IMG/VR virus record: IMGVR_UViG_2585427785_000006
Origin: a virus
Taxonomy: Duplodnaviria > Heunggongvirae > Uroviricota > Caudoviricetes
Length of the DNA: 7,081 nt
Reading direction: 5' to 3' (one strand)
Part shown: positions 1 through 7,081 of the stretch, one piece after another
Layout of the letters: each line of letters begins with the position of its first letter
Numbering within the stretch: the first letter of the stretch is position 1
Program-made: the position numbers and the translations under genes
The notes under the pieces: model-generated
What the model was told of the DNA's origin: nothing
The model's database searches: none
The model's input: the letters and a program-made list of their open reading frames with translations, nothing else

Positions 1-933
1 ATGGACAACGACAAAATTGATCAACACAGCGACGAAATTGAAGTTGAGAGCGAAGAAAAAGAGCGCGGCAAAAAAATAGAAATAGATGAAGACCGACTCC
101 CCTCCCGGGCGATGGCAATTCATGAGCATATCCGCCAGGATGGTGAAAAAGAGCTGGAACGCGACGCAATGGCGCTACTGTGGTCAGCCATTGCGGCGGG
201 TCTGTCGATGGGCGCTTCGTTACTGGCAAAAGGGATATTTCAAGTCGAACTGGAAGGTGTGCCGGGCAGCTTCTTGCTGGAGAATCTCGGTTATACCTTT
301 GGTTTTATTATCGTCATTATGGCCCGCCAGCAATTATTTACCGAAAATACCGTGACTGCGGTACTACCCGTCATGCAAAAACCGACAATGAGCAACGTCG
401 GCTTACTTATACGGTTATGGGGCGTCGTGCTGCTGGGTAATATTCTCGGGACAGGTATTGCGGCGTGGGCATTTGAATATATGCCTATCTTCAATGAAGA
501 AACTCGCGATGCATTTGTCAAAATCGGCATGGATGTGATGAAGAACACCCCCAGCGAGATGTTTGCCAACGCGATCATTTCCGGCTGGCTGATCGCCACT
601 ATGGTTTGGATGTTTCCTGCAGCGGGTGCGGCAAAGATTGTGGTGATTATATTGATGACCTGGCTTATTGCCCTGGGTGACACCACCCATATCGTGGTCG
701 GTTCTGTTGAAATCCTCTATCTGGTGTTTAACGGTACGCTGCACTGGAGCGATTTCATCTGGCCCTTCGCACTACCTACTTTAGCGGGGAACATCTGCGG
801 CGGCACCTTTATCTTCGCGTTAATGAGTCATGCACAGATTCGTAACGACATGAGCAATAAGCGTAAAGCAGAAGCACGCCAAAAAGCAGAACGTGCGGAA
901 AACATTAAGAAAAATTATAAAAACCCGGCATAA
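1..933 (+). CDS. yfdC: Inner membrane protein YfdC, formate/nitrite transporter (FNT) family
   Basis: Full 310-aa ORF from ATG at 1 to TAA at 931-933. The translation matches what I recall of E. coli K-12 YfdC and has a hydrophobic, multi-helix membrane profile. Its position directly upstream of tRNA-Arg argW and intS is the known K-12 arrangement. Confidence 0.9.
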   Translation: MDNDKIDQHSDEIEVESEEKERGKKIEIDEDRLPSRAMAIHEHIRQDGEKELERDAMALLWSAIAAGLSMGASLLAKGIFQVELEGVPGSFLLENLGYTFGFIIVIMARQQLFTENTVTAVLPVMQKPTMSNVGLLIRLWGVVLLGNILGTGIAAWAFEYMPIFNEETRDAFVKIGMDVMKNTPSEMFANAIISGWLIATMVWMFPAAGAAKIVVIILMTWLIALGDTTHIVVGSVEILYLVFNGTLHWSDFIWPFALPTLAGNICGGTFIFALMSHAQIRNDMSNKRKAEARQKAERAENIKKNYKNPA

Positions 934-968
934 ATGGCGAGGGTTTAAGCAATCGAGCGGCAGCGTAC

Positions 969-997
969 TTACCCCGCACTCCATTAGCGGGTATACT
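969..997 (+). promoter_or_regulatory. Putative sigma70 promoter of argW: weak -35 TTACCC (969-974), 17-bp spacer, -10 TATACT (992-997), GC-rich discriminator
   Basis: TATACT lies 11 nt upstream of the mature tRNA 5' end and is followed by a GC-rich stretch (catgccgc) of the kind seen at stringently controlled tRNA promoters. The -35 match is poor (3/6). Confidence 0.35.
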
Positions 998-1008
998 CAT
1001 GCCGCATT

Positions 1009-1083
1009 GTCCTCTTAGTTAAATGGATATAACGAGCCCCTCCTAAGGGCTAATTGCAGGTTCGATTCCTGCAGGGGACACCA
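1009..1083 (+). tRNA. argW: tRNA-Arg, anticodon CCU (reads AGG)
   Basis: 75-nt sequence GTCCTCTTAGTT...GCAGGTTCGATTCCTGCAGGGGACACCA folds as a cloverleaf: 7-bp acceptor stem (GUCCUCU/AGGGGAC), T-arm GCAGG-TTCGATT-CCTGC, anticodon loop CUCCUAA with CCU, encoded 3' CCA. It matches E. coli argW as I recall it and sits in the expected yfdC/intS context. Confidence 0.92.
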
Positions 1084-1178
1084 TTTATCAGTTCGCCCCC
1101 ATCCGTACCAGTCCGCAAAATCCCCTGAATATCAAGCCTTCCGTAGATTCACAGTTCGTCATGGTTCGCGTCAGATCG

Positions 1179-1208
1179 TTGACAGCCGCACTCCATGACG
1201 GGTAAAAA
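1179..1208 (+). promoter_or_regulatory. Putative intS promoter: perfect -35 TTGACA (1179-1184), -10 TAAAAA (1203-1208)
   Basis: Consensus -35 hexamer with an 18-bp spacer to a 4/6 -10 match, about 40 nt upstream of the intS ATG. Sequence-only prediction. Confidence 0.3.
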
Positions 1209-1244
1209 GTGGATAAAATAATTTTACCCACCGGATTTTTACCC

Positions 1245-2402
1245 ATGCTCACCGTTAAGCAGATTGAAGCAGCAAAGCCGAAAGAAAAACCATACCGCCT
1301 ACTCGATGGTAATGGCCTGTACCTTTATGTCCCTGTGTCAGGGAAAAAGGTATGGCAGCTTCGCTACAAGATTGACGGTAAGGAGAAAATCCTGACCGTA
1401 GGAAAATATCCGCTAATGACTTTGCAGGAGGCAAGGGATAAGGCATGGACTGCGAGGAAAGACATCTCGGTTGGCATCGATCCGGTAAAGGCGAAAAAGG
1501 CTTCGTCTAACAACAATTCCTTTAGTGCGATTTACAAGGAATGGTACGAGCACAAGAAGCAAGTATGGTCAGTAGGGTATGCGACTGAACTTGCAAAAAT
1601 GTTTGATGACGACATTTTACCTATCATCGGCGGCCTTGAAATTCAGGATATTGAGCCGATGCAACTGCTGGAAGTAATCCGCAGATTTGAAGATCGCGGT
1701 GCAATGGAGAGAGCAAATAAAGCCCGCAGAAGATGCGGCGAGGTTTTCCGTTACGCTATTGTTACTGGTAGGGCTAAATATAACCCGGCACCTGACCTTG
1801 CTGACGCCATGAAGGGATACCGCAAGAAAAACTTCCCGTTTCTTCCTGCAGACCAGATCCCGGCATTTAACAAAGCACTGGCAACATTTTCAGGAAGCAT
1901 CGTATCGCTCATTGCGACCAAAGTTTTACGCTACACAGCCCTCAGAACAAAAGAGCTTCGTTCCATGCTATGGAAGAACGTCGATTTTGAAAACAGGATT
2001 ATCACCATCGACGCCAATGTGATGAAGGGACGCAAAATTCATGTGGTTCCTATGTCAGACCAGGTAGTTGAACTTCTCACTATGCTAAGCTCAATCACCA
2101 AACCAGTATCAGAGTTTGTTTTTGCCGGGCGCAACGATAAGAAGAAGCCAATTTGCGAGAACGCTGTACTGCTTGTGATCAAACAAATCGGCTATGAAGG
2201 TCTGGAAAGCGGTCACGGATTCAGGCATGAATTCAGCACGATTATGAACGAGCACGAATGGCCTGCCGACGCCATTGAAGTGCAACTTGCACATGCCAAC
2301 GGCGGATCTGTGCGCGGGATTTACAACCATGCACAGTATCTCGATAAGCGCAGAGAAATGATGCAGTGGTGGGCGGACTGGCTTGATGAAAAGGTAGAGT
2401 GA
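1245..2402 (+). CDS. intS: Tyrosine site-specific integrase, P4/CPS-53 (KpLE1) IntS type
   Basis: 385-aa ORF beginning MLTVKQIEAAKPKEKPYRLLDGNGLYLYV, matching E. coli K-12 IntS as I recall it. The C-terminal catalytic region carries tyrosine-recombinase hallmarks (LRTKELR, HGFRHEF, GSVRGIYNH with the nucleophile Tyr). The ORF track extends upstream to a GTG at 1209; I take ATG 1245 as the start by homology. Confidence 0.9.
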   Translation: MLTVKQIEAAKPKEKPYRLLDGNGLYLYVPVSGKKVWQLRYKIDGKEKILTVGKYPLMTLQEARDKAWTARKDISVGIDPVKAKKASSNNNSFSAIYKEWYEHKKQVWSVGYATELAKMFDDDILPIIGGLEIQDIEPMQLLEVIRRFEDRGAMERANKARRRCGEVFRYAIVTGRAKYNPAPDLADAMKGYRKKNFPFLPADQIPAFNKALATFSGSIVSLIATKVLRYTALRTKELRSMLWKNVDFENRIITIDANVMKGRKIHVVPMSDQVVELLTMLSSITKPVSEFVFAGRNDKKKPICENAVLLVIKQIGYEGLESGHGFRHEFSTIMNEHEWPADAIEVQLAHANGGSVRGIYNHAQYLDKRREMMQWWADWLDEKVE

Positions 2403-2622
2403 GCGACCTTAAACTATCGAATAGCACAAAGCCTAGCAATCCAGTACAAAGCTTTGTGTGTCTCAGTTTTGTCTAAGTGTTCTACTAAAACATAGTAAAA
2501 TCGGTAACGGCTGGAAATCATTCAATACTCGCACTATCGGAAGTTCACCAGCCAGCCGCGGTACGTTCTTACATACGATGTACCGCTGTTCTCTTTACGA
2601 TTTATAGCTGTACTGGTGAATT

Positions 2623-2948
2623 ATGAGCAATCTGAATCCATGCATGACGTGTGGTGCCTGTTGTGCATTTTCCGCGTCTCTTTTTACTGGGCAGAAGCTG
2701 ACGATGCTGGCGGAAAGGTTTCGGTCAGTCTCACTGAGCAAATATCTCCTTTTCATCGCTGTATGCGCGGCACCAATCAGAAAAATCCCCGATGTGGCGC
2801 TCTTGCCGGCCCCCCCCGGAGAAAACGCATATTGCTCTGTTTACAAAAACCGTCCACATGCAGGGAATTCGCAATGTCCGGCGAAAATAGCATCGTAAAT
2901 GAAGCATGTAATCGCGCACGGGAAAAATATGGATTTCCAAAAATCTGA
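2623..2948 (+). pseudogene. YkgJ-family (CxxCxxCC putative zinc/iron-chelating domain) protein gene, disrupted by three 1-nt frameshifts
   Basis: The ATG at 2623 is preceded by a GGTGA Shine-Dalgarno and encodes [16 protein letters not shown]. The reading frame must shift -1 at T4 (2668-2671), +1 at C8 (2810-2817) and -1 at A5 (2845-2849) to give a ~109-aa protein: ...[15 protein letters not shown]...[64 protein letters not shown]. The ORF-track entries 2623..2898 and 2616..2948 are the two frames of this one gene. Confidence 0.6.
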
Positions 2949-3060
2949 ATATTCTCCGCCGTGCAAAAATGCGAACAACATCACTTCACTAATCAACCTG
3001 ACATGGCATACTTAGCACGCTAACTATGATAACAAACTAATACCCTAAAACTCATGGTTC

Positions 3061-3087
3061 CGGGACTGGTCGTGGTCCCGTTTTTTT
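3061..3087 (+). terminator. Rho-independent terminator for the YkgJ-like gene
   Basis: 6-bp GC-rich stem CGGGAC/GTCCCG (3061-3066 / 3075-3080), 8-nt loop, then T7 (3081-3087). The reverse complement has no U-tract after the stem, so it is plus-strand specific. Its T-run ends at the stop codon of the convergent J-like ORF. Confidence 0.55.
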
Positions 3088-3089
3088 AT

Positions 3090-4400
3090 TCAGCCAGCAG
3101 GCCATCCAACAACGTAACTGCGGATCGCCTTCAGCTCTGTCAGCGCCTCAACCTCTGCTTTCATCTGCAACTGCCGTGTATTAATCTCCACCCCCTTCGC
3201 AAACATCGCCTGCTCTGTCGCATCCGACAGGGCTATGATGTCTGCCGCCGTCACCGGCACCACATTATTATCCCCGTCGGTCCAAGCAAAACCTTCCGGA
3301 AGACGGTTATTCTCTGCCATCAGGCGTGTCATGCTTATCCTGGACAACGTCTTCTTGCCGTAATCCCAGTTCCTTCCGTTGAATTCCATCATGTATTCCA
3401 TATTCTCCTGCACATCACGCCAGATATTAATCTCTTCCCTTTTCGCCGCTTTTGCCGCTTCCAGTACTGCTTCCGTGGCGACAAAGGCACTCACACTTCC
3501 GTACGTTCCTGCTGTCAGCCCAGACCACAATGCTTTTCCGTGTTCTGTATTATCCGTTTCCGTTGCAGTATACGGCAGCCATACCTGTTCCCCTTTTTCA
3601 TTCCCCGCGTCTTCAAACTGCCCCTCACAGTTTATCCCGCCATATTCGTTGCTGGCTGCATTTCGTACTGCAAGAATCTCTTTTCCCTTATGGTAGTTCA
3701 CCGTCATCTGCTGACCACCAAACTGCTCCGCATCCACCTGCATCCCCACAATGGCCGTGTTCGGGTAGCACTGTTTCACATCGATGATTTCGGTGTATGA
3801 CGACCACAGCGTTCTGTTCTGCAGCTGGTCCGTGGTGCTGTCCGCCGTCTCCCTGACCATCCGGATGTTAAAGGGGCGGGGAGGCAGATTATCCAGAATC
3901 ACCGAGGCCAGGAACTGTGAGGTGGTCTTGCCGTTAATGGTGACATCCTTTTCTGTCACCCAGTTACCGTTACGCTGTAACTGAATCAGCAGACGGACAG
4001 AGGACGGATTACGGTCACCCTTTGACGTGGTCTCCACCAGTGACTGCACCCCGAAGGTCACCCGCAGGCGGTCAATGTTCGCTGACGTAATGGTGCGTGT
4101 TACCGGTTTTGCCCTGGTCACTTCGACACCCAGTACAGTTTCAGAGCCGGAGGACTCAAAGCCTTCCGGTGGTGTCTGCTCCTGCTCCCCGGCACGCCAG
4201 ACCGCGGTCACACCGTGTATCACGGGATTACCGTCCGTGTCCGTCAGCGGGGTTTTGTTCACCAGAATACTCTGCAGGCTTTTCACCGGGCCTTCTATCG
4301 GTCCCTCACCAATCGCATCAATCACGCTCATCATCTGCGTGGATTTGAGATTGTCTTTCGCCTCACGAGGCGTGTGTGCCTTACCGCCACCTTTTCCCAT
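3090..4400 (-). CDS. J: Chimeric/truncated tail tip (host specificity) protein: J-like N-terminal ~243 aa fused to ~190 aa of unassigned sequence
   Basis: 436-aa ORF with a GGAAGG Shine-Dalgarno upstream of ATG 4400. The N-terminus MGKGGGKAHTPREAKDNLKSTQ...FESSGSETVLG...VKQCYPNTA...NYH tracks lambda gpJ residues 1 to ~243. Downstream of about nt 3670 the sequence no longer resembles lambda J, and the ORF stops at 436 aa where J-like proteins run to about 1100 aa. Confidence 0.75.
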   Translation of the reverse strand: MGKGGGKAHTPREAKDNLKSTQMMSVIDAIGEGPIEGPVKSLQSILVNKTPLTDTDGNPVIHGVTAVWRAGEQEQTPPEGFESSGSETVLGVEVTRAKPVTRTITSANIDRLRVTFGVQSLVETTSKGDRNPSSVRLLIQLQRNGNWVTEKDVTINGKTTSQFLASVILDNLPPRPFNIRMVRETADSTTDQLQNRTLWSSYTEIIDVKQCYPNTAIVGMQVDAEQFGGQQMTVNYHKGKEILAVRNAASNEYGGINCEGQFEDAGNEKGEQVWLPYTATETDNTEHGKALWSGLTAGTYGSVSAFVATEAVLEAAKAAKREEINIWRDVQENMEYMMEFNGRNWDYGKKTLSRISMTRLMAENNRLPEGFAWTDGDNNVVPVTAADIIALSDATEQAMFAKGVEINTRQLQMKAEVEALTELKAIRSYVVGWPAG

Positions 4401-4506
4401 ACAGCCTTCCCCTGAATAAATTAACCGCCACTTGCCATTCCGTACAGAAGTCGGATATCCTTCGCCCGAAAAGCATGAAACACATTTCTGCCATGCTAAA
4501 GAGAAA

Positions 4507-4539
4507 CCCCGGTATCAGCAGATACCGGGGTTTTCTTTC
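4507..4539. terminator. Perfect 10-bp hairpin (CCCCGGTATC-agca-GATACCGGGG) flanked by T-rich tracts on both strands; putative bidirectional intrinsic terminator
   Basis: Stem 4507-4516 / 4521-4530 with a 4-nt loop. Followed by TTTTCTTTC on the plus strand and by TTTCTCTTT on the minus strand. Lies in the non-lambda insert between I and J. Confidence 0.5.
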
Positions 4540-4657
4540 ATGCCCACCGATAATCCTGTTGGTTAAAACCGGTAATGGCATAAAAATTCTGAATATCTTC
4601 ACATTTTCACAAACTGACCGTGGCGCGTATAATTTTTCTGCGTTTATTTTTTTTTTG

Positions 4658-4666
4658 TGATATAAA
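4658..4666 (+). promoter_or_regulatory. Candidate extended -10 element (TGaTATAAA) preceded by a T10 tract (4647-4656)
   Basis: TG at 4658-4659 sits one nt upstream of TATAAA (4661-4666), with an AT-rich UP-like region upstream. A second TATAAT is at 4628-4633. No convincing -35 for either. A start here would give a short plus-strand transcript ending at the 4699-4737 terminator. Confidence 0.3.
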
Positions 4667-4698
4667 AATAATTTCTTTCACTTAATCTTTCTTAACTC

Positions 4699-4737
4699 TC
4701 CCGCAGTTCCTGTCCGCGATCACTGCGGGATTTTTTT
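4699..4737 (+). terminator. Strong plus-strand rho-independent terminator
   Basis: 9-bp stem TCCCGCAGT/ACTGCGGGA (4699-4707 / 4722-4730), 14-nt loop, then T7 (4731-4737). The reverse complement is followed by GAGTTAAG, which is not U-rich, so it is unidirectional. It ends 8 nt from the stop of the convergent I gene. Confidence 0.6.
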
Positions 4738-4744
4738 ATTCTTT

Positions 4745-5410
4745 TTACCCCTGCCGCCCGATAACCACGACCTTTCCGCCCCCGCCTTCATCACGGGTGC
4801 TGATGTCCTGGGATATACGGCGGGAGCCAACCAGCATTTCCCCGTAAGGCACCGGCATCGGGTTCCCCTGGGCAATCATGTTATCCAGCGAGGAAAAGTA
4901 CGTGTTCTGTCTGCCGTTATCCGTTGCGCGGTAATCCGGTGTTTTTGCCTTCGGGGCCAGCATCTGGGCCACACCGCCCAGTATCATGCTGGCACCCAGT
5001 GAAAACAGCATCGTGGTGGCAGAAAAACCACCGGCACTCAGGGCTGTACCCCATAACGCCATCGAGCCTCCGGCCGTGAAGAAAGAGCCCACGATGGCTG
5101 CCGCCCCCAACACAATCTGCAGTCCACCCTTTCCGGCCCCGGCCAGTCGCGGCACAATGTGGATGACCGTTCCCTCACCCAGCTGTTCGTGAAGGCGGGC
5201 GTACACCACCTCCGGTGCCGTGTCTTCACCGGCAATACGTATCTGGTACCAGCCTTCGTTCATCTGAAGGCGAAAGCCCGGCATCTGCATCGACAGGGCG
5301 CGAATGGCTTCCGCTGCCGTGTTCACATACAGGCTGAGGCGGCGGCCAAATCGTTGTAAATCCCCGTGGTTGCCCACGGTTGAGCCAGAGATAACAGCTT
5401 CCACCATCAT
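4745..5410 (-). CDS. I: Tail assembly protein I-like, N-terminally truncated (homology from about nt 5365 downward)
   Basis: From GDLQRFGRR onward the translation tracks lambda gpI, including the Gly/Ala-rich hydrophobic segment and C-terminal ...NTYFSSLDNM.AQGN...YGEM.VGSR..SQ.IST.DEGGGG.VVVIGR. The first ~15 codons of the ORF (MMVEAVISGSTVGNH) are out-of-frame FII sequence, so the natural I start is missing. Confidence 0.75.
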   Translation of the reverse strand: MMVEAVISGSTVGNHGDLQRFGRRLSLYVNTAAEAIRALSMQMPGFRLQMNEGWYQIRIAGEDTAPEVVYARLHEQLGEGTVIHIVPRLAGAGKGGLQIVLGAAAIVGSFFTAGGSMALWGTALSAGGFSATTMLFSLGASMILGGVAQMLAPKAKTPDYRATDNGRQNTYFSSLDNMIAQGNPMPVPYGEMLVGSRRISQDISTRDEGGGGKVVVIGRQG

Positions 5411-5696
5411 CCGGCGAAACCCGGTCTATCCAGAAGTTTTCCTCACCGATGGTCAGCGTGTCTCCACGCCGCAGTTGCCGCACATCATCAGTCCGGACAA
5501 ACAGGGACGGGCTGGAGCCTTCAACGCGCACGCCCTGTCCGGCATAGCTGATATTTTCAGGGTCATCAAAAACACCACGTATTACTGCGCCGGACTGCTC
5601 ACCGGATGTCATGGTGGCTGACGTTCCCATGTACCCGCGTATCGTTTCATCGGCGCGGGCAATGGCAGCATCGAACAGGTTATCGAAATCAGCCAC
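5226..5696 (-). CDS. FII: Head-tail joining protein FII-like, lacking its last ~9 codons, with read-through extension into the I fragment
   Basis: MADFDNLFDAAIARADETIRGYMGTSAT...TLTIGEENFW.DRVSPDDGGSC.LWL.RG matches lambda gpFII residues 1 to ~108 (nt 5373-5696). The remaining 48 codons (QPRGFTTIWPPP...) are the I region read in another frame. Confidence 0.8.
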   Translation of the reverse strand: MADFDNLFDAAIARADETIRGYMGTSATMTSGEQSGAVIRGVFDDPENISYAGQGVRVEGSSPSLFVRTDDVRQLRRGDTLTIGEENFWIDRVSPDDGGSCYLWLNRGQPRGFTTIWPPPQPVCEHGSGSHSRPVDADAGLSPSDERRLVPDTYCR

Positions 5697-5707
5697 AGCG
5701 CCTCCCG

Positions 5708-6103
5708 TTATTGCATTCTGGCCAGGCCGCGCTCTGTCATTTCAGCTGCCACACCGGCAGAGACACGGAACGCCGTTCCCGGCAGCACAAATGCCACAGT
5801 GTCATCCCGCGTGGCGTGAAGTGCATCAGTATGCAGCGTCACCAGTGCCACGACCGTGACCAGAGCAGCCGTATCAATCACGGTATCCGGCTGCGCTGAT
5901 ACCACCTCATTTTCATGTCCGGTCAGCGCATTTTCCGGGCTGACAGATGTGTCCTGACCGGCAGCGTCATCCGTGTCATCAAGCTCCTCTTCCAGCTCTG
6001 CCACACGGAGCACCAGTTCTTCTTTCGTCCCCGTCAGGCTGACATCACGGTTCAGTTGCTCACCCAGCACCTGAAGACGGGCAATCAGTTCATCTTTCGT
6101 CAT
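5708..6103 (-). CDS. FI: Head assembly/DNA-packaging protein FI-like (intact, 132 aa)
   Basis: ATG at 6103 is preceded by a GGAGG Shine-Dalgarno. MTKDELIARL...LTGTKEEL.LRVAEL.EELDDTD...LTGHENEV.SAQPDTVI...HTDALHATRD..VAFVLPGTAFRVSAGVAAEMTERGLARMQ is close to lambda gpFI over its whole length. The ORF-track extension to 6142 is upstream read-through. Confidence 0.85.
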   Translation of the reverse strand: MTKDELIARLQVLGEQLNRDVSLTGTKEELVLRVAELEEELDDTDDAAGQDTSVSPENALTGHENEVVSAQPDTVIDTAALVTVVALVTLHTDALHATRDDTVAFVLPGTAFRVSAGVAAEMTERGLARMQ

Positions 6104-6114
6104 GGACTCCTCCA

Positions 6115-6142
6115 CAGAGAGAAAATGGCCCCGAAGGGCCAT
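6115..6142 (-). terminator. Hairpin with UUCG loop plus U-tract between the E fragment and FI (putative attenuator/terminator)
   Basis: On the minus strand: AUGGCCC-UUCG-GGGCCAU (7-bp stem, plus-strand 6125-6142) followed by UUUUCUCUCU, starting 2 nt after the TAA of the upstream ORF and just before the FI Shine-Dalgarno. Confidence 0.45.
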
Positions 6143-6144
6143 GA

Positions 6145-6561
6145 TTACGCCAGTTGTACGGACACGAACGCATCAGGATCAGCCAGCAGCATCAGCGGTG
6201 CTGACTGAATCATGGTGAACTCACGCGCCGGATCGCCGGTGGTCACCCAGTTTTTCGGGTAGCGGGCAGAGGCGTTAATACCTTCGCGCTGTGCGTCCGC
6301 ATCCTGAATGCAGCCATAACCAACACGGGCAGACTTCACCACATTCACCTCACGGATGTAGTCGCTGCCCATCGCATTCATGATGGCCCGCTGAAAGGGC
6401 AGTGTTTCCCAGCGCCCTTCCTGGTATGCGGATTCTTTCGGGAGATAGTAATTGGCATCCGCCCATTCAACGGCGGTCTGTGGCTCCGGCCTGAACAGTG
6501 AGCGAAGCCCGGCGCGGACAAAATGCCGCAGCCTGTTAACCTGACTGTTCGATATATTCAC
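6145..6561 (-). CDS. In-frame fusion ORF: terminase large subunit A residues 1-82 joined to the C-terminal ~56 residues of major capsid protein E
   Basis: GTG start at 6561 overlaps the Nu1 3' end by 26 nt, as in lambda. MNISNSQVNRLRHFVRAGLRSLFRPEPQTAVEWADANYYLPKESAYQEGRWETLPFQRAIMNAMGSDYIREVNVVKSARVGY is the gpA N-terminus. It is followed in frame by GCIQDADAQREGINASARYPKNWVTTGDPAREFTMIQSAPLMLLADPD.FVSVQLA, the gpE C-terminus. Junction at nt 6313-6318. Confidence 0.8.
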   Translation of the reverse strand: MNISNSQVNRLRHFVRAGLRSLFRPEPQTAVEWADANYYLPKESAYQEGRWETLPFQRAIMNAMGSDYIREVNVVKSARVGYGCIQDADAQREGINASARYPKNWVTTGDPAREFTMIQSAPLMLLADPDAFVSVQLA

Positions 6562-7081
6562 TCAGCAACCCCGGTATCAGTTCATCCAGCGCGGCTGCTT
6601 TGTTCATGGCTTTGATGATATCCCGTTTCAGGAAATCAACATGTCGGTTTTCCAGTTCCGGAAAACGCCGCTGCACCGACAGGGGGATCCCGTCGAGAAT
6701 ACTGGCAATTTCACCTGCGATCCGCGACAACACGAAAGTACAGAATGCGGTTTCCACCACTTCAGCGGAGTCTCTGGCATTCTTCAGTTCCTGTGCGTCG
6801 GCCTGCGCACGCGTAAGTCGATGGCGTTCGTACTCAATAGTCCCTGGCTGGAGATCTGCCTCGCTGGCCTGCCGCAGTTCTTCAACCTCCCGGCGCAGCT
6901 TTTCGTTCTCAATTTCAGCATCCCTTTCGGCATACCATTTTATGACGGCGGCAGAGTCATAAAGCACCTCATTACCCTTGCCACCGCCTCGCAGAACGGG
7001 CATTCCCTGTTCCTGCCAGTTCTGAATGGTACGGATACTCGCACCGAAAATGTCAGCCAGCTGCTTTTTGTTGACTTCCAT
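6536..7081 (-). CDS. nu1: Terminase small subunit Nu1 (intact, 181 aa)
   Basis: The ATG is at the window edge (7081). MEVNKKQLADIFGASIRTIQNWQEQGMPVLRGGGKGNEVLYDSAAVIKWYAERDAEIENEKLRREVEELRQ...SEYIEQSG is essentially identical to lambda Nu1 over its full length, including the N-terminal winged-HTH region. Confidence 0.92.
   Translation of the reverse strand: MEVNKKQLADIFGASIRTIQNWQEQGMPVLRGGGKGNEVLYDSAAVIKWYAERDAEIENEKLRREVEELRQASEADLQPGTIEYERHRLTRAQADAQELKNARDSAEVVETAFCTFVLSRIAGEIASILDGIPLSVQRRFPELENRHVDFLKRDIIKAMNKAAALDELIPGLLSEYIEQSG

Follow-up and report, generated by a model that had tools for sequence, protein, structure and literature searches.

The ykgJ gene is a conserved 109-aa core gene across Enterobacterales, as seen in a protein-guided scan. 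In E. coli K-12 (b0288; WP_001303809.1) it is chromosomal and lies between ecpE and yagU. YkgJ has been tied to biofilm fitness and filamentation in a TraDIS study (PMC8743551). Lambdoid prophages carry a 96-bp secondary phage attachment site derived from ykgJ/ecpE, named attB-in-PP_2, into which other lambda-like phages integrate (Nakamura et al. 2021, PMC8112680). The homology of this site extends up to 309 bp, covering only the 5' part of ykgJ (PMC8112680). Phage VT1-Sakai has, between dinI and a tail-fibre gene, a version of ykgJ more truncated than the one described here; this gene, H0002, is annotated as 'similar to E. coli K12 YkgJ'.

We analyzed a stretch of 7,081 nucleotides (the window), in which positions 2623-2948 hold a disrupted ykgJ-like gene. 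The features of the window are as follows.

1-933, plus strand: yfdC
1009-1083, plus strand: argW tRNA-Arg(CCT)
1209-2402, plus strand: intS, an IntS-type tyrosine integrase gene adjoining argW
2403-2540, no strand assigned: mosaic joint, of the argW/intS-island type to 2494, shared from 2495 to 2540 and of the lambdoid-prophage type from 2541
2495-2622, plus strand: putative captured ykgJ upstream region, an att-like segment plus the start region, with ecpE-ykgJ intergenic homology
2623-2948, plus strand: ykgJ-like pseudogene of 326 nt, a prophage-borne paralogue of core ykgJ whose ancestral form is 330 nt / 109 aa
3061-3087, plus strand: intrinsic-terminator-like hairpin with a T7 tail, 113 nt past the pseudogene stop codon
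3090-4400, minus strand: fusion ORF, N-terminus of tail tip protein J::DUF4376 C-terminus of tail-fibre-assembly type (PF24801, 139 bits; PF14301, 59.5 bits)
4745-5410, minus strand: tail assembly protein I
5708-6142, minus strand: FI
6145-6561, minus strand: fusion of the terminase A N-terminus to the capsid E C-terminus
6536-7081, minus strand: Nu1

The minus-strand genes make up what large deletions have left of a lambdoid late region, and the J::DUF4376 ORF marks a lambdoid prophage's degraded right end. The original prediction, made from the letters of the window, had described the neighbouring intS, yfdC, Nu1 and FI as free of homopolymer frameshifts. The surroundings have indeed decayed by other means than frameshifts, but that description left out the large deletions and the two fusion ORFs. 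In every prophage copy that we found, ykgJ is the outermost gene at the tail-fibre end and is convergent with the DUF4376 tail-fibre-assembly gene. In an Rfam scan of the whole window (E <= 1), the argW tRNA-Arg alone passed the threshold. An RNA explanation of the locus, based on a CssrB match at 2557-2609 on the minus strand, was rejected, as the match scored 23 bits, far under the gathering score of 76.

We compared the DNA upstream of the pseudogene with its relatives. Positions 2495-2622 were 96.1% identical over 128 nt to the K-12 ecpE-ykgJ intergenic region, and the att-like segment was common to K-12, VT1-Sakai, strain cM8a and the intS-downstream region of strains without the pseudogene. 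Identity to K-12 fell away from this segment, from 96.1% in the upstream 128 nt to 92% in the first 100 nt of the CDS and 72.6% in the remainder of the pseudogene CDS, and ykgJ homology to K-12 stopped at about 2929. On the integrase side, 2403-2494 was 95.7% identical to the intS-downstream DNA of strains without the pseudogene (L110) and unrelated to cM8a, while 2541-2622 was 100% identical to cM8a and 2541-2600 was 77% identical to L110. The junction with the integrase arm falls inside the att-like segment, in the shared part at 2495-2540, and fits site-specific and homologous recombination alike.

Because both are homologous to the K-12 intergenic region, positions of about 2487-2582 probably correspond to the published 96 bp of attB-in-PP_2. 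As in that system, ykgJ/ecpE intergenic homology and 5' ykgJ sequence lie at the tail-fibre / effector-locus end of a lambda-like prophage, and the segment adjoins the DUF4376/J remnant, as it does in cM8a, VT1-Sakai and others. The published site is a landing site where prophages join, and in the window the intS arm of another element abuts the segment. The window differs in that it keeps the equivalent of the whole 330-nt gene and in that the element joined is an argW/IntS island arm. Since both the identity to K-12 and the junction centre on the att-like segment, the pseudogene would be a passenger of a captured chromosomal att region. The upstream segment may thus have an attachment role, and it, rather than the ORF, would be the part still useful to the element, if any part is. 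In K-12, a dinI-like fragment lies 5' of ykgJ. We did not find dinI as a neighbour of ykgJ in other genera, so this fragment looks like a prophage scar.

A megablast search with 2500-3060 found relatives of two kinds. Almost every E. coli has a chromosomal ykgJ that is ~85% identical, and a few prophage-borne copies reach 94-99% identity. The window copy resembles K-12 ykgJ in its ancestral length of 109 aa, in its start region GGTGAATTATG and in its upstream 128 nt (96%). It differs in its position at a lambdoid prophage end, in its three frameshifts and in a CDS identity of only 78.5%, the overall DNA identity being 85% over 440 nt when the upstream region is included. The start signals, GGTGA-ATT-ATG, are the same as those of functional K-12 ykgJ and are intact, as had been claimed. 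The dN/dS ratio between the intact prophage allele and K-12 ykgJ was 0.06 (range given, 0.06-0.09), and the prophage paralogue has diverged from core ykgJ under purifying selection. By tblastn, the identity between Escherichia YkgJ and the intact prophage allele was 82%.

The assignment to the YkgJ family was borne out. In a profile search, the corrected 109-aa product matched PF03692 (CxxCxxCC, UPF0153), a putative zinc- or iron-chelating domain, with 43.2 bits over profile positions 1-85 of 85, the gathering cut-off being 23 bits; the intact prophage allele scored 46.1 bits and K-12 YkgJ 44.6 bits. The corrected product also aligned with K-12 YkgJ without gaps over all 109 residues and keeps every Cys of the N-terminal motif. 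This C-x2-C-x2-C-C motif (Cys7, Cys10, Cys13 and Cys14, at 2641-2664) lies 5' of the first frameshift. The uncorrected 91-aa and 110-aa ORFs of the locus matched neither PF03692 nor any other profile in the same search, so membership of PF03692 belongs to the ancestral gene only and not to a present product.

The original prediction had also placed a terminator behind the gene, and the hairpin with its T7 tail is present at 3061-3087 on the plus strand. It is plausibly a terminator. It lies 3 nt away from where the convergent tail-fibre-assembly ORF ends and falls outside the DNA homologous to K-12 ykgJ. Its T run was T7 in 15, T8 in three and T6 in one of the 19 aligned lineage copies. A promoter scan of 2350-3150 found no sigma-70-like promoter 5' of the ATG; the one sigma-70-like site that it found, at 3003-3030, is within chance expectation.

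We then took as the reference state for the lesions the intact prophage allele of an O157:H16 strain (L007:2501-2830; WP_071528431.1, 109 aa). The relevant features of the pseudogene are as follows.

2615-2625, plus strand: start region GGTGA-ATT-ATG, with GGTGA at 2615-2619
2616-2948, plus strand: residual ORF of 110 aa, from GTG 2616
2623-2898, plus strand: residual ORF of 91 aa, from ATG 2623
2668-2671, plus strand: T4 run, one base shorter than the T5 of the intact alleles and of K-12 ykgJ (-1 frameshift)
2810-2817, plus strand: C8 run, one base longer than the C7 (Gly-Pro-Pro) of the intact allele (+1 frameshift)
2845-2849, plus strand: A5 run, without lesion, adjoining the single CCGT
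2850-2853, plus strand: single CCGT, a 4-nt deletion of one unit of the tandem repeat CCGTCCGT, shifting the frame by -1

From ATG 2623, the reading frame is lost downstream of the CxxCxxCC motif, and T4 (-1) and C8 (+1) together put it back for 12 codons. Three single-base corrections, all inside mononucleotide runs, had been proposed to rebuild the protein. Two of these, a T run one base short and a C run one base long, agree with the intact alleles. The third, a missing A at 2845-2849, does not. The alignment shows CAAAAA-CCGT-CCGT-CCACATGC in the intact alleles and CAAAAA-CCGT-CCACATGC in the window, and the run is A5 in all 19 aligned lineage copies as well as in the intact alleles. Because the intact alleles have A5 and a second CCGT, the third lesion is the loss of a tetranucleotide repeat unit, not a missing A. 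Adding an A still restores the frame, because -4 equals -1 modulo 3, but it gives a protein of 108 aa reading ..YKKPSTC.., whereas the comparative repair gives 109 aa reading ..YKNRPSTC... The latter agrees with the intact alleles; K-12 YkgJ reads ..YKNRSSTC... All indels relative to intact homologues therefore lie in short repeats: T5 to T4, C7 to C8 and (CCGT)2 to (CCGT)1. A slippage mechanism is what this pattern suggests, with a probable loss of function.

Next, we asked how these lesions are distributed. Copies were gathered from complete genomes, from exact-pattern scans of IMG/VR and metagenome contigs, and by protein look-up; the IMG/VR and metagenome pattern took C tracts of 4-10 nt, so that C11 or longer, as in strain 55989, was outside its range. 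Two haplotypes were found. The first (group A) has T5 and (CCGT)2, and is intact with C7 in L007 and L009-L011; in its member SHP24 (L006), which has one substitution in 764 nt relative to L007, C8 is the sole defect. In the second (group B), T4 and a single CCGT invariably go together. Its 22 copies, that of the window among them, stem from separate assemblies. These came from complete genomes, IMG/VR and metagenomes, and include all seven complete E. coli genomes of the haplotype. T4 was present in 22 of 22 copies of this dead lineage, plus O104:H4, and T5 in every intact allele examined. The group B copies occupy four or more chromosomal sites: btsS/yehV (btsS/dinI), paoD, tRNA-Ser by hyaA, and argW/intS.

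A 61-nt probe over the CCGT site matched 142 of 5,426 complete E. coli genomes, of which seven have a single CCGT and 135 matched at the identity that (CCGT)2 would give. A 102-nt probe for the intact C7 allele matched exactly in 20 genomes. None of the complete E. coli genomes in the collection had the whole arrangement of the window, the best coverage being 44%. An exact-pattern scan of the GTDB species representatives found no prophage-type copy, and the protein-guided scan added none, returning only core ykgJ orthologues across Enterobacterales. Deposited phage genomes held no full-length copy; they held only 5' fragments of ~110 nt at 83-89% identity, in Stx phages.

RefSeq/PGAP annotates all seven single-CCGT copies as 'YkgJ family cysteine cluster protein, frameshifted' (strains cM8a, TOE17, NMBU-W12E19, O111:H21 15A, 55989, JKHS016 and JE86-ST02). 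Like the window copy, they have T4 and a single CCGT and lie beside a DUF4376 gene, at 96-99% DNA identity. They differ in that the window copy is directly 3' of intS at argW, not by dinI or tRNA-Ser, and their C tracts range from 6 to 11. The object at 2623-2948 is real, ordinary and of an already-annotated kind, a prophage-borne ykgJ pseudogene and not the host ykgJ.

These data bear on whether the lesions exist at all, as local sequencing error had been offered as one explanation. An intact gene with three homopolymer miscalls in a draft assembly would be in keeping with the source of the window, draft contig JOQI01000019.1 (GCA_000714015.1), which the window leaves 39 nt before the contig end. 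It would be in keeping also with homopolymers being classic error sites and with the differences in C-tract length among otherwise identical copies. However, T4 and the single CCGT recur in all 22 separate-assembly copies, including seven complete genomes, one of them the Sanger-finished 55989. Three other assemblies of the same argW locus (L014, L015 and L021), 99.8-99.95% identical to the window, all read T4, C8 and a single CCGT. Moreover, the third lesion is the loss of a 4-nt repeat unit, which is no homopolymer miscall, and the A5 and T5 runs of the region are all invariant over 19 aligned lineage copies. We regard an artefact as extremely improbable; for T4 and the CCGT loss it is refuted. 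T4 and the single CCGT are inherited lineage markers, and C8 at the argW locus is reproducible.

The other explanation offered, recent inactivation by slippage, fared better in its mechanism than in its timing. Slippage at short repeats fits all three lesions, but two of the three are not recent. Because they are common to the copies at btsS/yehV, paoD, tRNA-Ser/hyaA and argW, T4 and the CCGT loss predate the spread of the prophage module; inherited across 22 separate-assembly copies, they are neither sequencing error nor recent. 'Recent' holds at most for the C tract.

We therefore examined the C tract among the 22 dead-lineage copies. It was C6 in five, C7 in three, C8 in seven, C9 in four, and C10, C11 and CCCTCCCC in one each, while T4 and the single CCGT were fixed. 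Substitutions were counted over ~764 nt around the tract, with the tract masked. Copies separated by 0-3 substitutions had 6, 6, 10, 9, 7, 6, 8 and 7 C, and two pairs with 0 substitutions in ~764 nt differed in length, C6 against C10 (L012 and L013) and C8 against C9 (L005 and L023). The tRNA-Ser-site copies in complete genomes had C7, C8, C9 and C11, the last in the Sanger-finished 55989. Homopolymer errors, in some of the long-read or older assemblies, could account for part of this spread. Replicates at the same locus agreed, however (four times C8 and twice C6), an argument for a biological origin of most of the variation. The tract is a hypermutable homopolymer, and the warning that an 8-C run would be prone to slippage was well founded, with C6-C11 seen in copies that are only 0-3 substitutions apart over 764 nt.

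The C8 run alone is unremarkable, as 20% of the shuffles had a C/G run of at least 8 when the window was shuffled at the mononucleotide level. The striking property of the C8 run is that near-identical copies differ in its length. By comparison, 12 of 19 aligned copies have a 3-C run in place of the C5 run at 3191-3195, and because the alignment has no gap there, this is a substitution and not a change of length. The C tract is a derived feature. At its position, K-12 core ykgJ reads GGAACCCCGGGC, with C4 and no C7/C8 tract, and most prophage alleles read GGAACTCCGGG and are intact without a C run (WP_022581964.1, WP_001367470.1). A further allele, GGCACCCCGG (L112/L113), has CACCCC, is one C short and is frameshifted.

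A coding poly-C tract that is length-polymorphic among very close relatives resembles the contingency loci of Neisseria, Haemophilus and Campylobacter. Phase variation is usual in surface or restriction-modification types of protein, and YkgJ is a small cytoplasmic-type Cys-cluster protein. We considered whether the tract is an ON/OFF switch of the prophage YkgJ paralogue, with the window copy in the OFF state. The polymorphism expected of such a switch, C6-C11 in near-identical copies, is there. C7 gives an intact ORF in L007 and L009-L011, C8 alone breaks the gene in SHP24, and the L112/L113 allele is frameshifted at the same site. In the whole lineage of the window, however, the tract lies between two other frameshifts that are fixed, and a full-length protein is out of reach whatever the tract length, so that the tract does not toggle an otherwise intact gene. 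Unlike a contingency locus, the gene has already suffered irreversible damage at two other sites, and its tract switches nothing. In addition, most prophage alleles have no C run here and are simply intact, YkgJ is not of the type that is usually phase-variable, and SHP24 is the only OFF example on an intact background. Phase variation is excluded for the window lineage and, as an account of the locus in general, seems to us very unlikely. The length variation in this lineage looks like neutral drift of an unconstrained homopolymer.

For the otherwise intact alleles that read GGC-CCC-CCC (C7), a slippage switch that is on at C7 and off at C6 or C8, as in SHP24, is weakly possible, and we give it a small chance. 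If true, an E. coli lambdoid prophage would harbour a simple-sequence contingency locus, and in the lineage of the window copy two additional, later slippage events would have locked the switch in its off state.

Lastly, we weighed whether the 91-aa ORF (from ATG 2623) or the 110-aa ORF (from GTG 2616) might be a shortened functional protein in which C8 suppresses T4. The two shifts do restore the frame for 12 codons, the 91-aa ORF has the native start region and the CxxCxxCC motif, and more dead-lineage copies have C8 (seven of 22) than any other length. Against this, neither ORF matches PF03692, and about 47 internal codons and the C-terminal third of the 91-aa ORF are out of frame. Furthermore, the argW locus by itself accounts for four of the seven C8 copies, and other members of the lineage have 6, 7, 9, 10 or 11 C. 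Because the C8 copies come mostly from one locus and the other members vary, there is no sign of selection for a compensating length. With the four same-locus copies counted once, no length is preferred, and C8 as a selected compensatory suppressor of T4 was rejected. A functional residual ORF is, in our judgment, hardly credible.

Taken together, these data make us highly confident that 2623-2948 is the dead relic of a prophage-borne ykgJ paralogue, from a lineage broken by slippage and carrying a labile C tract. We propose the following course of events. Lambdoid E. coli prophages carry a ykgJ paralogue as outermost cargo at the tail-fibre end, together with ~125 nt of the ykgJ/ecpE intergenic region, and in most prophage alleles the gene has stayed intact and evolved under purifying selection. 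In one lineage, replication slippage may have taken one T from T5 and one CCGT from CCGTCCGT; T4 and the single CCGT are fixed and inherited by all copies of the lineage, whatever their chromosomal site. The allele-specific C7 tract would have arisen by substitution from codons of the GGAACTCCGGG/GGCACCCCCGG type. Without selection, the tract would then slip freely, from C6 to C11, with C8 in the window strain and its closest relatives. There is no single tract length that can restore the protein, and the 91-aa and 110-aa ORFs are the longest that are left.

The locus should be entered in annotations as a prophage-derived, frameshifted pseudogene of the YkgJ family rather than 'repaired' as a sequencing error, and its third lesion should be recorded as the loss of a CCGT repeat unit. 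The haplotype of T4 and single CCGT is a handy lineage marker for one family of lambdoid prophage ends. The C6-C11 tract is a fast-evolving marker that could separate very close strains, and it is a trap for the polishing of homopolymer errors. The window is another case of two mobile elements joined within the att-like segment derived from ykgJ/ecpE, which agrees with the published picture of 'prophages integrating into prophages'.

Upstream of the ykgJ-like pseudogene (ykgJ'), sequence comparison over window 2403-2622 placed a mosaic joint within a segment resembling an att site, composed of the following parts:

2403-2494, of the type found in intS islands
2495-2540, common to the intS-island and lambdoid-prophage contexts
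2541 onward, identical to the lambdoid-prophage copies

We also compared the window with the ecpE-ykgJ region of E. coli K-12, and the identity was 96% 5' of the ATG but only 73-92% within the gene. The mosaic joint and this drop in identity from the upstream region into the gene suggest that recombination, either site-specific or homologous, occurred at a sequence resembling the published attB-in-PP_2, a 96-bp att segment of lambdoid prophages (PMC8112680).

The same frameshifted ykgJ copy is present in E. coli JE86-ST02, where the DNA directly 5' of it carries a DUF4224 gene resembling xis, along with a tyrosine integrase gene (L120, its comparison locus, 175-1859). This tandem or prophage-in-prophage layout is analogous to the order of intS and then ykgJ' in the window.

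The copy from the E. coli O104:H4 outbreak lineage (L004 2624-2884), annotated by PGAP as two CDS, carried T4, as in the dead allele group, yet retained the (CCGT)2 of the intact group. Its poly-C tract had the form GGAACTCCGGG, and about 60 bp were deleted. Judging from these sequence features, it looks like a recombinant of the dead and intact groups or a form intermediate between them.

Besides the C tract, the sole length-variable homopolymer in the alignment of about 800 nt was the T7 run trailing the terminator-like hairpin 3' of the pseudogene (window 3081-3087), which varied slightly, with 7 T in 15 copies, 8 in three and 6 in one.

In the lambdoid remnant, large deletions produced two in-frame fusion ORFs, and the spacer between tail genes I and J (wider region 4400-4745) contained a segment of about 176 nt (4404-4579) that is missing in three related prophages (L013, L019 and L003). 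This segment could be the remnant of a small moron or transcription unit. The fusion ORFs and the spacer elements are as follows:

3090-4400, minus strand, N-terminus of tail tip protein J (FNIII-A) fused to a DUF4376 tail-fibre-assembly C-terminus
6145-6561, minus strand, N-terminus of the terminase large subunit fused to the C-terminal end (56 aa) of major capsid protein E
4504-4533, I-J spacer, perfect 13-bp hairpin followed by T's
4647-4656, I-J spacer, T10 run
about 4702-4737, I-J spacer, second hairpin with T7

Within the K-12 ecpE-ykgJ intergenic region, upstream of ykgJ, we found a degraded dinI-like fragment (L008, the K-12 ykgJ locus, 1361-1485) that encodes DinI residues 34-55 and 65-82 split over two frames and whose position is collinear with the gene order in the prophages (dinI, spacer, ykgJ'). 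Across 80 other Enterobacterales loci, dinI was not found adjoining ykgJ, the sole weak match among them lying about 2.7 kb downstream (L088). Because the fragment is collinear and dinI does not lie beside ykgJ in the other 80 loci, the "core" K-12 ykgJ locus may itself hold a prophage scar, and on these sequences the transfer may have run either in the published direction or in the opposite one.

Follow-up and report, generated by a model that had tools for sequence, protein, structure and literature searches.

The K-12 defective prophages DLP12 and Qin, in their nohD and nohA regions, are lambdoid, lie beside a chromosomal att site and keep an intact Nu1 homologue (nohD, nohA) together with cos. 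DLP12 retains R, Rz, cos, nu1 and part of A with 98% identity to lambda (PMC3945230). The lambdoid Sp prophages of O157 Sakai carry multiple defects in morphogenesis and packaging genes, deletions included; other prophages still complement them and recombine with them (PMC2669165). Here we describe an element beside argW in a stretch of 7,081 nt (the window) that is, with high probability, a defective lambda-like prophage remnant of E. coli 4-203-08-type strains, whose left end lies within the window. About 80% of its late (head and tail) region has been lost through three clean internal deletions, leaving whole and truncated genes colinear. The remnant is genomic debris of an ordinary kind, real rather than artefactual.

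Organization of the argW-adjacent element

The features of the element are as follows, with the evidence for each.

1009-1083, plus strand: tRNA-Arg (CCT), argW, with attL, the chromosomal attachment side (ARAGORN; Rfam tRNA, 63 bits)
1245-2402, plus strand: intS-type tyrosine integrase, apparently intact, 385 aa in annotated relatives (Pfam Arm-DNA-bind_3, Phage_int_M, Phage_integrase)
2403-2622: non-coding DNA joining the integrase module to the right-end module of the prophage (sequence matches)
2623-2952, plus strand: YkgJ-family cysteine-cluster pseudogene (aligns to the intact 109-aa YkgJ of prophages L013 and L015)
3090-3691, minus strand: 3' part (about codons 24-223) of a DUF4376 tail-fibre-region gene (Pfam DUF4376, E=5e-16)
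3689-3691: junction 3, J to the DUF4376 gene, microhomology TAT, 3 nt (both flanking alignments include these bases)
3689-4400, minus strand: J (tail tip) codons 1-237 (78.5% to lambda J; Pfam FNIII-A_GpJ, E=1e-40)
4401-4744: native I-J intergenic spacer, a moron slot (one alignment piece with I and J)
4745-5326, minus strand: I (tail assembly protein), complete at 193 aa (190/193 identical to L015 I; Pfam Lambda_tail_I)
5323-5368, minus strand: last 46 nt of K (C40 peptidase) (block ends at L015 9034; K annotated at L015 8989-9732)
5366-5368: junction 2, FII to K, microhomology GTG, 3 nt (alignment to L015)
5366-5696, minus strand: FII (head-tail joining) codons 1-110 of 117 (Pfam Phage_attach; L015 alignment)
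5708-6103, minus strand: FI (DNA-packaging chaperone), full length, 131 aa (Pfam Packaging_FI, E=4e-49, whole profile; compared with lambda and L015 FI)
6145-6318, minus strand: last 57 codons and stop of E (major capsid protein) (Pfam Phage_cap_E, profile positions 275-328 of 329)
6316-6318: junction 1, A to E, microhomology ATA, 3 nt (alignment to L015)
6316-6561, minus strand: A (large terminase) codons 1-82 (99.3% to lambda 711-956; weak GpA_ATPase match)
6536-7081, minus strand: Nu1 (small terminase), full length, 181 aa (Pfam Phage_Nu1, E=9e-101; 180/181 identical to L015)

The prophage boundary is set by argW and intS at 1009-2402, where an att site is followed by a phage integrase with all of its integrase domains. 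A tRNA-Arg is annotated beside intS in related E. coli loci, other E. coli likewise have lambdoid prophages at argW, and the intS DNA, for which an alternative GTG start is possible at 1209, is 96-98% identical to the annotated intS of many E. coli. The tRNA was the sole match in an Rfam scan of the window. Past intS, window 2403-2581 continues the match to the region downstream of intS in MLI023K1, and window 2495-2607 is 99% identical to the TOE17 prophage end, just past a DinI-like gene; phage-derived DNA begins at about 2495-2623, further left than position 3090, where a first-pass annotation of this DNA had begun its phage module.

On the minus strand the retained pieces read Nu1, A (codons 1-82) fused to E (last 57 codons), FI, FII (codons 1-110) fused to K (last 46 nt), I, the spacer, and J (codons 1-237) fused to the DUF4376 gene, beyond which lie the frameshifted YkgJ gene and then intS and argW. 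The window ends at the start codon of Nu1, and cosB-like sequence follows in the loci L004-L006; the right-hand part of the element lies past both the window and the contigs. The colinearity with lambda proposed in the first-pass annotation is borne out by four minus-strand BLASTN blocks, namely window 6316-7081 with lambda 191-956 (Nu1 and A codons 1-82; 99.3%), 5383-6318 with lambda 6987-7925 (the 3' end of E, FI and most of FII; 95.1%), 4755-5367 with lambda 14831-15440 (I; 70%) and 3704-4400 with lambda 15505-16201 (the start of J; 78.5%). Pfam assignments agree (Phage_Nu1, Packaging_FI, Phage_attach, Lambda_tail_I), and they place GpA_ATPase and Phage_cap_E inside a single 138-aa ORF, and FNIII-A_GpJ and DUF4376 inside a single 436-aa ORF.

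A closer reference than lambda is L015, a near-intact potB prophage of E. coli S1-CAM-01-A (NZ_CP145714.1, 2728148-2750328), which holds every retained segment of window 2623-7081. It aligns to the window in four colinear blocks in the same order and orientation, at 95.5, 96.8, 96.7 and 99.2% identity, separated by gaps of 4723, 6966 and 6029 bp, so that the window shows exactly three deletions against it. Given these block identities, and a best relative that differs from block to block, L015 is not the true parent. The same comparison bears on the refuting condition set in the first-pass annotation, an intact phage with this compact gene set, and favours the deletion reading: the intact relative L015 has the full set.

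The losses fall on essential virion genes. A ends after codon 82, only 57 codons of E remain, and W, B, C/Nu3 and D are missing; among the tail genes, Z through L are missing and J ends after codon 237. The remnant would be unable to make heads or tails.

Junctions and the deletions behind them

In each of the three junctions there are exactly 3 nt that fit both flanks, and all three positions agree with those of the first-pass annotation to within a few bases or, at most, a few tens of bases. At the A/E junction (6316-6318), the predicted jump from A codon 82 to roughly the last 56 codons of E holds, with the last 57 codons of E kept. The deletion measures 6029 bp against L015, removing the rest of A, W, B, C/Nu3, D and most of E, and its product is an in-frame fusion ORF of 138 aa (6145-6561). 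Nu1 and FI on its two sides are full length, as had been noted.

The FII/K junction (5366-5368) had been read as a jump from FII codon ~108 to I codon ~17. The FII side stands, at codon 110; on the other side the break falls 46 nt before the K stop, outside I as annotated in this lineage, and I, rather than being truncated, is complete. This deletion, of 6966 bp against L015, took the end of FII, Z, U, V, G, T, H, M, L and most of K, and the fusion is out of frame. A 14-nt 'filler' that appeared here with lambda, CUPS03 and L013 as references was rejected and the junction is clean, because FII alleles 100% identical to window 5366-5435 occur in S1-CAM-01-A and others.

Sequence 4401-4744, earlier taken for an insert between I and J, is instead the native spacer, contiguous with both genes in the intact prophages L013 and L015, and likewise in records of phages including vB_EcoS-569R3 and PPompW. 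In TOE17, sodC sits at this spacer position.

At the third junction (3689-3691) a passage from about J codon 243 into unassigned sequence had been proposed; the junction is real, at J codon 237, and the sequence beyond it can be assigned to the DUF4376 gene and then the YkgJ pseudogene, the normal right end of such prophages. J' is 96.8-98.9% identical to J of L015, L013 and L007, and the DUF4376 part is 95.5-96.4% identical to L015 2031-2632 and to L013. The deletion of 4723 bp against L015 removed the rest of J, lom, the stf N-terminal gene and the start of the DUF4376 gene, and produced an in-frame J'::DUF4376 fusion ORF of 436 aa (3090-4400). The DUF4376/YkgJ part was identified through E. 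coli prophages rather than a phage collection, where a DNA search gave best listed matches that all fell on window 2478-2712, beside dinI at prophage ends. Decay is seen outside the junctions as well: YkgJ has at least three reading-frame switches, with four gap openings in its L015 alignment block.

Under random joining, a shared stretch of at least 3 nt has a probability of 0.051 per junction and 1.3e-4 for all three. A repeat search of the window found no IS elements and no long direct repeats able to mediate homologous deletion. The earlier reading of deletional decay is upheld: L015 carries all segments in order at 95.5-99.2% identity, and the window differs by three deletions with 3-nt microhomologies. 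We propose an ancestor of the form attL(argW)-intS-YkgJ-DUF4376-stf-lom-J-I-K-L...Z-FII-FI-E-D-C-B-W-A-Nu1-cos, from which three RecA-independent, microhomology-mediated deletions (4.7, 7.0 and 6.0 kb) would have taken about 17.7 of the roughly 22.2 kb of late region, by illegitimate recombination through replication slippage or end-joining at 3-nt repeats, with small frameshifts additionally inactivating YkgJ. This molecular mechanism, like the order and timing of the deletions, is one that we infer. Most likely, the whole Nu1, FI and I ORFs and the two in-frame fusions survive just because the breakpoints missed those genes.

Occurrence in other assemblies and alternative explanations

The structure recurs outside the window. 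JOQI01000019 (L005) is 100% identical to it and JOQQ01000022 (L004) 99.7% identical (19 differences), both with all three junctions, and an unrelated ENA metagenome scaffold carries the A/E and FII/K junctions at 99.3% (12 differences); the source names are E. coli 4-203-08_S3_C1, S4_C2 and S4_C3. By contrast, none of 5,426 complete E. coli genomes contains any of the three junctions, each searched separately with a 121-nt probe, and in none of them does any place cover at least 80% of the whole window or of window 2403-7081. The fusion proteins are essentially unique among some 15 billion proteins, in clusters of one or two members. The structure is limited to a single rare lineage.

The first-pass annotation had offered a chimeric assembly as its alternative, in which a short-read assembler jumps between the lambdoid prophages of one genome and creates false junctions. 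Repeated lambdoid sequence does interrupt these assemblies, with host contigs ending 40-120 nt past Nu1 within the cosB region, and the NCBI genomes are short-read drafts from a single study. An artefact would be expected in one assembly only, or with a long repeat at the junction, and neither is found here. The same junctions occur in several assemblies whose copies differ by point substitutions, both between the two NCBI assemblies and in the metagenome scaffold; the 3 nt shared at each junction are far shorter than any assembler k-mer; and a collapsed repeat would place its join within a long shared stretch and would not link genes as unrelated as A and E. We regard a chimera as extremely improbable. 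It is also improbable, if less so, that the FII/K junction arose by illegitimate recombination between prophages, so that a lambda-type head module became attached to a tail-tip module from a second resident prophage of the PPompW/potB type. Nu1 to FII are 95-99% identical to lambda and K-I-J merely 70-78%, and the K-I-J part is 98% identical to L013, a prophage with HK97-type head genes; however, L015 alone already joins lambda-type Nu1-FII to the K-I-J-DUF4376-YkgJ end, with order and orientation unchanged, so a simple internal deletion suffices, and a join of two prophages would usually be expected to rearrange the chromosome.

Internal deletion leaves the number of events to be considered. 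The first-pass annotation called the decay stepwise; the deletions hold, but the steps are something we infer, because no intermediate with one or two junctions occurs among the 5,426 complete genomes. A single bout of breakage with rejoining guided by microhomology, or a series of template switches, could instead have removed all three segments at once, and the identical microhomology length at all three junctions, the missing intermediates and the near-uniqueness of the fusion proteins would fit such an event. Yet the missing intermediates carry little weight, since sampling of the lineage is very thin, at three isolates that share the label 4-203-08 and one metagenome; single deletions of like type occur alone in other strains, and 3-nt microhomology is common in spontaneous deletions. 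A single complex event is therefore possible but unlikely.

The surviving ORFs raise the question of retained function, in which Nu1 (with cosB), FI, I, intS and the two in-frame fusions would have been kept as a domesticated mini-module acting on incoming lambda-type phages, whether by serving as a decoy for packaging, by interfering with it, or by giving helper phages a cos-bearing island to package. In its favour, Nu1, FI, I and intS have all stayed intact, the reading frame is preserved across two of the three junctions, Nu1 is whole in every decayed relative examined, and the nu1 of DLP12 works once recombined into lambda (PMC3945230). Across the three copies, synonymous to nonsynonymous substitutions number 10:2 in Nu1 and FI against 0:3 in the truncated FII', a weak hint that the intact ORFs are perhaps not entirely neutral and, were domestication true, a sign of real constraint. 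But these are very small counts, which gene conversion with functional prophage copies as donors would explain; chance alone would put two or more of three junctions in frame in 26% of cases; the query that retrieved the relatives itself contained Nu1, so that their intact Nu1 reflects ascertainment bias; and the module, unlike a conserved satellite, occurs in one rare lineage and has no satellite-type replication or regulation genes in the window. We consider domestication very unlikely. A phage satellite (PICI, cf-PICI or P4-like) was rejected on the zero count in complete genomes, the small protein clusters and the lack of replication or regulatory genes in the window, and is further opposed by the 95-99% identity of the pieces to ordinary prophage genes.

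Deletional decay of a resident prophage is accordingly the reading that we retain. Its value is as a base-resolved example of lambdoid prophage erosion, by three multi-kb deletions at 3-nt microhomologies and small frameshifts, with a near-intact reference available, and extends little beyond bookkeeping. Annotations in these genomes of a 138-aa 'terminase' and a 436-aa 'TipJ' describe fusions created by deletion rather than genuine genes. The stretches with 95-99% identity to lambda-type phages could serve as partners for recombination with an infecting phage, as the analogy with DLP12 suggests (PMC3945230).

Comparison with other prophages

Phage lambda (NC_001416) shares the gene order Nu1-A-...-E-FI-FII-...-I-J with the remnant but has I and J just 70% and 78% identical to it, lacks DUF4376, YkgJ and the 344-bp I-J spacer at the corresponding places, and integrates at attB (gal-bio) with a different integrase. 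L015 differs in having its late region complete from Nu1 to YkgJ, at about 22.2 kb, with a frameshift in C as its single annotated defect there, and in residing at potB rather than argW.

Other E. coli prophages have undergone independent deletions of like type, with other breakpoints and overlaps of 3-10 nt: lambda 904 to 6317 in MEI1O2-23, 2327 to 6576 in CUPS03, 1240 to 4728 in FCI54, and both 1944 to 6683 and 8067 to 19585 at the Qin site of strain 1303. The argW prophage itself has decayed otherwise in MLI023K1, in 3PT, where intS' is fused to A', and in STECUZB006. The late regions of the Sakai Sp prophages are mostly far less reduced than that of the remnant.

The remnant is the same class of object as DLP12 and Qin, in which large internal deletions likewise took most of the head and tail genes. 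It differs from them in its integration site (argW with intS) and its breakpoints, and in keeping more fragments (E', FI, FII', K', I, J' and DUF4376) together with two in-frame fusion ORFs; a direct analogue of its gene string is the Qin-site prophage of strain 1303, which reads A'::'E-FI-FII-Z'::stf.

A lambdoid late region reduced by three deletions

The element starts at argW and intS rather than at 3090, where the module described in the first-pass annotation begins. The left end of the window comprises:

1-933, plus strand: yfdC
1009-1083, plus strand: argW, tRNA-Arg(CCT)
1245-2402, plus strand: intS-type tyrosine integrase, all integrase domains present

From around 2500 rightwards, the window is filled by lambdoid late-region DNA on the minus strand. 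Alignment to phage lambda (BLASTN) returned four minus-strand blocks in lambda order: window 6316-7081 matches lambda 191-956 (Nu1 and A codons 1-82; 99.3%), 5383-6318 matches 6987-7925 (end of E, FI and most of FII; 95.1%), 4755-5367 matches 14831-15440 (I; 70%) and 3704-4400 matches 15505-16201 (start of J; 78.5%). Pfam searches matched both parts of each of two fusion open reading frames, GpA_ATPase with the last 54 positions of Phage_cap_E in one of 138 amino acids, and the J FNIII-A domain with DUF4376 in one of 436. Together, these results bear out, far beyond chance, the initial description of a colinear string of lambda gene fragments.

A closer reference was located with a probe across the FII/K junction, which identified FII alleles 100% identical to window 5366-5435, one of them belonging to a near-complete prophage inserted at potB of E. 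coli S1-CAM-01-A (NZ_CP145714.1; L015). Its gene order is Nu1, A, W, B, C (frameshifted), D, E, FI, FII, Z, U, V, G, T, H, M, L, K, I, spacer, J, lom, stf N-terminal gene, DUF4376 gene and YkgJ. The window aligns to L015 in four colinear blocks (2623-3691 to L015 1559-2632, 95.5%; 3689-5368 to 7356-9034, 96.8%; 5366-6318 to 16001-16944, 96.7%; 6316-7081 to 22974-23739, 99.2%), separated by gaps of 4723, 6966 and 6029 bp, such that about 17.7 kb of a late region of about 22.2 kb has been lost. The four blocks and three deletions support the proposed reading of the remnant as a product of deletional decay.

Junction sequences and the origin of the deletions

At each junction the neighbouring blocks share exactly three bases (TAT at 3689-3691, GTG at 5366-5368 and ATA at 6316-6318). 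Under random joining, an overlap of at least three bases has a chance of 5.1% per junction and of about 1.3e-4 for all three, from which we infer that the deletions formed at short microhomologies. In E. coli, such microhomologies typically mark RecA-independent illegitimate recombination, which probably produced the deletions here; neither long direct repeats nor IS elements were found beside the three junctions. A codons 1-82 are joined in frame to the final 57 codons of E, and J codons 1-237 in frame to the DUF4376 gene from about codon 24 on, while FII codons 1-110 are followed, out of frame, by the terminal 46 nt of K; at least two of three junctions would be in frame by chance in 26% of cases. 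The middle junction had been thought to break inside I on its tail side, yet the break is at the 3′ end of K, and I is complete (193 amino acids, 190 of them identical in L015).

The exact 138-residue fusion protein of A and E is encoded by a handful of contigs, the NCBI source genomes being E. coli 4-203-08_S3_C1, S4_C2 and S4_C3. The window is 100% identical to JOQI01000019 (GCA_000714015.1) and 99.7% identical to JOQQ01000022 (GCA_000714175.1; 19 differing positions), and an ENA metagenome scaffold corresponds to window 5314-7081 at 99.3% (12 differing positions). These copies share every junction that they cover, all three in the two draft assemblies and two in the scaffold. A chimeric assembly, the alternative raised initially, is rejected because the junctions recur in two drafts and, for two of the three, in an unrelated metagenome scaffold, in copies that differ by substitutions, with only 3 nt of common sequence at each junction. 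Contigs JOQQ01000022 (1-121) and JOQI01000019 (1-39) end inside a cosB-like region, 40-120 nt upstream of Nu1, and the former shows several odd differences there; the scaffold (1-171) holds the equivalent of lambda 19-190. These contig ends and differences probably reflect collapsed repeats of several lambdoid prophages.

A search for intermediate deletion states found none among 5426 complete E. coli genomes, none of which contains any of the three junctions, and the fusion proteins are essentially unique among about 15 billion proteins. The deletions may have arisen stepwise; that a single complex event made all three seems improbable to us.

The I-J spacer and the right end

The segment at 4401-4744, initially taken for an insertion, is the native I-J spacer, continuous with I and J in phage vB_EcoS-569R3, in PPompW phages and in two intact prophages (L015 and L013, which has HK97-type head genes). 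TOE17 carries sodC at the same slot, which marks it as a moron site. The spacer is AT-rich, with a near-consensus sigma-70-like promoter predicted at 4604-4633 and a terminator-like hairpin at 4713-4729, both on the plus strand; of the 19 positions at which JOQQ01000022 departs from the window, 9 cluster at 4636-4692 within it. The spacer may represent a moron remnant or a small transcript.

The sequence beyond the truncated J, previously left unassigned, is the usual right-hand end of these prophages, a DUF4376 gene followed by YkgJ. The latter, a YkgJ-family cysteine-cluster gene (2623-2952), is a pseudogene with at least three frameshifts; it is also frameshifted in TOE17 and intact (109 amino acids) in L015, L013 and a further comparison locus, L007. 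In the DUF4376 part, the window and JOQQ01000022 differ at 3604, 3622 and 3190, all A/C changes on the plus strand. At two of these sites, the only two covered by the L015 comparison, the window has Gly and both JOQQ01000022 and L015 have Val. The three differences may be draft sequencing errors or recent mutations.

Function and relation to other defective prophages

The remnant is most likely without function. On the head side it has lost the portal, the protease and the decoration protein along with most of the capsid gene; on the tail side, all of the shaft and most of J. Its YkgJ is decaying. Across three copies (window 5366-7081 versus JOQQ01000022 and the scaffold), the intact Nu1 and FI carry 10 synonymous and 2 nonsynonymous substitutions and the truncated FII 0 and 3, a contrast in tiny numbers that is the only, small, hint to the contrary and that gene conversion from functional prophage copies could equally explain. 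By analogy with DLP12, whose nu1, R and Rz are functional once recombined into lambda (PMC3945230), the stretches of the remnant that resemble lambda could recombine with infecting phages.

In other E. coli, argW is occupied by lambdoid prophages in the same orientation, each differently decayed. MLI023K1 has intS, an acetyltransferase gene, tfa and a tail-fibre gene, itself truncated, that borders directly on Nu1 (9432-9459); in 3PT, a truncated intS is joined to a truncated A (5750-5794), with Nu1 next; and STECUZB006 has intS, effector genes and tail-fibre fragments, then the Q-to-early region. The 3PT and MLI023K1 structures represent other ways in which lambdoid prophages at argW have decayed. 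Independent deletions that begin within A and finish within E or C, with their own breakpoints and overlaps of 3-10 nt, occur in four further strains, all with Nu1 whole.

Independent head-region deletions in other prophages (lambda coordinates)
MEI1O2-23: 904 to 6317, overlap 3 nt
CUPS03: 2327 to 6576, overlap 9 nt
1303, Qin site: 1944 to 6683, overlap 3 nt
1303, Qin site: 8067 to 19585, overlap 7 nt
FCI54: 1240 to 4728, overlap 10 nt

The frequency of such deletions cannot be judged because the search joins nearby query pieces; as the query also contained Nu1, their recurrence may be ascertainment bias only.

The window, which stops short of the far boundary, shows every defining feature of a defective prophage that can be tested within it: an integrase beside an att site, homology that is colinear with functional phages, and the loss of essential genes. 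It has the features neither of a phage satellite nor of an assembly artefact. The remnant belongs with the defective prophages DLP12 and Qin of K-12 and with the defective lambdoid prophages known from O157 Sakai (PMC3945230, PMC2669165), as an ordinary member, though one not previously described, of a well-known class.

Follow-up and report, generated by a model that had tools for sequence, protein, structure and literature searches.

What lies behind an open reading frame that begins as the tail tip protein J of phage lambda and then continues, in frame, into sequence foreign to J? The question is raised by a stretch of 7,081 nucleotides of viral DNA (Caudoviricetes), hereafter called the window, which corresponds to the last 7 kb of contig JOQI01000019.1 in the draft assembly of E. 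coli 4-203-08_S4_C2. A preliminary description of this DNA reported a 436-aa reading frame with a J-derived N-terminal part, followed by about 190 residues that it left unassigned. Three origins were suggested for these residues: the remnant of a deleted downstream gene, a divergent J C-terminus, or a domain of other function. The reading frame is present as claimed. In the interpretation favored here, to which a probability of roughly 0.9 is given, its C-terminal 199 residues derive from a neighboring DUF4376 gene and were fused to J by a deletion during the decay of a prophage. The chaperone role of the parental gene and the absence of function in the chimera, which belong to this interpretation, are conclusions that we infer. 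The coordinates of the features are collected in Table 1.

Table 1. Positions of the features discussed, in the window unless a related locus is named.
Feature	Position	Strand	Remarks
yfdC	1-933		
tRNA-Arg(CCU)	1009-1083		
Integrase gene intS	1209-2402		
ykgJ-like cysteine-cluster gene	2623..2952	+	broken by frameshifts; convergent with chimera
Terminator-like hairpin and T-run	3061..3090	+	between convergent ykgJ and chimeric reading frame
Chimeric reading frame, 436 codons and stop	3090..4400	-	identical to WP_077763967.1 / KEL09224.1 (E. coli 4-203-08_S4_C2)
DUF4376-gene part, chimera codons 238-436	3093..3689	-	residues 4-202 of free-standing 202-aa protein
Pfam DUF4376 domain, chimera residues 315-422	3135..3458	-	conserved helical body with beta hairpins
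Variable N-terminal domain of DUF4376 protein	3471..3689	-	model: three beta strands and first helix
Deletion junction, 3-bp microhomology	3689..3691	.	TAT on + strand, ATA on coding strand
J-derived part, chimera codons 1-237	3690..4400	-	tail tip protein N-terminal hub region
FII::K deletion junction	5366-5368		3-bp CAC microhomology, out of frame
A::E in-frame fusion	6145-6561	-	junction 6316-6318, 3-bp ATA microhomology
ompC insertion	L009 11285-12418; L001 12454-13587		
Stf genes with shared end motif	L009 3470-4594; L006 1-810; L002 1976-2710; L014 1208-2647; L015 3380-4951		

Composition of the chimeric protein

The N-terminal half of the protein is readily recognized. Residues 1-237 align one-to-one with residues 1-237 of lambda J (TipJ; PDB 8iyk and 9e7m, E 1e-125) and contain the FNIII-A_GpJ domain of Pfam at residues 86-207. 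The DNA encoding them is 98.0% identical to J of an intact prophage in E. coli 2017.17.03CC (locus L009). Beyond residue 237, the alignment to the PDB structures loses its meaning, and the earlier claim that the C-terminal part is not J is borne out. In comparison with lambda J, about 890 residues are missing from the chimera, among them the central and C-terminal receptor-binding parts. It does not qualify as a full-length lambda J or TipJ, a group that includes the C-terminal receptor-binding region: the score against the NCBIfam profile lambda_TipJ is 505.9 bits, below the cut-off of 1950, and the match covers only positions 1-259 of the 1163 in the profile. A protein identical over all 436 aa is already catalogued in NCBI as "TipJ family phage tail tip protein" (WP_077763967.1), a misleading name, since nearly half of the protein is a different gene.

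The departure from J, placed after residue ~243 in the preliminary description, is real but occurs six residues earlier, between H237 (3690-3692, J side) and K238 (3687-3689, foreign side). The boundary had been set too late because KGKEIL, which belongs to the incoming gene, resembles the (L/I)RGRI(L/I) of J by chance. With the boundary fixed at the level of codons, the foreign segment, itself correctly perceived, measures 199 aa rather than about 190 and occupies positions 3093-3689.

This segment can be assigned to a known family at several levels. It matches PF14301 (DUF4376) with 61.6 bits against a cut-off of 25 (E 1e-16), over profile positions 1-99 of 106, and thus belongs to the family by the gathering threshold. 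It also covers positions 8-193 of 194 of phrog_1141 ("tail fiber protein") in a collinear, full-length match (E 6e-77). In a collection of 5.8 billion proteins, free-standing 202-aa proteins of E. coli match the segment from end to end with 98% identity; the corresponding cluster, P0005, has 445 member sequences, and its protein begins MVDKGKEILAVRN. Free-standing members of P0005, P0007 and P0010 together span 98-80% identity across 99-100% of the segment, and full-length relatives down to ~45% identity occur in Salmonella, Citrobacter and Cronobacter. Among sequenced phages, the nearest relatives are ORF-191A/C/D/E of P-Eib (ECOR-9) and genes of phages PhiR5 and PhiR12, at 41-45% identity; the ORF-191 proteins, which belong to PHROG 1141, are more distant than the free-standing proteins (42-45% identical). 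All 26 family-invariant residues, which lie within the C-terminal half of the segment, are kept in the window copy, and the DUF4376 half of the chimera is undamaged and free of frameshifts.

The alternatives proposed for the segment can be compared with these matches. A divergent J C-terminus is rejected, as J homology ends exactly at codon 237 and the rest is 98% identical to another gene. A domain of other function is likewise discarded. A lambda Stf, Tfa or b-region protein was also considered and dismissed: the chimera has no Stf domain match and no match to Caudo_TAP (PF02413) in Pfam at E<=1, and comparison of the DUF4376 family with lambda-type Tfa by hhalign gives a probability of 1%, that is, no detectable homology. 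A search of the full PDB with the DUF4376-family profile at E<=10 returned no match. A defense function is not supported by PADLOC, in which neither the chimera nor its C-terminal part matched any known anti-phage defense family. Domestication, in the sense of widespread retention of the DUF4376 gene, is contradicted by the occurrence of this variant in just 56 of 5,426 complete E. coli genomes. What was essentially right is the remnant of a deleted downstream gene, except that the segment comprises 199 of the 202 codons of a gene in the position of tfa, and not the tail of a gene. This makes the protein a routine deletion fusion, the outcome by which, according to the preliminary description, its own reading would be refuted.

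The deletion junction

The free-standing proteins (P0005; WP_249824191.1 from strain 2017.17.03CC) share with the window the neighbor on the outer side, ykgJ. They differ from the chimera in that its 237 J codons replace the gene's own start and first three codons, and the window lacks the upstream stf and lom that normally precede the DUF4376 gene. A separate DUF4376 gene with its own start directly after stf is consequently not found in the window, whereas it is present in L009, L016, L014, L015, L002 and L006.

The most informative comparison is provided by L009, in which the prophage is intact and J has 1,128 aa. The order there is potB, ykgJ (plus strand), DUF4376, stf, lom, J, a 344-bp spacer, I, K and L. 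Window positions 2623-3691 correspond to L009 2381-3454 with 96.4% identity, and positions 3689-5368 to L009 8001-9679 with 98.0% identity, while the 4,546 bp of L009 between the aligned blocks are absent from the window. With this stretch, the fiber gene, lom and 79% of J have been lost. The coding-strand sequences are TAC CAT ATC in J, GTG GAT AAG GGA in the DUF4376 gene and TAC CAT AAG GGA in the window. They place the break within an ATA common to both genes (CAT|ATC in J, GAT|AAG in the DUF4376 gene).

Such a junction is the signature of a microhomology-mediated illegitimate deletion. A single illegitimate-recombination event of ~4.5 kb at the 3-bp microhomology joined J to the DUF4376 gene. 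J was lost from codon 238 to codon 1128, lom and stf disappeared, and the DUF4376 gene was shortened by its first three codons. The frame was kept by chance (237 + 199 = 436). The chimera is fully explained by a routine deletion that joins two known families.

Decay of the surrounding prophage

The minus strand of the window carries remnants of a lambda-type late operon, arranged from left to right as the 436-aa reading frame, I, a truncated FII, FI, an A::E fusion and Nu1. The ykgJ-like gene and the DUF4376 part form one block from the right end of the prophage (window 2623-3691), and comparison with the 109-aa L009 protein shows two or more frameshifts in ykgJ. Two further deletions are present. 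The A::E fusion combines ~82 N-terminal residues of terminase A with the last 56 of capsid protein E, and 6,030 bp are missing there relative to phage PhiR30_1; the FII::K deletion also removes the natural start of gene I. These two deletions and the frameshifted ykgJ are the marks of a dead prophage remnant at argW.

Damage is also seen in other strains, where different deletions in argW prophages have produced a Nu1::tail protein fusion (L010) and an intS truncated against a terminase gene (L011). The preliminary description had raised the recurrence of the C-terminal domain on other N-termini as a point to check, and such cases exist: in other assemblies, the DUF4376 gene is fused to capsid gene E (P0006), to L (P0086) and to FII (P0088), and many "partial" DUF4376 copies occur in the protein collection. 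Because the DUF4376 gene comes last among the late-strand genes of the prophage, it turns up fused to E, L and FII; these recurrent fusions are products of decay and not a designed architecture.

Several further observations concern this region. In the metagenome contigs L019 (~1390) and L018 (~4937), FII has been joined by another deletion to the last 52 DUF4376 codons (P0088). The FII breakpoint there and that of the window are no more than 1 nt apart, and the lineage concerned is diverged by 2.6%; the near-identical breakpoints could be due to coincidence, to a hot spot or to shared history. The ykgJ gene is annotated as frameshifted also in the finished genome of E. coli 55989 (L016), and the ykgJ-DUF4376 pair is found at the prophage end at several integration sites (potB, tRNA-Ser and argW/intS). 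In the argW prophage family (window 1209-3090; L010, L011), transcription of intS points away from the tRNA, and intS adjoins the tail-fiber end of an inverted late operon, unlike the lambda prophage map; the interval between intS and ykgJ corresponds to window positions 2403-2622.

The parental gene as a putative fiber chaperone

In five independent references, namely L009, L016 (E. coli 55989), L014 (P-EibA, orf-191A), L015 (the plaque-forming phage PhiR5_1) and L002, the gene order is J-lom-stf-DUF4376. Among lambdoid relatives, the DUF4376 gene always follows stf, in the slot occupied by tfa in lambda. Lambda Tfa and Mu U (PF02413) resemble the DUF4376 proteins in this slot, right after stf, and in size. 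The two are alike in position and presumed role; they are analogous and not detectably homologous.

In other phages, experiments have established DUF4376 proteins encoded just after fiber genes as tail-fiber chaperones. In the Alteromonas phage V22, a functional gp26 fiber requires gp27 (DUF4376, 195 aa), which is not part of the mature fiber and is not needed for binding after the fiber has folded (PMC7289586). In CJIE1 prophages of Campylobacter, the gene after the H-fiber, which encodes a DUF4376 domain, likewise has to be co-expressed (PMC7882524). A5 gp9 and V22 gp27 have been modeled as trimeric caps with a helical body and a beta-hairpin tentacle, in which three beta strands extend the sheet of the fiber head (PMC10579305). 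Chaperones of this type are defined by a C-terminal DUF4376 domain, a length of ~195-240 aa and a position directly after a fiber gene (PMC10579305, PMC7289586), and all of these are found in the parental gene of the intact relatives. The literature search gave no experiment on the lambdoid ORF-191 clade and nothing usable on ORF-191 or eib; the DUF4376 papers found concern other phages.

The intact lambdoid relatives share with the V22 gp27 type a C-terminal PF14301 domain, a length of ~200 aa and the position after the fiber gene, and the window differs in that its client fiber gene is gone. The predicted fold points in the same direction. An AlphaFold model of the window segment as a monomer (pLDDT 92.9) has three N-terminal strands (5-13, 19-29 and 35-42), a helical body and two hairpins (99-110 and 135-145), and the structures closest to it are those of other viral DUF4376 proteins, ~200 aa in length. 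The predicted N-terminal strands, helical body and hairpin are consistent with the published description of the V22 gp27 type, whose chaperones come from other phage lineages and fiber types than the lambdoid clade. The resemblance to intramolecular chaperone domains that has been published for V22 and A5 was not recovered in the fold searches, which showed no fold similarity to the intramolecular chaperone domains of K1F endosialidase and T5 pb1.

The pattern of variation offers an additional indication. Between L014 and L015, identity is 99% in the N-terminal part of Stf and 25% in its C-terminal part, compared with 34% in the N-terminal and 98% in the C-terminal domain of the DUF4376 protein; between L009 and L002, the Stf C-terminal part is 33%, the DUF4376-protein N-domain 59% and its C-domain 92% identical. 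Identity of the N-domain thus tracks the Stf C-terminus, and that of the C-domain does not, in a small sample of six loci with four distinct types. This covariation suggests that the N-domain travels with the fiber tip and that the C-domain is generic. A variable N-terminus combined with a conserved C-terminus is what would be expected of a fiber-specific chaperone with a common trimerizing core. In the intact phages, the DUF4376 protein probably serves the Stf side tail fiber as an intermolecular chaperone or a transient cap. Docking on the cognate fiber tip would fall to its variable N-terminal beta domain, and the trimerizing core would be built from its conserved helical DUF4376 domain.

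Another possibility, considered unlikely, is that the DUF4376 protein is the distal receptor-binding piece of a two-part side fiber, like gp38 of T2-type phages, in which case the C-terminus of the chimera would be what is left of a receptor-binding protein. Such proteins do bear the name "tail fiber protein" in PHROG and in several GenBank records, and the upstream Stf can be short (244-374 aa). The variable N-terminal domain might serve as a determinant of specificity, but this most variable part changes together with the fiber C-terminus and not independently. Conservation is highest in the helical DUF4376 domain, which does not look like an exposed surface for receptor binding, and the adhesin role also disagrees with the behavior of V22 gp27, which separates from the mature fiber and is dispensable once the fiber is folded (PMC7289586).

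Two observations on the associated genes can be added. The Stf proteins encoded upstream of DUF4376 genes contain collagen-like GP(Q/A)GPxG repeats and very different distal domains, and they all end in the motif G(T/S)W...LF(Q/M)R(I/A)x, at which the conserved part of the DUF4376 protein may dock. In locus L013, from a P2/Mu-like prophage, a protein with a Caudo_TAP-type N-terminus and a DUF4376 C-terminus (P0084, 6001-6579) is encoded directly after a fiber gene, in the Tfa slot of a Mu/P2-type invertible cassette, a placement that also speaks for the chaperone role; opposite to it lie an alternative Caudo_TAP gene and an alternative fiber end, and the locus adjoins a Gin-like invertase.

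Activity of the chimera

The chimera is a routine deletion product that most likely has no function. It would be a passive by-product of prophage decay with no role in tail assembly, because the client fiber has been deleted and J lacks everything past residue 237; the undamaged DUF4376 half may retain residual activity. Pairwise dN/dS values against relatives (0.16-0.31) reflect the history of the DUF4376 family and not selection on the chimera, and they carry no information on the time since fusion, as just six differences separate the window from the nearest copy. In lambdoid prophages, expression of such genes requires the late promoter, which is not part of the window.

A functional, selected chimera is very improbable. 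According to this explanation, the J hub fragment and a stable, trimer-forming chaperone domain would act together as a dominant-negative tail-tip decoy: built into the tail tips of lambdoid phages, superinfecting or co-resident, it would block them and thus represent interference by a prophage remnant. Both halves are undamaged and joined in frame, but an in-frame outcome is a 1-in-3 chance, and out-of-frame products would be listed as "partial" DUF4376 proteins, many of which exist. The DUF4376 half is predicted to fold well, and the contig is recorded in three samples; the exact protein, however, forms a two-member cluster from one contig family only, and no place in any of the 5,426 complete genomes of E. 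coli covers at least 80% of a 1.9-kb junction-spanning query (window 2900-4800). The visibly decaying neighbors, the lack of a PADLOC match and the failure to find a sigma-70-like site on the coding strand ahead of the reading frame also weigh against a decoy. Nothing but the intact reading frame points there.

That the junction is an artefact of assembly or sequencing instead of a real deletion is barely credible: the window does lie at a contig end of a draft assembly and several ykgJ frameshifts could be read errors, but the junction is at least 3.3 kb from either window end, it has a clean 3-bp microhomology with flanks 96-98% identical on both sides, the contig recurs in the three samples, ykgJ is frameshifted in the finished 55989 genome as well, and comparable fusions of late genes to DUF4376 occur in independent assemblies.

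Other features of the late operon

Genes I and J nearly abut in lambda. In the window, they are separated by an AT-rich spacer of 344 bp (4401-4744), which is 98% conserved in L009. The spacer contains a perfect 13-bp hairpin (4504-4516 / 4521-4533). On the plus strand, antisense to the late genes, it has a strong promoter-like site (TTCACA-16-TATAAT, 4606-4633) with a terminator-like hairpin and T-run downstream (4713-4739). Its fold z-score is -3.97, no known RNA family was found in it with Rfam, and it could encode a small RNA of ~100 nt. In the related intact prophage, a full-length ompC porin gene (WP_000738903.1) lies between tail genes L and M and appears to be a porin moron within the tail operon.

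Significance

Apart from its correct annotation, the importance of the chimera is small. What is of some use is the comparison of the parental genes: in lambdoid coliphages, the slot of tfa behind stf is filled by the 202-aa DUF4376 or ORF-191 gene. The putative chaperone role would provide a testable function for a family that is labelled "unknown" or "tail fiber protein" in the prophages of E. coli and Salmonella.

Follow-up and report, generated by a model that had tools for sequence, protein, structure and literature searches.

The 7,081-nt stretch of DNA analyzed here (the window; IMG/VR record IMGVR_UViG_2585427785_000006) most probably carries, at positions 4580-4744, a divergent allele of pasB, that is, a small RNA (sRNA) moron that lies between the phage tail genes I and J and points against the late operon. 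We put the probability of this reading at about 0.85. A pasB-type gene is an element of a known kind, already demonstrated in pathogenic E. coli, and the window copy is a further, divergent member. The present analysis establishes its anatomy, homology, synteny and pattern of conservation. Taken alone, a further copy of an already published prophage sRNA changes little; the parts of most value are the diversity of the alleles, the arrays in which they occur and the conserved motif upstream of their promoters.

A probable pasB-type gene between I and J

The window comes from the argW end of an Escherichia chromosome. Beyond yfdC, argW and int (Table 1), the minus strand holds a badly eroded lambdoid prophage composed of J', I, an FII remnant, FI, a fused A'/E' ORF and Nu1. 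The FI and Nu1 ORFs (144 and 181 aa, respectively) run without interruption; most other genes are gone, and the losses include the A'/E' fusion, an FII-I deletion and the truncation of J'. As the initial annotation had proposed, the segment 4401-4744 separates I from J: the ORFs on its two sides match Lambda_tail_I and FNIII-A_GpJ in Pfam (the latter at 1e-40 for the J' ORF, which also matches DUF4376 at 5e-16), and the gap between them measures 344 bp. Compared from 4400 down to 3700, the J' DNA is ~95% identical to the 5' part of the full-length gpJ gene of E. coli S1-CAM-01-A (L003), and NCBI contig JOQI01000019.1 (assembly GCA_000714015.1) codes for an identical J' protein. The 5' end of I has been replaced at a deletion junction near 5369-5410, and similarity to L003 is lost from 5369. 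The arrangement of the window as a whole was found in no complete E. coli genome.

Table 1. Features of the window and private changes of its pasB-type allele (position 1 is the first letter of the window).
Feature	Position	Strand	Description
yfdC	1-933	+	310 aa, uninterrupted
tRNA-Arg(CCT), argW	1009-1083		
Integrase gene int	1209-2402	+	397 aa, uninterrupted
J', truncated tail-tip gene	3090-4400	-	436 aa; N-terminal part of J fused to a DUF4376 C-terminus; left border of the gap
J leader, form A left half	4401-4497	-	Ribosome-binding site GGGGAAGG, small stem-loops (sequence; tail-strand fold)
Perfect 10-bp GC-rich hairpin	4498-4539		Arms CCCCGGTATC (4507-4516) and GATACCGGGG (4521-4530), loop AGCA
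Imperfect stem-loop	4540-4581	-	AUGCC..ACCGGU / AUCGGU..GGCAU; MFE fold of the tail strand; 5' of the hairpin in the late mRNA
CRP-site-like motif TCTGA-N6-TCACA	4588-4603	+	One match in the window vs 0.01 expected; centre at -44.5 from the predicted start
Predicted sigma-70 promoter of the sRNA	4606-4633	+	-35 TTCACA (4606-4611), 16-nt spacer, -10 TATAAT (4628-4633); 11/12 matches (promoter scan)
PasB-family sRNA	4640-4737	+	Predicted primary transcript of 98 nt, AU-rich, 5' two-thirds unstructured
T10 run, 5' part of the RNA	4647-4656	+	Derived: G>T at 4654 and C>T at 4656 in an ancestral T7GTC (vs L003 and L001; allele table)
Candidate seed, most conserved single-stranded part of the body	4667-4691	+	Column conservation; family consensus AAUAAYUCCUUA..UUAAUCUUC, window AAUAAUUUCUUUCACUUAAUCUUUC
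Rho-independent terminator, likely Hfq-binding module	4700-4737	+ only	Stem CCCGCAG (4700-4706) / CTGCGGG (4723-4729), 7 bp; 16-nt loop
I, tail assembly gene	4745-5410	-	Pfam Lambda_tail_I 1.9e-14; right border of the gap
Private change, C>T	4636, 4656, 4674		
Private change, A>T	4645, 4678		
Private change, G>T	4654, 4692		
Private change, added T	4688		
Private change, G>A	4666		

The right half of the gap (~4580-4744) forms a self-contained transcription unit on the plus strand. The promoter scan found three promoter-like sites compared with 1.1 expected in shuffled sequences. The 10-bp hairpin, the T10 run at 4647-4656 and the two -10-like hexamers described in the initial annotation are all present at the coordinates given there; of the two hexamers, TATAAT (4628-4633) is the conserved -10, whereas TGATATAAA at 4658-4666 is not conserved, with CGAGTAACAAA at the equivalent place in E2348/69. 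The predicted RNA (4640-4737) folds better than its shuffles (z = -3.39). Its 3' hairpin had been described as a strong terminator on the plus strand only, and a simple terminator scan agrees: the terminator is listed at 4713-4729 on that strand alone, the stem spans 4700-4729, and the tail consists of an A followed by T7 at 4731-4737 (U7 in the RNA), whereas the minus strand has no T run after the stem. No coding sequence lies opposite the sRNA, whose complementarity is confined to the I-J spacer in the late mRNA. Between its 3' end and the stop codon of I there are 7 nt; the J start is 240 nt away, and the ribosome-binding site is not reached either.

PasB, or pathogenicity-associated sRNA B, was reported from prophage PP6 of EPEC O127:H6 E2348/69 (Pearl Mizrahi et al. 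2021, PMC8550237) as an 83-nt RNA encoded on the minus strand at NC_011601.1 1466343-1466261 (PMC8550237 table S6). By RefSeq annotation and sequence, these coordinates sit in the I-J gap of E2348/69, convergent with I (annotated as 'tail assembly protein'). The reverse complement of the published Northern probe (AATCCCGCAGTGATCGCGGAGCT; PMC8550237) matches the window contiguously at 4711-4730 with 20 of its 23 bases. Alignment of the two loci revealed identical -35 and -10 hexamers at the same 16-nt spacing, the sequence CTGCGTT after the -10 (5' GCGUU in the RNA), and the same terminator 3' arm and U tail. Slot, orientation, the 7-bp terminator stem, the U7 tail, an unstructured AU-rich body and an AAUCUU core are likewise common to both, and the same scans make the same promoter and terminator calls in E2348/69 as in the window. 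In contrast, the RNA body has diverged, with 74% identity to the E2348/69 PasB over the predicted 98 nt; the window copy also has a terminator loop that is 5 nt longer, a form A left half, and a gap of 344 bp as compared to 240 bp. A covariance model (R1), built from 20 alleles with the window left out, matches 4640-4737 over its full length (79.8 bits, E = 2.4e-14) and yields no match in the lambda I-J region. The window unit therefore shares with the PasB family its location in the I-J spacer on the strand opposite to the tail operon, sequence homology, and a sigma-70 promoter of its own together with a 3' stem-loop followed by poly-U. The counterpart of the published PasB 5' end is 4656, which gives 82 nt in the window copy; the -10 predicts a start 15-16 nt upstream of this published end, and the predicted start or the promoter assignment is therefore provisional.

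The E2348/69 allele is the one for which transcription, size, Hfq dependence and RNA partners have been determined. PasB gave a Northern band of the predicted size (PMC8550237), and in E2348/69 lysogens pasB reached baseMean values of 482 and 1082 in two conditions, compared with 5-15 for I and J (PMC8550237), so that it is transcribed independently of the silent late operon. Without hfq its level changed by log2 -6.8 and -2.4 (PMC8550237). It entered into 37 RIL-seq interactions (PMC8550237 tables S2, S5 and S6) and forms Hfq-dependent chimeras with core-genome mRNAs (PMC8550237). Published work on PasB contains no validated target and no phenotype.

The initial annotation had spoken of a moron or sRNA cassette and of a 65-100 nt RNA antisense to the tail operon. 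The first description fits the right half, which shares the promoter, terminator, orientation and position of PasB, and not the left-hand hairpin, which is no part of the unit. In the second, the size agrees with the 83 nt of the homologue, whereas the complementarity is confined to the spacer and touches no coding sequence. Ordinary I-J intergenic DNA of a characterised lineage with no transcript of its own had been named as the finding that would speak against a cassette; the gap does turn out to be ordinary intergenic DNA of a widespread lineage, but one with an independent transcript, namely PasB in E2348/69.

According to the description of Juhala et al. 2000 as cited in PMC4104026, a moron is a promoter-gene-terminator unit of deviating composition placed between genes that are adjacent in relatives. 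The window unit has both a promoter and a terminator, and GC content is 28-34% within 4550-4749 as compared to 55-65% in the flanks. I and J do not abut in lambda, as had been assumed; they lie 60 nt apart, and lambda has only this spacer, which carries a hairpin of its own and gives no R1 match. Going by that description, the unit resembles morons such as lambda lom and bor in being autonomous, low in GC, placed between close genes and probably expressed from a repressed prophage, but differs from them in that its cargo is a non-coding RNA and in that it points against the operon in which it sits.

Other readings of the gap fared poorly. The initial annotation saw no convincing ORF, and we also found none that is supported on either strand: PHROGs gives no matches, and when a 66-aa ORF that is annotated in phage ASU11 was compared by tblastn with 50,697 phage records, all of its matches were 100% identical. 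A protein-coding gap was rejected. The ORF (66/73 aa) runs through the terminator hairpin and has neither a Shine-Dalgarno sequence nor diverged homologues. A type I toxin-antitoxin pair, which would require a translatable ORF for a short hydrophobic peptide at or beside the sRNA, was also rejected; antisense to the RNA there is only a 24-aa basic ORF on the minus strand (4607-4681). An Rfam scan of the whole window (E <=1) returned the argW tRNA as the only real match, those within the gap being noise. The PasB type sequence itself belongs to no Rfam family, and since Rfam has no PasB model, the lack of a match is uninformative either way. A full-text literature search for the terminator sequence gave no matches.

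Alleles and distribution of the family

The 185-nt unit matches 1846 of the 5426 complete E. coli genomes in blastn. To sample its alleles, we took 12 loci spread down the blastn ranking and, by means of a promoter-to-terminator pattern, 120 loci from IMG/VR; together they contain 45 distinct RNA alleles. In answer to a question raised by the initial annotation, the insert does sit between I and J in other lambdoid prophages: the N-terminus of J on the left and the C-terminus of I on the right flank 123 of the 143 copies in the fetched loci, and the remaining copies are truncated at the end of a contig or sit within a tandem array. The unit occurs as a single copy or in arrays of up to four genes. 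Among the blastn-derived loci, which were retrieved without any pattern constraint, the -10 core ATAAT, the sequence CTGCGTT and the stem CCCGCAG/CTGCGGG with its T run are invariant; the terminator loop and most of the body vary. The consensus fold comprises an unpaired AU-rich body and a terminator in which all seven pairs are invariant and the loop varies. With a stem that does not change and a body predicted to lack pairing, covariation is uninformative on the RNA structure.

Within the body, the most conserved blocks are AAUAAYUCCUUA, which resembles an anti-Shine-Dalgarno sequence, and UUAAUCUUC. Otherwise the body differs greatly between alleles that adjoin near-identical I genes, and left halves and bodies reassort: O157 and ATCC 25922 both have form A with different bodies, and E2348/69 combines the short form B left half with an O157-like body. 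The family falls into several allele classes, which have the promoter and terminator in common and differ in the body. The window allele belongs to the ATCC 25922-type class, with 92% RNA identity; left half, promoter, terminator and I/J flanks are the same in both, and the window differs by its nine private, run-extending changes within 4636-4692.

PasB has been published as restricted to Escherichia and Shigella, and our scan of species-representative genomes agrees: the unit was present in E. albertii and on two short contigs, probably contaminating E. coli DNA, from assemblies of Parendozoicomonas and Streptomyces, and apart from these two contigs the scanned genomes gave no sign of it outside Escherichia. 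A published survey used the 83-nt E2348/69 query with a blastn word size of 28 and >75% coverage (Zhu et al. 2026, 10.64898/2026.05.13.724894), and the PasB variants were said to differ by few nucleotides, PasB-2 at position 27 (Zhu et al. 2026, 10.64898/2026.05.13.724894). PasB-2 is the O157-type allele in our set. The longest exact word that the 83-nt PasB has in common with the window allele, or with the ATCC 25922-type allele, is 25 nt, and neither can therefore seed a search with word size 28. In megablast at this word size, the PasB query found 956 of the 5426 genomes and the ATCC 25922-type query 800. If these two sets are largely distinct, as their sum suggests, about half of the family would lie outside the published survey. 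In E. coli, the PasB family appears to be approximately twice as common as the type sequence alone reveals in a BLAST search (~1846 vs 956 of the 5426 genomes), and part of the variation between strains in Hfq-dependent regulation, among pathogens and commensals of this species alike, could be due to the allele or alleles that occupy the I-J slot.

The half-sites of the motif TCTGA-N6-TCACA are present in all 56 distinct promoter variants (56/56), with a variable 6-nt spacer, although the stretch 4588-4603 lay outside the constraint of the retrieval pattern. The motif agrees with TGTGA-N6-TCACA at nine of the ten core bases, and its centre is 3 bp off the class II position of about -41.5. The same dimer-type motif upstream of all promoter variants points to a common regulator. 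PasB levels in static overnight LB cultures exceeded those in DMEM during exponential growth (PMC8550237), a difference that fits activation by CRP if the DMEM contains glucose and that is not specific to CRP.

Private changes of the window allele

Over 4357-5109 the window differs from its nearest relative, L003, at nine positions, all of which fall within the 57 nt of 4636-4692, between the -10 and the terminator stem (Table 1). Judged by the other alleles, the window states are the derived ones. Each of the nine changes extends an existing homopolymer run (eight T runs and one A run), and the flanks are identical to those of L003 over 279 nt upstream and 417 nt downstream. In the candidate seed region, AAUCUU (4684-4689) is kept, whereas neighbouring conserved positions have changed at 4674, 4678, 4688 and 4692. 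The window allele was not found in the 5426 complete E. coli genomes, in which the best match has 95.1% identity, and exact-pattern scans did not find it elsewhere in IMG/VR or in metagenome and viral contigs; 13 metagenome matches to a 21-mer were unrelated sequences and were rejected. Misalignment mutagenesis, selection on the seed, decay and homopolymer-related sequencing error are all possible causes of the nine changes.

One reading that has to be taken seriously, although we do not favour it, is that the window copy is a decaying and functionally dead allele which is transcribed, has a scrambled seed and regulates nothing. The prophage that carries it is itself a wreck, the private changes are packed between flanks identical to those of L003, those at 4674, 4678 and 4688 hit a block conserved across the 45 alleles, and the exact allele is missing from the complete E. 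coli genomes, from IMG/VR and from the metagenomes. However, the private changes spare the -35, the -10, the upstream motif, the 5' GCGUU and all of the terminator, the invariant AAUCUU has been kept, and the C>U changes retain pairing to G through G-U wobble. Nor would random decay be expected to leave both flanks wholly unchanged. An intact unit in a prophage stripped of most functions is what would be expected if the gene had been domesticated by the host; it may also have been retained by chance.

Somewhat less probable still is that all nine private differences, and with them the T10 run, stem from faulty sequencing or assembly of this AT-rich, homopolymer-rich stretch in a draft genome, the true allele being of the common ATCC 25922 type. 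All nine lengthen a neighbouring homopolymer run, a pattern typical of homopolymer miscalls, and the allele has been seen only in the present contig. On the other hand, eight of the nine are substitutions without net change in length, and the same contig is recorded for three samples. The yfdC, int, FI and Nu1 ORFs are intact, while generally poor calling of homopolymers should have frameshifted some of them.

We consider it very improbable that the I-J spacer is a dedicated, exchangeable sRNA slot with a fixed frame and swappable bodies that are re-tuned by local, strand-biased mutation, of which the window would be a snapshot. The frame may then consist of TCTGA-N6-TCACA, the promoter, the 5' GCGUUA and the terminator, with the bodies bearing the seed, and the mutational process may be limited to the transcribed, unpaired part of the gene (nine changes in 57 nt compared with none in ~700 nt of flank).

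Mode of action and the left half of the gap

For the pasB-type gene that we favour, an intact promoter, upstream motif and terminator make transcription of the window copy likely, and both its expression and its mRNA partners are predicted by analogy with the E2348/69 allele. Host sigma-70 RNA polymerase would start at ~G4640 from TTCACA-16-TATAAT and stop at the CCCGCAG/CUGCGGG-U7 terminator at 4737, and the product would be an RNA of ~98 nt that may be trimmed to ~82 nt at the U run. By homology, the RNA would be made in the lysogen independently of late transcription, Hfq would bind and stabilize it through the terminator hairpin and the U tail, and the single-stranded body would pair in trans with host and prophage mRNAs. 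The PasB seed has been predicted to lie directly 5' of the terminator (Zhu, Shabalina and Storz 2026, bioRxiv 10.64898/2026.05.13.724894). With nine private changes in the body, of which three fall in its best conserved block, the target specificity of the window copy may have been changed or lost.

A main role in cis is improbable. Lambda OOP is a short RNA with its own promoter and an intrinsic terminator that is transcribed against a phage operon; it covers the 3' end of the cII reading frame and works in cis via RNase III. In the same manner, the window RNA could act mainly as an antisense to the late operon, by RNase III cleavage between I and J or by convergent interference, and thereby tune the I:J ratio or damp leaky tail expression. 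Like OOP, it is a short RNA with a promoter and an intrinsic terminator of its own that faces a phage operon. It runs towards I, stops 7 nt short of the I stop codon and is perfectly complementary to ~100 nt of the spacer; moreover, 123 of 143 copies of the unit sit at this one position, a constraint that a trans-acting gene would not need. However, unlike OOP, it reaches no coding sequence or ribosome-binding site, the J start being 240 nt off, and its homologue PasB is abundant in lysogens with nearly silent I and J and pairs on Hfq with many trans targets, and it forms chimeras with core-genome mRNAs. The great differences between bodies beside near-identical I genes also argue against a cis role. 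In the present genome, such a role cannot operate because the late operon has been destroyed; in intact prophages, antisense action in cis is possible as a second function.

Among prophage-encoded RNAs, AgvB and AsxR of EHEC (Tree et al. 2014, PMC4104026) are similar in being short, Hfq-bound and convergent with phage genes, and in forming allele families with a conserved 3' end and a variable 5' end (PMC4104026). They differ in their slot, which lies downstream of PR' by the lysis and moron genes, in their length of 51-60 nt and in a conserved 3' region of ~42 nt (PMC4104026). An anti-sRNA of this kind was rejected for the window, given the different slot, the lack of similarity and the lack of any Rfam match to RF02702 or RF02703 at E <=1.

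That the gap holds no independent gene at all, and that its hairpins, T runs and hexamers are merely processing, stability or termination signals of the polycistronic tail mRNA, is hardly credible: the I-J spacers of lambda and other lambdoid phages do hold hairpins and the left half of the gap is best read in this way, but the 4700-4737 terminator functions on the plus strand alone, against the direction of the tail operon, the 11/12 promoter is oriented in the same direction as this terminator and is retained by alleles with differing bodies, and a homologous RNA has been detected on that strand in the E2348/69 lysogen.

The left half itself (4401-4581) is outside the sRNA unit and is the structured J leader of the late mRNA, with several predicted stem-loops on the tail strand before the ribosome-binding site of J. 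Of the 1451 E. coli records (from 1446 of the 5426 genomes) that match its segment 4415-4575, 1441 do so with an identity of 99% or more. A second plus-strand sRNA, running from a promoter TTGCCA-18-TATCCT (4432-4461) to the hairpin at 4507-4539, was considered and found unsupported, the promoter matching at only 9/12 positions; since the 4432-4539 segment is nearly invariant across genomes, conservation is uninformative on this candidate. The perfect hairpin is flanked by the A-rich AAAGAGAAA upstream and by the T-rich TTTTCTTTC downstream to 4539, and thus has the shape of a bidirectional terminator. The fold of 4466-4546 in the plus-strand context has an energy of -32.2 kcal/mol (z = -6.96 vs shuffles), and on the minus strand the hairpin fold has -24.5 kcal/mol (z = -3.65). 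The simple terminator scan does not list the hairpin (4507-4530), in our reading because the maximal stem consumes the flanking T and A runs. Our best guess is that it would serve as a terminator or 3' stabilizer for polymerases not modified by Q.

The imperfect stem-loop at 4540-4581 also appears in a weak Rfam alignment that is not a real family match. The perfect hairpin is absent from one IMG/VR locus (L086). Hairpins of unrelated sequence are present at the same place of the gap in E2348/69 and in lambda: that of the lambda spacer (AAACCGCC/GGCGGTTT) is not flagged by the terminator scan, and in form B gaps, such as that of E2348/69, the hairpin is flagged as a terminator in the tail direction and shows a compensatory C-G to U-A change.

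Promoter-upstream motif, 5′ end and body of the sRNA

The two half-sites of the CRP-like motif TCTGA-N6-TCACA were constant in 56 of 56 promoter variants, the N6 spacer being the part that varied; as a sequence pattern, this suggests recognition by a shared dimeric regulator. PasB, the published sRNA of EPEC E2348/69, is more abundant in overnight static LB cultures than in DMEM (PMC8550237). At the predicted +1 to +6 of the RNA, GCGUUA was found in all alleles (E2348/69 locus L002:4354-4359) but that of the window, which reads GCGUUU (4640-4645). The published 5′ end of PasB, which was derived from read coverage, lies at the end of a U run, 15-16 nt downstream of the predicted start (PMC8550237). 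Mature PasB may be a processed form, or its annotated 5′ end may be imprecise.

The sRNA body of the window carries nine clustered private changes (4636-4692), eight of them to T. Every one extends a homopolymer run, and all fall within the transcribed, unpaired portion of the gene; the ~700 nt flanking the cluster showed no difference from the nearest relative.

Coordinates of sequence features in the window and comparison loci
Feature	Locus	Coordinates	Orientation or position
CRP-like motif, TCTGA-N6-TCACA	window	4588-4603	5′ of -35, centre -44.5
Four-module array, example	L058 (IMG/VR)	320-1100	pasB orientation
GC-rich hairpin just upstream of J	L017 (lambda)	746-805	tail direction
GC-rich hairpin just upstream of J	L002 (E2348/69)	4431-4454	tail direction
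GC-rich hairpin just upstream of J	window	4507-4530	tail direction
Fusion ORF, terminase A N-terminal fragment and C-terminus of major capsid protein E	window	6145-6561	
248-aa ORF antisense to J′	window	3054-3800	+

Tandem sRNA-like arrays between J and I

Five IMG/VR loci (L058, L110, L113, L115 and L139) contain four tandem sRNA-like modules between J and I. The modules span ~220 nt apiece, giving an array of ~900 nt overall, and each is oriented like pasB. The TCTGA-N6-TCACA motif precedes all four modules, an ATAAT-type -10 element is recognisable in three of them, and each of the four ends in a GC hairpin followed by a T run. Module 2 is set apart by its body, AACUACUCCUUAAGG, which is unlike those of the other modules, and by a distinct terminator (CTCCCGT/ACGGGAG); the same type occurs as a second copy in another comparison locus (L009:338-761). 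Of 5426 complete E. coli genomes, 67-85 carry the inner part of the array, which is without annotation there. According to a published survey, Pas genes are typically present at one per prophage (Zhu et al. 2026, bioRxiv 10.64898/2026.05.13.724894).

The J leader side of the gap

The longer, non-coding left half of the I-J gap, denoted form A (window 4415-4575), matched 1451 records from 1446 of 5426 E. coli genomes, and 1441 of these records, O157:H7 and ATCC 25922 among them, showed at least 99% identity. In the adjoining J sequence, the window and its nearest relative differ by ~5%. The hairpins upstream of J in lambda, E2348/69 and the window are three unrelated sequences; that of E2348/69 is a clear intrinsic terminator, with a compensatory change in relatives. 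The hairpin looks like an element of lambdoid tail operons that is conserved in position and non-homologous. A 47-nt deletion removes the strong hairpin from the form A spacer of L086 (IMG/VR), so at least one sequenced prophage can dispense with it.

Prophage erosion and units in non-enterobacterial assemblies

In the eroded region at 5226-6561, which includes the fusion ORF, the FII ORF overlaps an I gene whose 5′ end is replaced, which implies deletion of everything between FII and I (Z through K in the lambda gene order). J ends after ~240 aa and is then fused to a DUF4376 domain (eroded region 3090-3800). The ORF antisense to J′ gave no family match and is probably spurious.

Units of the pasB type were also seen on a 460-bp contig of Parendozoicomonas haliclonae (L018) and a 3.4-kb contig of Streptomyces flavalbus (L020), most likely reflecting contamination of both assemblies with E. 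coli or phage DNA.

Follow-up and report, generated by a model that had tools for sequence, protein, structure and literature searches.

An in-frame A–E fusion ORF in a lambdoid prophage remnant of Escherichia coli and a recurrent deletion endpoint at nucleotide 956 of the lambda map

Introduction

The closest described counterparts of the locus reported here are two defective lambdoid prophages of Escherichia coli K-12. In DLP12 (nohD-aaaD'-tfaD) and in Qin (nohA), as in the window analysed in this work (a whole stretch of 7,081 nucleotides), an intact Nu1 homologue is followed by a 5' fragment of gene A that is joined by deletion to a late gene. The fusion ORF found in the window is a further example of this known Nu1 plus A-stub scar, as exemplified by K-12 nohD-aaaD. 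It differs from the K-12 remnants in that the partner of A is E rather than tfa or stf and in that the junction is in frame, giving an ORF of 138 aa. Moreover, the element lies at the argW/intS site and not at the argU or Qin site, and FI, together with truncated FII, I and J, is still there. K-12 DLP12 breaks after a TTAT at nt 1018 of the lambda map, and in other strains there are Qin-like and DLP12-like remnants whose break falls on the window's exact base.

Lambda terminase is built from TerL1:TerS2 protomers in which the C-terminus of TerS binds TerL, and in phage P22 the TerS-binding site lies within the first 23 residues of TerL (PMC9611059). The window fusion is the same as lambda gpA (TerL) in its first 82 residues, its start codon and its overlap with Nu1, but it is devoid of about 87% of gpA, including Walker B, the nuclease and the portal-binding C-terminus. 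Small proteins that bind the small terminase of a phage and thereby block packaging are known from PICIs (Rpp) and SaPIs (Ppi) (PMC6739421). Their likeness to the fusion is confined to a proposed mode of action, that of a small protein that could bind TerS/Nu1. Rpp mimics the DNA-binding domain of TerS and binds the TerS N-terminal domain, whereas the fusion fragment would bind the TerS C-terminus. Rpp is also encoded by an inducible satellite that has its own cos, and the fusion has no sequence relationship to Rpp or Ppi. Conservation across elements and strains further sets them apart, the fusion being a singleton cluster seen in none of 5,426 complete genomes.

Finally, the window resembles prophages that decay through microhomology-mediated deletions: junction homologies are 2–7 nt long, morphogenesis genes are lost colinearly and the scars are strain-specific. 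Unlike what is expected of random microhomology deletions, many independent events have one endpoint in common, down to the nucleotide. The fusion ORF alone is an ordinary pseudogene-like scar; it is this endpoint, recurring with nucleotide precision, that alone merits further attention.

Results and Discussion

The fusion ORF joins codon 82 of gene A to the end of gene E

Comparison of the window with lambda (J02459) by BLAST gave four colinear blocks, all on the - strand. The first aligns window 7081–6316 with lambda 191–956, that is nu1 and the first 246 nt of A, at 99.3% identity, and the second aligns window 6318–5383 with lambda 6987–7925, that is the end of E, FI and FII, at 95.1%. An intact Nu1 (small terminase) gene of 181 codons occupies positions 6536–7081 (- strand) and its product matches PF07471 over positions 1–164 of 164 (E 9e-101). 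The N-terminal winged-HTH of this Nu1 (residues 1–55) also matches the PADLOC model mad1 (E 1e-11), probably through generic HTH likeness.

Downstream, positions 6145–6561 (- strand) carry a 138-aa ORF with a GTG start and a TAA stop in the ORF list. This ORF is an in-frame fusion of lambda gpA residues 1–82 and gpE residues 286–341. Its A-derived part (codons 1–82; 6316–6561, - strand; lambda 711–956) ends in KSARVGY|S and its product is 100% identical to gpA 1–82 at the amino-acid level. The E-derived part (codons 286–341 and the native stop; 6145–6315, - strand; lambda 6990–7160) differs from gpE 286–341 by one substitution, E to A. In the base-level alignment, A codon 82 (...GTC GGT TAT|TCC) is joined to E codon 285 (...ACC TAT|GGC), so that the junction codon TAT (Tyr; 6316–6318, - strand) is common to both genes and constitutes a microhomology of 3 nt. 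It is also the recurrent endpoint GGTTAT| described below. The lambda interval that is lost measures 6,033 bp, or 3 x 2011, in the same alignment. An earlier note, made without database searches, had proposed an A(1–82)::E(C-terminal 56 aa) fusion with these coordinates and the junction peptide ARVGY|GCIQDADAQ, and had named the shared TAT (Tyr) codon as the likely microhomology. Both proposals are borne out by the lambda BLAST and the base-level alignment, the two lambda blocks overlapping by 3 nt at 6316–6318.

The fusion ORF overlaps the last 26 nt of Nu1, exactly as lambda nu1 (191–736) overlaps A (711–2636), and the start codon of lambda A is GTG too. The native GTG start and the 26-nt overlap had thus been read correctly, and they are simply inherited, because lambda A has the same start and overlap. 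A G+C-rich hairpin followed by a T-run (6125–6142, - strand) lies just past the fusion stop. It is the native lambda E–FI intergenic hairpin and falls inside the block colinear with lambda 6987–7925.

Profile searches were in agreement with this assignment. PHROG comparison of the fusion ORF returned the terminase large subunit and the major head protein only. The C-terminal 57 residues match residues 284–341 of the solved lambda capsid protein 7vi9 (E 1e-31), and Pfam Phage_cap_E (PF03864) was matched at positions 275–328 of 329, that is over the last 54 of 329. On the terminase side, Pfam GpA_ATPase was matched at profile positions 3–44 of 247 with 25.1 bits, below the cut-off of 25.6. The break after Y82 falls inside the P-loop region (KSARVGY|S), so a complete ATPase domain (Walker A and Walker B) is not retained. 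No GpA_nuclease match was found in the fusion ORF by Pfam, and lambda 957–2636 is missing from the window by BLAST. A full-length HK97-fold capsid protein is not retained either, since only gpE 286–341 is present, and AF2 gave this part a pLDDT below 40. The expectation that the ORF would lack the ATPase and nuclease domains is therefore confirmed. Alignment also excluded another origin for the tail: it is gpE-derived, and no natural gpA with the same tail was found. Judged from its sequence, the fusion product cannot be a terminase.

The fusion lies in a lambdoid remnant with three deletion scars

The window opens with yfdC, the tRNA-Arg(CCT) gene argW and intS, which is the CPS-53/KpLE1 site. 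The attachment end of the prophage (1009–2402, + strand) comprises argW (1009–1083) and the integrase gene intS (1209–2402). The lambdoid late operon lies in the orientation opposite to argW-intS and carries three deletion scars in total, the A::E junction being one of them. FI, which encodes a packaging protein, is intact (5708–6142, - strand; Pfam Packaging_FI 1–131 of 131). FII (5226–5696, - strand) is cut near residue 109 by the second scar (~5367–5383) and reads out of frame into I for 47 codons past it; this FII(~residue 109)::I(residue 21) junction shows a 6-nt microhomology, ACGGGG. The gene I remnant (4745–5410, - strand) keeps native residues 21–223 behind a new 15-aa N-terminus that starts at a chance ATG. 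At the third scar (~3704), J(1–232) continues in frame into an almost entire ORF-191/Tfa-like DUF4376 protein (3090–4400, - strand). The resulting J::DUF4376 ORF is 436 aa long, and its DUF4376 part is 44% identical to P-EibA orf-191A. Two of the three scars in the window are in frame, and a third of deletions are expected to be so in advance; the preserved frame of the A::E junction is therefore not beyond chance.

The two remaining BLAST blocks align window 5367–4755 with lambda 14831–15440 (I) at 70% identity and window 4400–3704 with lambda 15505–16201 (the start of J) at 78%. In the same comparison, W, B, C, Nu3, D and Z to K are missing from the window. Identity to lambda thus changes stepwise (Nu1-A' 99.3%, E'-FI-FII 95%, J' 78%, I 70%), which indicates either that the parent was a mosaic or that its cos-proximal part was homogenised by recombination with lambda-type phages. 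With Nu1, a 5' A fragment and a late gene, with its head genes lost and with its tRNA/integrase site, the remnant belongs to the nohD-aaaD type. Other E. coli strains carry lambdoid remnants truncated in different ways at argW-intS. The best complete E. coli genome covers at most 44% of the window, and the closest record is the draft genome of E. coli 4-203-08_S3_C1, which is 99.73% identical across the entire window.

Two further segments of the window were noted. The I–J spacer (4401–4744) measures 345 bp versus 60 bp in lambda and is 89% identical to PPompW and to Stx-converting phages. On its + strand it holds a near-consensus promoter-like site (4606–4633; 11/12 matches) and a terminator-like hairpin (4713–4729), and it may specify a small transcript, either antisense or from a moron. 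Positions 2478–2712, which lie between intS and the remnant of the tail fibre, are 84% identical to dinI of Stx phages; an intact DinI ORF was not seen in this segment.

Gene A is repeatedly broken at nt 956

In two genomes, the matches to a query spanning the junction stop at one and the same place; one lies in a Qin-like and the other in a DLP12-like prophage (L008, L009), each with an A remnant of 246 nt (82 codons). The endpoint is the same and the partners are different: lambda reads GGTTAT|TCC (native), the window GGTTAT|GGC (E), the Qin-like prophage GGTTAT|TGCACC (tfa) and the DLP12-like prophage GGTTAC|TGGTGC. At the DNA level, a scan was made for places where the 24 nt leading up to the site are kept and the next base is non-native, and the loci of individual proteins were fetched in addition. 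At least 13 distinct right flanks were found at exactly GGTTAY| (lambda nt 956), and about 19 when protein-only cases are included. Besides L008 and L009, the loci with this endpoint comprise L100, L130–L137, L145 and L146. Control scans of the same design at codons 78 and 88 gave no match, versus 6 loci at codon 82.

The protein-level sample consisted of the best 120 database relatives of the fusion ORF, in which frameshift tails were separated from deletion tails. Among these 120 relatives, 46 deletion-type tails break at gpA residues 82–216. Thirteen of the 46 start at residues 82–83 (p ~1e-13 under a uniform model) and eight at residues 102–103 (p ~4e-7 under the same model). These counts describe a biased sample, made of database ORFs of up to ~240 aa and of targeted pattern scans, and not a complete genome-wide census. 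Partners joined at residue 82 include E286, E312, B210, D84, FII22, J212, J688 and lom. Three Qin prophages at one chromosomal site carry A82::FII22, A82::lom and A82::tfa, respectively, and so form a nested set with a fixed left end. Together, these results indicate that the A-side breakpoint is not random, nt 956 being a hotspot that is reused by many E. coli prophage remnants.

The partner sites, as they stand in undeleted lambda, share 2–7 nt with the A site (CGGTTAT, GTTAT, GGTTA, GTTA and GGnTAT), and the shared bases always end in the terminal TA(Y). This is the behaviour expected of a 3' end that primes downstream.

An excess of in-frame joins could have been taken to indicate selection. 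It is strong among the listed proteins and gone at the DNA level, where in-frame and out-of-frame joins are mixed. Because both frames occur in the DNA, the excess among the proteins is a bias of gene calling.

One partner, ...Y|RSRKLP..ADEGALQKWW, located upstream of an stf-like gene, is joined to A at residues 56, 82 and 90 (P0092, P0014 and L146). Three endpoints with a single stf-upstream partner suggest either that short slippage between TTAT repeats followed as a secondary step or that this partner is a preferred one.

A sister site at nt 1018 and possible causes of the hotspot

The break at codon 102/103 again falls right after TTAT, at nt 1018, in K-12 DLP12 aaaD::tfaD and in one other event. 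At the K-12 locus (L138; NC_000913.3 581354–581662), lambda homology ends at nt 1018. In the protein list, at least 8 distinct tails start at A codon 102/103, and minor endpoints occur at residues 56, 90, 96 and 105. Positions 956 and 1018 bracket lambda 974–1003; within the 2.4 kb of nu1-A, only one other 30-nt stretch reaches an A+T content of 66% or more. The intervening 62 nt (957–1018) can form a modest hairpin at ~965–1005 (-9.4 kcal/mol, z -2.1), and 8 of 200 shuffled sequences fold equally well.

Several explanations of the fixed endpoint were considered. If nt 956 were a mosaic boundary among intact phages, lambda identity should drop there, but in 125 native loci it falls smoothly and without a step. 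A single widespread codon-82 remnant that seeded the later events does not account for the data either: the junction types are individually rare, the DLP12-like type being present in 6 genomes. Most of the "Qin-type" matches are two-piece matches, i.e. other junctions. TTAT alone is not the determinant, as the TTATs at codons 94, 115 and 177 are without events. In a comparison by eye with consensus sequences, a quasi-site for a Pin/Hin-type invertase, the RuvC/RusA consensus and an integron-type GTT would all place the crossover wrongly. As for the left flank of cosN, its likeness to the site amounts to GGTTA only and the sister hotspot is unlike cosN, so that a terminase mis-nick at a cosN-like sequence is a weak lead only. 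Retention of the right side only at nt 956, which would be the sign of a two-ended break, was found in none of 60 sampled records, of which only about 7 were partial.

A DNA 3' end, ...GGTTAT, seems to form at nt 956 and then to prime on downstream microhomologies of 2–7 nt; a 3' end formed in this way would explain why many independent remnants share the exact endpoint. As to what produces it, our best guess, and no more than that, is a nick or a pause in replication where the easily melted segment borders on its surroundings. More generally, we put forward as a tentative reading, to which we would give somewhat less than even weight, that gene A holds a nucleotide-precise deletion hotspot (nt 956, with its sister at 1018) where lambdoid prophages are "decapitated" again and again by a specific nick, break or replication pause, every event taking away the head genes and leaving cos-Nu1-A(1–82) behind. 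Nothing specific on a gene-A hotspot or on nohA/terminase remnants was found in the searchable literature, the coverage of which is incomplete. If a defined lesion or pause does act at this site, it would provide a testable mechanism for the domestication of lambdoid prophages by E. coli. Prophage grounding in this species would then be partly stereotyped rather than random, the fusion ORF being one of its products, and the retention by many genomes of a functional Nu1 and cos beside an A stub would be explained. Infecting phages recombine with this resident Nu1/cos reservoir (PMC3945230).

Distribution and history of the A82::E285 junction

A 201-nt query centred on the junction was spanned in none of 5,426 complete E. 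coli genomes, whereas 3,790 of them contain the two halves of the query apart from each other. The junction is known from about 10 draft assemblies. The exact fusion protein stands alone in its 90% cluster; it occurs in a few NCBI drafts (KDU66682.1, KEL09202.1, KEL17349.1), in an ENA metagenome scaffold and in an IMG/VR contig. The exact junction was not found in a one-per-species genome collection or in JGI metagenomes.

A 99%-identical protein (P0002) is encoded in a DLP12-like remnant (L147–149), in the order integrase, Q, lysis genes, bor, ybcV, ylcI, nohD, A82::E, FI, intact FII, Z'::stf and tfa. In L147, positions 2716–5977 of this DLP12-like carrier hold genes for an AAA_15/AAA_21 ATPase and an N6_N4 methyltransferase between Q and the lysis genes; these may be defence-type morons. 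A third remnant (P0005, L150) reads A82::E285-310::V166, then G, T and a truncated H. The junction is older than the strain from which the window comes, because it is also present in the DLP12-like and the third remnant, each of which has decayed differently. The three carrier states are not derivable from one another, and one ancestral (pro)phage with a single deletion, followed by separate decay, is therefore the simplest history.

According to this history, a lambda-type (pro)phage lost 6,033 bp, from A codon 83 to E codon 285, by illegitimate recombination at TAT. The genes W, B, C/Nu3 and D were removed completely, and the large terminase and E for the greater part. The deletion is by chance in frame, so that the reading frame opened by the GTG of A now comprises 82 codons of A and 56 of E and ends at the stop of E. 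The single-deletion ancestor then decayed differently in each lineage; in the window, the FII-to-I and J-to-tfa-like deletions followed.

The DLP12-like carrier and the window are 97.9% identical over 1,699 bp, with 6 mismatches in 766 positions to the left of the junction (0.8%) and 29 in 933 to its right (3.1%). Two haplotypes of the fusion ORF can be recognized, which differ by 6 nucleotides and 1 amino acid. This ratio could hint at constraint, but the low amino-acid divergence is explained equally well by polymorphism imported through recombination from functional phage E genes. Under a single origin, the polymorphism of the flanks would likewise have been brought in by recombination with other lambdoid phages, which is documented for precisely this region (De Paepe 2014, PMC3945230).

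The SNPs between the two haplotypes come close to the junction, 6 nt on its left and 36 nt on its right, and the A site is a demonstrated hotspot. Both observations would be accounted for if A82::E285 had arisen independently more than once, both sites being preferred partners. We regard such a repeated origin as unlikely: the microhomology on the E side is merely TAT, E285 is unseen with any other A endpoint, and conversion tracts from infecting phages may reach the heterology boundary on each side, as would be consistent with the recombination described for this region (PMC3945230). A single origin followed by separate decay is thus retained.

The fusion product is probably without function

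No sigma-70-like promoter site was found on the - strand within the window, the E–FI hairpin behind the stop being the sole signal close to the fusion ORF, and expression would therefore need late transcription entering across cos from outside the window. Such transcription from upstream of Nu1 would yield a short gpA N-terminal peptide followed by a non-folding capsid tail, a product predicted to be without ATPase, nuclease or portal-binding activity. No PADLOC family was matched by the fusion ORF at E<=0.01. The AF2 model, computed from a shallow alignment of 29 sequences, has a mean pLDDT of 44; it is confident for the helix at residues 5–20 only and below 50 for residues 39–138.

The suggestion in the earlier note that the ORF specifies a translationally coupled functional product, possibly able to interfere with packaging, found no support: neither a promoter-like site nor a PADLOC match was present, the mean pLDDT was 44 and the junction occurred in 0/5,426 genomes. 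The fusion ORF is, in our opinion, very probably a deletion scar, the neutral leftover of a 6-kb loss in a decaying prophage. We infer that it is neutral baggage rather than a selected gene.

A functional alternative is a selected "poison subunit", co-translated with the intact resident Nu1, whose gpA N-terminus would bind the TerS of an infecting or induced lambdoid phage, block assembly of TerL1:TerS2 and so cause superinfection interference. The gpA 1–82 part is indeed 100% conserved, the N-terminal helix is the part predicted with confidence by AF2, and the ORF is in frame and has kept its native start. Residues ~1–48 of lambda gpA reportedly carry the specificity of Nu1 binding (Frackman 1985; Wu 1988). 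The contact of TerL with the C-terminus of TerS, and the location of the P22 site in the first 23 residues of TerL (PMC9611059), point in the same direction, so that the fragment could, in principle, bind Nu1. Furthermore, the resident Nu1 genes of such remnants are functional in lambda (PMC3945230), and interference through TerS binding has a precedent in Rpp and Ppi (PMC6739421).

Against this scheme, the junction is absent from the 5,426 complete genomes and limited to about 10 drafts, and the same N-terminus is joined in and out of frame to unrelated tails, which argues that the tail is not selected. A promoter within the window and a match to a defence family were both not found, disorder is predicted for the greater part of the protein, and the carrier's own Nu1 would titrate the fragment. 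Taken together, these points make a poison subunit quite improbable, and the neutral scar remains the preferred interpretation.

Spread of the junction and annotation of the scar

The junction occurs with IntS/argW, in a DLP12-like context and together with intact tail genes. This range of contexts could reflect a helper-dependent defective phage, which with a single 6-kb deletion would have kept cos, Nu1 and the genes from FI to the tail and would have spread by means of helper capsids and terminase. Lambda minus 6.0 kb measures ~42.5 kb, or ~88% of the genome, which is within the packaging limits of lambda, and a cosB-like sequence is present upstream of Nu1 in one locus (L004). Nevertheless, every carrier seen has undergone additional decay and none has the single deletion in an otherwise intact genome, the junction is rare (0/5,426 complete genomes), and homologous recombination between resident lambdoid prophages can copy a deletion from one locus to another without any particle (PMC3945230). 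Spread as a helper-dependent phage is accordingly held to be highly improbable compared with decay from a single-deletion ancestor. That the junction is an assembly or chimera artefact can practically be dismissed, as it occurs with consistent flanks in NCBI assemblies from separate projects, an ENA scaffold, a Logan assembly and an IMG/VR contig.

The main value of the fusion ORF taken alone lies in a caution for annotation, since NCBI records name this scar "phage terminase large subunit family protein" or "major capsid protein". P0001, P0002 and P0051 are one chimera, which is called "phage terminase large subunit family protein", "major capsid protein" or "phage major capsid E family protein" depending on the record. 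Likewise, PHROG families 3925 and 4145 are apparently built from such short terminase N-terminal fragments.
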